From an uncultured archaeon (GTDB lineage: Archaea > Thermoplasmatota > Penumbrarchaeia > JASLWR01), in contig CAYFHS010000005.1 of assembly GCA_964342815.1 (NCBI GenBank), positions 1-64,000 on the forward strand: a stretch of DNA of 64,000 nucleotides, in the 5' to 3' direction. Position 1 is the stretch's first letter. Each line of letters starts with the position of its first letter. The notes below the pieces were generated by a model. That model was given only the letters and a program-made list of their open reading frames with translations. It was not told where the DNA came from and did not search any database. The translations under genes were made by a program, and so were the position numbers. Positions 1 through 64,000 of the stretch are shown here, piece by piece.

Positions 1-9400: not shown

Positions 9401-10792
9401 GTAGTGAATCAATACTACATCGCCCGTTCGCACTGTCACGTTCCCGAATACCTTGTCATAATCGCTGTCCATGTCATCCACTGCCCAGTCCGTTATATGG
9501 TTCCCTCCGCTTTCGTTTCCATCGTCAATGCAGTATAGCTCGATCCAGTCATCCCCACCGTCCTTGTCGTCGAACATCACTTCCGTTATAATGAGTATTA
9601 ATTCGGTATAATTTTCATAGACGTAGCTGTAATTTGCGGTATAGCTAACGTTTCCCTCGTCATCGGTGGCTGACACGTTGTATCGAACAGTGGTTCCGGC
9701 AGTCATGGGTGGGCCGTTGTATGCAATTGTGTACGAATAATTATCGCCTTCTCCTTGGCTCATGGGGTGCAGCTCCGATACACCATCGTCCACGGTAACA
9801 GAGATATTTACTGAGCTTACCTGTCCGTCGTCCGTTACGTTCGCGGTCACGGTAACGTCGGTACCTGGTGTCGGATTTCCCTCAGGATTTTGCACTACGG
9901 ATCGAATGACTGGCGGACTGCGAGGAGGGACCGTGGTCATGGGATTTGCCTCGGTATTGAAAATCCAGCTTGCAGTTAGATTCTCAGATGTCTCGTCGTG
10001 TCCGGTCTTGCCGTTTCCAGCGTTCTGCACCTCTTCCGGTTCGCTGAAGTCCGTCCTGTTGAAAGAGTTCCCGCTTCCGTGAGCGCCGCTCTTTATGGAA
10101 GGATAGTTAGAAGCGTCATTGTTGTAGGTAGATGTTGTCGCATCTCCATCATGCTCGCTGTCGATACTGATGGAGCTCTTATCTATCTTGTATGCGTCAT
10201 TGCTCCCCCACCATACTATGTCCACATCTTCCACCAGGTCGTTGGTCCCATCCCAGTAGAAGAGAACCACCGTTTCGCCACCGTCGGTCAACCCCACCGA
10301 TCCGCCAATGAAACCGTTTGTACCATTCATCAGGGGTGATTCCACCCCTTCCAGACAGTAGTTGGGAACTTTTCCCCCGTATTCGGCAATGAAATCAGTG
10401 GAATTCATAGCAATTACCTGATACCCTCCGGGTGGGATTGTAGAGTCTGACGGGAAACCTGCTAAAAAATCCGTGGCATAGGTGTGATTGAAGCCGGTAG
10501 TGGTATTTACCAGATTATAGTAATCGATAATATCCGCTAGATAATAGTTATCAAGAGAGATCGCCCCCTCGGTAGGATTGAAAATTTCAATGAACTCGCC
10601 TGTGCTGGGCGTTACACATACTTCACTTAAAAGAAGATGATCCGCGATTGATCTATTCCCCCGGACGGGAGCGGACTCAATCCTCGTTCCACTTATAATA
10701 GGTAAGTTCGTCATTAACAACAATAGAATCAATCCAAGGCAAATGGTCCTTAGGAGTGAGTATTTTTCATTCGTTTTTTTAGCACTATCCAT
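6473..10792 (-). CDS. Paralogous type-I membrane surface protein with three LTD domains and Ig-like domains
   Basis: Colinear with 2468..6373 (DHLLLSEVCVTPSTGEFIEIFNPT versus DHLLLTEICVTPTAGEFLEIFNPT). Signal peptide, TM LWTVLIVLVVLIIGVIIVIVIYLL, long acidic cytoplasmic tail. Confidence 0.87.
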   Translation of the reverse strand: MDSAKKTNEKYSLLRTICLGLILLLLMTNLPIISGTRIESAPVRGNRSIADHLLLSEVCVTPSTGEFIEIFNPTEGAISLDNYYLADIIDYYNLVNTTTGFNHTYATDFLAGFPSDSTIPPGGYQVIAMNSTDFIAEYGGKVPNYCLEGVESPLMNGTNGFIGGSVGLTDGGETVVLFYWDGTNDLVEDVDIVWWGSNDAYKIDKSSISIDSEHDGDATTSTYNNDASNYPSIKSGAHGSGNSFNRTDFSEPEEVQNAGNGKTGHDETSENLTASWIFNTEANPMTTVPPRSPPVIRSVVQNPEGNPTPGTDVTVTANVTDDGQVSSVNISVTVDDGVSELHPMSQGEGDNYSYTIAYNGPPMTAGTTVRYNVSATDDEGNVSYTANYSYVYENYTELILIITEVMFDDKDGGDDWIELYCIDDGNESGGNHITDWAVDDMDSDYDKVFGNVTVRTGDVVLIHYNDGVTPDETNALDRNIDGVIDLYTGASNTRLKVQGDQVILIDPEDNIKDAVCWTFNDTLSSGTEANDMNVLFGSGQWNSSENSSCVDSEDVEEGWSIARSKGEVDTNSKADWYAMESPSPGNFGNLSNLPPEIHNVILDPMPEDGTVLPMNNVTITARITHDNGILSANITWTLNGTPQENIPLMDDGNDPDVNAGDDNWTAVLPKQTEGSVVVISVEAYDTTLEHRISGSITITFSEPPEILKMLITEVMFDDKDTDDDWVELYCVDDGNSDNGNYITGWSVDDMDSDHDKVFGNVSVRTGDVVLLHYNDGVTPDENDSSGGNGDGVIDLYTGASNTRLKMEGDQVALYNHEGDIFDAVCWTYNNTLSSSTEADDMADLYDAGQWMSAENSSCVASDDVKEGWSISRIRVEPDTNSKNDWETLKTPTPGEGPALPVPFSFNFNVLMTGSAQAPIDGSFVINWSVGGDDNFVLQANISLYYYIDDLDGTGIFLTYLNPATEEYVWNLLGLDEGTYYVQVLIDDGIKAPYTINTSYALEIVELLPPEVEATVPANLATGIKTESDIKVIFNSKMDIDSFKIEDTFTISPAIHGTFKLEGEMTAVFDPEVSMSFNTAYDITLDGVMSAEGAEMVNSYEFSFTTEILHLYKITGTVVPKDAAVSIDGGSVDVTNGQFESLQPNGSYRIVISAEGFETHIDMFTIYGSDKDLGDIELDELPPEMYEVPRLGPFVYKGTTLPVEGVNLSLEINSVTYYADTDSDGYARFILPMEEIPEGTTITAKKDAETQSWKWEVENNPYDLFIKPDDGINGNGKDTDKGSETTLWTVLIVLVVLIIGVIIVIVIYLLRTKKKDIETGSTPIEPNVEQAVVMEEKTGGGTEIHVHEEAIPGESTDDIESPGDQVKEESVQEVVLEEKEGSGFPVEAAPETAGVGGNGENQAMIPASEKEGTELQTLENVFESTLNDEHTITDEELLDE

Positions 10793-10974
10793 AATTTCAC
10801 CTTATCTATCCAATATCGGAAAGATGAAAAAGCATTGTCAGTAAACAATACGGAGAAGATTATGGTGCTTTATATAATATTGGGGTCAATTTCACATATA
10901 TCTAATAAAAAAAAAAGAAAAGTCGGGGCAGTGAAATCCAAGCTGCCCCTTATACTAAAGACGGCATGGATTGT

Positions 10975-11916
10975 TTATACTTTCTTCATTCTTCCGATCA
11001 CGGGCTCATAAATAAGCCCCTTGTTAAGAAGGCGCCCCATGGTCTCTTCAAGGCTGTCGCGGGGTATTTTCTTCGTTTCTGAGATTCCGAGAATATCGTC
11101 CCATAAAGCTCCGTCGCCCCCTGCATCCCCCGAGTCCACCTCTTCGATGATGTCCAGCACGATTTTGTCCAGTTCTTCGTCCGAAAACTCTGTGGAGTCC
11201 TCGCTCCCTTGCGGTTTTGTTTCACTTTCGAACGAGGTTAGGTATTCCCCATTTATCTCCCGGGAAGGAGTTGGTGTAAACTCCTCGCTCTGTTTCTCTC
11301 TCAATACTGTTGTCAATGCCGATACCATGTTCCTGAAGTACATGTCGGTGTCGACACTGCCGTAGTGCTCAATAGCGAGGATGGCTCCTTCCGCCACCGC
11401 GGGAGTGAATCCAAGTTTGATGAGTTCATCCGCTTCCGGCTTTGTCATTTTCTCCGCTTCGATATATGCCTCGATCCTCTCTTTTGTGGACTTTCCGGTA
11501 CGGACGCACCAGTAATCGCGGAGGTTCTCATCGACCTCCTTAATGAGTTCGGGATTGACCGATACGAAGAATCCGCCGTCCTCGGGCTCGAACGACCGGA
11601 CCTTCCCAACCACTGCCACGTATGCAGGGAAGGAAATGTCGGCCAAAACTGCTGTGGCTGCAGGGTTATACTGACCCGCGGAAAGGTAGAAGTGCCCCGT
11701 TGTATCCGATACCTTTGCTCTGAAGAACGGCTCATCCGGGGAACCGAGGTTCTCAACGTCAGTCAGGACACCCACGATGAAAACCCGGTTTATCTTGGCG
11801 CCAAGGGGACTTATCACATAGTTTGGGGAGTATTCTCCCTCACCTTCCACCTTCACGGCGGATCTGTTGAATTCATCTGCAAATATCCGATATGCCATCT
11901 CTCGGGGGTTGCTCAT
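10975..11916 (-). CDS. RPA-associated OB-fold protein (RPA2/RPA32-like, COG3390) with C-terminal winged helix
   Basis: REMAYRIFADEF...NYVISPLGAKINRVFIVGVLT...DTTGHFYLSAGQY is typical of the family; C-terminal wHTH ending RLLNKGLIYEP. Lies 3 nt downstream of the large RPA gene. Confidence 0.88.
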   Translation of the reverse strand: MSNPREMAYRIFADEFNRSAVKVEGEGEYSPNYVISPLGAKINRVFIVGVLTDVENLGSPDEPFFRAKVSDTTGHFYLSAGQYNPAATAVLADISFPAYVAVVGKVRSFEPEDGGFFVSVNPELIKEVDENLRDYWCVRTGKSTKERIEAYIEAEKMTKPEADELIKLGFTPAVAEGAILAIEHYGSVDTDMYFRNMVSALTTVLREKQSEEFTPTPSREINGEYLTSFESETKPQGSEDSTEFSDEELDKIVLDIIEEVDSGDAGGDGALWDDILGISETKKIPRDSLEETMGRLLNKGLIYEPVIGRMKKV

Positions 11917-11919
11917 CTA

Positions 11920-13536
11920 TCACACCCCCAGTTCCTCTAGGAATTCGGCTACTTCCGACCTCGGGTCCATCTTCGAGAACTCGAAGCTGTTGGCGATCAT
12001 CATTATCCCGTACTCGTCGTTGGTTACATTTCCTTTCACCGTGACAGGTTTTGCTACCAGCAGATCGAAAATATCGTCGCTTATCATCTCGGGATTGTTG
12101 ATGTTTTCCTTCACGATATCAATGGCCCGTTCAAGAGAAATGTTCAGTATCTTCTCAGTTAGATCTCGCCCTATGATGAGGTGCAGTGCCCCGGTACCGT
12201 CGTCAAGCACAGCTTTGATCCTGAGGTCGGGCTCGCCCTCCACCTTCTTGTGGATGGCACAGGTTCCCTTGGAAAGAACGCGTCTGCAGATAGGACAGCG
12301 CCATATGAGCCCGCTTCCTCTCTTGATGTCGAGGATGGCCCCGTCCACCTTAATATTGAGAGCCCCGTCAGATGCGATGAGGCTGCCAATGGACCTCATG
12401 TTCTCTTCGGAAATGATGGAGGTGGGCGGAAGCTCGGAGCTGTCCAGTTTAATCACTTTCGTGTTTTCACCGAAGGTGAGCTGCGGTCCTCTCCACTGTC
12501 GGATGTATGCACCTTCGATTCGGATGACATCGTTGGCTTTGAGATCGAAATCCTCCCAGGCCGAAAACGAACATGTTCCCGTCTCATCACCGCACAATCC
12601 TGAGAAAACGGACTTGGTTCCACCGGCCGCATTCACCGTTCTTTGCTCCACTTCAAGGATCCTTACCTTTGTGATCAAATATTCCTGGCCTTCTTTGAAA
12701 TCATTGACCTTGAACTCCTTCGGGGTTATACCCAGTTCTTCTTCGTCGCTCAATCGTTTGATCTCGGTCCTTTCGTTGAAGGCCAATTGGATTCGGCCCC
12801 CCCAGCTTTTAGTATAAGCGTTGTTTATCTCAACTACCTCACCTAAGCCAAAATTGAATTCATCCCAAGCGCTGAACTGTACGGTCCCCGTGGAATCCCC
12901 CAGGACACCTCCAAGGACAGTTCTTTCTTCGCCCTTGACTGTCACCTTACGATCCCGGAGACTTAGTATCTTGCCTTTCACGTTGATATTGCTCATTCGG
13001 TCTTCAAGCTCGTGAATGGCAAGGTCGCGGCTCATCTGCTGCGGAATCGCTCCCACGGCATCGGCCGGTACTTTCTCTATGCTGACGCGGTTGCCGAAAT
13101 TCACCTGCACCCTACCGCCAAACTCGCCCCGCACATAGGCATTTTTTATTAGTACGGTATCACCTTTTTGAAGTTCCACTTCCTGCCACGAGGTGAAGGG
13201 AAGTACTCCGGAAGAATCACCCATCAATCCATAATAGATGGTTTTTTCACCCCCGTCCATGGTTATGGTCTTGGGATTGATCGAGAGCACTCTCACCCGG
13301 AGATCCACCGAAGGCTCATTGTCCGTCAGTTCCATCAAGGGACGCGGGGCTCCCAATTTTGAGATGTCGCCGCCAAAATTCTTCACGATCGCCTTTTTTG
13401 CACTGGGAATATCTATCATGAATTTCTCAGTGTATTCTACTAGTTTTTCTTGGATCGTTTCACGATCCGCTTTTCCTTCGAGCACCCTTTCGATTTCATT
13501 AACGTGGGATGCGTATCTGTTTTGTTCATTACTCAT
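11920..13536 (-). CDS. rpa: Replication protein A large subunit (four OB folds, Zn finger)
   Basis: Repeated OB motifs (D/S)xSGx(L/V)xFxxW; CPIC-x8-CAIH Zn finger in the last OB fold; EPDLRIKAVLDDGTG motif. Confidence 0.92.
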   Translation of the reverse strand: MSNEQNRYASHVNEIERVLEGKADRETIQEKLVEYTEKFMIDIPSAKKAIVKNFGGDISKLGAPRPLMELTDNEPSVDLRVRVLSINPKTITMDGGEKTIYYGLMGDSSGVLPFTSWQEVELQKGDTVLIKNAYVRGEFGGRVQVNFGNRVSIEKVPADAVGAIPQQMSRDLAIHELEDRMSNINVKGKILSLRDRKVTVKGEERTVLGGVLGDSTGTVQFSAWDEFNFGLGEVVEINNAYTKSWGGRIQLAFNERTEIKRLSDEEELGITPKEFKVNDFKEGQEYLITKVRILEVEQRTVNAAGGTKSVFSGLCGDETGTCSFSAWEDFDLKANDVIRIEGAYIRQWRGPQLTFGENTKVIKLDSSELPPTSIISEENMRSIGSLIASDGALNIKVDGAILDIKRGSGLIWRCPICRRVLSKGTCAIHKKVEGEPDLRIKAVLDDGTGALHLIIGRDLTEKILNISLERAIDIVKENINNPEMISDDIFDLLVAKPVTVKGNVTNDEYGIMMIANSFEFSKMDPRSEVAEFLEELGV

Positions 13537-13873
13537 TTCAAAACCTCAGTTTTCTTTTTCCCGGCGTTCTTTTTCTGCCGCAAATTATCGGTTTTTGCCG
13601 GGTGGAACGAGTAATACACTTATCTATATATATACCTTTACGGGGGAGGGGGGTGAGTGAAAGTAAAACTTAAATAGAATAATTTTAAGATGAAAAAATA
13701 CCAAAATATGGGGTAAAATAACGACTTTTCTTAACCTGATTCAGTGCAGGAGTTATCCAAATAATTGTGAAATTGCCCTGAACAGTTTTACATCGATACA
13801 AATAATTCAAATAATATGACTAATAATCAGTGATCGATCTTAATCGGAATAGATGATTGTCCAGGTGTTTTGG

Positions 13874-16800
13874 ATGAAGCATCGAAAAGTCGTTATAATC
13901 CTCCTCCTAGTCCTCCTTAATTCTCTTGTTGGAATCCAATTGAGCAGGAATCCTTTAAGAGAAAAAGCGATTAAGGCTCGCTTTTTGGATTTTGGTTCTC
14001 ATGGACTGAATACGCAGGATAATGGTCGAAGCCTTTTGGAAACTGATGATTTGGGTGGTTCATGGTTTGACGATTTCGTGAATTCGTCAGCACTGGAAAG
14101 GATGGATAACGTATCCCAATATGACAATGGTATTATGCTGATGGGAAATCGTTCAAGGGAATCATGGCATTATAATGGTTGGTTGAACCGAACTGTGATT
14201 GAGATTGACAATCCATCGGGACAATATCTATCGGGATATCAGGTGGATTTGTCTGTTCCGTTCATCCCTGGTATGCAGTCTGATTTTGATGACCTGCGTT
14301 TCACCTACCTGAATGAAAACGACGGGACGGAAGTTCCTCTTCCGCATTGGGTGCAGGAATACTCCAATTCTATTTGTTCTAAAATTTGGATAAATATTAC
14401 AGAGATTCATGCAGATACGAGTACCACGCTGTTTATGTATTATGGGAATGATGAAGCTTTGAATACCAGCAACGGAGATTCAACATTCTTATTCTTCGAT
14501 GATTTTTCAGGTCCGAGCATCGACCTTAACAAATGGATCGAACCCCACACGGGAAGTCAGGCGTCATATTCCATTGATGATGGGAATCTGTTCCTTGAGG
14601 TTTCCAACGTCTGGGTTGATGCAGAGAACTGTTTTAAGAAAACTCCCGTGAATCTGGATGATCGGATTGTTGAGTCAAGGCAAAAGATGGAGGAAGGCGG
14701 AACGAAATCCGGAAACGCGATTACCAGTTGTTTGGGTCTGGGGATGGGTGAAACAAATTTAAGTTGGTCCAGGCTATATGGCCGGTCTAACAAGGAAAAC
14801 ACATGGCTGAAATACACATCATCCGATTTCCCGGAAGGTACAATGTGGGATCAGAGCACCTGGGATGGTGGTATCACACCCTATCATATACTTGGATTGG
14901 CAAAGGATGGAGATGAGATCGGTTTATTTGAAGATTCAAAATTAATTACGGTTTATGAAGATACTGGTATAACAGAAGATGAGTATAAATTATGGATAAA
15001 CAATAAAGTCTACGGATATGCCGGTAACGGTTTTGGAAGGATGTGGACGGATTGGTTTCGCATCCGTAATCATATCACACCCGAACCTGTCTTACATTTT
15101 CTCCCAAATGAGGGTTCAGTTCGTTCAAAATCGATAAGCCTTCCTCAATCCATGTCGTGGGAAATATTGTCACTGGATAAATCAGAACCCGTAAATACGA
15201 ACCTCTGCATCACTGTAGTAGACGCGGATACCAATACCGCCGTGGCCGGATATGATAAACTGCCCGATGAAATCATAGACCTGTCGGGTCTAAATTCTCT
15301 GGGTATAACAAATATCAGTTTGCTTGGAATTTTCTCCGGTAATGGCAGTGCAACACCGCTGCTGGAATCCTGGGGAGTGGAATGGGTCGCCCAAAATGCA
15401 TGGCGGGACAGTTTTACCGGAAATGGAAAGCTCGTCATTGCCAACAATGTGAAAATATCAAACGAGATACAACCAATTGTATTAGATAAGATCGGATTCA
15501 TCCGATCGGAATTGATCTTTCGCCCGGAGAACATGGTATGGAACGGTCTTTACATGCATCTATCACTTCCGAAATATACAACTCTTGACATCCTGGTAAA
15601 TAGTGGAGTAACCGATGAAATTCTGATGGCCGATTCCGGTAGCGACGGGGATCTGTATCTCGACCTTTCATCCATTGATTCATTGGCGAACAGTGCCGTA
15701 TATCTACAGGCAAATTTAATTTCAGCATCCGGGCAGAGTCCCGTTCTTTACGATTGGGGAATTCGATATTCCGTGGATTCCGCGGAGCCTGTGGCCGTGG
15801 CAGGCAATGATCTCGTCATCGATCAGAACGATATTGTATATTTCAATGGAAGTGCCAGTTATGATAACGTGGGCCTAATCAATTATACCTGGTCGTTTTT
15901 ATACGGCCTGGACGTAATAAATTTATATGGGATGAACGCGGAATTCTGCTTTAAGGATGCAGGCCTATTTCCGGTAACATTGATGGTTTCAGATGCAGCT
16001 GGATATCCGGGAGCAGATGAGATTCTCGTAACGGTTCGGGATTCGACCCCTCCATTGGCCAAGGCTGGCACCGATATGATCGTGCATCAATACACTTATT
16101 TTATTTTCAACGGATCGGCCAGTTCTGACAATATGGGGATAATGAACTTTTCGTGGTCATTCGAATATGATGACGAAGTAATTAATCTCTATGGTGAAGA
16201 AACATCCTTCTATTTTGTCGCTCCCGGAATTTACGTGATAACTCTCGAGCTTTTTGATTTCAATGACAACCGGGCTGAGGATTCATTCGTAGTTCACGTT
16301 CAGGATAAAATAAAGCCCACTGCAATGGCTGGAGATGATATGGTAACGAATGAGGGGGAACTGATAATCCTGAACGGAAACGGTAGTACGGATAATGACG
16401 GTATAGAGAATTATTCCTGGTTCTTTGTTGATAATGGTGATTTTGTCGTGTTGTACGGTCAAAATGTTTCACATGTATTCTCGACTACGGGCGAATATCT
16501 CGTGACCCTAGTGGTTAGAGATTCGGATAAGAATCTCGACACTGACAATATGACGGTATTCGTAGGGCAAAACAATGAAACATCGGCAGAGGAAGAAACC
16601 GATACGGATGGTGACGGCTACAGCAACACCTATGAGAATGCATCCGGCAGCGATCCTTATGATCCAAAGTCAATCCCATTGGACTGGGATGGGGATGGGG
16701 TTCGGAACGAATGGGATGCCTATCCACGGGACCCGTCAAGGTGGTTGAAGGAGGATGGAGGGATGAATTATCTCAATATTACCATCTATCTGGGTCTCGG

Positions 16801-17266
16801 TTTGATACTTTTCCTTATCTGTTTTATTGGCTATACCAGAATCAGCCAGAAAAATATATTCAATCATCGGACAAGGGTTAATATATGTTCATATATCCAG
16901 GAGCATCCCGGTCTTTATTTCCGTGAATTATCCAGGCGGATGAATATTAATTCCAGTACACTTCATCATCATATCAGGAAGTTGGAAGAAGCCAATGTAA
17001 TAAACGCAATTTCCGACGGGTATTTATTGAGATATTATTTTGGAAAACCAGGTGATGATTTTCCATCGCTTACTCCAGCGCAGGAAAAGATGATCAGTCT
17101 AATATCTAATAATTCTGGAATAACCTACAAACAGTTGATCGATAGGACGAATCTTTCCTATCCGACGATATCGTATCATGTAAGCTCGCTTGTAGACCGT
17201 GGAGTGATCACGAAAGTCAAAAACGAAGGATTGATCCATCTATATGTTAATAAAATTGATTTTTAA
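13874..17266 (+). CDS. Membrane-anchored protein: DUF2341 + three PKD + TSP3-like Ca-binding motif + TM + cytoplasmic double winged-helix (COG3398-like)
   Basis: Start probably ATG 13874 (AGGTG upstream; ORF track start 13853). DFDDLRFT..LPHWVQ..IWINI..YMYYGN (DUF2341); AGxD..FNGSxSxDNxG..YxWxF (PKD); DTDGDG/DWDGDG; TM about 16778-16835; HPGLYFRELSRR..TLHHHIRKLE and SGITYKQL..PTISYHVSSL (two HTHs). Confidence 0.88.
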   Translation: MKHRKVVIILLLVLLNSLVGIQLSRNPLREKAIKARFLDFGSHGLNTQDNGRSLLETDDLGGSWFDDFVNSSALERMDNVSQYDNGIMLMGNRSRESWHYNGWLNRTVIEIDNPSGQYLSGYQVDLSVPFIPGMQSDFDDLRFTYLNENDGTEVPLPHWVQEYSNSICSKIWINITEIHADTSTTLFMYYGNDEALNTSNGDSTFLFFDDFSGPSIDLNKWIEPHTGSQASYSIDDGNLFLEVSNVWVDAENCFKKTPVNLDDRIVESRQKMEEGGTKSGNAITSCLGLGMGETNLSWSRLYGRSNKENTWLKYTSSDFPEGTMWDQSTWDGGITPYHILGLAKDGDEIGLFEDSKLITVYEDTGITEDEYKLWINNKVYGYAGNGFGRMWTDWFRIRNHITPEPVLHFLPNEGSVRSKSISLPQSMSWEILSLDKSEPVNTNLCITVVDADTNTAVAGYDKLPDEIIDLSGLNSLGITNISLLGIFSGNGSATPLLESWGVEWVAQNAWRDSFTGNGKLVIANNVKISNEIQPIVLDKIGFIRSELIFRPENMVWNGLYMHLSLPKYTTLDILVNSGVTDEILMADSGSDGDLYLDLSSIDSLANSAVYLQANLISASGQSPVLYDWGIRYSVDSAEPVAVAGNDLVIDQNDIVYFNGSASYDNVGLINYTWSFLYGLDVINLYGMNAEFCFKDAGLFPVTLMVSDAAGYPGADEILVTVRDSTPPLAKAGTDMIVHQYTYFIFNGSASSDNMGIMNFSWSFEYDDEVINLYGEETSFYFVAPGIYVITLELFDFNDNRAEDSFVVHVQDKIKPTAMAGDDMVTNEGELIILNGNGSTDNDGIENYSWFFVDNGDFVVLYGQNVSHVFSTTGEYLVTLVVRDSDKNLDTDNMTVFVGQNNETSAEEETDTDGDGYSNTYENASGSDPYDPKSIPLDWDGDGVRNEWDAYPRDPSRWLKEDGGMNYLNITIYLGLGLILFLICFIGYTRISQKNIFNHRTRVNICSYIQEHPGLYFRELSRRMNINSSTLHHHIRKLEEANVINAISDGYLLRYYFGKPGDDFPSLTPAQEKMISLISNNSGITYKQLIDRTNLSYPTISYHVSSLVDRGVITKVKNEGLIHLYVNKIDF

Positions 17267-17488
17267 TATTTTTTTCCCCTGGACCAAAACAGCGCCGTGA
17301 GTCCAACGGCCTACCAGCGTTTGATGGCAGATTTCTCATTGTGAAACTGTATTCTTAAACATGACTGGACATGGTTATTTCGAATGTTGTTTTAGAAACC
17401 ATATATACTGATACGCAGGTTAAGGGTATAAGCGAGACATTTTCTTCACGACCAAGGGGTAAATGCCCGGCACTGGGGAGTGTGAGAT

Positions 17489-17959
17489 ATGGAAAAGGAA
17501 TTGCAGAAAAAATTTCAAAAGAATGCCGTTAAACCGATCCCTGCCCACCGTAAGCTTCATTTCAATGGTAACAGAAGAGCAATATTCAATTATATCTGGG
17601 AGAACCCCGGTGCGCATTATTCAAGGATAAAAAGAGAGACCGGCCTTGGCTCGGGAGTAATAACCCATCATATCCGTGAACTTGAAAAAAAAGGGCTGAT
17701 TCAATCGCATTGCGGTAAATACCCGAAACGGTTCTATCCTCATGGAATGACAATCAGCTGTGAACCCCTCAGTGTAAAACAGATGGAGGTTGTGGAAGTA
17801 ATTTCAAGGAGGAAAAATATCTCCGCGAATGAAATCGCCATGGAATTGGGCAAGACCCGTCAGGCTGTTATTTATCATTTGAAGAACCTTTCCAATCTTG
17901 GTGTCATAAGATCGAAAGTGAATAAGAGGAAAATGCTTTGGTATACTATTGGTCGGTGA
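17489..17959 (+). CDS. Soluble double winged-helix transcriptional regulator
   Basis: RRAIFNYIWENPGAHYSRIKRETGLGSGVITHHIRELEKKGLI and QMEVVEVISRRKNISANEIAMELGKTRQAVIYHLKNL. Same two-wHTH layout as the tails of both neighbours. Confidence 0.88.
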   Translation: MEKELQKKFQKNAVKPIPAHRKLHFNGNRRAIFNYIWENPGAHYSRIKRETGLGSGVITHHIRELEKKGLIQSHCGKYPKRFYPHGMTISCEPLSVKQMEVVEVISRRKNISANEIAMELGKTRQAVIYHLKNLSNLGVIRSKVNKRKMLWYTIGR

Positions 17960-18247
17960 ATTTCACGGGCCGAAAAGACCGACGTCACAAAAATCAATTT
18001 TTTTTTAACTATAAATTTTTAGAATCCAATATTATCTCAATAATGTCCGAATGAAATATGTCATATTTTGAATCTTGTTACATAATGTTTATAAGCCTAC
18101 AAGTATTAATTTTACTGTTAAACCGGATTCCCAATGTGGAACTAACCATGAATCATGGCCAGATCGAATGATGTCGTCCCCAAAATGTGAATGGTTGTGT
18201 TCCACTGCATTTTTTTGGAAATCCTGGATACAATAGTCGGTGTACAT

Positions 18248-21200
18248 ATGGCTGTTGAAAATGATGAAAATAGGTCTTTCAACCCGTCCCCCGGTATATC
18301 CAAGCCGGTTATAAAAAGGGTGGTGGTCTTGAGTCTTATTTTCTTATTTGTACTTCAAGCAGGTTGGGGATTTCAGCTGTTAATAAATCCAGATCCGGTT
18401 TTACTGAATCCTTATGAGGTCGGGGGAAAAATCCATGGAACAACCGACCCTTACCGGACGAGGGGAATCCAGATAGAATCCGACGGTCTGGGTGGATCAT
18501 GGTACGACGATCTCGATGATAATTCCGGAATGGAGCGGGTGGAGAATTGTTCATTTGTAGATGGTGGGGTCCGGTTGGAAGAGGTGTTTCTTGTCGATAC
18601 GTGGTATCATGATGATTGGCCGAACCGAATGGAGATAAAAGTTGCGAATTCCGGCGAAGTGGATCTTTTGGGTTATCAGATAAATCTCCAAGTACCTTAT
18701 CTTGATGAAATGGATCTTAATTTTTCTGATATCAGATTTACCTGTTATGATGATTTTAATGGCATTGAAACAGGGATTCCCTACTGGATCGAGGATCATG
18801 ATTCCGGTGAAAGTGCCAATGTATGGATAAATGTTACCAACATTCCCGCAAGAGGGGAATGCTCCGTATTCATGTATTACGGCAATCCAAATGCCCTGGA
18901 TGAAAGTGACGGCGATGGAACATTCGTTTTTTTCGATGATTTTAATGGAGTTTCTCTTGATCTGAGCAAATGGGATAATCCTTCACCGGGTGGTACGAGA
19001 ACCTATTCAGTGGGCGGTGGTGATCTATATTTTTATATTTACGATGTTTGGAAAACCGGGATGAATTGTACAATGAAAGACCAATTGGATATAGATGGTC
19101 ATTTGATAGAAGCGAGACAGAGAATGCAGAAGGGTGGAGCCCTCAGAGATAATAATAACAAGGGTACAATTGGAATAGGAATTGAAAATCCATGGGGGGA
19201 TCACTGGTGGAGATATTATGGAAGGAGCAAAAAGGATGATGCATGGCTGAGATATTCTTTCCATTACGATAACACAATCTGGAAAGAGGGCTCCTGGGAT
19301 GGGGCCGATACCGACTACCACATTCTCGGATTAGGAAAGCACGACGATACCGTGTTCTTGTATGAAGATTCAGTTGAATTGACTATGATCCAAGATGAGA
19401 ATATAACCGATGACCGATATAAAACAAGTATAGTCAATGTTGTGAATGGATATGATGGCGGAGGATGGGGTAAATTATGGACCGACTGGTATCGTATACG
19501 CCGACAGGTTTTCCCCGAACCTACGGTTCACTTGAAAACAGTTTCCGGTGTAGCAGAATCCTTCTCCATCGACCTCCCTGAATCCATGAATTGGGACACG
19601 CTTTCCTTGATGAAGGAAGAGAACGGTAATTCCTATATCCGGGTGAATATAATGAATCCTGCCACGAACAAAACAATCGCGGGTCATGGTAATCTGGAAA
19701 TGGAAAATGTGGATATCTCCGGATTGAATTTTCTTGGAGTAAACTCCATTAGACTGCAGGCGGTCTTTACAGGGATCGACTCGATCGACAGCGTGTCAAA
19801 CCTGACAAGAAGTGACTTGCCCGAAAATGAAATAGATACTCCGTTTCTGTATTCTTGGGGCGTTGAATGGGTCGCTGATAATGCGTGGAGGGATAGTTTT
19901 ATCGGTGATGGCAAATTGGTCGGCGATGTAAATATATCCGGAGGTCAGCTTAAGTTGAGAGATGATCAATTATTATTGGAAGCGGGTCTGGTGGGATTAT
20001 GGAATTTCGATGAAGGTGCTGGAAACACGGCATATGATACCAGCGGTAACAATAATAATGGAACCCTTAACAACATGGACAACAGTGATTGGATAAACGG
20101 GAGAGTGGGAACAGCATTGGATTTCGATGGCAATAATGATTATGTTGGTTGCGGGAATGATGCCAGTTTGAGTTTCGGGACGGGTAATTTTGCCCTTGAA
20201 GTTTGGATGAAAACAAACACTTTCATTCCCACGGGTAATTTTAGTGGAATTATTTCAAAGTTTAATCGCCCCTCCCATTCAGGGCCTTGGATACAGCTAG
20301 ATGAGAATGAATATATTATTTTTGGATGGACCGATATAATTCCCATTCAAGGAGACACGAAGGTAAATGATGGGAAATGGCACCATATTGTGGCTCAAAG
20401 AACCGGGACGACATCGGCCGAATTATACCTTAATGGAATTTTACATAAATCAAACGTTACCGCACCGTCACGCAGTTCAGATTCATCTGCTAATTTAGAC
20501 ATAGGTCGTCTCATTCATGAAAGCAGATATTTCGATGGCCACATCGACGAAGTCCGGCTCTATAACCGCGCGTTGACCTCAGAAGAAATCCTACAGCATA
20601 ATTCCCGATATTACAACAATCCCACCTTCCGTTCCGAAACGATAACACTACCAGAAGGTACTGGATGGGATACATTCCGGGCCCATCGCTCGGTCCCCGA
20701 AAATACATACCTGAATATCTCGATACACGACGCGGAATCCGGTAAGGTTCTGGTTCGGAATACGGAAAATACGAATAATCTGTTTCTCAATTTATCTGAT
20801 ATTAATCCGAATGAACATAAAACGATCTACCTTCAGGCATATTTTCAATCCAATGAAACGGAAACGCCAATACTGTACGATTGGGGGGTCCAGGCCACAA
20901 ATAATTCAATGTGGCCCGTGGCCGTGGCGGGGAAAGATATTGCCATCGAGCCGCATGAGATAGTCTATTTTAATGGTAGCGGCAGTTATGACGATAAAGG
21001 CATTGTCAACTACAGCTGGTCATTTTCATACGGGGGTAGAATAATAAATTTGTTTGGTGAGAAAGTCGAGTTCCGCTTCGATGAAGTGGGTTCATATCTG
21101 GTACAATTGAACGTATCCGATGCTGATGGTTTGTGGGGAATCGATGAGTTGCTCTTAACGGTTGGTGATGCGGTCCCCCCCGTGTCCGATCCCGGTCCTG

Positions 21201-22405
21201 ACATGATCATAGACCAGTTCACTTCCGTTTTGCTGGACGGCTCGGGAAGCTCAGACAACGTTGGAATTGTCAACTTCACGTGGTCATTCGAATATGGGGG
21301 TGGAGTTATACTTCTGTACGGTGAGAATGTACGCTTTAAATTTTCTTTACCGGGTGTTTATGTAATAACCTTGAGGGCAGTGGATTTCCATGAGAACTGG
21401 GCTGAAAATTCCTCAACCATCGAAGTTCGAGATATAATCAAACCAACCGCAAGGGCCGGTCGGGATATCGTGGTTTTGAGGGGTGAGCCAATTTTCCTTA
21501 ACGGAAACGGAAGCTCGGACAACGTAGGAATAGTAAATTATTCATGGGATTTCCTTTATGATGGTGAACCGATAGTTTTGGATGATGAAAATACAACTTT
21601 TGTTTTCGATATTTCTGGAAATTATAACATAAGGCTCGTGGTCCGCGATGGGGAAGGGAATGTAGGCATCGATAATCTGACCGTATTTGTAATGGAGGAT
21701 GATGAAGAACCAGAGGAGAACAATGAAGAACCGGAGAAAAATGAGACAGATTCCGATGGAGACGGGTGGAATGATACCGCGGAGGTGGAATCGGGAAGCG
21801 ATCCTTACGATAATCGATCGACGCCCCTTGACTGGGATGGGGATGGTGTTCCAAACGAACGGGACGCATACCCCCGCGATTCAGGTCGATGGACAAAGGG
21901 TAAAGAAGTCAAAAGACTGAAGATTGCCGTTTATTTCGGCCTTGGTGTTATCGTTCTATTGATCTGTTTTATTGGGTATACCCGGATCAGCAAACAAAAT
22001 ATATTTCAGAATGGAAAACGGGAGAAAATATGTTCTTATATCCAGCAAAACCCAGGGCTGCATTTCCGTGAAATATCAAGACGAATGAATATCAATTCCG
22101 GTACGCTGTATCACCACATGCGGAAACTCGAGGATGCGAAAATGATAAACCCGATTTCAGACGGGTATTATATGCGGTATTACTACGGGAACCAGAACTT
22201 GAAACATAACTCGGTTACCCCGATGCAGGAAAAACTTCTCAAGATTATCGGGCAAAATTCGGGAATCACTTACAAGCAATTGGGTCAAAAGTTGAACCTT
22301 TCATACCCCACAATCTCTTATCATGTTACCGCACTTTCCGACAGCGGACTGGTTATGAAAGTGAAAGAGAACGGATTGATCCACCTTTACATAGCTGAAT
22401 CCTGA
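18248..22405 (+). CDS. Membrane-anchored protein: DUF2341 + LamG/concanavalin-like + three PKD + TSP3-like + TM + cytoplasmic double winged-helix
   Basis: Paralog of 13874..17266; start probably ATG 18248 (GGTG upstream). LamG motifs LVGLWNFDEGAGNTAYDTSGNNNNG, WHHIVAQR and FDGHIDEVRLYNRALT; TM about 21923-21980. Confidence 0.88.
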   Translation: MAVENDENRSFNPSPGISKPVIKRVVVLSLIFLFVLQAGWGFQLLINPDPVLLNPYEVGGKIHGTTDPYRTRGIQIESDGLGGSWYDDLDDNSGMERVENCSFVDGGVRLEEVFLVDTWYHDDWPNRMEIKVANSGEVDLLGYQINLQVPYLDEMDLNFSDIRFTCYDDFNGIETGIPYWIEDHDSGESANVWINVTNIPARGECSVFMYYGNPNALDESDGDGTFVFFDDFNGVSLDLSKWDNPSPGGTRTYSVGGGDLYFYIYDVWKTGMNCTMKDQLDIDGHLIEARQRMQKGGALRDNNNKGTIGIGIENPWGDHWWRYYGRSKKDDAWLRYSFHYDNTIWKEGSWDGADTDYHILGLGKHDDTVFLYEDSVELTMIQDENITDDRYKTSIVNVVNGYDGGGWGKLWTDWYRIRRQVFPEPTVHLKTVSGVAESFSIDLPESMNWDTLSLMKEENGNSYIRVNIMNPATNKTIAGHGNLEMENVDISGLNFLGVNSIRLQAVFTGIDSIDSVSNLTRSDLPENEIDTPFLYSWGVEWVADNAWRDSFIGDGKLVGDVNISGGQLKLRDDQLLLEAGLVGLWNFDEGAGNTAYDTSGNNNNGTLNNMDNSDWINGRVGTALDFDGNNDYVGCGNDASLSFGTGNFALEVWMKTNTFIPTGNFSGIISKFNRPSHSGPWIQLDENEYIIFGWTDIIPIQGDTKVNDGKWHHIVAQRTGTTSAELYLNGILHKSNVTAPSRSSDSSANLDIGRLIHESRYFDGHIDEVRLYNRALTSEEILQHNSRYYNNPTFRSETITLPEGTGWDTFRAHRSVPENTYLNISIHDAESGKVLVRNTENTNNLFLNLSDINPNEHKTIYLQAYFQSNETETPILYDWGVQATNNSMWPVAVAGKDIAIEPHEIVYFNGSGSYDDKGIVNYSWSFSYGGRIINLFGEKVEFRFDEVGSYLVQLNVSDADGLWGIDELLLTVGDAVPPVSDPGPDMIIDQFTSVLLDGSGSSDNVGIVNFTWSFEYGGGVILLYGENVRFKFSLPGVYVITLRAVDFHENWAENSSTIEVRDIIKPTARAGRDIVVLRGEPIFLNGNGSSDNVGIVNYSWDFLYDGEPIVLDDENTTFVFDISGNYNIRLVVRDGEGNVGIDNLTVFVMEDDEEPEENNEEPEKNETDSDGDGWNDTAEVESGSDPYDNRSTPLDWDGDGVPNERDAYPRDSGRWTKGKEVKRLKIAVYFGLGVIVLLICFIGYTRISKQNIFQNGKREKICSYIQQNPGLHFREISRRMNINSGTLYHHMRKLEDAKMINPISDGYYMRYYYGNQNLKHNSVTPMQEKLLKIIGQNSGITYKQLGQKLNLSYPTISYHVTALSDSGLVMKVKENGLIHLYIAES

Positions 22406-22406
22406 G

Positions 22407-22964
22407 CTATAAACTCCGGTACTCCTTGATCCTCTCTTCCGTTTCATCAAGAAAATCTGTCACATCGATACTATCCTCTCTTGCAAGGATCAGAAGCCGT
22501 ATCTCCGGGATCACATCCATTTCCTTCAACCCGTTCATCCGGCGTATAACATCGCGCTTCTCATACCCGCCAGTTTTCATTATATGTTCCAGTATTCTAT
22601 CGAAGAGCGACTTTTCCCTTGGAATATCCTTCGTTTTTTCCCGAGTTTTCTCGCCGGGGCCCCCTTCCTCGAGATTACTTTCATCGGGGGTTTTAATTTC
22701 CAGAACAAGCTGATCCACCTCTTCGAAGCTTGGCTTGAACAGGGGCGGAATCTCGATATTTTCCATGGTGAAGGTCGGCAGGAACCCCCCGTCTTTCTCA
22801 GAGACGTACTCACCGCTGACAGCTCGTTCCACGATTATCTTGGATTGTGCCAGGGTGAACCACCTCAGCTCCATGGAGAGTGTTATCTCCATTTCCATCC
22901 GGTTTAAAGGACGGACTCCCTTTTTGTGGTAGAGAAACGCTATGGTCTGCTTCAGCGGGTCCAT
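22407..22964 (-). CDS. DUF2240 family protein
   Basis: LKQTIAFLY...LSMELRWFT..QSKIIVERAV..EYV...G.FLPTF..ENIEIP.LFKP matches my recollection of this archaeal family. Confidence 0.75.
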   Translation of the reverse strand: MDPLKQTIAFLYHKKGVRPLNRMEMEITLSMELRWFTLAQSKIIVERAVSGEYVSEKDGGFLPTFTMENIEIPPLFKPSFEEVDQLVLEIKTPDESNLEEGGPGEKTREKTKDIPREKSLFDRILEHIMKTGGYEKRDVIRRMNGLKEMDVIPEIRLLILAREDSIDVTDFLDETEERIKEYRSL

Positions 22965-22999
22965 TAATATTCTCCAAATTTTAAAAATTCAGAAAGAAA

Positions 23000-23731
23000 T
23001 TACCTGATTATGGATTCAAGTTTTAAAATAGCTCCCGCGGCGCCTATCCCCTGGAGTGCCGAGAGGTCCTCGGGAGTTACGTTTCCGGCGGCGTATGTCC
23101 GAAATCCTGCGCTGATGATCTTCTTTATAAGTTGTATATTTATTTCACCCTCATCCTCCATGCGCCCGAAATCGGCCACGATCATCTCTTTTATGCCGAT
23201 GGCCCGCACCTTGGCTACCAGTTCACTTACTCCCATTCCGGATATGTCCCTCGATGGAGACATTATACCGTCGTGATAATCCAGTTCGAATACTACGTTT
23301 GGCGTTAGCTCGAAACAGTCCAGAAGAGTATTCATATCGCTGATGCTCTTGGTCCCAAGAATGATATTTCTGACTCCCATCATTATGGGGTCGTATATTT
23401 CCTCGCTGCAGAAGAAGCCACCGTCATACCACACCTCCATTTTCTCGGAAACATCTCTTGCGCATCCCAACTGAGTTTTACCCTTTGTGATGCTGTCCAG
23501 GTCCACCATGTGAACACAGTCGTAGCCTTCCTCCATGCGGTTTATAAGCAGAGATAAGGGTATCTCTATATTATTTTTCTTTAAAATATGATAGCTCCCC
23601 TCTCGAGTCACAACCAATCGTCCCGCGAGAATACTCAGAGAAGGTATTATCTTGAGATCGAACCGCTTTGTTAATGGAGTTACCTCGAATGGAATTGAGG
23701 AAGAAATAATACCACCCTCTTCTGGGGTCAA
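23000..23731 (-). CDS. HisA/HisF-related TIM-barrel protein (catalytic Asp apparently absent)
   Basis: IIPSLSIL.G (canonical IIPAIDL), HMVDLD, WYDGG, IILGT. Barrel length matches HisA. Confidence 0.7.
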   Translation of the reverse strand: MTPEEGGIISSSIPFEVTPLTKRFDLKIIPSLSILAGRLVVTREGSYHILKKNNIEIPLSLLINRMEEGYDCVHMVDLDSITKGKTQLGCARDVSEKMEVWYDGGFFCSEEIYDPIMMGVRNIILGTKSISDMNTLLDCFELTPNVVFELDYHDGIMSPSRDISGMGVSELVAKVRAIGIKEMIVADFGRMEDEGEINIQLIKKIISAGFRTYAAGNVTPEDLSALQGIGAAGAILKLESIIR

Positions 23732-23738
23732 TCTCCAT

Positions 23739-23990
23739 TTACAAGGGAGCCATTACCACTACGTCTTTCACGGCGTTAATCTTGTTGAAGGGAAGAACCA
23801 GTCTCTCCATGTTGTCAACTTTGAACTTGTTGAGGTCCAGGTGTTCGGTGGGAGCAACGAGCACGTGTTTCACCGCACCGTTGCCGGTATCGATAACGAA
23901 ATTGTCGATGATTCCCAGAATATCTCCCGTCGCACTCATTATGGTCTTTCCCCTGAGATCCGTAACGAATTTATTATTTTCTTCTATCAT
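23739..23990 (-). CDS. PRC-barrel domain protein (possibly CdpB-like)
   Basis: Start ATG 23990 (GGTGG upstream). LRGKTIMSATGDILGIIDNFVIDTGNGAVKHVLV...LPFNKINAVKDVVV is a canonical single PRC barrel. Confidence 0.85.
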   Translation of the reverse strand: MIEENNKFVTDLRGKTIMSATGDILGIIDNFVIDTGNGAVKHVLVAPTEHLDLNKFKVDNMERLVLPFNKINAVKDVVVMAPL

Positions 23991-24034
23991 GTTTTGACCA
24001 CCAGTATATATCCGCATTAATGTGATTTTCTGAT

Positions 24035-26242
24035 CTAACCGTAACCGTAGGGGTGCACATCAACATCCCCGGAAGTTACCCTGCCACTAAGCCGTTTATT
24101 AATAGTATTATAATATTTAATTGTTTCTTTACTGATTGAGGGCTTGAGCCTCAGTAAGGCATTTTGGAAATGATTTGCCCCCACAACGCTGGCACTCGGA
24201 TCCTCCCGGAACGCCTCGATGGCCGCTTCCTGGCAGAGCCCTTCTATATCGGCTCCCGAAAAGTTCTTTGTATTTTCGGCTAGATATGAAAGATCCACAT
24301 CTGATGCCAGGGGAATTCTCTTTGTATGTATTCCAAGTATCGAAAACCTTTCATCCTTGTCGGGAGGGGGTACGTATATCAGGCGGTCGAAACGTCCCTT
24401 TCTCAAGAAGGCCTCATCCATGACCTCAGGTCTGTTCGTGGCACCTATCACTATTACGTTTTCATATTTTTCGATCCCGTCGATAAGGGTGAGAAGCTGA
24501 TTGGTAAGGTTCTCCAATCCATGCTGTTTCCCGGAGCCTGTGTCTCTCGACCTCGTTACAGAATCCACCTCGTCGAAGAATATTATACACGGCGAGACCT
24601 GTCTCCCCCTTTTGAATATGTCCCGAAGCCTCTTCTCCGCCTCCCCCACGTACCGGGAGAGTATCTCGGGGCCTTTTACCGGGATGAAGGCCGAACCGGC
24701 TTGATTCGCCACAGCCCTGGCCAGCAGTGTCTTGCCTGACCCGGGTGGACCGTAGAGTAGAACTCCGTTGGGAGTCCGTATCCCCAATCTCCTGAAATCG
24801 GCTCGGTGACTGAAAGGTTTTTCCACGCATTCGGATATGTCCCTCTTGACCTTTTCCAATCCTCCGATGTCCTGGAACGTACATTCCGGTATCCTGACCG
24901 TGATTTCGCGAAGTGCGCTGGGCATTATTTTTTTTACTGCGCTGCGAAAATCCTGCATGCCCACGTTGAGATTGAGAAGTCCGTCAATGGGAACATCCCC
25001 GAGATGGGCCTTTCCATCGATATGTCTCTTGATTGCCGATAGGGCCGCCTCCCGGCATAGTGCCTGGAGATCCGCACCTACATATCCCGTGGTCTGGTAA
25101 ATGATGGAATCGAGATCCACGGTGTCGTCAAGGGGCATTCCCCGCGTATGGATGGTCAATATCTCCCCTCTTCCCTTTTCGTCCGGGGCAGGTAGCTCGA
25201 TCTCCCTGTCGAACCTTCCGGGTCTTCTCAGAGCTTCCTCTATGGCGTCAGGTCGGTTTGTGGTTCCAATGACAACTACGTTACAATCCTCCGGAAGCGA
25301 GTCCATTGACGTGAGGAGCTGGGCCACTATCCTCTTTTCCACATCTCCCGAAGAACCATCTCTCCGGGGTGCGATGGAATCGATCTCATCTATGAATATT
25401 ATGGAGGGTGCGCCCTTTACAGCCTCGGAAAAAACGTCCCGCAGGTTCTTCTCGCTCTTACCATAGAGCCTGTCCATTATCTCCGGGCCGCGAATGGTGA
25501 ATATATTTGCCCCGGTTTCCTGTGCCAGAGCCTTGCTTATCAGGGTTTTTCCGGTACCGGGCGGCCCGTACAATAATAATCCTTTGGGAGGAGTAATGCC
25601 CATCGTGCTGAAAATCTGTGGTCGATTAAGCGGCAGCTCGACCATTTCCCTTATTCCGGCCAGCTGGTTTGCAAGCCCCCCTATGTCCTCGTATCCAACC
25701 TTTTTTCCCATATCTATGATTTCATCGCCCTGTCGGGGAAGAACCAGTTCGATATTTGTATTATTATCTATCCTTACGATCCCCTTCGGTTTGACATGCT
25801 CAACTCTGAACGGGAGTCCCCCGCCAGTGATGGCGATACCGTGAACGGTCAGTACATCACCCTTGCTCAATGGTCTCTTGAAGAGTTTTTTTCCGATAAA
25901 TCCGGCAAGGTCGAGGGAGAGTATGGTTTCAGCCCTTTCCTTTGCCGTCCAGGGTGAAAGTGTACAGCTTATACAGACATGGGCCCGCACCTTTTCCACC
26001 AATACCTTCCCTCCGATACTGACATTACAGTTTCTTCTGGTTTCCCTGTTCAACCGTATCTGTCCATCATCACCCTTCCCATTGCCGGGAAAGACTATTC
26101 CGCATGACGGACGGTCCCCCTCAATGGATATAATGTCGCCGGGCGATAATCCCATTTTCTTGAGCGAACGGGGTGTAAGCCAGACTTTGTTTGCCCCCAG
26201 ATCTTCCGTCACGGCCTCTTTGACGATAAAAACATTGGACAT
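24035..26242 (-). CDS. cdc48: CDC48/VCP-family AAA+ ATPase
   Basis: N-domain plus two AAA modules: GPPGTGKT/IIFIDEID and GPPGSGKT/IIFFDEVD; SRH motifs TNRP..ALRRPGRFDRE and FLRKGRFDR. Confidence 0.95.
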   Translation of the reverse strand: MSNVFIVKEAVTEDLGANKVWLTPRSLKKMGLSPGDIISIEGDRPSCGIVFPGNGKGDDGQIRLNRETRRNCNVSIGGKVLVEKVRAHVCISCTLSPWTAKERAETILSLDLAGFIGKKLFKRPLSKGDVLTVHGIAITGGGLPFRVEHVKPKGIVRIDNNTNIELVLPRQGDEIIDMGKKVGYEDIGGLANQLAGIREMVELPLNRPQIFSTMGITPPKGLLLYGPPGTGKTLISKALAQETGANIFTIRGPEIMDRLYGKSEKNLRDVFSEAVKGAPSIIFIDEIDSIAPRRDGSSGDVEKRIVAQLLTSMDSLPEDCNVVVIGTTNRPDAIEEALRRPGRFDREIELPAPDEKGRGEILTIHTRGMPLDDTVDLDSIIYQTTGYVGADLQALCREAALSAIKRHIDGKAHLGDVPIDGLLNLNVGMQDFRSAVKKIMPSALREITVRIPECTFQDIGGLEKVKRDISECVEKPFSHRADFRRLGIRTPNGVLLYGPPGSGKTLLARAVANQAGSAFIPVKGPEILSRYVGEAEKRLRDIFKRGRQVSPCIIFFDEVDSVTRSRDTGSGKQHGLENLTNQLLTLIDGIEKYENVIVIGATNRPEVMDEAFLRKGRFDRLIYVPPPDKDERFSILGIHTKRIPLASDVDLSYLAENTKNFSGADIEGLCQEAAIEAFREDPSASVVGANHFQNALLRLKPSISKETIKYYNTINKRLSGRVTSGDVDVHPYGYG

Positions 26243-26277
26243 CCATCCACAACCCGGGCAGCTCCCTTGAATAAAAA

Positions 26278-28719
26278 TTATAATAATTCATCCACTTCTC
26301 TTTCGAGAGATTTCATTTCGCTTTCTTCCAGAATCGATGGCCCCGCCGAAAGGATGATTATATTTTCACGGACAGAGGCAAGATCCTTCAGTGTCTGAAC
26401 GAGATTGAAGACACCATCGAAATCATTGTGACTGACCAGATAATCCAATCCATCCATGACCAGGACTCCGCCTTGAGAATTATTTAAGAAAGCCTCGCTT
26501 TGCTTTTTGATCGCATCCAGCTGGTTCGGCCTGAGGTTCGTTTCGCCTGGCATCTTCGTAAGCCATATGTGGGATGCGGAATCGAGCTTGTATTTTCGGG
26601 TAACCTTCCTGGGGTGGTCCCTGGTGATGAAGAATCCCTTTCGGCCTGCTTCTATGGCTTCACAGAGATGAGCGAATGCCTTCTCTGCATCATCGTTCTT
26701 AAGAAGATAGGTAAATCCGTCTTCCAGGCTGATGCCGTCCCCGGCATCAGTATCCCCCCCCCCACCTTCTCCGCCCCACGTGTCGTATTCCGACCAGTTA
26801 ACAGAACCAGCTTCGGTCATCTCTTCGCTGCTGTCCGCTTCTTTTTCAACTTGGGGCTCGGGGGATTCTACCTTCGGGATCAGGGCTTTTTCCTCACTGA
26901 AGATCTTTTCGTGTTCTTCCGCGGAGATGTCGAGAATGTCCCGTAATTCGGCCAGCATCTCCTCTTCATCTTCGGAGATAATTCCGTCCTTCAGAGCTCT
27001 CTTGACAGCTTTCCTGTATTTGTCTTCGTTTTCCTTTTTTTTATCGGTTGATGGCTGGGCCTGATTGACCTGACCCTGCGGCGGTCCGAAATAACCGGGG
27101 GCCATTCCTGGTCTCTGTGGATACTGCATGGGTGCCCCGTATCCGGGCATTTGCATATACCCGGGAGGCATTTGACCCGGACTCATGCCGCCCTCTGCGA
27201 TGTATGGTACCTTTTCCTCGATGCGTTTCTTGGCTTTTCCAGCTTTTTTTATAGCTTCTTTAAACTTGTATTGTTTTGCAAGGTTTGTTGCTTCATCCAG
27301 CATTTCCGCGCATTCCGGCAGCTCGACATTCGCTATTTTCTTTGCCTTTTTAATTAGGCTTCGTCCCACGTTGATGTTTCGAACCGTCAATTGATATTCT
27401 ATTTTGTCCACGTTGAGAACTTCCAGAGCCTCCCTGCATTTCCACTGTACGTGGTCGTGCCGGTCGCTGAGTCCGGCTATCAGATACGGTATTGACTCGT
27501 AAACGGATAGCGGCGCAGGTTTCCCGATGTTCATTATGATCTGCGCCATTCGCCACCTTACATGGTGGTATTCATCATCCATGGCATCGATGATATTGTT
27601 GATGTAGTCTTTGTATATGTCAACATTCAGTTCGCTGATGACATTGAGTGCATCCGATACGGTTTGGCGCACGTCCAGGTTCTTGTCGTTTGCAAGATGA
27701 TCGATAAGAACCGGTATTACCGACGGTATATATTCTGGAAAAAAAGGAAATAATTGACCCAGGGCTGCCGCGCAGTGGAACCGAATGTATTTTCGAGGAT
27801 CCTCCATCCTGTAGGTGAGCTGAGGGATCATATAATGAGGGTCTTTTTTCCCAACTTCCACAATGAACTTTGTGATATGTTCGCGCAGCTGCTTCTTATC
27901 AATATCGAGGGCATCCATTAAGGCTGGAAAAAGAAATTTGATATTCTGGGTCAGCATGAATAAAATCTTTCTTACCGTCTCGATCAGATTCCTATCCTTG
28001 TCCAGGAAGGCGGTGGTTACGGAGGGTACCACTGCATTGGGGAGTACCACACCTACCATGGTCAGTGTCTGGATCGCACAGTGTTTCATGTCCTCCTCTT
28101 TTTTCTTCAGCGGTTTGATCCAGAACTGAAAACGATACGAGTCAACAAGCGCCTTGTATACTAGAGGTATCGCTTCTTTTGTTACATATGCAGGAGCTAC
28201 GCGACCCAACTGTCCTATGGCCTTGATGGAAGCCGCATAAAGGAGATGAAGGCCATCAACCGGGTGTTCCGGGTGGTATATGGGGTATTTCAAAGTACGG
28301 ACCATCTGATTCAGGCACTTGGCCCCGATATCGGGGAATTTCTCTGAGATGTTCCCCATGGCCCACATCACGTTTGCGTATGGCTCCCAATTCAATTCTT
28401 CGTCGGAATGATCCTTTGTGAAAACCTTGTTCAGGATATCAATAAGCCGACCGGCCTCGCTTCCAATGGCCTTTGCCTGGAGTTTGGAGAACTCCAATAC
28501 CAACTTCGAAGCCGTCATACGAACTTCAGCATCGCTGTCCCTTAATAATGGAATTATATATCTTGCAACGGAAGAAATCTGTGAAGGGCTCCTCCTGCAG
28601 TTTGATCGTATCGAATCCATTTTCTTTATCTTGCCAGTGCTGGATGCACCTTTCAGCGTTTCTGCAATAGCTCGTCCCTGGGACATGTCAACACCGGTAT
28701 TATTATTATTTAGTATCAC
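26278..28719 (-). CDS. HEAT-repeat protein with Pro/Gly/Gln/Met-rich linker, TerB-like helical motif and C-terminal DUF835
   Basis: HEAT motifs (LLRDSDAEVRMTAS, MEDPRKYIRFHCAAALGQL, MDDEYHHVRWRMAQII); DUF835 motifs GFFITRDHP, IWLT, VMDGLDYL, LEREVDE. True start may be ATG 28686. Confidence 0.85.
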   Translation of the reverse strand: MILNNNNTGVDMSQGRAIAETLKGASSTGKIKKMDSIRSNCRRSPSQISSVARYIIPLLRDSDAEVRMTASKLVLEFSKLQAKAIGSEAGRLIDILNKVFTKDHSDEELNWEPYANVMWAMGNISEKFPDIGAKCLNQMVRTLKYPIYHPEHPVDGLHLLYAASIKAIGQLGRVAPAYVTKEAIPLVYKALVDSYRFQFWIKPLKKKEEDMKHCAIQTLTMVGVVLPNAVVPSVTTAFLDKDRNLIETVRKILFMLTQNIKFLFPALMDALDIDKKQLREHITKFIVEVGKKDPHYMIPQLTYRMEDPRKYIRFHCAAALGQLFPFFPEYIPSVIPVLIDHLANDKNLDVRQTVSDALNVISELNVDIYKDYINNIIDAMDDEYHHVRWRMAQIIMNIGKPAPLSVYESIPYLIAGLSDRHDHVQWKCREALEVLNVDKIEYQLTVRNINVGRSLIKKAKKIANVELPECAEMLDEATNLAKQYKFKEAIKKAGKAKKRIEEKVPYIAEGGMSPGQMPPGYMQMPGYGAPMQYPQRPGMAPGYFGPPQGQVNQAQPSTDKKKENEDKYRKAVKRALKDGIISEDEEEMLAELRDILDISAEEHEKIFSEEKALIPKVESPEPQVEKEADSSEEMTEAGSVNWSEYDTWGGEGGGGDTDAGDGISLEDGFTYLLKNDDAEKAFAHLCEAIEAGRKGFFITRDHPRKVTRKYKLDSASHIWLTKMPGETNLRPNQLDAIKKQSEAFLNNSQGGVLVMDGLDYLVSHNDFDGVFNLVQTLKDLASVRENIIILSAGPSILEESEMKSLEREVDELL
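26754..26763. repeat. C10 homopolymer (G10 on the coding strand) inside the HEAT/DUF835 gene
   Basis: tatcccccccccca; encodes part of EGGGGD in the linker just upstream of DUF835. Confidence 0.9.
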
Positions 28720-28800
28720 TTTTTTAAGAAAGGAAGATGAGGATGTAAAGTCCCTCTATAATGAATGGAATTTTCATTTATAATGTTTGCTGTGCAATTA

Positions 28801-29331
28801 TTATTGTACCAACTTCTTTAAACTTGTTGGGTATCTCCTGGCTGCCAAGTCCTCATATATTTCCTTGAAGCCAGTCCATGTTTTAACGTATTTCTCGTTG
28901 ATGCTGCCGATAACTTTTGCAGGGATCCCTGCTGCGATGCACCTGTCCGGTATCATGGATTTGTTTTTTACCACAGCACCTTCAGCTATTACTGCCCATG
29001 TTCCCACATCCGCGTAATCGCTTACCACGGACCCCATACCAATTACGGCGAAATCGTTTATCTTACAATTATGAATAACACTTCCATGGCCAATGGTGAC
29101 CTTGTTCCCTATGGTGCAGGTCTCCCCGGGCCTGGCGTGGATGACGCAGTTATCTTCAATGCTGCTGCCTCTGCCGATTATAACGGTACCATAATCTCCC
29201 CTGATGCGGGCTCCAGGGCCTATATAGCAGTGTTCGCCTACCCTGACGTCGCCTATCACGTCTGCACTTGGGAATATATATGTTGCTTCACCGATATCCG
29301 GGAGCTTTCCTTCGAACTCGTATATTGTCAT
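28801..29331 (-). CDS. Gamma-class carbonic anhydrase / hexapeptide-repeat family protein (YrdA/PaaY-like)
   Basis: VIGDVRVG...IRGD...GSSIEDNCVIH...TIGHGSVIHNC: left-handed beta-helix with three metal-binding His. Confidence 0.93.
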   Translation of the reverse strand: MTIYEFEGKLPDIGEATYIFPSADVIGDVRVGEHCYIGPGARIRGDYGTVIIGRGSSIEDNCVIHARPGETCTIGNKVTIGHGSVIHNCKINDFAVIGMGSVVSDYADVGTWAVIAEGAVVKNKSMIPDRCIAAGIPAKVIGSINEKYVKTWTGFKEIYEDLAARRYPTSLKKLVQ

Positions 29332-29381
29332 GGCTACCCCGCGGAGCCTATTTATGAGGATACTTAATTATTTTACCCCCA

Positions 29382-29568
29382 CTTTTTCTTTTAGCTCCTG
29401 TCTGTGCTGGACGAGGGGCATAAAAGAAAAAGCGGCCCGAATAAGAAAATGCCCCTCGCCCTGCTCGGCAGGAGAATAAAGGAGGTTCCCTGTGTACCTT
29501 CGCCACATACATTTCCCTCCATGAACTATAGGGGCCTGCGAGGGTCCGCTAACGTGTCATGTAACCCC
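29382..29568 (+). other. Intergenic multi-hairpin element, candidate structured RNA
   Basis: Long imperfect inverted repeat 29395-29421/29449-29474; 6-bp stem 29481-29501; GGGCCT-GCGA-GGGTCC hairpin 29532-29547 with a GNRA loop. G-U pairs favour the + strand. Confidence 0.4.
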
Positions 29569-29838
29569 AAACCCATATCATATTGGTATAGTAGATTTGA
29601 ATATTAGCTAATGTGTTCATGATCCCCCACCTTTTGGTTTTCACCAAATACATACCATCTCATGTAGGAAAGGTGTTCATAAGGGAACAAATCAAATCCC
29701 TCGATTCCCATGAGCAAAAAACTCCTCTCAACCACTGTTCAGAAGATCACGTTTATTCGAAAAGACTGATAAACAATATCCAATATTTTTGTAACATAGT
29801 CATGGCCGACAAGGGCAAAACAATATTCGAAAAGAAAG

Positions 29839-32800
29839 TTACTTCCTGTATGAATGATGCCTTATTTCTTTCCTTATAACTTTTCGACGTTTGACCTTTT
29901 GCCGTTTCATCCCCGGTTTCTCTGTCGGTGAATGCTTCGTCGTTATCATTCCCCCATCCTCCTTCAGTACCGCGTTTCGGTCTAGATTTTCCCCAACAAC
30001 AAGTTCGACCTCTTTGTTCAGAAATTGTTGATCATCATTTTTATCTTGTTGCGAAGCCATTCTCTTTTTTAAATGTATTCTCCTTATTACGATTATTAAT
30101 ATATAGACAAAAAATATTATAACGATTCCCAATCCAATCATAACCCAGAAAAGAGTATTGTTCATAAAATCAATCATGTCTTCATTATCGCCAATACCAT
30201 CTCCATCGGAATCTGTCCATTCATCGGGATTATTCGGAAATGCATCCAGTGTCAAACCGGTTGTGGAATCCTTTTCATTTCTTCTAATATTCCAAAGATA
30301 GGGATATCCATCACCATCATCATCAAAACTGGCAGCGGGATCCAGAATGAAATCATCTAGATGAAAAAGACCTGTGGTTGAATTGGATGAATTCATACCT
30401 TCATTCCACTCATCGGGAACGCCGTCACCATCTGTATCAAGTGAAGCGGCTGGATCAAAGGGTAGATCATCTAATCGTTTTTTTCTGCTAGAAGAATCAC
30501 TTTGTTGCTTGCCCTCATTACATTCATCGGGATAGCCGTCTCCATCACTGTCCTTTGAAAAAATTGGGTCAAAAGGGAACGCATCTAGATACGTCAAGCC
30601 GGTATTGGAGTCGACGGCACTCATACCTTCATTCCACTCATCGGGAACACCGTCTCCATCTGTATCAAGTGAAGCGGCAGGATCAAAGGGAAGATCATCC
30701 AATTGCGTCAGGTTTGTTACAGAATCCAATGCACTCATACCTTCATTCCACTCATCCGGAAATCCATCAACATCACTGTCCTTTGAAGCAGCTGGATCTA
30801 ACGGGAACGCATCCAGATAGGTTAAACCGGTAGGGGATTTGGTAACATCCATGCCCTCATTCCATATATCCGGAATCCCGTCTCCGTCGGTGTCCATGGA
30901 TGCTGCGGGATCCAGAGGGAAATCATCAAGTCGAAGTGAAGGATCTGATATCGCTATATTTGGATCCACACCGGGATTCAATTCATCCGGAAATCCATCA
31001 CCATCAGTATCTTTCGAAGCAAGTGGTTCATAGATCAAATCGTCCAATCTAGTTAGTCCTGTTGTCGAATCATCCGGACTCATTCCCTCATTCCACTTAT
31101 TAGGATATCCATCATTATCGCCATCAAGAGATGCTGCTGGGTCCAAAGGTAATTGATCCTGATTATAATATTGCGAAGAACTATCTTCGTTATGCACGTG
31201 ATAGTAATCGAAATCAGGATATGAATCACCATCGGTATCCCTGAAGACCTGTTCATAATCAGGAAAATCGTCAAATCTATCAACATAGCCATCGTGATCG
31301 CTATCTTTTGAATAAATCTTAACGATATTATGTGATAAGTAGTATCCATTCCGACCGCAAGCGAAAGCCAATTGTTCCCCGTTAGGGGACCAAGATACTT
31401 GCGAAAAAGAACCTTCATCGGTATACATATCCTGATATTCATACCCGCTATCTGTGCTGACCATCATTAATTTGCCATAGGTCACATAGGCGATATCTTT
31501 GCCATCTGGTGAGATAGAAACGGAATAGATAATATCCGGATTATCGATCGTCTTAATGATTCTCCAATCGAAAGTGTCCCATACTACTATCGATTCATCA
31601 TATGCCAATGTGACTAACCTTCTACCATCAGCTGTCATAGATAAACTCATTACAGTATTCGAATAATCGGTGGCGATGTTAATCTCATTAAAATTCGTAG
31701 TATCCCAAACTACCACTTTCCCCCCGCTGCAACCCGCAACAATTTTACTATTATCTGGATACCATTCGAGAGTATAAATGAATTCTCTGTCAAGTTCGAT
31801 TTGCTTGATACAATCCCAATTTCTCGTATCGTAAATAAATAATTTATTGTGATTATTATACGCCAGCTTTTTTCCATCTGGAGACCATGCCACATCTTCG
31901 ATACCATATAACCTATCATCCGTTATTACTATAATGCTATAATCACTTGTATCCCATATCTCCAAACCAAAATAACCACCAACCGCTATTTTTCCCCCAT
32001 TGGGTGATAAGGCAATATGTGTCGGATAACGACTTGAATTTGAGAAATTGAAGATACGGTCCATACCGTTCATATCATCAGCTTTACAGACATTTACGGT
32101 ATTATCTGTTGTCGAAAAGGCCAGCGTGCTACCATCTGAGGACCAGCCCAAATCATAGACATAGTCTTCATCTGTCAGGTTTGTAATAAGATGCCAATCA
32201 TCGGTATCGTATATATTTATCACATCATCGGGATTGCCGTTCATTCCCACGGCCAACCTGTCGTTTCCGGGAGACCACTCAATCGATCTCGGAATTATCA
32301 TGTCGCTTTCTAGTTGCTGTATATTTTTCCAGTTCCTCGTATCATATATCTCTACATAACCTTGCCAATAATCCGAATCATACCCTAAAGCGAATAAAGT
32401 TCCGTCTTGAGACCAATCCATACAATCTATATGTTCCCCCCCACTGGTAAGAGTTTCTTTTAATACCATAGTACCCGCATCGAGGATTTCCACAATACCA
32501 TCTAAATATTTGACCGCCAACATATCACTATCAGGAGAATAGTCCACTTCCATTATTTTATAGGAATCATGACTGTAATTGGATATCACGGTCCAATCAT
32601 TTGGATCAATTATTTTGATAATGTCATCAACGAAAACTATAATTTTTTCTCCATCAGAAGACCATTCGAGGTATTTTATCGAATAACGATTGAAGTAATT
32701 ATTGGAATAAGGATACATCTTATACTTGGTGATACTCCTCCATGAATACGTATCCCATAAAATGATCTCTCCATCTCCAGACCCTGTCGCAATTTTCGAA

Positions 32801-33309
32801 CCATCGGGAGACCAAGAAATTCTCGATACGCCGTCCGAATGACCTACAAGTGTCTGTTGACATTCCCAACTCTCCGTGTCCCAAATTTTCACTCTCCAAT
32901 CCGAGGAGACAGTGGCCAAATTCATCCCGTCCGGAGACCATTTGAATTCGCTGATAGTCTTCAAATGACCATTCAGGTTCTGAAGACACTTATTATTCTC
33001 GAGATCCCATATTTGAATCGTACTGGATATCGGACTATTGTTTGGATCCGAATCATCTCGCCATATATAATAATAGAGCGAGGCTAAATAATCTCCATCA
33101 GGAGACCAGTCGATACGATTTGGAATATCAATATCATCTGTAAATATACTTTCAAGAGAATAATATTTCTCATCGCTTCTTGAATTGACTTCGCTCGGCG
33201 AGGGCTCGATGATATTAACCGTCGCATTATCATTGTTATAAATCACTGTGGAATTGGTAATGAACAATAATACAGTAAAAAGTAACAACAAGGTCATATA
33301 TCTCTTCAT
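29839..33309 (-). CDS. Type-I membrane protein with about 14 WD40-like repeats, TSP3-like Ca-binding repeats, TM and basic tail
   Basis: Start probably ATG 33309 (MKRYMTLLLLF; ORF track 33324). Fourteen W/Y-S-P-D-G-type blades; about ten D.FP.DPAASxDxDGDG.PD.WNEG repeats; TM LFWVMIGLGIVIIFFVYILIIVI. Confidence 0.87.
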   Translation of the reverse strand: MKRYMTLLLLFTVLLFITNSTVIYNNDNATVNIIEPSPSEVNSRSDEKYYSLESIFTDDIDIPNRIDWSPDGDYLASLYYYIWRDDSDPNNSPISSTIQIWDLENNKCLQNLNGHLKTISEFKWSPDGMNLATVSSDWRVKIWDTESWECQQTLVGHSDGVSRISWSPDGSKIATGSGDGEIILWDTYSWRSITKYKMYPYSNNYFNRYSIKYLEWSSDGEKIIVFVDDIIKIIDPNDWTVISNYSHDSYKIMEVDYSPDSDMLAVKYLDGIVEILDAGTMVLKETLTSGGEHIDCMDWSQDGTLFALGYDSDYWQGYVEIYDTRNWKNIQQLESDMIIPRSIEWSPGNDRLAVGMNGNPDDVINIYDTDDWHLITNLTDEDYVYDLGWSSDGSTLAFSTTDNTVNVCKADDMNGMDRIFNFSNSSRYPTHIALSPNGGKIAVGGYFGLEIWDTSDYSIIVITDDRLYGIEDVAWSPDGKKLAYNNHNKLFIYDTRNWDCIKQIELDREFIYTLEWYPDNSKIVAGCSGGKVVVWDTTNFNEINIATDYSNTVMSLSMTADGRRLVTLAYDESIVVWDTFDWRIIKTIDNPDIIYSVSISPDGKDIAYVTYGKLMMVSTDSGYEYQDMYTDEGSFSQVSWSPNGEQLAFACGRNGYYLSHNIVKIYSKDSDHDGYVDRFDDFPDYEQVFRDTDGDSYPDFDYYHVHNEDSSSQYYNQDQLPLDPAASLDGDNDGYPNKWNEGMSPDDSTTGLTRLDDLIYEPLASKDTDGDGFPDELNPGVDPNIAISDPSLRLDDFPLDPAASMDTDGDGIPDIWNEGMDVTKSPTGLTYLDAFPLDPAASKDSDVDGFPDEWNEGMSALDSVTNLTQLDDLPFDPAASLDTDGDGVPDEWNEGMSAVDSNTGLTYLDAFPFDPIFSKDSDGDGYPDECNEGKQQSDSSSRKKRLDDLPFDPAASLDTDGDGVPDEWNEGMNSSNSTTGLFHLDDFILDPAASFDDDGDGYPYLWNIRRNEKDSTTGLTLDAFPNNPDEWTDSDGDGIGDNEDMIDFMNNTLFWVMIGLGIVIIFFVYILIIVIRRIHLKKRMASQQDKNDDQQFLNKEVELVVGENLDRNAVLKEDGGMITTKHSPTEKPGMKRQKVKRRKVIRKEIRHHSYRK
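30180..31310 (-). repeat. TSP3-like DxDGDG repeat array (about 37-aa units)
   Basis: Near-identical DNA units, e.g. about 30400-30470 versus 30630-30700 (cattccactcatcgggaac..tgtatcaagtgaagcggc..ggatcaaaggg). Confidence 0.85.
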
Positions 33310-33481
33310 TTGAATCACGATCAATTCATTTCTTTACTTGTATAATTAGTTTTAGGAGTTATTCCCTTGAATTATCTTCCTTTTTGTCAGACGTTGTGTT
33401 AAATGCTTTTGTCAACAATGTAACATAATTGAAGACATATAGTTTATAGACGTATTTCCATTACTTAGATTAAGATTGGAA

Positions 33482-33601
33482 TTATACAATTATGGGCCTG
33501 GAATTATAGTCAGGGAATATGAGGTATGTTTGGCCCGTATAATAACTGTCGTCTTCGTCACCGTATGCTCCAATCAGAATGTCGTCATATCCGTTTCCGT
33601 C
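33482..33601 (-). pseudogene. Relic fragment of an FG-GAP gene overlapping the 3' end of the intact FG-GAP gene in another frame
   Basis: Translates as DGNGYDDILIGAYGDEDDSYYTGQTYLIFPDYNSRPIIV*, matching the intact gene's last blade NGDGYYDILIGADGDGDGGDYAGQTYLIFPDHNSRPTSI (about 35785-35890). No start codon. Confidence 0.8.
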
Positions 33602-36600
33602 CCAGGTTTCGTTTCGGCGTATACGTAGATCTGACATTTTATACACCAGTAACAATCGTATTCTGGATAGTACTGGGATGCCTTAGCGCATGTGGGACAT
33701 ATCGGAGTCTCTAAGGATTCTACTTGTTCTTCCGAAGCTCTATCAGTTTTTGATTGATCGGAATTAAGCGTCGATACTCTAGTGACTGGACGTGTGTTGA
33801 CAATTTCCGATCCAGCCTTGACTCCCGTGGATTCCTGCTGTATCATCCCTCCGTGAATCTCCTCTCTACCACCATCCCATTTTTTCTCAACTATCCCTGG
33901 CTCATCAATCGCACAACCCTCCGATTTCACCTCATCTTCCCCCTTCTTCCCCCTCGTAATCAATACCACTACCATAATCACTATAAACACAAGGACCACA
34001 ACCTCAACTCCCATTATCCACCACACCCAGCCGTCTACTTCCTCCACTTTTTTCTCCCGTTCCCACTGGTCCCCATCATATGGAAAAGCATCGTTTGCAT
34101 TTGGTACTCCGTCCCCATCCTTGTCAGGGTCTAAAGAATTGGGGATGCCGTCCTCGTCCAAATCTCGTGGAACCGAGAGTTTATCCATCGGGTCTTTACC
34201 AACTTGAATTTCGACGGAGTTATCCCATCCATCTCCGTCCCAGTCGAATGGGGTGGAACTTTCATTAAAGGGATCACTGCCCATAATAATCTCGTAGGTA
34301 TCAATGTACCCGTCGCTGTCCGAATCCTTTTCGGAGCTGTCCGTGGTGATCGTCAAGTACCCGTTTTCAGGGAATCTAACAGTATATTCACCGTCCGAAA
34401 CAGAATAATAATATTGATGAACTCCCTCGGTCATATTCAGAGTTAAATAATATTGAACTCCCTTTTTAAGGTCAAATGAGATGGGATCTTCTGCTATCAT
34501 GTCATACAAATCGTTATCGATGAACGCACTGATAACGACCGGTTCGTCGCCGTCAATGTCTTTGTACATAACAGAAAACGTAAGGTTTGTGGACGTATCA
34601 CCGTTGCTTAAAGTGGCATTGCCATCGTACAATATGGGTGGATCATTAACATTCAAAACGTGAAGTGGAAATTCGGTATAATCCCAACCATCGTTTCCAT
34701 CTGACACAGAAATATTGACCGTATAGATACCCACCTCGTCATTCGTGGGTGTTTCATATATGAGACCGGTTTTGGAATTTATAGATAACCAAGTGGCATT
34801 CGTAGTCAGAGACCATGATATTGATCCTTGACCGTCATCGGTAGAATGATAATTGTTAAAGTATTCCTCATCCTGAGATATTTCTTCAATATTTTGAGTG
34901 GTAATAACGGGAGGCGTATTCAAAACATCGAAAAAGAAATTCAGAAAATCGATACCACCCTTACCGTCATCCATGGAAACATTTATGTTATACGCACCTA
35001 CGTCACGATTCGTTGGATTACCGTAGAGAACTCCCGATGTCGTGTTCTGATTCAACCAATCGGCATCAGATTCAAGATTCCAGGTAATAATACCTTCACC
35101 CTCATCGGTCGAATTAATATCTAAAAATAATTCTTCATCCTCATAAACGTAAGTCTTTTTGGGGAAAAATATTGCTGGGGGTGTATTATTAACAATAATG
35201 GTGAACTTTATCTCATCAGAATAAATATTACCTTCTACCTGAAGATTGACCCAATAAGCACCCACATGAATATTGGTGGGGGTTCCGAAGAGGTTCATAT
35301 TGAATTCATCCCAAAATAACCAGGGCGCATTAGTTTCGAATGTCCACAACTCGGGATTCACCCCTGTGGTATTAAAATGGAGTAAAAAGTTCTCATCTTC
35401 GTTGATATATACATTGTTTGGTCTTGGTGCAATATGTATGCCCGGTCCATTGCTAATATTGATTAGTATAGTAGGATCTTTCCTGGATGAAATCTCAACC
35501 CACCCTCCAAGAGATACATCAATCCAATGATATCTTTCATGCGTTCTAGTAGCGATGGTAATCTCACCTCGGAACTTACCGGTGTTTTCTCCAGTCTCAT
35601 TTAATCTCAATATGAATCGCTTATTGGGATTTGAATTTCCTTTAACCCAAACCTGGGCAATATTCTTCTGAGCACCCCCGTCGATTCCATGCAATTCCAA
35701 GTAAATTTTATCGATAGGTTCTGTAGAGGTAATTTCATGTATGTATTCGTCGTCGGAATAAGCTTTGATCGAGGTAATCGATGTGGGTCTGGAATTATGG
35801 TCCGGGAAGATGAGGTATGTCTGTCCAGCATAATCCCCACCGTCTCCGTCTCCATCTGCTCCGATCAGAATGTCGTAGTATCCGTCCCCGTTGACGTCTC
35901 CCGCTCCAGCGACCGACGTTCCGGACCAACATCCATACTCTTCACCCCAAAAGGAAGCATCTGAAGCGGAGAGGTCATCATCCATGGTCCAGTTTGAAGC
36001 CTTGCCGAGTATAAGGTAGGTCTGACCAGCATCGCCACCGACCTCATCAGCGGGGGCTCCGATCAGAATGTCGTAGTATCCGTCCCCGTTGACGTCTCCC
36101 GCTCCAGCGACCGAGGATCCGGATATGTCATATCGGTCCTCCCCCCAGAATGATGCGTCTGAAGCAGAGAGATCGGCATCCAAGGTCCAGCCGGAGGCCT
36201 TGCCTAAAATGAGGTATGTCTGGCCTGCTCGATCACCTCCATCGTCATTCCCGGTTGCTCCAATCAGAATATCATCAAAACCATCTCCATTGACATCCCC
36301 CGCACCAGCGACCGAACCACCCGAAGTGTCGTTTACATCTTCGCCCCAAAAGGATGCATCCGAAGCGGAGAGGTCGGTGTCCATGGCCCAGCCGGAGGCC
36401 TTGCCAAGTATGAGGTATGTCTGGCCTGCTTCTTTACCGCCGTCCTCGTTGAAGGGTGCTCCAATCAGAATGTCATCGTATCCGTCCCCGTTGACATCAC
36501 CTGCATCTGCGACTGAGCATCCCGACCAGTCGCCTTCGTCCTCCCCCCAGAATGATGCATCTGAAACGGAGAGGTCGGTGTCCATAGCCCAGCCAGAAGC

Positions 36601-37278
36601 CTTACCAAATATGAGGTATGTCTGGCCTGCTCGATCACCTCCATCGTCATTCCCGGTTGCTCCAATCAAAATATCGTCATATCCGTCCCCGTTGACGTCC
36701 CCCACACCAGCGATTGACCATCCGGAATAGTCGCCAGCATTCTCTCCCCAAAATGATGCATCTGAAACGGAGAGGTCGGTGTCCATAGCCCAGCCAGAAG
36801 CCTTACCAAATATGAGGTATGTCTGGCCTGCTTCGCTACCGCCATCTTCGTTCGAGTATGCACCAATCAGAATGTCATCGTATCCGTCGCCGTTGACATC
36901 CCCTGCACCTGCAACGGAGTATCCTGACTCGTCACCAGAAGTCTCACCCCAAAATGATGCGTCTGAAGCAGAGAGATCGGTATCCATGGCCCATCCTGAG
37001 GCCTTGCCTAAAATGAGGTATGTCTGGCCCGCCCAATAACCACCGTCCTCGTTACCGTTTGCTCCAATGAGAATATCATTGAATCCATCCCCATTGACAT
37101 CCCCCACAACAGCCACCGAGTATCCAGATTGGTCACCTTCCTTCTCTCCCCAGAATGATGCTTCAACATTTCCGAGATACTGATCCATTCCGTAATCCAG
37201 TGCCTCAGAAGGAATCGAGATGAGTAGCTTTGAAACTATCATCAGGAACATCATACAAAGAGCGTATCCAATTCTCAT
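33574..37278 (-). CDS. Integrin-alpha-like FG-GAP beta-propeller surface protein with cadherin-like (He_PIG) repeats, TSP3-like motif, TM and cytoplasmic Zn ribbon
   Basis: Start probably ATG 37278 (MRIGYALCMMFL; ORF track 37449). Seven GDVNGDG(Y/F)xDILIGA..AGQTYLI repeats; WLxxxxxxGxxxGxPTNxxVGxYxxNxxxxDG cadherin-like repeats; TM; CPTC..CYWCIKC. Confidence 0.88.
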   Translation of the reverse strand: MRIGYALCMMFLMIVSKLLISIPSEALDYGMDQYLGNVEASFWGEKEGDQSGYSVAVVGDVNGDGFNDILIGANGNEDGGYWAGQTYLILGKASGWAMDTDLSASDASFWGETSGDESGYSVAGAGDVNGDGYDDILIGAYSNEDGGSEAGQTYLIFGKASGWAMDTDLSVSDASFWGENAGDYSGWSIAGVGDVNGDGYDDILIGATGNDDGGDRAGQTYLIFGKASGWAMDTDLSVSDASFWGEDEGDWSGCSVADAGDVNGDGYDDILIGAPFNEDGGKEAGQTYLILGKASGWAMDTDLSASDASFWGEDVNDTSGGSVAGAGDVNGDGFDDILIGATGNDDGGDRAGQTYLILGKASGWTLDADLSASDASFWGEDRYDISGSSVAGAGDVNGDGYYDILIGAPADEVGGDAGQTYLILGKASNWTMDDDLSASDASFWGEEYGCWSGTSVAGAGDVNGDGYYDILIGADGDGDGGDYAGQTYLIFPDHNSRPTSITSIKAYSDDEYIHEITSTEPIDKIYLELHGIDGGAQKNIAQVWVKGNSNPNKRFILRLNETGENTGKFRGEITIATRTHERYHWIDVSLGGWVEISSRKDPTILINISNGPGIHIAPRPNNVYINEDENFLLHFNTTGVNPELWTFETNAPWLFWDEFNMNLFGTPTNIHVGAYWVNLQVEGNIYSDEIKFTIIVNNTPPAIFFPKKTYVYEDEELFLDINSTDEGEGIITWNLESDADWLNQNTTSGVLYGNPTNRDVGAYNINVSMDDGKGGIDFLNFFFDVLNTPPVITTQNIEEISQDEEYFNNYHSTDDGQGSISWSLTTNATWLSINSKTGLIYETPTNDEVGIYTVNISVSDGNDGWDYTEFPLHVLNVNDPPILYDGNATLSNGDTSTNLTFSVMYKDIDGDEPVVISAFIDNDLYDMIAEDPISFDLKKGVQYYLTLNMTEGVHQYYYSVSDGEYTVRFPENGYLTITTDSSEKDSDSDGYIDTYEIIMGSDPFNESSTPFDWDGDGWDNSVEIQVGKDPMDKLSVPRDLDEDGIPNSLDPDKDGDGVPNANDAFPYDGDQWEREKKVEEVDGWVWWIMGVEVVVLVFIVIMVVVLITRGKKGEDEVKSEGCAIDEPGIVEKKWDGGREEIHGGMIQQESTGVKAGSEIVNTRPVTRVSTLNSDQSKTDRASEEQVESLETPICPTCAKASQYYPEYDCYWCIKCQIYVYAETKPGTETDMTTF
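35800..37175 (-). repeat. Seven tandem FG-GAP repeats of about 201 bp
   Basis: gaggtatgtctgg recurs at about 36211, 36412, 36613, 36814 and 37015 (201-bp spacing), with variants near 36012 and 35811. Confidence 0.93.
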
Positions 37279-37740
37279 TGTGATTACCTTTTCAAAATTA
37301 TTTCTTGATTTACAATTAATATATGAATTGATAGTTATTATGATAATTAAATATATGTCCTTTATTTCCTCCTCTTTGGTCGCCATCGCTCCCTTGCCCC
37401 GTTGCACAATATGTATTCCTGGGGATGCATAAGGTCTGTCGATATGCAAATTATATGTTCAGCAATGTTTCCTGTTATAAACACTCTGCGGGACGGACTT
37501 TGAATTAGTAAGGGGGGGTGGATTTTGAGCTATTCTCTTTTGAGCACATATTTTACCATGACAATGTAATATTGGAAAGGGCAAAGATGACACCCTTTTT
37601 TTCGTCAGCAATCTTAGACCTTTAATTAATTTGTTTGTACAAATAAAAATTATCTAAGGATAACGTATTCTGATCTACAGTCCTGAGATAAGCAACAAGG
37701 GGTTAGAAATAAATACCTTCCAAGTAATATCATACATACC

Positions 37741-40700
37741 ATGAAACGCCCAATAAAATACCTTCATAATCTTCATTTTCATTTCTCAATTTTCTGCATT
37801 ATATCAATTATTTTTCTATCCATCTTAATGCCGACTATGGAAGGCGAGCCGCCATTCCTTACATTATCCGACAAACATTCTCCTGGTACTTCAGTGAGGG
37901 ATCCCGTCACCCAATACGGTTATTTCGATTATAATTCCATGGTGGATATGCTTAATGGGTTCGAGACGGATTACCCCGATCTCGTGGACCTGTCCACAGC
38001 ACAGGATGTCTACTCGATTCCCGATTGCGTGGATGGTTACAAAACATATATGCTGAGGATATCTAACGAAACTAGGGTTTCCTCTTCGACTCCGGAGGTT
38101 CTCTTTCTCGGTGGTATTCATGGTGACGAGAAGATATCCGTTTCAGCTGCCATGTACCTGGCCAAATTCCTGCTGGAGAACTATCATAATGATGAATATT
38201 TGCGCTATTTGGTGGATAACCGTGAGATCTATATCATGCCTTGTCTCAATCCCTATGGCCTGGAGAACGGGCAGCGTCTGGACGGGGACGGAGAAGACGT
38301 GAACCGGGATTTCTCCTTTGATCAACCCGGACTCGCATTCACAAGTGTTGGTGCCCTGGCAGTCCACGAACTTATGCGCGATCACCTTTTCATCTCCGCG
38401 GTAAACTGGCACTCAGGAACAGAAGCAATTGGGTACGCGTGGGGGTGTGAGGCCCACGATACAGCAACCGACGAATCTCCGGATGATTCGGCCTTTTACA
38501 GTCAAGCCCAGGGCATGCGCAGCTATGCCGGGGATTACCGGGGCCTTTATCCCGTAGGCCGGAATAACCAGGTCATCTATTATGCGAGGGGTGCATTTTC
38601 CGATTATGCCTATGCAGCTTCGTGGGAGGCTGAGAACAGCGATGAGGATTGGCCGACCGGAGGATGCAGGGCCCTTGGTTATACCGTGGAGATATCCGAT
38701 TCGAATGAACCGGAACTTGATGAATTGGGTACCGATGAATTTATCTATTACCCTGGTGGAGACGGGGACGGATACATCCCGAAGAACATTCGCCTTGCAC
38801 TGTACCAGATCGATACGGCGTCCCCCTACGTGAGGGAGCCGGCAGACTACGAGCCTCCAGAATTCGCCGATCCCAACGGCCGCACAATTGTGAAATGGGT
38901 TGTGGGAGGGTGCGAGAAGGTCGACTCAGCTGAAATAATTGCATCTAGCGTTCCCGATGTAAAAAACAATACGCTTTGGCGTTCATCCCTCCTTCCCGCT
39001 AACAGCAGTTGGGAGAATTTAGCCGCAGGGGGAAATCCGTTAACCATGAAGGATTTCCAGCATGAACTGCCAATACCCATGGAGGCCGGAACCTATTATT
39101 ATCAGATAAAGGTGATTGTGGACGGCCATCTGACCGAGCAGGGGACTCCATCTCCGCTTGTATCTCCACAGAGCCTATATGCGAAATTGAGAACAATGGA
39201 TAACGAGATCATAAGAAACGGCGATCAGGTCCTGTACTGCAGCAGTACTTATGAAAGTAAGATATACAAGGTGGTGGTGAACAGTTCTGTCCTTCTTGAT
39301 CCGTTACCCCTTTCCCTTGGGGCCGGAGAATCGCTCGGGCTTGAATGGCGGACCAGCGTAACGGGCGGTGTGAACCGGAGTTACATCGCATGGGGTGAGC
39401 GGGATCCCCGCATTTCGCCGGATTATATGGTGAACGGCACATTGATAGACGAAGACCGCTACGGTATAGACATAATTTTGCCGGATCGATGGGGCAATTT
39501 CCTTTTCGTGGCGGTAGCAATTGATCAATTGGGGAAGGTTTTCTTTTCCCAGCTCGCCGCAGTCAGCACTTGGCCTTCAGTACAGATTACCTCTCTGCCC
39601 CATGAGACCCTGAGGGATAGTTACATCAATATCAGCTGGAGCGTACAGCATGCGGAAACGGTGGACTCATCATATGTTTTTGCCGCCTTTTCCGGGGATT
39701 TGTGGAACAATTCACTGGTAAGTGCCGGACCTTTTTCAGGGGATGAAACCAGTTTTACAGGGAGGATAAGAGCTCCGGACACAACGGGGCTGCTTCGCTT
39801 GGGAGTCAGAGCCCAGGTGGATTCGCAGCCTACACATTTCTATTCGAGTGTGGAAACCATCCGAATTCTCGAACACTTTTCCATAAGCGGTACCATCCTG
39901 GACTATACCGGTGGATTCACCCAGATTCTGGATGTCACAAACGTCACCGTATCCCAATCGGAACCGGGGGCCCCGTCTCTTGGACCGGATGGGCTTTCTT
40001 TGTATGCTTTCACAGTAACGGATTCATTGGGTAAAGACACCAACCTTTCCGGAAACCTGTCCTTTGATCCAATCTCATCGGTATGGGGAGCATCCGGAAT
40101 TAACGTTTCAAATCTCTCCGAGGGAAGCCATTATGTCCGGATGGGTTTCCGTTATGACAGTATTGACATATCGAGTCAGTTGTCTGGGAGTTCACTTTTT
40201 TACGTGGACCACACGATATCTGTTTCCAGTCTCAATTTTACATTCAGCAACAAGCTCACCTTAATAATTCAGAACCTGACGATCATTTCCTCGAAACCAA
40301 ACCGTTCTCCCCTGCCGGGGGAATCCTTGGTGAACAGCACCCTGGAACTGTTTTATGATAACAATGGGACCCCCTTGTTGAACGTAAGAGATATGATAAT
40401 TTTCGATCCGCTCTCCCGGGAATGGTCTTCCCTGCCAATGGACCTTGGTGGGGCTATGCCCGGCAAATACCGCTTTATTTTATCCTTGGAAACCGTATTC
40501 GCAAACATATCCGTTTCCCAAGAACGATTCACCTTCGTGATTCCGGAGCTTGTGGGTGTAACGACCCTGTCCATCACAAATTTATCCTATACCGAGGGTC
40601 CGATCCCAGTTCTGGAACTGGGCGGTATTGTTGTCAAATTACCAGATAGGTTGAATGGTGGACCTTATTTCGATTATTTTCGTAACACCCGGGTCGATTT

Positions 40701-41460
40701 CAAGATATCATCCACGGAGTACCACGAAACCAGAGCTTTCTATCCAGTTTTTTCGGGTGGTCCGGATGATTTTGATTTCAACCTGTCCGGTTTCCCCTCC
40801 GGAACCTACGGTCTCAGTGGATATTTTTCAACGAAGGTGGTATTTCCTCTGGGTGGTTCGCTGGTCCTGGGTGCAGACTACATCTATCCTTTACCGATAA
40901 TAGTGGAGCATCGATACTGGTTCGGAGATTCTGTGAATGTGACGGTAAGGCAGGACCGGTCTGCCCAAGTAATATCGAGCATGGACATGAGAGAGATCGA
41001 ATTGTTCTCGACATGGGATCATGATTTCGAAAAAAATATCATGCTGCGGGCCATGGTTATGAGGGGTACAATGGAGCTCTTCAATATCTCAGTTTTCTTC
41101 CATGAGCAATCCGGTTACTGGGAGATATTAAATGTCGATATTTCAACACTGGAGCCAGGCGATTATTATGTCCGGCTCGAAGGGAAGATTGATAACCTTA
41201 CTTTTACCAGCGGGAAGGTATTTGAGAACAGATCCAGGTTCAGGGTTGGTTCGGGCAGTACTGACGATATACGGACCGGTTCAGGAATCGCTGTATGGGT
41301 TTGTGTTGTCCTTGTTTTGCTAATACTACTTGCAGCAGCGGTCCTGTTCTTCATTCGGAACAGAAAACGGAGGAAACAAGAGAACTCTGAAGTACCGGTG
41401 ATCGAAAGGGATGACGAACAAATACGCGATTCGGAAATGTCTGACTTCAAGGAAAACTGA
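37741..41460 (+). CDS. Membrane-anchored M14 zinc carboxypeptidase
   Basis: GGIHGDE (HxxE), DVNRDF, NWHSG, YTVE catalytic Glu; N-terminal signal; C-terminal TM IAVWVCVVLVLLILLAAAVLFFI followed by RNRKRRK. Confidence 0.9.
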   Translation: MKRPIKYLHNLHFHFSIFCIISIIFLSILMPTMEGEPPFLTLSDKHSPGTSVRDPVTQYGYFDYNSMVDMLNGFETDYPDLVDLSTAQDVYSIPDCVDGYKTYMLRISNETRVSSSTPEVLFLGGIHGDEKISVSAAMYLAKFLLENYHNDEYLRYLVDNREIYIMPCLNPYGLENGQRLDGDGEDVNRDFSFDQPGLAFTSVGALAVHELMRDHLFISAVNWHSGTEAIGYAWGCEAHDTATDESPDDSAFYSQAQGMRSYAGDYRGLYPVGRNNQVIYYARGAFSDYAYAASWEAENSDEDWPTGGCRALGYTVEISDSNEPELDELGTDEFIYYPGGDGDGYIPKNIRLALYQIDTASPYVREPADYEPPEFADPNGRTIVKWVVGGCEKVDSAEIIASSVPDVKNNTLWRSSLLPANSSWENLAAGGNPLTMKDFQHELPIPMEAGTYYYQIKVIVDGHLTEQGTPSPLVSPQSLYAKLRTMDNEIIRNGDQVLYCSSTYESKIYKVVVNSSVLLDPLPLSLGAGESLGLEWRTSVTGGVNRSYIAWGERDPRISPDYMVNGTLIDEDRYGIDIILPDRWGNFLFVAVAIDQLGKVFFSQLAAVSTWPSVQITSLPHETLRDSYINISWSVQHAETVDSSYVFAAFSGDLWNNSLVSAGPFSGDETSFTGRIRAPDTTGLLRLGVRAQVDSQPTHFYSSVETIRILEHFSISGTILDYTGGFTQILDVTNVTVSQSEPGAPSLGPDGLSLYAFTVTDSLGKDTNLSGNLSFDPISSVWGASGINVSNLSEGSHYVRMGFRYDSIDISSQLSGSSLFYVDHTISVSSLNFTFSNKLTLIIQNLTIISSKPNRSPLPGESLVNSTLELFYDNNGTPLLNVRDMIIFDPLSREWSSLPMDLGGAMPGKYRFILSLETVFANISVSQERFTFVIPELVGVTTLSITNLSYTEGPIPVLELGGIVVKLPDRLNGGPYFDYFRNTRVDFKISSTEYHETRAFYPVFSGGPDDFDFNLSGFPSGTYGLSGYFSTKVVFPLGGSLVLGADYIYPLPIIVEHRYWFGDSVNVTVRQDRSAQVISSMDMREIELFSTWDHDFEKNIMLRAMVMRGTMELFNISVFFHEQSGYWEILNVDISTLEPGDYYVRLEGKIDNLTFTSGKVFENRSRFRVGSGSTDDIRTGSGIAVWVCVVLVLLILLAAAVLFFIRNRKRRKQENSEVPVIERDDEQIRDSEMSDFKEN

Positions 41461-41464
41461 AAAT

Positions 41465-42736
41465 TCACATCTTCGGGAGATAACACTCGAGGAAACTGAA
41501 AAGGGATTGAGTGATATCGCTTTTGGACTGCTCGTCAAGTTCCTCATAATCCTTTAATATCTGGAAGATGGGGGTGCCAAGGGTCTTGATAATAACAAGT
41601 GTATCCCGCATGGGATTCACATTGCTGAGCGCATGGCTCTCGTTTCCCATTACCTTGTAATCGTTTATGGCTTCCTTCATAAGCACAAGGTTCATCTGTC
41701 GGGTTCCAAGGTGAAGATATGCTTTCTTCTTGATCCGCACGACGGGGTGAAGGAATTCCCTCTGGTCAGTGAACCTGAAGGGACTTTGTTCCATGGAAAG
41801 CATTTTTGAGAGGTTGTCAAGCGTATGAAGAAAAGCTTCTTCATGACTGGTATAATTTCCTTTAAGGAACAATTCTTTGGAGTCGGTGACCTTGATCCTC
41901 CCCTCTTCATCGGGTTGGTACGGAATTTCCTGTGGGGGTGCGCCCCATTGGCCGTGTCCGTCGTCCGGATATGCTGATCCGGGCGGGGGCCCAAACTGTT
42001 GGCGGGGATCATAACCTGGCATCGGCTGCTGCCCATAAGGGAGTGCCCCCTGCGGATAAGGATTGTATCCCGTCATCCGGGGATCGTGAGCGGCTTCAGG
42101 CCGTTGCATCCTGGGGTCATAACCTTGTCCCGGTGGCTGGGCAAATTGGTTCTGTTGTTGTCCCTGCTGAGGTGCTGGTCCTGGCTGGAACCGCGGATCG
42201 TAAGCCTGCCCCATAGGATTCGAAGGAGGAGTTCCCTGCATCTGCCTCTGTGCAGTTTGACCATATGGGTCGTGGGCGGGAGGTGTTCCGAACTGTTGGG
42301 GATTCTCTTGAAACATTTCCTGCGGCGCGCAATCTCTAGCCGGGGCTTGGTCCAAGGGGGCATATTTCTGTTCGACGACAACGGGAGGTGGAGAATATTG
42401 TACCGCTTGGGGTGGGGTTTGTGCGGGAACCGGCTGAAGAGGTTGTTTTGCTGGGTCCATTTTAAATACGTAAAATACCAGATCGTTATAAATATTTGAA
42501 GAAAAGGAGGGATCATCCACCTCCACAAGCATTTCGGCGCCGAGTTTCAGTGAGTATGCCTTCGCTGCCCTTCTTATCCTATCGGTATCCCAGTTCTTGT
42601 CGAACTCGAAGGGAGGTTCAAGTTCGAACCAACCCTGCTGGGCAAGTATCTGAAAGAAGGAATCCTTCTCATGGCGGTTGACAAGCCTGAACTCGAATTT
42701 TTTATCGTCCTTCTTCTTTTTTCCAAACAGACCCAT
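41465..42736 (-). CDS. Hypothetical protein with two globular ends and a central Pro/Gln/Gly/Tyr-rich low-complexity region
   Basis: Start probably ATG 42736 (GGTGA 7 nt upstream; MGLFGKKKK). About 190-aa PQG-rich centre with repeated (Y/H)DPR. Confidence 0.8.
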   Translation of the reverse strand: MGLFGKKKKDDKKFEFRLVNRHEKDSFFQILAQQGWFELEPPFEFDKNWDTDRIRRAAKAYSLKLGAEMLVEVDDPSFSSNIYNDLVFYVFKMDPAKQPLQPVPAQTPPQAVQYSPPPVVVEQKYAPLDQAPARDCAPQEMFQENPQQFGTPPAHDPYGQTAQRQMQGTPPSNPMGQAYDPRFQPGPAPQQGQQQNQFAQPPGQGYDPRMQRPEAAHDPRMTGYNPYPQGALPYGQQPMPGYDPRQQFGPPPGSAYPDDGHGQWGAPPQEIPYQPDEEGRIKVTDSKELFLKGNYTSHEEAFLHTLDNLSKMLSMEQSPFRFTDQREFLHPVVRIKKKAYLHLGTRQMNLVLMKEAINDYKVMGNESHALSNVNPMRDTLVIIKTLGTPIFQILKDYEELDEQSKSDITQSLFSFLECYLPKM

Positions 42737-42957
42737 TTTCAATCACCGAATCATGAAATACCCGCAACAAATGCGGGTGTGACTGGGGAATAGCGCAAGT
42801 TGAGAAACGAAATCCTCCACAAGAGCACATGTTCAATTCAACTATCCCATTTATTCATCCCTGACGTGCGATTGTAACGATGAAATAGTATTTAACCTTT
42901 TTATTTAATATTTCCAAGGATTTCTTAAAGATTTCCCTGGAATCCTCCTCCTGTACC

Positions 42958-45564
42958 CTAATATATCACCTTGTCGGCTTCCCTTTCGAGAAGCTTCAGT
43001 TCTTGCTCTTGGAAGGTAGCTGGACTAAGGGGAATGAGAAGGGTTCCCTTGGCCATGGAGACCATATCTCCCGATGCCTGTAAGAGTTTTAGAATGGAAC
43101 TGAAAGTATTGTGCGTGATCAAGTATTCCACTCCATCCAGTAGTATAATTTTTTTAACTCCATTTTCTTTAAGATGTTTTCTGAAAGCAAAACGCAGTTT
43201 CTCGGTATCCGTGGGTCTCAGAGCGTGTTCCTCGGGCACGTTAGTGAGCCATAGATACGGTACGTTCCTGAGATCGTATTTCTGAATGATCTTGTTGGGA
43301 TATTCTCTGGTAATGTACATTCCGCTGTAACCACGATTGATCATCTGCTTAAAGATGTTGAAGGCTCTTGCTGGTGTGGATTCTTCAAAGAGATATATAT
43401 ATCCCTTACCTGCCTCTACGGTCATGGTATCTTTTTCAACATCCACTTTTTTGGGTTTTTTCTTCATCTCCTTCTTTTTCTCAGGATAGGACTCGAAATA
43501 GTCCGAGTAATAATCGCTGTATTTGTCATAGAGCATGAAATCCGTAGTAAGGCCCGCCGGATGGTATTCCGGGGCTTCCTTGTCTTCGGGCATCCAAACT
43601 GGAATTGCGATCTCGTCCTTATCTGACCAGTAGGGGGCGGGAACTTTAAGGATATTCGAGGGTTCCTTGATACGGTAACGCCCGTTCCTTCCGATCTTGA
43701 GAACGCTCTCGTCCACCGGTGGCGGTATTTTTTCTTCTTCCCATTTTACCCGGAGATCCATTTCATCCATGAACATGTAATTCAACAAAGCAAGGTTCAC
43801 CTCATTATGTGAATAGAGGGTCAATATGAGAAGGAAAATCCCCTTCTCAGTTGGGGATGGTTTGACTATGGCCTCAAGACCGTATTCGTAAGATGTACTC
43901 TTCGAAGTGAAGCGAAGTATGATTGATTGTTTATCACGACTCATTTCCAATGCCTTGAATCCTCTATCTTTAGATATTTCCTGGATTATTGGTATGAGGT
44001 GCTGTGGAAGAAGTGATGAAAATCTCTCTGAAACCAGTTTGGATTTTTTCTGGATGAATTTGTCCCAAGTGGTATCGCGTATATTCAGGGGCGACATCTT
44101 GGGCCATACGTTGCTTAAAGTGAATTTCTTCAGGTACAATTCCTTTTTTTCACCATTGGTGAAATAACTCATTTGACACTGTCCCGAAGACCGCCCCTCC
44201 TGTGAAGTAGGTATGAATCGTATTGCATAGGTTTTGGCAGTATTTTCCTTCAATATCTGCTGCTTGATGGGGCTTTTCCTGATGTTGAATATGGGTTCGT
44301 CCAACTCGGTCTCGATAACAAGGTCCTGAATGGGTGAGTCGGTGGCGTTTTCTACCTGGACAAGGAGAATTGCAACACCCTTTCTGGACGTCAGGTTTGA
44401 TTTTACTACAATTTTTTTCTCCACCGCGAAGGGTTGAAAATCCTTGATTTTCTCCGTTTTCTTCGACTTGGGAGTCTCTTCCATCCATTCGTCCTCGACC
44501 TGTTCGCTCACTTTTGCCAGTCCTACATCCTTTTGGGACTCGAATATTTTTTCCAGTGTGTCGATGAGCGTGAAACGAACGTCGCACTCCTTTTCTTCGT
44601 CCTCGACCAATACATCTTTCTCATTCAACGTACGAAATCCCTTCTCGGCCGTATCTATGTTCTGGTGTCTTCCGGCGGTATTTTTCGTCCAGAGAAGCTT
44701 TCCGTTCCGATCGAACATGAATAGATTGAACTTATCGGTCCCCACCAGAAGATATTCGCCCCAGTCATCAGAACAGATTGTAAGTATCCTCTCATTGATA
44801 TTTACGGCCCATTCGAAAGCGGAATTTGCATTTATACTAAGCACGGTCATGTTGTGGAGCGCAACTTTCACCCCCCTTCCGTGGTAGGTGAACTGCTTTA
44901 TCCCACCCAAAAACATAAGATCATAGTAACTTTCGTCTTCAGGATCGAAGATATGCAGTACTCCCTTCTTTCCCCCACAGGAATCCACGAATCCCGTAAA
45001 TCCTTTACTTATACTAATTTTATCGATCTTACCATTTAGGTCGATCTTTCCCTTCTTTACGAGTTTCCGGCCGACGGTGTCTATAATATAGACGTACCCT
45101 CTCTTCGTAACGGAGATTATCATGTGCTTATGAAAGAAAGCAAATACGGGATTCTTCCAAGCTTCCAGGCGCTGGGATGAAAGTTTGTTACCCTTACCGT
45201 CGTATAGGAGGATCTGGGAATCGGAAGTACCGGCCACACACATATCGGAAAATCTATTTACCGATAGAGATGAAATGCTGACATCCACCGTCTTGCTCCA
45301 AAGAAGCTTTCCCTCCATATTCAGGCACCCGATGGAATCGGCCCTCCTTTTTCCAATGCTGTAAACATATATTTTATTATACGCAGGTGAGACCGCTATC
45401 AGCCGAACCTGATCCTTTGTAGTCACTTCCCAGAGCACATCCCCAACTTTGTTTAAACACATCAAGCTCGGGTCGGGATAGCCAAGAGCCACATACGCTC
45501 TATTGAGTTCGCTATCGTATTTCACATACCATATTGCCCGGGGAGAAGTATTCGTCATGACCAC
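42958..45564 (-). CDS. Cytoplasmic beta-propeller (PQQ/WD40-like) protein with central beta-sandwich/platform-like region and C-terminal DUF835
   Basis: Propeller repeats (GKLLWSKT, GEYLLVGTDKFNLFMFDRNGKLLW); no signal peptide; DUF835 motifs GMYITREYP, LWLT, LLDGVEYLITHN, LEREAD. Confidence 0.82.
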   Translation of the reverse strand: MVMTNTSPRAIWYVKYDSELNRAYVALGYPDPSLMCLNKVGDVLWEVTTKDQVRLIAVSPAYNKIYVYSIGKRRADSIGCLNMEGKLLWSKTVDVSISSLSVNRFSDMCVAGTSDSQILLYDGKGNKLSSQRLEAWKNPVFAFFHKHMIISVTKRGYVYIIDTVGRKLVKKGKIDLNGKIDKISISKGFTGFVDSCGGKKGVLHIFDPEDESYYDLMFLGGIKQFTYHGRGVKVALHNMTVLSINANSAFEWAVNINERILTICSDDWGEYLLVGTDKFNLFMFDRNGKLLWTKNTAGRHQNIDTAEKGFRTLNEKDVLVEDEEKECDVRFTLIDTLEKIFESQKDVGLAKVSEQVEDEWMEETPKSKKTEKIKDFQPFAVEKKIVVKSNLTSRKGVAILLVQVENATDSPIQDLVIETELDEPIFNIRKSPIKQQILKENTAKTYAIRFIPTSQEGRSSGQCQMSYFTNGEKKELYLKKFTLSNVWPKMSPLNIRDTTWDKFIQKKSKLVSERFSSLLPQHLIPIIQEISKDRGFKALEMSRDKQSIILRFTSKSTSYEYGLEAIVKPSPTEKGIFLLILTLYSHNEVNLALLNYMFMDEMDLRVKWEEEKIPPPVDESVLKIGRNGRYRIKEPSNILKVPAPYWSDKDEIAIPVWMPEDKEAPEYHPAGLTTDFMLYDKYSDYYSDYFESYPEKKKEMKKKPKKVDVEKDTMTVEAGKGYIYLFEESTPARAFNIFKQMINRGYSGMYITREYPNKIIQKYDLRNVPYLWLTNVPEEHALRPTDTEKLRFAFRKHLKENGVKKIILLDGVEYLITHNTFSSILKLLQASGDMVSMAKGTLLIPLSPATFQEQELKLLEREADKVIY

Positions 45565-45912
45565 ACCATTACAATAATAATAAAGTTGAAAATGTCCATG
45601 GAATGAAATATTTTATATTTTTTTGTTCTTTTTTATCATTTTCAGCCAGTGATTCGGCTCAATTGTAATCGTCTTAACATATTTGAGATTTTTGCCATCC
45701 TTTTTCCCAATATATATAGATATATTAAAAATTTGTGTTAATGGGATATTTGGGGGGAAGGATACTATTATCAATCTGACTGGGCAATCCATGGTATCCC
45801 TGGGTAATTTTGTATATCATTCAAGCAAGAGTAATATATAAAAGGAGGAAATGATGTTAGGGATTATTCATTACACCGGTTTGTAAACGGAGCAGTATAA
45901 TTATAATGATAC

Positions 45913-45918
45913 GGGAGG
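45913..45918 (+). promoter_or_regulatory. Shine-Dalgarno site for the first aldolase-Fae gene
   Basis: GGGAGG ending 8 nt before ATG 45927. Confidence 0.7.
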
Positions 45919-45926
45919 AAATCCTT

Positions 45927-47354
45927 ATGAAATTTGAACCGAAGGGTGTCAATCCGGCCCTGGTCACTCCTTTCCACACGGACGAGAGGATAAACGAGGA
46001 AGGGTTAAGAGCGCTCATCAGAAGCGTGATTCCACATGTGGACGGGATAGTACCCTGCGGTACCACAGGTGAGTTCGCATATCTATCAATAGCTGAGAGA
46101 AAACGGTTGTTCGAGATAGCATTGGACGAGGTGGGTGGAAGGGTTCCGGTTATCGCGGGAACGGGAGCATGTTCAACCCGACAAGCCGTGGAACTTACTA
46201 CCTTCGCTCATGATATCGGTGCTTCGGCTGCTCTGGTAGTTAGTCCGTATTATCTCACTCCATCCGATAAAGGATTCTTTCAACATTATAAAACGGTTGC
46301 AGACTCATGCCCGATACCGATATTGATGTACAATATACCACAGGTCACAGGTTCATTTATACCCAGCAGGGTCATTGAAGATATTTCCCATATACCAAAT
46401 ATCGTTGGCCTCAAGGATTCCTCCGGGGACCTGACGTATACCATGGAAATATTGGATCGTGTACAGGGCCGGATAAATGTAATGATCGGGCATGACGAGG
46501 TAGTCCTTCCAGCATTGGCAGGGGGCTGCAAGGGGATGATACTGGCAAGCGCCCAGGTCTTCCCGGATGTTTGGCAGCAAGTCTACAAAGCAGTTGGGAA
46601 CTCCGATCTTGTTACTGCGAGGAAACTGCAGATGAAAGTGCAAAAACTGGCAAGGATGTACTGTAGAATGGGAGGTTCGGTTCCCGTTAAGGCATCTCTG
46701 AGAATTATGGGAATACCTGTGGGCCGCGCAAGGAGACCGTTGATGGAAGGGGGTTCGATACTTCACGAAGATTTAGCCGAGATCAGGGTTGAACTTGAGA
46801 AATTGGGCAAGGTCCCCAGGGATCAAACGGATATTGGACTGTCCTCGCCTTCGATCGGGGATAGTTTGAGAGACTTTGGCCTCAGCGACGGGGATTTGGC
46901 CAGCAGGGAATATCCTTTTTCATGCGGATCCGTAGATGAGGGAGCTGAAAGTGTGGCGGTCCACATGGTTGCAGGAAACAAGGAGGGGAAACTAGGCCGA
47001 TTGTTCGCATATCAGCTTACATATCCAAAGCACGGTTATGAGGCATTGACCACGATACTCGAACCGAATTTGGCAGTACGTCCATCCACACTGATAATAC
47101 CCGGTGTGATACAGAAGAACCTGAGACAGGCGAATATGATATTCGGCCCGGTACAGTCCGCCTGCGCCCGAGCAATCGCGGACAGTGTCGAGGATGGGAT
47201 CATCCCGGCAAACAAGACGAAAAGCGTTGTGATGATCGCAAAGGTTTATTTGTCTCCAAATGCTTCCGCGAGAGAAATCATCTATCGGAACAGCTATTCT
47301 GTTTTCAAAACGGTACTGAAAGAAATTTTTTCCGAACGGGGGGGTGTTGATTAA
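45927..47354 (+). CDS. DapA/NAL-family class I aldolase fused to a degenerate formaldehyde-activating enzyme (Fae) domain (paralog A)
   Basis: GTTGE, SPYY, YNIP and GLKDSSG (Schiff-base Lys codon 46413-46415). From about 46911: EPNLAVRPSTLIIP..KNLRQANMIFGPVQSACARAIADSVEDGIIP, matching archaeal Fae. Confidence 0.88.
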   Translation: MKFEPKGVNPALVTPFHTDERINEEGLRALIRSVIPHVDGIVPCGTTGEFAYLSIAERKRLFEIALDEVGGRVPVIAGTGACSTRQAVELTTFAHDIGASAALVVSPYYLTPSDKGFFQHYKTVADSCPIPILMYNIPQVTGSFIPSRVIEDISHIPNIVGLKDSSGDLTYTMEILDRVQGRINVMIGHDEVVLPALAGGCKGMILASAQVFPDVWQQVYKAVGNSDLVTARKLQMKVQKLARMYCRMGGSVPVKASLRIMGIPVGRARRPLMEGGSILHEDLAEIRVELEKLGKVPRDQTDIGLSSPSIGDSLRDFGLSDGDLASREYPFSCGSVDEGAESVAVHMVAGNKEGKLGRLFAYQLTYPKHGYEALTTILEPNLAVRPSTLIIPGVIQKNLRQANMIFGPVQSACARAIADSVEDGIIPANKTKSVVMIAKVYLSPNASAREIIYRNSYSVFKTVLKEIFSERGGVD

Positions 47355-48830
47355 ATGACGAGGACCACATGGTTGAAAGGCGTTTTTCCCGCGCTGGTCA
47401 CTCCATTCGACAAGAGGGAGAGAATCGATGAAGAGGCGTTCCGCTCCCTTATCAGACATCTATGGGCGGACGTGACCGGTTTCGTTCCCTGTGGGACCAC
47501 CGGGGAGTTCATGTACCTCTCCGAGAAGGAAAAAAGGAATTTGCTGGATATTGCCGTTGACGAGGTAGGTGGAAAAAAACCGGTGATCGCCGGAACCGGC
47601 TGTCCCAGCACAAGGGAGACTCTGGAATTGACCCGCTACGCAAAAGATATCGGAGCTACAGCTGCTCTGGTGGCATCCCCGTTCTACTTCAAGCCCAGCT
47701 TCAACGAACTTTACGAACACTTTGAGAGATTGAACGAACTGGACTTTCCGCTTATCATGTACAATATTCCTCAATGCACCGGTACTCATAAAAAATGGTG
47801 GACCGCCGAGGGGATCGCTATGCTGGACAATGTAATCGGAATAAAAGATTCCAGCGGTGATTTCCCCTTCCTCATGGCCTTGTTCGAGAAGGTACGGGAC
47901 AAGATATCTATAATGTGCGGACACGACGAGATAGGGATGCCGGCCCTGGCGGCCGGAGCCGACGGACTGATACTGGCCAGCGCGAACCTGATTCCGGATA
48001 TATGGCAGAAGATACGAGGATCGGTGTTGGAGGGGGATCTTGAGGCCGCCCGTTCACTTCAGGCGGGGATACAGAAATTGGTGAGGATAGTGGTCAGATG
48101 TGGAGCCAATCAGGCAGTAAAAGAAGGACTGGGAATGATGGATCTCCCCGTTGGCAGATCGAGGCTGCCTATTATGCCAGGAGGGGTTTTCAAGCGGGAG
48201 GACAGGGAAGAGCTGCGGATACAGTTGGAGAATCTTGGTAAAATTCCACAAAGAATGGTGGATTTCGACCTCGGTGACGGTGAACCGTTGCAAAGCCGGT
48301 ATCCACGGATTCCATCCACACCTGACACAATTGGCGATTTCACCATGAAGATCGGAGAGGGATTTGCTGGACCGCCCGTGTTCGAAGTAGCGCATATCGA
48401 CCTGCTTATAGGCTCAAAAGGTGGGCCGGTGACTTATGCCATCGAGGAGGTGATCAAAAGATATGAGGTGAACGAGAATGATCCTTCGAAGTTGATTATG
48501 GATCGTCCCCGCACTCTCCTTGTTCCCACTATCACGGTGAGGACGAAAAGGCAGGCGGGATATATCTATGGTGACGCATCCGAAGGTGTAGTTCTCGCTA
48601 TCGAAAAATCCATCGAGGACGGTGTGCTGCCTGATGGAATCCTAGATAGATTGGATATAATAGTCAATGTTTTCGTCCACCCGGCAGCCAGGAACCGGCA
48701 GAGAATAAAATTCAATAATTACAAAGCCATGCTCCATGCAGTGAAGAGAGCACTGGAAGAGCGGCCGACAATGGACGATATTATGTACGAAAAAGCGGCT
48801 GCAAGGCATCCGTTCAGGTACGAACCTTGA
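47355..48830 (+). CDS. DapA/NAL-family class I aldolase fused to an Fae domain (paralog B)
   Basis: GTTGE, SPFY, YNIP and GIKDSSG (Lys codon 47844-47846). From 48345: MKIGEGFAG..EVAHIDLLIG.KGGPV..PRTLLVP..VFVHP..NYKA..AVKRAL..HPF. ATG abuts the stop of paralog A. Confidence 0.9.
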   Translation: MTRTTWLKGVFPALVTPFDKRERIDEEAFRSLIRHLWADVTGFVPCGTTGEFMYLSEKEKRNLLDIAVDEVGGKKPVIAGTGCPSTRETLELTRYAKDIGATAALVASPFYFKPSFNELYEHFERLNELDFPLIMYNIPQCTGTHKKWWTAEGIAMLDNVIGIKDSSGDFPFLMALFEKVRDKISIMCGHDEIGMPALAAGADGLILASANLIPDIWQKIRGSVLEGDLEAARSLQAGIQKLVRIVVRCGANQAVKEGLGMMDLPVGRSRLPIMPGGVFKREDREELRIQLENLGKIPQRMVDFDLGDGEPLQSRYPRIPSTPDTIGDFTMKIGEGFAGPPVFEVAHIDLLIGSKGGPVTYAIEEVIKRYEVNENDPSKLIMDRPRTLLVPTITVRTKRQAGYIYGDASEGVVLAIEKSIEDGVLPDGILDRLDIIVNVFVHPAARNRQRIKFNNYKAMLHAVKRALEERPTMDDIMYEKAAARHPFRYEP

Positions 48831-48890
48831 TATTTAGGATACTGGGGTACATTTAAAATTATAAACCGTATGAAGGTGAGGTGAGCGCCC

Positions 48891-49973
48891 ATGAAGATGC
48901 CCGTGAAGATTTTATTTATTCAAAATCAATTGTGTGCCCGAGGATGGAAGGAGGCGAAGGTCTTGACGGAAGCGGGTGTTGATATAGACCTTCTGGAGCT
49001 AGGGAAACCCTCCGAATTTATGGACTACAGCATATTCAAGGATAGTCACAATATACCTGTGGGGGCCGATATTGGCAGTATGATAAGGAATAGGAAACGG
49101 ATAAAAACCGAGATTCGTGATTTTGCCGCCGGGCGTGATTACGATATTGCACACGTCCACAACGAACCGGACAACCTGGGCGTATGGACCAAAAAGAACC
49201 TTCCTATACCGGTTGTGCATGACATTCACGATCTGGTTAGCTTGAAACCAATAACATGGGCCCGGGGCCCGAAAAAATGGTTTGTAAGGAGTCTTGTGAA
49301 CCGATGGGAGGGCTACGTTTGCAGGAAGGCCGATGGAATAATGTCAACTTCGTCACTTATGATCGAGCATATTTGGAAACGATACGGTACAAAGAATATC
49401 GGTTACGTTGAGAATAAACCACTAAAGGAGAAATTCGAACTCGCGGAAAAGATCGACGACGGGAAGGTCCATTTTGTTTACCCGGGCGGCATATCTCTTG
49501 ATCCTGGCGGCAGCAGATACCTTTGGTCGATGTTCGAATCGATCTGCGCCATGGGATTCAATGTTCACCTTTATCCCCCTGTATTCGAACCAGGTCGGCA
49601 GGAGATCATCCGTAAAAGATGCTCTGGCGTTTCGGGACTTCATTATCATCTTCCTGTTGCCCAGAACAAGGTGATCCGAGAGATAAGCAAGTACCATTAC
49701 GGGCTTGTCCTGTTCAGCAGTTTCACTAAGAACATATTGATGGCTACCTCGAACCGGGTCTACGAATACCAGATCGCTGGTATACCGGTAATAACAAATG
49801 ATATTGGTCATATCGGAGATTATGTAAAGAAGAAAAAATGCGGCGAGGTCATAGGGGACCCGGGTGAGATAAAGAAATTAATAAGCGGTGGCCGCGAATA
49901 CAATCTGGATACAAACGACTGTTTCATGGATGCAAAACCTATTCTCGATCTTTATTCTAAGATAATAGCGTGA
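48891..49973 (+). CDS. GT-B fold glycosyltransferase (GT4-like)
   Basis: DIAHVHNEP, VVHDIHD, KVHFVYPGGI, NRVYEYQIAGIPVI. Confidence 0.82.
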   Translation: MKMPVKILFIQNQLCARGWKEAKVLTEAGVDIDLLELGKPSEFMDYSIFKDSHNIPVGADIGSMIRNRKRIKTEIRDFAAGRDYDIAHVHNEPDNLGVWTKKNLPIPVVHDIHDLVSLKPITWARGPKKWFVRSLVNRWEGYVCRKADGIMSTSSLMIEHIWKRYGTKNIGYVENKPLKEKFELAEKIDDGKVHFVYPGGISLDPGGSRYLWSMFESICAMGFNVHLYPPVFEPGRQEIIRKRCSGVSGLHYHLPVAQNKVIREISKYHYGLVLFSSFTKNILMATSNRVYEYQIAGIPVITNDIGHIGDYVKKKKCGEVIGDPGEIKKLISGGREYNLDTNDCFMDAKPILDLYSKIIA

Positions 49974-50047
49974 AATGTACATGAAATCGGTAAATTTATG
50001 CAAAAACACCGACACCTTTATCAAAAACAGGTATGTTCTTGATATTG

Positions 50048-50878
50048 ATGCCGGAATCAACGAAAAAATCCTCCACAAACGAAAAGGGAAAAAATGTGGA
50101 GTTTCAGCACGTACAGTCTCGATGGAGCAGGGTGGCCCGAAGGGGAGTGCACCTTACGTCCTCAGCGTTGATCATTTATTTTTTCTTTCCTGAAATAGTA
50201 TTCGAGATCGGGGCATTCAAAATGCACCGCGCGCTTTTATTGGTACTATTATTTTTACTAATACCTTTCCAGATCGAGTTCTGGAGGTTGAAGATGGGGA
50301 AATCCTTCTTCATGCTTCGCGAACACGAGAAGAACTGTGTGGCGGCCTATATCTGGACTCTCTTGGGGGCCATGGGCCTCTGTCTTTTAACCGAGATCGG
50401 GTTGCCGGAATTCATTGCCATTCCCATTATGCTATGTGCATCTCTTGGAGACCCTTTCCTCGGTGAGACGCGAGTAATGGCAGTTTTCAGAAGGAGACAT
50501 TATTATTCACTGGCGGTTCTTCTTTGCGGAAGCCTTTTTTTCATATGGCTGGGAAATCCCTTCCTGGCTTTGATGGCCGGTTTTCTCACGGTGGTGGCGG
50601 AATCCCTGAATATCAAACTGAACTGGGGTCTCAGAAAGGAAATGCTGCACGATCTCGAGAACCGTAACTTCATTCTTCGAAAGATCAAGGCATTGAACCT
50701 TTATGATCGGTTATTCTACACCAATGATAATCTGTTGATGCAGTTGATACCTCTGTATTTCCTGGTAATACTTTATCTTGCTCTGCCCCAGTTTTTCCCA
50801 CCGGATTCCATGTTCTTCGGCGATTGGTGGGCGGACATAATATCAAAATACCAGTTCGATACGTTTTTTAGCATCTGA
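50048..50878 (+). CDS. Polytopic membrane protein of the dolichol/phytol kinase (CTP-dependent) family
   Basis: RRGVHL, LREHEK, SLGDP motifs and multiple TM helices. Start ATG 50048 (ORF track TTG 50033). Confidence 0.7.
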   Translation: MPESTKKSSTNEKGKNVEFQHVQSRWSRVARRGVHLTSSALIIYFFFPEIVFEIGAFKMHRALLLVLLFLLIPFQIEFWRLKMGKSFFMLREHEKNCVAAYIWTLLGAMGLCLLTEIGLPEFIAIPIMLCASLGDPFLGETRVMAVFRRRHYYSLAVLLCGSLFFIWLGNPFLALMAGFLTVVAESLNIKLNWGLRKEMLHDLENRNFILRKIKALNLYDRLFYTNDNLLMQLIPLYFLVILYLALPQFFPPDSMFFGDWWADIISKYQFDTFFSI

Positions 50879-51062
50879 AATTGATGATATGGTCCTGGAA
50901 CCAACACGGACCGGGTGAATTCCTCGGGGCAGAAAAATAATATAGGAAAAGCATATTAGTACACTGTTTCCGCTGAAAAAAAATCAAATTTTTTCCATGT
51001 GATCGGGTAAAAAAGTAAAATAAAATTTAAAAAAATGACTAATAATCCAAAGGAGTAATACT

Positions 51063-52241
51063 ATGAAAGAACCCGTTATAATATCCGCCGTTAGAACAGC
51101 TCTGGGAAAGTTCAATGGAACCCTCAAGAACATGCCTGCGGTAAAACTTGGCAGCCTGGTAATCGGAGAGTCCGTAAAACGTGCTGGAATTTCGAAAAAT
51201 GATGTGGATGAAGTGATTATGGGAATGGTGCTGCAGGCAGGAGCCGGGCAGAACCCGGCACGCCAGGCAGCTCTAGGGGCCGGTATCCCGGAGAACAAAG
51301 GCTGCATGACCATCAACAAGGTGTGCGGTTCAGGTCTGAAATCCATTATGATCGCGGCCAATTCCATAAAGGCAGGAGAGCATGAGATCATCGTGGCAGG
51401 GGGGATGGAGAATATGGCTAAAGCGCCCTATTATCTGTACAAGGCAAGGGACGGTTACAGAATGGGGGATGGGAAGATCGTCGATGGAATGGTTTACGAC
51501 GGATTGTGGGAAGTTTACAACGATTTCCATATGGGTATTACAGGAGAGCGCATCGCTGAACATTACGATCTCACAAGGGAAGAGGTGGATGCTTTTGCCG
51601 TAAGAAGTCACCGTTTGGCAGCAGCGGCGGCGGAGGGAGGAAAGTTCGCCGAAGAGATAGTTCCCATCGAGATCCCACAGAGGAGAGGAGACCCGGTTAT
51701 CTTTGATAGTGACGAGGGGATACGGGCAGATTCCTCGGTGGAAAAGCTGGCTAGGTTAAGAGCGGTTTTTAAAAACGACGGTCTCGTAACAGCCGGGAAC
51801 GCCTCCCAGATATCGGATGGAGCTTCGGCCGTAGTGGTCACCAGCCGAGAAAAGGCCGTGGAGCTGGGAATTCCGATCCTGGCAAAGATCGTGGATTATC
51901 ACACCTCCGGCTGCGCGCCTGAAGACGTGATGGAGGCGCCAGTACCCACCATGAGGGAGATAATGGAAAGGAATAATCTAAGCATTGGGGACTTGGACCT
52001 CATCGAACACAACGAAGCCTTTGCATCGGCATCATTGGCCATACAGAAGGAGTTCGACATTCCCGAGGACAAGTTCAACGTACACGGCGGCGGCGTTGCT
52101 CTGGGTCACCCCATAGGAGCCAGTGGTGCAAGGGTGCTCACCACCCTGATATATGCCATGAAGGACCGAGGTGCCAAGCTGGGGCTTGCAACACTTTGCC
52201 TTGGCGGCGGTAATGCAGTGGCAATGATAATTGAAATGTGA
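51063..52241 (+). CDS. thlA: Acetyl-CoA C-acetyltransferase (canonical thiolase)
   Basis: NKVCGSG (Cys nucleophile), NEAF, GHPIGASG and CLGGG all intact. Confidence 0.96.
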   Translation: MKEPVIISAVRTALGKFNGTLKNMPAVKLGSLVIGESVKRAGISKNDVDEVIMGMVLQAGAGQNPARQAALGAGIPENKGCMTINKVCGSGLKSIMIAANSIKAGEHEIIVAGGMENMAKAPYYLYKARDGYRMGDGKIVDGMVYDGLWEVYNDFHMGITGERIAEHYDLTREEVDAFAVRSHRLAAAAAEGGKFAEEIVPIEIPQRRGDPVIFDSDEGIRADSSVEKLARLRAVFKNDGLVTAGNASQISDGASAVVVTSREKAVELGIPILAKIVDYHTSGCAPEDVMEAPVPTMREIMERNNLSIGDLDLIEHNEAFASASLAIQKEFDIPEDKFNVHGGGVALGHPIGASGARVLTTLIYAMKDRGAKLGLATLCLGGGNAVAMIIEM

Positions 52242-52267
52242 TTTATTCGTAAAACGGAGGGAAAAAT

Positions 52268-53122
52268 ATGGCTATACAGAAGATTGGAGTGATAGGTGCC
52301 GGGACCATGGGTCACGGGATCGCGCTGGTATCCGCAAAAAGCGGTTACGACGTCATAATGAGAGATATCGAAGAAAGGTTTATTGAAAAGGGACTTGCCA
52401 ATGTCGAGAAATTCCTCAAGAGAAGCGTTGCTAAGGGTAGGATGAGCGAAGAAGAGATGACACTCGTCCTGGCAAGAATAAGTACAACGGTGCATATGGA
52501 AGACCTGCAGGACTGCGACCTCATTATTGAGGCGATAATCGAGAATGCCGATCTCAAGAAAAAGGTTTTTTCCGAACTGGATAGTTACTGTCCCCCGGAA
52601 ACCATATTTGCATCGAATACATCCACGATCCCCATCACGGAAATGGCATCGGCCACGGAACGCCCGGACAGGTTCATCGGAATGCATTTTATGAATCCCG
52701 TCCCCTTGATGAAGCTCATCGAGGTCATCAATGGTCTCAGAACCTCGAGAGAGACCACCGAAGTTATAATGTCGCTTGCCGGGGACCTCGGAAAGATTCC
52801 CATAGAGGTAAATGATTATCCGGGATTCGTTGCCAACAGGATACTTCTGCCCATGATCAATGAGGCTGCGTACTGTCTAATGGAAGGTGTTGCAACTAGA
52901 GAGGCAATCGACGGGGTGATGAAACTGGGGATGAACCATCCCATGGGCCCTTTGGCCCTGGCAGATCTTATCGGCCTTGACGTATGCCTTTTCATCATGG
53001 AAGTTCTATACGATGGCTTTTCCGATTCGAAGTACAGACCCTGCCCTCTGCTCAAGAAAATGGTCAATGCCGGTTTCCTGGGCAGAAAGTCCGGTCAGGG
53101 ATTTTACGACTACAGCAAGTGA
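52268..53122 (+). CDS. hbd: 3-hydroxybutyryl-CoA / 3-hydroxyacyl-CoA dehydrogenase
   Basis: [35 protein letters not shown]. Confidence 0.95.
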
Positions 53123-53146
53123 TCTCACCACATGGAGGTTTATCTC

Positions 53147-53908
53147 ATGATAGACGTTTCAAGAGAAGGAAATACCATAATATTGACAATAAACAACCCC
53201 CCAATGAACGTTCTCAACAGTGAATTGTTGAACGAACTTGGCGGGGTTCTGGATAAGATCAAGAACGACGATTCGTTGGCAGTCATAATCACCGGCGAGG
53301 GAAGAGCATTCGTGGCAGGCGCGGACATTAAGGAAATGATGAATATGGATCCGGAGGAGGCGAGGCTGTTCGCCAGCATAGGTCAATCGGTCTTCAACAA
53401 GATCGAGCAACTGCCCAAACCGGTAATCGCTGCTGTTAACGGATTTGCCCTGGGTGGTGGTACCGAATTGGCCATGAGCTGTGACATTATACTTGCTTCC
53501 GATAAAGCGAAGTTCGGGCAGCCCGAGGTCGCTCTCGCAGTGATACCCGGATTTGGTGGGACGCAAAGACTATCCCGCATAGTAGGAAGGAACATCGCCA
53601 AGGAATTGATATATTCAGGCAGTATAATCGGTGCGGACGAGGCCTATCGCATCGGTCTTGCCAACAGGCTGCTGCCCCCCGAAGAACTCATGGAGGCGGC
53701 AAAGAAACTTGCGGATACCATCTCGAAAAAGGGTCCCGCCGCGGTGAGGTTGGCAAAAGAGTCCATAAACGGCGGTCTGGATATGACCCTGGGTGATGGG
53801 CTCGAGTACGAGGCCGTCAAGTTCTCGGAGTGTTTCCGAACATTTGACCAGAAGGAAGGAATGGATGCCTTCGTAAATAAACGAAAACCCGATTTCCGAG
53901 GTGAATGA
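53147..53908 (+). CDS. crt: Enoyl-CoA hydratase (crotonase)
   Basis: AFVAGADI, ALGGGTEL, FGQPEV..PGFGGTQRL with both catalytic Glu. Start probably ATG 53147 (GGAGGT upstream; ORF track 53132). Confidence 0.95.
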   Translation: MIDVSREGNTIILTINNPPMNVLNSELLNELGGVLDKIKNDDSLAVIITGEGRAFVAGADIKEMMNMDPEEARLFASIGQSVFNKIEQLPKPVIAAVNGFALGGGTELAMSCDIILASDKAKFGQPEVALAVIPGFGGTQRLSRIVGRNIAKELIYSGSIIGADEAYRIGLANRLLPPEELMEAAKKLADTISKKGPAAVRLAKESINGGLDMTLGDGLEYEAVKFSECFRTFDQKEGMDAFVNKRKPDFRGE

Positions 53909-53971
53909 GGAGCATTAGCTCCAAGATTATTCTCTCCCCTGCAGCATAAGTAAAAGTGGAAGGGTGGAACA

Positions 53972-55105
53972 ATGGATGTTTTACTCAACGACGAGCAGAG
54001 AAAGATAAGAGAGACCGTTAAGCGATTTGCCGATGAAGAGGTAATTCCGGTTGCTTCCGAGTTGGACCGTGAGCACAGATGGCCCGGGGAACTGCTGGCA
54101 AAGATGGGTGAAATGGGGCTAATGGGTATGCCTGTTCCGCAGGAGTACGGTGGTGCGGGCGCTGATTATCTCTCCTATATGATCGCCGTGGAGGAACTTG
54201 CCAGAGCTTGGGGTTCATTGAGTCTTATCATGACGGTCCATACTTCCGTGGGAACCCTGCCCATATATGATTTTGGAACACCTGATCAGAAGGAAAGGCT
54301 GCTGAAACCCCTTGCCCAGGGTAAGATGATCGGTGCTTTCGCCCTTACCGAACCGGAGGCAGGCTCTGACGTGTCGGGTGTCAAAACCACCGCTGTAAGA
54401 GATGGCGCTGATTATATTCTCAACGGATCGAAGATTTTCATAACTAACGGCAGCAGAGCAGGAACTATCATAGTTCTTGCTGTAACGGATAAGGATGCCG
54501 GAACGAAGGGATACAGTACCTTCATTGTCGAAAAGGGGATGGACGGATTCACTCTGGGGGTGGATGAAGACAAGTTGGGATTGCACTCGTCCGTAACTTC
54601 GGAGCTGGTTTTCAACGATGTAAAAATACCGAGGAAAAACTTATTGGGAGCCGAAGGAGATGGATTGAGAATTTCCCTTTCGGCACTTGACGGAGGGAGG
54701 ATGGGTGTTGCTTCCCAGGCAGTTGGGATCGCAAGAGCGGCTCTGGAGGAATCCATAAGATATTCAGGTGAACGGCAGCAGTTCGGCCACCCAATAAACC
54801 GTTTCCAGGGAATATCCTTCATGCTTGCAGAAATGGCCACCGAGGTTGATGCCGCGAGAGGTCTTGTCTACCGCGGTGCCTTTATGAAAGAGCGCGGTAT
54901 GCGTATCTCGAAAGAGGCCGCCATGGCAAAGCTGTATGCTTCCGGAGTGGCGGTCAGAACAACTACAAAGGCCATCCAGGTTCACGGTGGATACGGATAT
55001 ATTGCCGATTATCCGGTTGAGAGATTTTTCCGGGATGCGAAAGGCACCGAGATATACGAGGGTACTTCCGAAATACAGCGCCTTGTAATATCGAGAAACC
55101 TATGA
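53972..55105 (+). CDS. bcd: Acyl-CoA dehydrogenase (short-chain/butyryl-CoA type)
   Basis: FALTEPEAGSD, GSKIFITN, QVHGGYGY, RDAKGTEIYEGTSEIQR. Confidence 0.93.
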   Translation: MDVLLNDEQRKIRETVKRFADEEVIPVASELDREHRWPGELLAKMGEMGLMGMPVPQEYGGAGADYLSYMIAVEELARAWGSLSLIMTVHTSVGTLPIYDFGTPDQKERLLKPLAQGKMIGAFALTEPEAGSDVSGVKTTAVRDGADYILNGSKIFITNGSRAGTIIVLAVTDKDAGTKGYSTFIVEKGMDGFTLGVDEDKLGLHSSVTSELVFNDVKIPRKNLLGAEGDGLRISLSALDGGRMGVASQAVGIARAALEESIRYSGERQQFGHPINRFQGISFMLAEMATEVDAARGLVYRGAFMKERGMRISKEAAMAKLYASGVAVRTTTKAIQVHGGYGYIADYPVERFFRDAKGTEIYEGTSEIQRLVISRNL

Positions 55106-55265
55106 TGGATTTTCAATCTTAAAAAGACCTTTAATACGAGTTAGGACAATTCATCTTCAGAATATAGAACATAAACACCGAAATCATTAACTTAAATGAG
55201 ATATTACGTATTCTCGAGATAATTAATTTATGTAATAATTTATTGCTAAAAATATAAAAAACCGA

Positions 55266-55273
55266 GGAGGTGA
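55266..55273 (+). promoter_or_regulatory. Strong Shine-Dalgarno site
   Basis: GGAGGTGA ending 4 nt before GTG 55278. Confidence 0.7.
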
Positions 55274-55277
55274 AAGA

Positions 55278-56537
55278 GTGACAAGAAGAGTGTGTGTGAT
55301 AGGGATTGGACACACAGATTTCAATTCTATGACACCGGATATAGAATGGAAGGAACTAATGTACGAGGCTTGCCAGAAAGCTTATGTTGACGCCGGAATA
55401 GACCCCAGGAAAGACGTTGACAGTTTCATTACCTGTGCCGAGGATTATCTGGAAGGTTTCAGTATATTTGATGAATTCGTGCCCGATCAGATAGGCGCCG
55501 TGCTCCGCCCTTGCGGTACGGTATGCGGTGATGGGATCTACGGATTAGGAAATGCATATATGCAGATAAAGACCGGTCTAATGGACGTTGTGGCAGTGGA
55601 AGCTCATAGTAAGGTATCTGACCTATTAACTTTCGGTGAGATCGTGCTACATGCATTTGATCCCGTATTCGAAAGACCGGTGGCTGGTCCCGTGGAAAGG
55701 CCAAATTTTGCAGGTTCTCCCACATATACGAAGGAAAGCCCCAAACCCCTTGTGGGAAGTAGTGACGAAAAGGAGCGGCTCCATCCGTACTTTTTAGCGG
55801 GGTTGGAGATGCAGCATTACCTTAAAAAGACCAATACCACCGAGGAACAATGCGCTGAGGTGGTTGTAAAGAACAAGTTTAACGCTTTTAATAATCCTTA
55901 TGCGGATTATGAGGCAAAGATCTCAGTGGAGGATGTCATGGATTCAGAGTATCTCTTCAATCCACTGAAGAGTTTGGAGATCAGTCCCAACGTTGACGGA
56001 GCGATTGCCTTTGTCCTTGCCGATGAGAAGACGGCAAAGAGCCTAGGAGTAGATCCGATATACATGTCCGGATTCGGTTGGTCATCTGAAACACCGTGGC
56101 TTTCGACAAGAGGATTGGATGCAGGTTATGCGACCAATGCGGCGAAGATGGCCTATAAGATGGCAGGTATAAAAAAGCCCAGAAAGGAAATCGATATCGC
56201 AGAGGTGGATGATCGGTTCTCCTACAAGGAGTTCCAGCATCTCGAGGCCCTGAAACTGGCGAGACCCGGCGAACCGGCTCATCTGCTGGAAGAGGGCGAA
56301 CTGGGTCAGGGAGGTTCGCTCCCCACGAATATGTCGGGAGGATCGCTGGGAGTTGGCAACTGCCTGGAGGCCACGGGTCTGCAGAAGTCTCTTGAGATCG
56401 TGACCCAGCTGCGAGGATTCGCTGGGAAGAGACAGGTGGCCGATGCGAAGCTTGGAATCGCCCAATCTTGGCGAGGTATTCCATCGGGAAGCGGTGCCGT
56501 GGCGATCTTTTCAAGCGATAATGAGGTGATGAAATGA
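55278..56537 (+). CDS. Non-canonical thiolase-fold protein, Ltp4-like
   Basis: EDYLEG..DQIGAV..D..Y.L.NAYMQIKTG recalls mycobacterial Ltp4. NEAF/HDCF is replaced by DDRF and GHP by GNC. Stop overlaps the next ATG (ATGA). Confidence 0.8.
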   Translation: MTRRVCVIGIGHTDFNSMTPDIEWKELMYEACQKAYVDAGIDPRKDVDSFITCAEDYLEGFSIFDEFVPDQIGAVLRPCGTVCGDGIYGLGNAYMQIKTGLMDVVAVEAHSKVSDLLTFGEIVLHAFDPVFERPVAGPVERPNFAGSPTYTKESPKPLVGSSDEKERLHPYFLAGLEMQHYLKKTNTTEEQCAEVVVKNKFNAFNNPYADYEAKISVEDVMDSEYLFNPLKSLEISPNVDGAIAFVLADEKTAKSLGVDPIYMSGFGWSSETPWLSTRGLDAGYATNAAKMAYKMAGIKKPRKEIDIAEVDDRFSYKEFQHLEALKLARPGEPAHLLEEGELGQGGSLPTNMSGGSLGVGNCLEATGLQKSLEIVTQLRGFAGKRQVADAKLGIAQSWRGIPSGSGAVAIFSSDNEVMK

Positions 56538-57694
56538 AAGATGTAGCAGTGATCGGAGGCGGAATGACCATGTTTCGCAGAAGATTAAAGGAAACCGGCA
56601 AGGAGCTGTCCTATCTGGCTGCGAAGATGGCTATGGAAGAGGCCGGTATAGAGAAGAGCGACATTGATATGGTTGTAATGGGTAGCGCTCCGGATGCGTT
56701 CGACGGCATACACCAGAAGGGTGAGAACCTGTTGGACGGTGCCGCAGGGGCGGGAAAACCATATGTAAGAGTTTTTAACGGAGGCGGGACATGTGTTTTC
56801 GCACCCATCGCTGGGTGGTGGCACGTAGCCTCCGGCGTAGCGGATGTAGCACTTGTTGTCGCCGAGGAGAAGATGGGCTCCACCTATCCCCATCCTCAGA
56901 CCGCCTTCCGGCATATCTGGGACCCCATACTGGACCGTCCACTCAATCCCAACCTCGTTTGGTTGTTCGCCATGGAGATGAACCGGTATATGACAAGATA
57001 TAATATCAAAAAAGAGGACATAGCGAGGGTGGCTGTAAAGAACAAGAGGAACGCAGTTGGTCATCCCTGCGCACAGCTGGCTGATCCGAACATAACCGTT
57101 CAAGACGTTCTGGATTCGGAAATGATGGCATGGCCGGTCCAGCGCTTGGATATCAGCCCTCCCAGCGACGGGGCAGCGGCATTGGTTTTCTGTTCCAAGG
57201 AAAAAGCGAGGGAATTCTCGGATGATCCAAGCTGGATCTCGGGAGTGGGATGGAATATCGACAGCACCATGTGGACGAACAGGGATCTCGTCTTCCCACA
57301 GTACGTGGCCAATGCGGCAAAGATGGCCTACAAGATGGCAAGGATAACAAATCCGCCCAAGCAGATCGACTTTGCTGAACCGTACGACCCCTTCGATTAC
57401 AAGGAGCTGCATCACATGGAGGGATTGATGCTGTGCAAGAAGGGAGAAGCTCCCACACTTACAAGAGAGGGAGTGACACAGAGGGATGGGGATCTACCGA
57501 TATGTCCTTCCGGAGGTCTGTTGGGTGTTGGTAATCCCATAGCAGCGACCATGGGACAGAAGGTGGCCGAACTCCACTGGCAGCTAACAGGAAAAGCAGG
57601 AAAGAGGCAGATACCAGGCGACCCGAGAGTGGGTGTTGCCCAGGCATGGGGAGACATCATGCAGATGGGTACTGTGATCGTTATGGAGAAGTGA
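56534..57694 (+). CDS. Non-canonical thiolase-fold protein, Ltp3-like (probable aldol-lyase subunit)
   Basis: VMGSAPDAFDG..GKPYVRV recalls Ltp3. No Cys at the CxS nucleophile position (NGGGT); YDPF replaces HDCF; GNP replaces GHP. Confidence 0.82.
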   Translation: MKDVAVIGGGMTMFRRRLKETGKELSYLAAKMAMEEAGIEKSDIDMVVMGSAPDAFDGIHQKGENLLDGAAGAGKPYVRVFNGGGTCVFAPIAGWWHVASGVADVALVVAEEKMGSTYPHPQTAFRHIWDPILDRPLNPNLVWLFAMEMNRYMTRYNIKKEDIARVAVKNKRNAVGHPCAQLADPNITVQDVLDSEMMAWPVQRLDISPPSDGAAALVFCSKEKAREFSDDPSWISGVGWNIDSTMWTNRDLVFPQYVANAAKMAYKMARITNPPKQIDFAEPYDPFDYKELHHMEGLMLCKKGEAPTLTREGVTQRDGDLPICPSGGLLGVGNPIAATMGQKVAELHWQLTGKAGKRQIPGDPRVGVAQAWGDIMQMGTVIVMEK

Positions 57695-57695
57695 G

Positions 57696-58244
57696 GTGAT
57701 GAAAATGGCGAAAAAGATAGAAGGATATCCTAGGTATGCACCCGGAACACATGTTTCCACAAAGGATATCGTGGACAACAAAATCTCATACACCTGGTGG
57801 GAACCCGAGGTCCAGTATTCGTGGAGTCTCGGCCCCGCAATGAGCAAATTCCTTCAGGAACTCAAGAAGGGTCAGCTCGTGGGGAGGAAATGCAGAAAAT
57901 GCCGAAGGGTTTTGGTACCCCCCAGAATGTTCTGCGAACTCTGTTACGGCCCTACGAACGAATGGGTCGATCTCCCCGATACGGGGATGGTGGAAACCTT
58001 TTCCATCTCATACTTGGATGCGGACGCAAGGAGAATAAAGGTCCCGATATTGATAGGTGTCATATCCATCGACGGCGCAGCTCCCCTTCACGGTTTCATG
58101 CACTATTTCGGCGAGATGGAACCCGAGGAGCTTCACATCGGGATGAAAGTGAAGGCTGTTTGGAAACCCAAGGCCGAAAGGGAAGGCTCCATTACCGACA
58201 TAAAGTATTTCAAACCCTTGAAAAAGGGAGGTGGCAAGAAATGA
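57696..58244 (+). CDS. DUF35 (Zn-ribbon + OB-fold) acyl-CoA-binding partner
   Basis: KCRKC..LVPPRMFCELC; G.VETFS; IGMKVKAVW..REGSITDIKYF. Confidence 0.92.
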   Translation: MMKMAKKIEGYPRYAPGTHVSTKDIVDNKISYTWWEPEVQYSWSLGPAMSKFLQELKKGQLVGRKCRKCRRVLVPPRMFCELCYGPTNEWVDLPDTGMVETFSISYLDADARRIKVPILIGVISIDGAAPLHGFMHYFGEMEPEELHIGMKVKAVWKPKAEREGSITDIKYFKPLKKGGGKK

Positions 58245-58714
58245 CGTTCCTTGAAAAACAGACCGATCCCACAACACCCATGCACTGGCGGGGTGACATG
58301 CAGGCCGATTATCTTTATCCGAACGGAGCTGCGGGGGACAAGTTCTTCCAGCATCTCATGAAAAAGGATACGTTCCTTGCGTGCCGCTGCCCCAAGTGCG
58401 AGAAGGTGTACTGCCCGCCAAGGCTTTACTGCGAGGATTGCTTCTGCGAGATTCCAGACAAGGAATGGCGTGAGGTTCCCTCGAAAGGAAAGATACGGCT
58501 TCATACCACGGTAATGATCGACACCCATGGTCATAAATTAAAGGAACCCAAGGTCATAGCTCTGGTGGACATCAAGGACACGGACAGCTCAATGCTGGGA
58601 ATAATCAAGACAAAGAAACTGGACAAGGACCTTTGCGGGCATAAGGTAAAGGCTGTCCTTCGATCCAAGAAGAAGAGAGAAGGAACCCTGAAGGATATCC
58701 TCTATTTCGAGTGA
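58241..58714 (+). CDS. Second DUF35 (Zn-ribbon + OB-fold) protein
   Basis: True start ATG 58241 overlaps the previous stop (ATGA), with GGAGGTG upstream; RCPKC..YCPPRLYCEDC. The ORF-track start at 57797 is an overlap artefact. Confidence 0.9.
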   Translation: MTFLEKQTDPTTPMHWRGDMQADYLYPNGAAGDKFFQHLMKKDTFLACRCPKCEKVYCPPRLYCEDCFCEIPDKEWREVPSKGKIRLHTTVMIDTHGHKLKEPKVIALVDIKDTDSSMLGIIKTKKLDKDLCGHKVKAVLRSKKKREGTLKDILYFE

Positions 58715-58753
58715 TGCCTTCGTTCCTTCCTTTTTTTTATTATTTCACATTAC

Positions 58754-58790
58754 GGAGGTCCCCGAAGCGGGGGCCTTCATTTTTCTCTTT
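58754..58790 (+). terminator. Hairpin plus T-tract between convergent genes
   Basis: ggaggtccccg-aag-cgggggccttc (11 bp including two G-U pairs) followed by atttttctcttt. A second T-run at about 58731-58738 lies just after the DUF35 stop. Confidence 0.7.
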
Positions 58791-58795
58791 CAATT

Positions 58796-61700
58796 CTACA
58801 GGTCAAGTTCATCCCATATATTTTTATGCTCCTCAATAGATATCCCGAATCGTTCTCTGAAACCTTCCAGCATCTCCTCTTCTTCTGGGGATATCATCCC
58901 GTCCTTCAGGGCTCGATTTAACATACTCCGATAATGTTTCAGATTTTTCTCTCTATCCTTAAGTCCCTCTTCGAGTTTGGCCAGCATGGTGTCTGCACTT
59001 CTGAACCGCTTAGCCTTTTCCTTTTCCAGGGCCCTGAGAATGACGGCATCGATCTCGGGAGGTATGCCCGGTCTCAAAGAGCTTGGCGGCACAGGGATTT
59101 TTTCTACAATGTTATGCATTATGCCGATGGGATCATCCGCTTTAAAGGGATTTTCTCCAGTCAGCATCTCGTAGAAAACGACGCCCAACTGGTAGACGTC
59201 CGTGCTCCAATCAACCTCACCGTACTTTTCCTGGCTCATCTGTTCTGGCGCACTGTAAATAAGAGTTCCTTTTGTACCGATGGTTTTCGAGACGCTTTCC
59301 GATGCCATGAACTTACCGATGCCCCAATCAGCGATCTTTGGAGTACCGTCTTTCGTGAAAAGTATGTTCTCGGGTTTTATGTCCCTGTGAACAGATGCCA
59401 TGCGGTGGGCGTAGGCCATTCCCTCCAATATTTCCTGGATCAAACCGATTACTTTATCTACGGGTAATTGACCGGTCTTTATAAGATTCAGAAGATTGCC
59501 ACCTTCCATATATTCGATTACCATATAAGGAACCGGACGTATATCGCCTTTAAGGAATTTGACTATGTTCCTGTGCTTCAGTTTTTTCCAAATATCCGAT
59601 TCGGACTTGAATTTATTTAATACTGAGCTATCAATAGTCTCATCCATGAACTTCGGTAACTTGATGGCAACCGGCTCTCCTTTTAGATTATTTGCCTTGT
59701 AAACAGTTGCAAAGCCGCCCGAACCGAGTTTATTGGTAATGATGTAATCGGGAATGAGGCCTTCCATTGAGGACGGGATCGGTGTAAGTTCGGGAGAATA
59801 CTCCGCCCATGGTTCCTCTTCATCCTCGTCCTCATCCAACCATTCTTCTTCTTCGTCTTCCTCTGACCGGTCACGTCCGGGCAGGCCAGATGAATCTTTT
59901 GATTCATCAAGGTCCTCTTCCTTTCCGGCACCCCATATCTCCTCATCTTCTCCTTCTTCCTTATCACCCACCGTATCGTCCACATCCCATACTTCTTCCT
60001 CGTCCTTTCCGGTTTCCTCTTCTTCCTCGTCTTGTTCTTCTTTCTCTTCTTCCACAAACTCACCAAGATCCTCATCTGGTTCCGTGGTTTGTTCGTGTTC
60101 TTCCGTCGGTTCGGCTTTTCTCTTCTTGATAAAAATAAATATAGCGATAAGAACCGTAAGGAAAATGACAATCACGATGATTACGATAACAGTTGTGGAT
60201 AGGCCTTCCTCATCAGTCGTCTCGGTCCCGGCCAGTTTCTCGTTCACAGTAATACTGAAGAAGGCCTGCCCGTTATTCCCGGCGTCATCGCTCACTGTCA
60301 ATGTCACCGTATAAGTTCCGGGTTTGGTGAATATATAAACGGGTGTGGCCCCATATAATATCCGGGCTCCATCATCATTGAAAGTCCAAGTATAGTTTAC
60401 AATGCCGACGTTATCCGTACAACCGCTTGAATCGAAAATGACCTTATCTCCAGCATGTATTTCTGTATCTTTTGTGGAACCGACAACTTTCGGATTCTCG
60501 GTGTCCTTTACAGTGACTATTATCCAATCTCTATGTATGTTATCCGCCGCATCCTTAACGGTAAGTGTCACATTGTATATACCCGGATCATCAAATTTAA
60601 AAATGACAATCCTACCATAAAGGGATCTGTTGACATTATTATAACTGAAAGTCCATGTATAATTGCCGATGCCTACATTGTCGTTACTTTTACTTCCATC
60701 GAGAGTTACATTGTCGGATTGATCAGCGTTGATATTCGTTCCTGCGTCTGCCGTTGGCTTAGTATAATCCCAGATATCCCGAACAGACACGGTAAGAACA
60801 TCGGTCGCCTCGTTCCCCGCTTCATCCATAACTGCCAATGTGACGTTGTATGTCCCGGGGAGCTTGAAGGTGAAAGTCGCCGAGGGTCCTCTTAGGGTGT
60901 GATTAGTACCATTATATTCAATTATCCACGTATAATTTATTATTCCGATGTTATCAGTGCTATTGATAGAGTTGAAAGTAGCATTATCGTATTGATTGAT
61001 AGAAATATCCACTCCAGCACTTGCTGTGGGATCATCATTGTCCAACACATCAATACGGGTGACATTTGTGACAAGCCCGTTGCCCGAAGAATCATTTATT
61101 TCGAACCAATATTCCATCTCGGATGCATCACTTGGAATATCAATAGATTTGCTCCACGTAGTTCCATTATCACTACTGGTCATTTCGAAAGACAGGTTGA
61201 TATCATCACCGAAATCATAAATAACATATGTATAATCTATTTTTATATTGTCACTGGCATTGAATGATACTGTAAAAATATCTCCGGTAGTTGGGATTTC
61301 TCCCGTCAAGTCCTCGATCAATTGTGGTGGGTCGTTATCCGAAATATTTTGTTGAAACCAGGTTATATTAGAGGTATTGTAGACATTTCCGGCGGTATCC
61401 CAAATACTATATGTATAATTTACCTGTGTAACATCGGGAGGAATGTCGATAGAAGCACTGGTCCATATACCATCATCTGCCAGTGGATCGCCATGAGTTC
61501 CATCATCATACAAGGTCTGGGTTTGGAATGAAATTATGTCATAAGTATATGATACCTGTGTAATATTGACTCCGATGTTATCACTGGTGTTAATGGCGAA
61601 ATAAAATGAATCGCCGGTGGTGGGGATTCCACTTAGATCTTCTTCAAATTGTGGTGGGTCGTTATCCACGACACCCTTTACCATATGACCTGTGCCTCTT

Positions 61701-63112
61701 GTATTTCCAGCTTGATCCCTTAATGTAAACCAGTATCGAATCGTGGTGGAATTACTGGGTATAGTGATGTTATGGGACCAAAAATCCTGAAATCCACCCC
61801 ATCTCGATTCATTGTAATTCATGGATTTGTTAATATAATTAGTATCGTCGAAAGTGTAGGTAACGTTTACAGCCCCAATTCCTACGTTATCGCTGGCATT
61901 TATGATGAACGAGAATAGCTCACCTGTGGTGGGAGTCCCCGAGAGGTCTTCAGCAAGGACGGGACTTTCATCATCTATCGTCGCATATTGTAAATCATCA
62001 TCCTTTCCATAAGCGATATGTGGTATGCGGTTCGAATCAAGGGTAAGTGAAGTATATGCGCAAAACTCGGTATCAACTATTTTATCAATCCATTCGGGTG
62101 CATTATAATATAAATATTTTAATTGATTCCAGTCGTCACAATAACTTATATATGTATTGTTGTTGGAGTCAACTTCAATGGATGTATACCTGCCGTTAGC
62201 CCCAGGTCCCCCGCTTGAAAAATTTAACGTTTCTTTATGCCATCTATGATAATCAAAATAAGTATAATTCAAGGAATTGTTGCTTTCACTAAAATAGCTG
62301 ATCTTTGGTCTGTCGAAAGGGTCCAAGGCAATCGAAGAGTGGTTTCCACCACCATAATCGATGGTGAAAGTCTGCCAACCACCACTGACATTCCGTGCGT
62401 ATTTCAGATTATTTTGCTGTTCATCATAATAGCTGATATGAGCCCTATCGCCCAGATCCATTATGAGGGAACTGCATACGCCAACTCTACCCCAATCATC
62501 CACTGTAGTTGTATTCCACTCAAGAGAGTTATTCCATGCATATTTCAAACAATTATTTGTCTCATCACTATAATAACTTATATGTGGAAGGTTCTGAGAA
62601 TCCAGTGCAATCGAAGAAAATCTCCCACCATTCCAATCCACCGTTTCGATATGCCATTCATTTCCATCGTGGTATGCGTATTTCAGAGCATTATTGCTAC
62701 GGGAATGATAGCTTATATGCGGATGATCATTCGAATCCAGGACAATATCATTAAAGCTGCCGACATATCCCACGGAGTCCACGATTTCAATGTGCCAGCG
62801 GCTTCCATCATAATATGCATATTTAAGGTCCCTATTGCTTGCATCATAATAAGAAATATGCGGTCGATTATTCGTATCGTTTGCAATAGATGCATAATAA
62901 CCTACAAATCCAAGGGAATCGATTGTCACATTGGCCCATTTATCACTCCGTGTAAGTAAGGAATAAATTCCGTTTGGGGTATCTTGTTCAACTGGAATAA
63001 TATCACCCGAGGAATCCACTGTTTTATCTTTGATGCTGAAATTTCCATTGATTATTCCCGTAAGTAGAAGGGAGATCGTTATTACCAGAAGAAAGTTGAT
63101 TATTCTCTTCAT
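58796..63112 (-). CDS. Receptor-type Ser/Thr protein kinase: beta-propeller + Ig-like + PKD ectodomain, single TM, acidic linker, Hanks-type kinase, C-terminal TerB-like motif
   Basis: Start ATG 63112 (GGTGA upstream; MKRIINFLLVITISLLLTG). Seven SIxxDxxxxPHISY blades; TM about 60128-60193 followed by KKRK; LGSGGFATVY, VAIK, HRDIKPEN, DWG, APE and DVYQLG. Confidence 0.92.
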   Translation of the reverse strand: MKRIINFLLVITISLLLTGIINGNFSIKDKTVDSSGDIIPVEQDTPNGIYSLLTRSDKWANVTIDSLGFVGYYASIANDTNNRPHISYYDASNRDLKYAYYDGSRWHIEIVDSVGYVGSFNDIVLDSNDHPHISYHSRSNNALKYAYHDGNEWHIETVDWNGGRFSSIALDSQNLPHISYYSDETNNCLKYAWNNSLEWNTTTVDDWGRVGVCSSLIMDLGDRAHISYYDEQQNNLKYARNVSGGWQTFTIDYGGGNHSSIALDPFDRPKISYFSESNNSLNYTYFDYHRWHKETLNFSSGGPGANGRYTSIEVDSNNNTYISYCDDWNQLKYLYYNAPEWIDKIVDTEFCAYTSLTLDSNRIPHIAYGKDDDLQYATIDDESPVLAEDLSGTPTTGELFSFIINASDNVGIGAVNVTYTFDDTNYINKSMNYNESRWGGFQDFWSHNITIPSNSTTIRYWFTLRDQAGNTRGTGHMVKGVVDNDPPQFEEDLSGIPTTGDSFYFAINTSDNIGVNITQVSYTYDIISFQTQTLYDDGTHGDPLADDGIWTSASIDIPPDVTQVNYTYSIWDTAGNVYNTSNITWFQQNISDNDPPQLIEDLTGEIPTTGDIFTVSFNASDNIKIDYTYVIYDFGDDINLSFEMTSSDNGTTWSKSIDIPSDASEMEYWFEINDSSGNGLVTNVTRIDVLDNDDPTASAGVDISINQYDNATFNSINSTDNIGIINYTWIIEYNGTNHTLRGPSATFTFKLPGTYNVTLAVMDEAGNEATDVLTVSVRDIWDYTKPTADAGTNINADQSDNVTLDGSKSNDNVGIGNYTWTFSYNNVNRSLYGRIVIFKFDDPGIYNVTLTVKDAADNIHRDWIIVTVKDTENPKVVGSTKDTEIHAGDKVIFDSSGCTDNVGIVNYTWTFNDDGARILYGATPVYIFTKPGTYTVTLTVSDDAGNNGQAFFSITVNEKLAGTETTDEEGLSTTVIVIIVIVIFLTVLIAIFIFIKKRKAEPTEEHEQTTEPDEDLGEFVEEEKEEQDEEEEETGKDEEEVWDVDDTVGDKEEGEDEEIWGAGKEEDLDESKDSSGLPGRDRSEEDEEEEWLDEDEDEEEPWAEYSPELTPIPSSMEGLIPDYIITNKLGSGGFATVYKANNLKGEPVAIKLPKFMDETIDSSVLNKFKSESDIWKKLKHRNIVKFLKGDIRPVPYMVIEYMEGGNLLNLIKTGQLPVDKVIGLIQEILEGMAYAHRMASVHRDIKPENILFTKDGTPKIADWGIGKFMASESVSKTIGTKGTLIYSAPEQMSQEKYGEVDWSTDVYQLGVVFYEMLTGENPFKADDPIGIMHNIVEKIPVPPSSLRPGIPPEIDAVILRALEKEKAKRFRSADTMLAKLEEGLKDREKNLKHYRSMLNRALKDGMISPEEEEMLEGFRERFGISIEEHKNIWDELDL

Positions 63113-63297
63113 AATTTCACCAATACTTTTCTTATTAATTTCAAATACTATAGGATAAATTATGCTTTTATAAATACTTTCGGTTCTGTCTTTTATGGTT
63201 CTCTGTGTATGATAATCGATTATTAGATTTATTACACGGTCTATCCCGGCCATAACAATTTTCATTATCGAAAACGCCATTCTCTCTGATAGGTAAA

Positions 63298-64000
63298 ATG
63301 CCATTAACAAAAAGCTCGTCCTACAAGCCGTCACTTCTGTTCAGGAACGGCCATATCAATACGACATACGCCTCGAAGTTCAGAAAGGTTTTTGGCGTAA
63401 ACTATGATCGCGAACGGATCGATACCCCGGATGGTGATTTTCTTGATGTCGATTGCTTGATAAATGGCTCGGATAAGGTCGCGATACTGTGCCACGGGTT
63501 CGAGGGTAATTCCCGAAGGGTTTACATGAGGGGCATGGTGAGAGCGCTCACAGGGGCGGGTTACGATGCAGTGGCCATGAACTATAGGGGATGCAGCGGA
63601 GAACCCAATCGACTACTGCGTTCATATCATGCCGGAGCCACGGACGACCTTCATACCGTGGTTTCCCATGTTCACGCCAGTAAAAAATATGAGGAAATAT
63701 ACCTGATAGGTTTCAGCATGGGCGGCAACCTCGTGTTGAAATATCTGGGTGAAAAATTATTTCCTGTTATCGCATCGGTGAAGCGTGTAGCTACCATTTC
63801 CACGCCGTGCGACCTTGCCTCTTCCGTAACTGTATTGGATAGTTTTTCGAGAAGTATCTACACAAGGCGTTTTCTGCGGTTTCTGCATAAGAAAATAACG
63901 GATAAAATGAAAATGTTTCCCGGCGAGCTCGACGATGAGGATTACAAAAAGATTAAAACTTTGAGAGCTTTCGATGACAGGTATTCGTACCTCAACGGAT
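63298..64000 (+). CDS. Alpha/beta hydrolase, YheT/ABHD family (3' partial)
   Basis: Manual translation: MPLTKSSSYKPSLLFRNGHINT..TPDGDFLD..HGFEGNSRRVY..NYRGCSGEPN..YHAGATDD..GFSMGG (GxSxG). Open to the window end. Confidence 0.9.
   Translation, partial: MPLTKSSSYKPSLLFRNGHINTTYASKFRKVFGVNYDRERIDTPDGDFLDVDCLINGSDKVAILCHGFEGNSRRVYMRGMVRALTGAGYDAVAMNYRGCSGEPNRLLRSYHAGATDDLHTVVSHVHASKKYEEIYLIGFSMGGNLVLKYLGEKLFPVIASVKRVATISTPCDLASSVTVLDSFSRSIYTRRFLRFLHKKITDKMKMFPGELDDEDYKKIKTLRAFDDRYSYLNG

Follow-up and report, generated by a model that had tools for sequence, protein, structure and literature searches.

Tandem aldolase-Fae fusion genes with complementary Fae motifs in a Thermoplasmatota archaeon, probably encoding one two-subunit enzyme

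The locus and its two genes

The window, by which is meant the whole 64,000 nucleotide stretch analysed here, derives from a sediment/ocean archaeon and contains two adjoining genes, A and B, each encoding a DHDPS-family barrel fused to a Fae domain (Table 1). Such a pair had been described in an earlier, sequence-only reading of this DNA and is confirmed by matches to PF00701 (E 5e-72 for A, 1e-67 for B) and PF08714 (E 2e-32 and 113 bits for A, E 3e-30 and 106 bits for B, cut-off 27), with the stop codon of A directly before the start codon of B. The two proteins are 40% identical. The open frame of A extends over 45906-47354, the true start being the ATG at 45927, since a ribosome-binding site (GGGAGGA) is present and homologues start at the equivalent methionine. 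The only flanking genes common to the window's own clade and its close relatives are those for a DUF835 propeller protein, a 425-aa ORF and a GT4 glycosyltransferase, and these are uninformative as to function.

Table 1. Features of the A/B locus (positions within the window; residue numbers of the A barrel follow protein P0001)
Feature	Position	Strand	Remarks
Shine-Dalgarno-like GGGAGGA	45913..45919	+	Sequence read; 7 nt 5' of the A start codon
Gene A	45927..47354	+	475 aa, counted from Met at 45927; putative DapA-derived class I aldolase barrel and "A-type" Fae-site half
A aldolase barrel (PF00701)	45939..46748	+	GTTGEF, Tyr142 (Tyr133 equivalent), Lys170 in KDSSG, GHDE; Val at the Arg138 position
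A Fae-like domain	46932..47354	+	EPNL loop and GPxQ kept; catalytic-motif His and C-terminal RHPF tail missing
TAAATG junction	47352..47357	+	A stop TAA (47352-47354) abuts B ATG at 47355; G-rich stretch 8 nt upstream
Gene B	47355..48830	+	491 aa; putative second aldolase barrel and "B-type" Fae-site half
B aldolase barrel	47373..48212	+	GTTGEF, Tyr136, Lys164 in KDSSG, GHDE, Tyr111 (Tyr107 equivalent); Cys at the Arg138 position
B Fae domain	48351..48815	+	GE..G..E.AH.DL (His347/Asp349), VFVHP and C-terminal RHPF.Y.P kept; 5-residue EPNL loop and GPxQ missing

Aldolase barrels and the lysine-pathway DapA

The closest sequence relative of both barrels is DapA, with which they share GTTGE, Tyr133 and Lys161 and, in B, the equivalent of Tyr107; against the TIGR00674 dapA equivalog (cut-off 206.15 bits) A scores 227 and lies over the cut-off, B scores 194.5 and lies under it. 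After dapA the next-best NCBIfam models are NAL and HpaI-like ones, with all NAL and KDG family models far under their cut-offs for both proteins; scores for A and B respectively were 174 and 172 bits for NF003164 (cut-off 281), 150 and 150 for TIGR00683 (cut-off 382) and 113 and 115 for NF040954 (cut-off 390). In the PDB the best matches of the barrels are DHDPS structures, the top one being 2yxg (labelled dihydrodipicolinate synthase), and YagE is also among the matches.

Four elements are conserved across ~120 A and 117 B homologues: GTTGEF, the Tyr in YNIPQ, the Schiff-base Lys within KDSSG, and GHDE, the unusual motif noticed in both barrels of the window. The equivalents of Lys161, Tyr133 and Thr44/45 (in GTTGE) are invariant. 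Tyr111 is conserved in 96% of B homologues, and His145, Trp148 and Trp149 are invariant in B and specific to it. In DHDPS it is Arg138 that binds the carboxylate of the substrate aspartate semialdehyde, and the loss of this residue, first seen in the two window proteins, extends over the same homologues, where A has various residues at this site (Val in 38%) and B has Cys in 84%. A search of the genome for a separate, true dapA found one on contig C4, within a lysC-dapB-dapA-asd cluster, that retains Arg138 (YNIKGRTG) and scores 284 bits to PF00701. The fusions differ from DapA in having no Arg138, in having GHDE in place of GDD, in their extra Fae domain and in lying outside the lysine cluster; given the loss of Arg138 in both subunits and the canonical dapA on another contig, the earlier suggestion that A and B are unlikely to be the lysine-pathway enzyme stands. 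Fusions of the A/B type are uniformly labelled DapA in databases; the wrong label skews what metabolic reconstructions say of lysine synthesis and keeps a possible link from C1 to C4 out of sight.

Complementary Fae domains in a family of fusions

Both C-terminal domains do score as Fae, as had been proposed, and lie over the cut-offs of PF08714 and of TIGR03126 (123.1 bits for A and 122.4 for B, cut-off 118.05). What was not borne out is that these are two independent, complete Fae domains, as A and B prove to be complementary halves. The domain of A covers positions 6-136 of the 159 in the PF08714 profile and is without the AHxDL His as well as the C-terminal tail, whilst that of B is without the EPNL loop and GPxQ. 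Among the canonical Fae residues PN(L), GPxQ and a conserved Asp (Asp426 in the A protein of the window, found in 98% of A sequences) are kept by A alone, and GE, AHxDL, VFxH and the HPF tail by B alone; the full motif set (AHxDL, PNL loop, GPxQ, VFxH, HPF) is found in neither polypeptide singly, and A and B together hold all of it. The same complementary loss runs through the relatives (~120 of A type, 117 of B type) and recurs in two pairs that have diverged deeply. That each protein keeps the motifs lost by the other points to a heteromer with one composite site, and the order A then B was found in all 11 of the loci examined, two of them with a B Fae domain only ~38-39% identical to that of the window. 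From these sequence patterns A and B are probably subunits of one conserved two-subunit enzyme that would join a one-carbon unit to a keto acid, and we infer that the two form a heteromer.

Structure prediction of the A + B complex lends this weak support, with an ipSAE of 0.43 compared with 0.00 for the best of three controls, at least 99% of contacts agreeing between runs and a partner pLDDT of at least 87. In the benchmark used, 58 of 80 solved complexes and two of 110 mismatched pairs attained the ipSAE mark, but only seven of the 80 did so with a value of 0.60 or below, as did both of the mismatches that passed. The pass may also reflect likeness to known assemblies, as DHDPS dimers and Fae pentamers have already been solved.

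The family is abundant in sediment archaea of the Thermoplasmatota and Asgard lineages, and is also found in MAGs labelled Hadarchaeum and Chloroflexota. More than 120 homologues of A with the same architecture were recovered at 52-84% identity and ~120 of B at 61-82%; a contig scan of genomes with a single protein query found close relatives only. In Asgard archaea the fusion occurs as a single gene that retains the whole set of Fae motifs (84-98% identity across more than 120 clusters), in keeping with a duplication and later subfunctionalisation. None of the papers searched deals with an aldolase-Fae fusion, in agreement with the earlier statement that no characterised enzyme of DHDPS-Fae architecture was known to that reader.

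Two known types of Fae protein offer a comparison. Canonical Fae stands by itself, as a homo-oligomer whose subunits are identical, and uses H4MPT; the Fae domain of B aligns end to end with that of Methylobacterium extorquens (PDB 1y5y/1y60; E 1.6e-19), with AHIDL, VFxH and HPF conserved, but A and B carry two non-identical, half-degenerate domains tethered to aldolase barrels. Archaeal Fae-Hps (5,6,7,8-tetrahydromethanopterin hydro-lyase / 3-hexulose-6-phosphate synthase; NF009833) combines Fae with a formaldehyde-handling aldolase in one fusion protein, and by analogy the presumed logic would be the same, formaldehyde being passed between aldol reaction and pterin carrier and not released. 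The match to NF009833 is confined to the Fae part (101 bits for A and 92 for B, cut-off 274), and there are clear differences: the aldolase of A and B is a class I Lys barrel of the DHDPS type whereas Hps is of the OMP-decarboxylase type, Fae is C-terminal rather than N-terminal, and the fusions appear as a pair of paralogous subunits between which the Fae site is divided, in a host that has neither Mch nor Ftr.

Carrier, genomic context and candidate reactions

The coupling to H4MPT that was originally envisaged did not hold up in the host when the genome was checked for genes of this pathway. Mch was found in none of the eight pair-bearing Thermoplasmatota genomes, which include the window's own (88.9% complete) and two closed chromosomes, and Ftr in none of five, again including its own, whilst FolD is present in five of five. 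This makes a folate-type carrier more likely here than H4MPT, and it is probably tetrahydrofolate-like. The genome of the sample that has a free-standing Fae also has Mch.

A second lead comes from X, an unannotated TIM-barrel gene that recurs beside aldolase-Fae fusions. In Asgard loci 20 bp separate X from the fusion gene downstream of it, and six Thermoplasmata loci have either a divergent X or a short X-like barrel on the upstream side of A; in the window's own genome X is present but unlinked to A and B, on contig C12. X occurs in four of five pair-bearing genomes versus 22 of 246 others. In genomes without the pair it is followed by homoserine dehydrogenase and then by AOR or ALDH, with an aminotransferase, and the gene directly after X in its operons is either homoserine dehydrogenase or the fusion. 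The proposed link of A and B to homoserine-type C4 metabolism thus gains indirect support, by way of this recurrent neighbour and its homoserine dehydrogenase operons, and the link to X fits aspartate semialdehyde as the common metabolite equally well. Neither X nor a 313-aa relative matches any Pfam or NCBIfam model. The predicted fold of X (pLDDT 88.5) returned generic TIM-barrel matches only, with class II aldolases at a Foldseek E of 1e-4 and TM of 0.33-0.45 and, by VIA, Z of about 12 to many unrelated barrels, and a feature search in the ESM Atlas gave only low-recognition, mixed matches; such modelled fold matches assign no function to X.

The explanation that we favour, tentatively and at somewhat less than an even chance, is that A and B form a heteromeric Schiff-base aldolase with a composite pterin/formaldehyde site that carries out a reversible aldol reaction between pyruvate and formaldehyde. 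A single fusion gene would have been duplicated in the ancient past, each Fae copy keeping one face of the inter-subunit Fae cleft, such that an A:B pair builds one composite site. Each subunit would be a DapA-derived class I 2-oxo-acid aldolase barrel with a C-terminal Fae-type domain, most likely adding formaldehyde reversibly to an enamine derived from pyruvate or a closely similar 2-oxo acid. At the Fae site a tetrahydropterin carrier would accept or supply the formaldehyde, which would never be set free. The net reaction would be 4-hydroxy-2-oxobutanoate + tetrahydropterin <-> pyruvate + methylene-tetrahydropterin, probably in one pathway with X; the formaldehyde partner, keto acid, carrier and direction are those that we infer. 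It counts against a simple one-site model that both barrels keep full catalytic sets, for which such a model has no need.

The nearest known reaction type is that of PanB (ketopantoate hydroxymethyltransferase, PF02548), which transfers a hydroxymethyl group from methylene-tetrahydropterin to C3 of a 2-oxo acid and is a metal-dependent, single-domain enzyme unrelated in sequence to A and B. The proposed reaction is also that of the HOB aldolase step in the synthetic homoserine cycle, in which promiscuous E. coli RhmA joins pyruvate and formaldehyde to give 4-hydroxy-2-oxobutanoate, which is transaminated to homoserine (PMC8879981). RhmA is a class II metal aldolase acting on free formaldehyde in an engineered pathway, where HOB is described as a non-native metabolite, whereas in A and B a class I barrel is joined to a domain proposed to bind the carrier, and the activity is putative. 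It is a bolder and rather unlikely extension that A/B, X and the aminotransferase make up a natural carrier-linked route, methylene-tetrahydrofolate + pyruvate <-> 4-hydroxy-2-oxobutanoate <-> homoserine, with a Fae-type site recruited to folate in archaea without methanopterin metabolism. If true, this would be a natural counterpart of the engineered cycle. Should the favoured aldolase model hold, A/B would be the first aldolase of class I for which a direct exchange of formaldehyde with a pterin carrier is shown, and its Fae-type site the first to work apart from the H4MPT pathway; it would also be a clear example of a single active site shared out between two paralogous subunits. A natural pyruvate/formaldehyde enzyme would be of interest to designers of synthetic pathways for formaldehyde assimilation.

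Other reactions are conceivable for the same proteins. The barrels could be pyruvate-dependent lyases of an ordinary kind, acting on some larger aldehyde (a KDG/NAL/YagE-like substrate or a 2-keto-3-deoxy sugar acid), with the degenerate Fae domains as an oligomerisation or regulatory scaffold that has no formaldehyde or pterin chemistry. The GHDE motif resembles GxDE, by which sialic-acid lyases bind sugar hydroxyls, and this likeness would suggest a larger hydroxylated aldehyde; the ranking of the NAL and HpaI-like models and the YagE match point the same way, as does the incompleteness of each Fae domain singly. Canonical Fae is described as H4MPT-specific, and in hosts without the H4MPT pathway a Fae-like site may bind something else or nothing. 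Against this, the surviving Fae residues are the canonical conserved ones, invariant over deep divergence and strictly complementary, which is the signature of a conserved composite site and not of decay; the Asgard single-gene form keeps all of the motifs, and every NAL/KDG model falls well short of its cut-off. It would seem unlikely that a larger aldehyde is the true substrate.

Less probable still is that A and B have kept the DapA substrate aspartate semialdehyde and condense it with pyruvate or a different 2-oxo acid, the Fae part being accessory; aspartate semialdehyde would then be the hub for X, homoserine dehydrogenase and the aldehyde oxidoreductases alike. The dapA score of A, the DHDPS structures heading the PDB matches and the alternation of homoserine dehydrogenase and the fusion after X, both of these families acting on aspartate semialdehyde, are consistent with this, but Arg138 is lost in both subunits family-wide, B falls under the dapA cut-off and the genome has its canonical enzyme in the lysine cluster. 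Very improbable, to our mind, is a non-homologous analogue of PanB, with which 2-oxoisovalerate would receive the hydroxymethyl group of methylene-tetrahydropterin and yield the ketopantoate needed to make coenzyme A. The chemistry would be that of the favoured aldolase model with another 2-oxo acid, and PanB was not found in the window's own genome or in the four other pair-bearing genomes of the sample; yet it was found in only 65 of the 251 genomes of the phylum sample and 181 of those without it also have no pair, so its absence does not predict the pair, and the X, homoserine dehydrogenase and aminotransferase context gives no link to pantoate.

The distributions of PanB, Hom and ThrC do not discriminate the pair-bearing genomes. 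The idea that the pair replaces homoserine dehydrogenase gains no clear backing from them, Hom being not found in four of the five pair-bearing genomes but missing from 154 of the 251 overall. Seventeen of the 251 sampled genomes are ThrC-positive and Hom-negative, the pair being present in only three of these; among the five pair-bearing genomes one is without both X and ThrC, and one has Hom.

Adjoining aldolase-Fae genes and their relatives

The sequence-only reading of two adjoining genes, each joining a DHDPS barrel to an Fae domain, is borne out by profile searches, in which the N-terminal regions match PF00701 (E 5e-72 in A and 1e-67 in B) and the C-terminal regions match PF08714 (E 2e-32 and 3e-30), with A and B alike passing the TIGR03126 cut-off for Fae. 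The start of A at 45927 is correct, with GGGAGGA 7 nt upstream and the same Met beginning its homologues; its TAA stop directly abuts the ATG of B, and the two proteins are 40% identical across both domains. This abutment is not universal, as a DUF6485 ORF lies between A and B in one Thermoplasmata chromosome. The pair is a real and conserved feature and it is uncharacterised; a literature search found no paper on the DHDPS-Fae fusion architecture, and the closest known system is Fae-Hps.

Coordinates of the fusion genes, protein X and associated features
Feature	Location	Strand	Remark
ORF A	45906/45927-47354	same as B	ORF reading of window
ORF B	47355-48830	same as A	ORF reading of window
X, window genome (G000)	contig C12:40034-41278 (L025:9032-10297)	minus	421 aa, outside window
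Beta-propeller DUF835 protein	window 42958-45564	minus	divergent to gene A
HEAT-repeat DUF835 protein	window 26278-28719	minus
Beta-oxidation-type cluster	window 51063-58714
DUF6485 ORF	L009:9463-9663		66 aa
ORF directly upstream of A	L007:6610-7551
ORF directly upstream of A	L008:7020-7961
X locus with HpaB-family gene	L043 (G020:C1:33200-46500)

The whole Fae family is small, with 312 clusters (50% identity) matching at E <=1e-3. One cluster of this Fae-domain census is a single-gene fusion, P0133, with all Fae motifs intact, whose relatives, with the labels Promethearchaeota, Hodarchaeota and Thorarchaeota, share 84-98% identity and fill more than 120 clusters; we read the A/B pair as a probable duplicated, subfunctionalised descendant of such a single fusion. 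Two near-identical A-type proteins, P0093 and P0094, carry the public labels Chloroflexota bacterium and Candidatus Hadarchaeum sp., and at least one of these bin assignments is doubtful, so the taxonomic range of the family, where read from such labels, needs care.

A probable divided Fae site and a possible asymmetric dimer

An A-type gene is followed by a B-type gene at every locus examined, that is in Thermoplasmata chromosomes, close relatives and two divergent pairs in which the Fae domains of B are only ~38-39% identical to that of the window. Whilst both domains pass Fae cut-offs, neither is complete, and comparison with 47 free-standing Fae or Fae-Hps sequences reveals that the canonical conserved residues are kept in a complementary fashion. 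Only A retains the PN(L) loop, GPxQ and one conserved Asp. Only B retains the N-terminal GE, the AHxDL His and Asp, VFxH and the RHPF tail at the C terminus, and a deletion of 5 residues has removed its PNL loop. The same complementarity is found in both divergent pairs. Fae is described as oligomeric, with the coenzyme bound where adjacent subunits meet, and given the complementary motifs the simplest reading is therefore that the A:B pair would build one composite Fae site.

Structure prediction of A with B weakly favours a heteromer, with an ipSAE of 0.43 (best control 0.00), at least 99% of contacts agreeing between runs and partner pLDDT of at least 87. Among solved complexes 58 of 80 attain the mark used, against 2 of 110 mismatched pairs, and passes at or below 0.60 comprise only 7 of those 80 complexes plus both passing mismatches. 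As DHDPS dimers and Fae oligomers are already solved, the prediction may be memory of known structures.

Across 120 aligned A-type and 117 B-type proteins, hardly any variation is seen in either type at GTTGEF, at the YNIPQ Tyr, at the KDSSG Lys or at GHDE. Tyr107 of DHDPS extends into the active site of the partner subunit; its equivalent is Tyr in 96% of B-types and Phe in 61% of A-types, which hints at an asymmetric A:B dimer. Just past YNIPQ, His145, Trp148, Trp149 and Thr150 (within B residues 145-150) are invariant in B-type barrels, where A-types have another conserved sequence, P-R-R-V; the B-specific aromatic residues are close to where the active-site entrance is expected, and might be part of a carrier-binding or channel surface.

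Public records name A/B-type proteins 4-hydroxy-tetrahydrodipicolinate synthase because A, at 227, passes the NCBI dapA equivalog cut-off of 206, B falling below it. To judge from their residues, A and B are not the lysine-pathway enzyme, as had been argued earlier: at the site equivalent to E. coli Arg138 the A-types vary and 84% of B-types have Cys, and the separate true dapA that was looked for is present on contig C4 of the same genome, a third DHDPS-family gene with the Arg (YNIKGRTG) and GDD that lies between dapB and asd, after an aspartate-kinase-like ORF.

Carrier, protein X and the proposed reaction

The best-supported mechanism, which we favour only tentatively, is that A/B would be a heteromeric class I 2-oxo-acid aldolase, with formaldehyde passed to or from a tetrahydropterin, probably folate-type in the window organism, at the composite Fae site. 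The exact substrates, likely pyruvate and 4-hydroxy-2-oxobutanoate (HOB), are held with less confidence than the scheme as a whole. The homoserine cycle that uses pyruvate and formaldehyde to make HOB is synthetic, and HOB has been called a non-native metabolite (PMC8879981).

The earlier suggestion of coupling to H4MPT is not supported in the window organism, whose genome (88.9% complete) has only the two Fae domains of A and B, with Mch and Ftr not found and FolD present. The same result was obtained for Mch, Ftr and FolD in the four other pair-bearing genomes of a 251-genome phylum sample, and Mch was not found in three further pair-bearing Thermoplasmata genomes, two of them closed chromosomes; in this clade the classical H4MPT pathway therefore cannot be what the Fae-type site supplies, and a folate-type carrier is our most economical guess. 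The sole sampled genome with a free-standing Fae has Mch, as does that of one divergent pair (L018).

A pathway context is offered by X, a TIM-barrel protein with no match in Pfam or NCBIfam, which in Asgard loci (428 aa) is encoded 20 bp ahead of the single-gene fusion. The X of the window genome is 61% identical to it and surrounded by housekeeping genes, and one Thermoplasmata chromosome has a divergent homologue (23-26% identity) upstream of A. X is confidently predicted (pLDDT 88.5) to combine a helical domain with a TIM barrel, and its fold matches generic barrels only. Five Thermoplasmata loci (L007, L008, L011, L012 and L014) have a 306-347-aa ORF directly upstream of A, with no Pfam match and not found in the window genome, that seems to be a shorter relative of X; the ESM Atlas clusters (~316 aa) that best match this 313-aa protein are also those closest in shape to the X barrel, and 17-23% of their members carry Peptidase_U32.

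In the phylum sample 4 of 5 pair-bearing genomes have X, against 22 of 246 others, a comparison that does not amount to a statistical test because related genomes are not independent. In pair-less Thermoplasmatota genomes X heads an operon with homoserine dehydrogenase (Hom), an aldehyde oxidoreductase or dehydrogenase and an aminotransferase: Hom directly follows X in 16 of 19 X loci, all from pair-less genomes. Usually an aldehyde:ferredoxin oxidoreductase (9 loci) or an aldehyde dehydrogenase (5 loci) comes further downstream, together with an aminotransferase of class I/II (11 loci). These neighbourhoods thus tie the fusions to 4-hydroxy-C4, homoserine or aspartate-semialdehyde metabolism, and fit aspartate semialdehyde equally as well as HOB. 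Phyletic patterns do not discriminate, with PanB absent from all pair-bearing genomes and also from 181 pair-less ones, and Hom absent from 4 of 5 pair-bearing genomes vs 154 of 251 overall. The window genome has ThrC without Hom, as have 16 other sampled genomes, most without the pair. At L043 X is beside an HpaB/4-hydroxybutyryl-CoA-dehydratase-family gene, not Hom, and is also flanked by an ADP-forming acyl-CoA synthetase-like gene and a PLP decarboxylase.

Genes around the pair

The immediate neighbours of the pair are not conserved in its clade. A beta-propeller protein ending in archaeal DUF835 is found at the same place in both of the closest relatives (L010 and L015), and a second large protein with this ending has HEAT repeats. 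The beta-oxidation-type cluster comprises thiolase, 3-hydroxyacyl-CoA dehydrogenase, enoyl-CoA hydratase and acyl-CoA dehydrogenase genes, and continues with two thiolase-like genes and two DUF35/ChsH2-type OB-fold genes.
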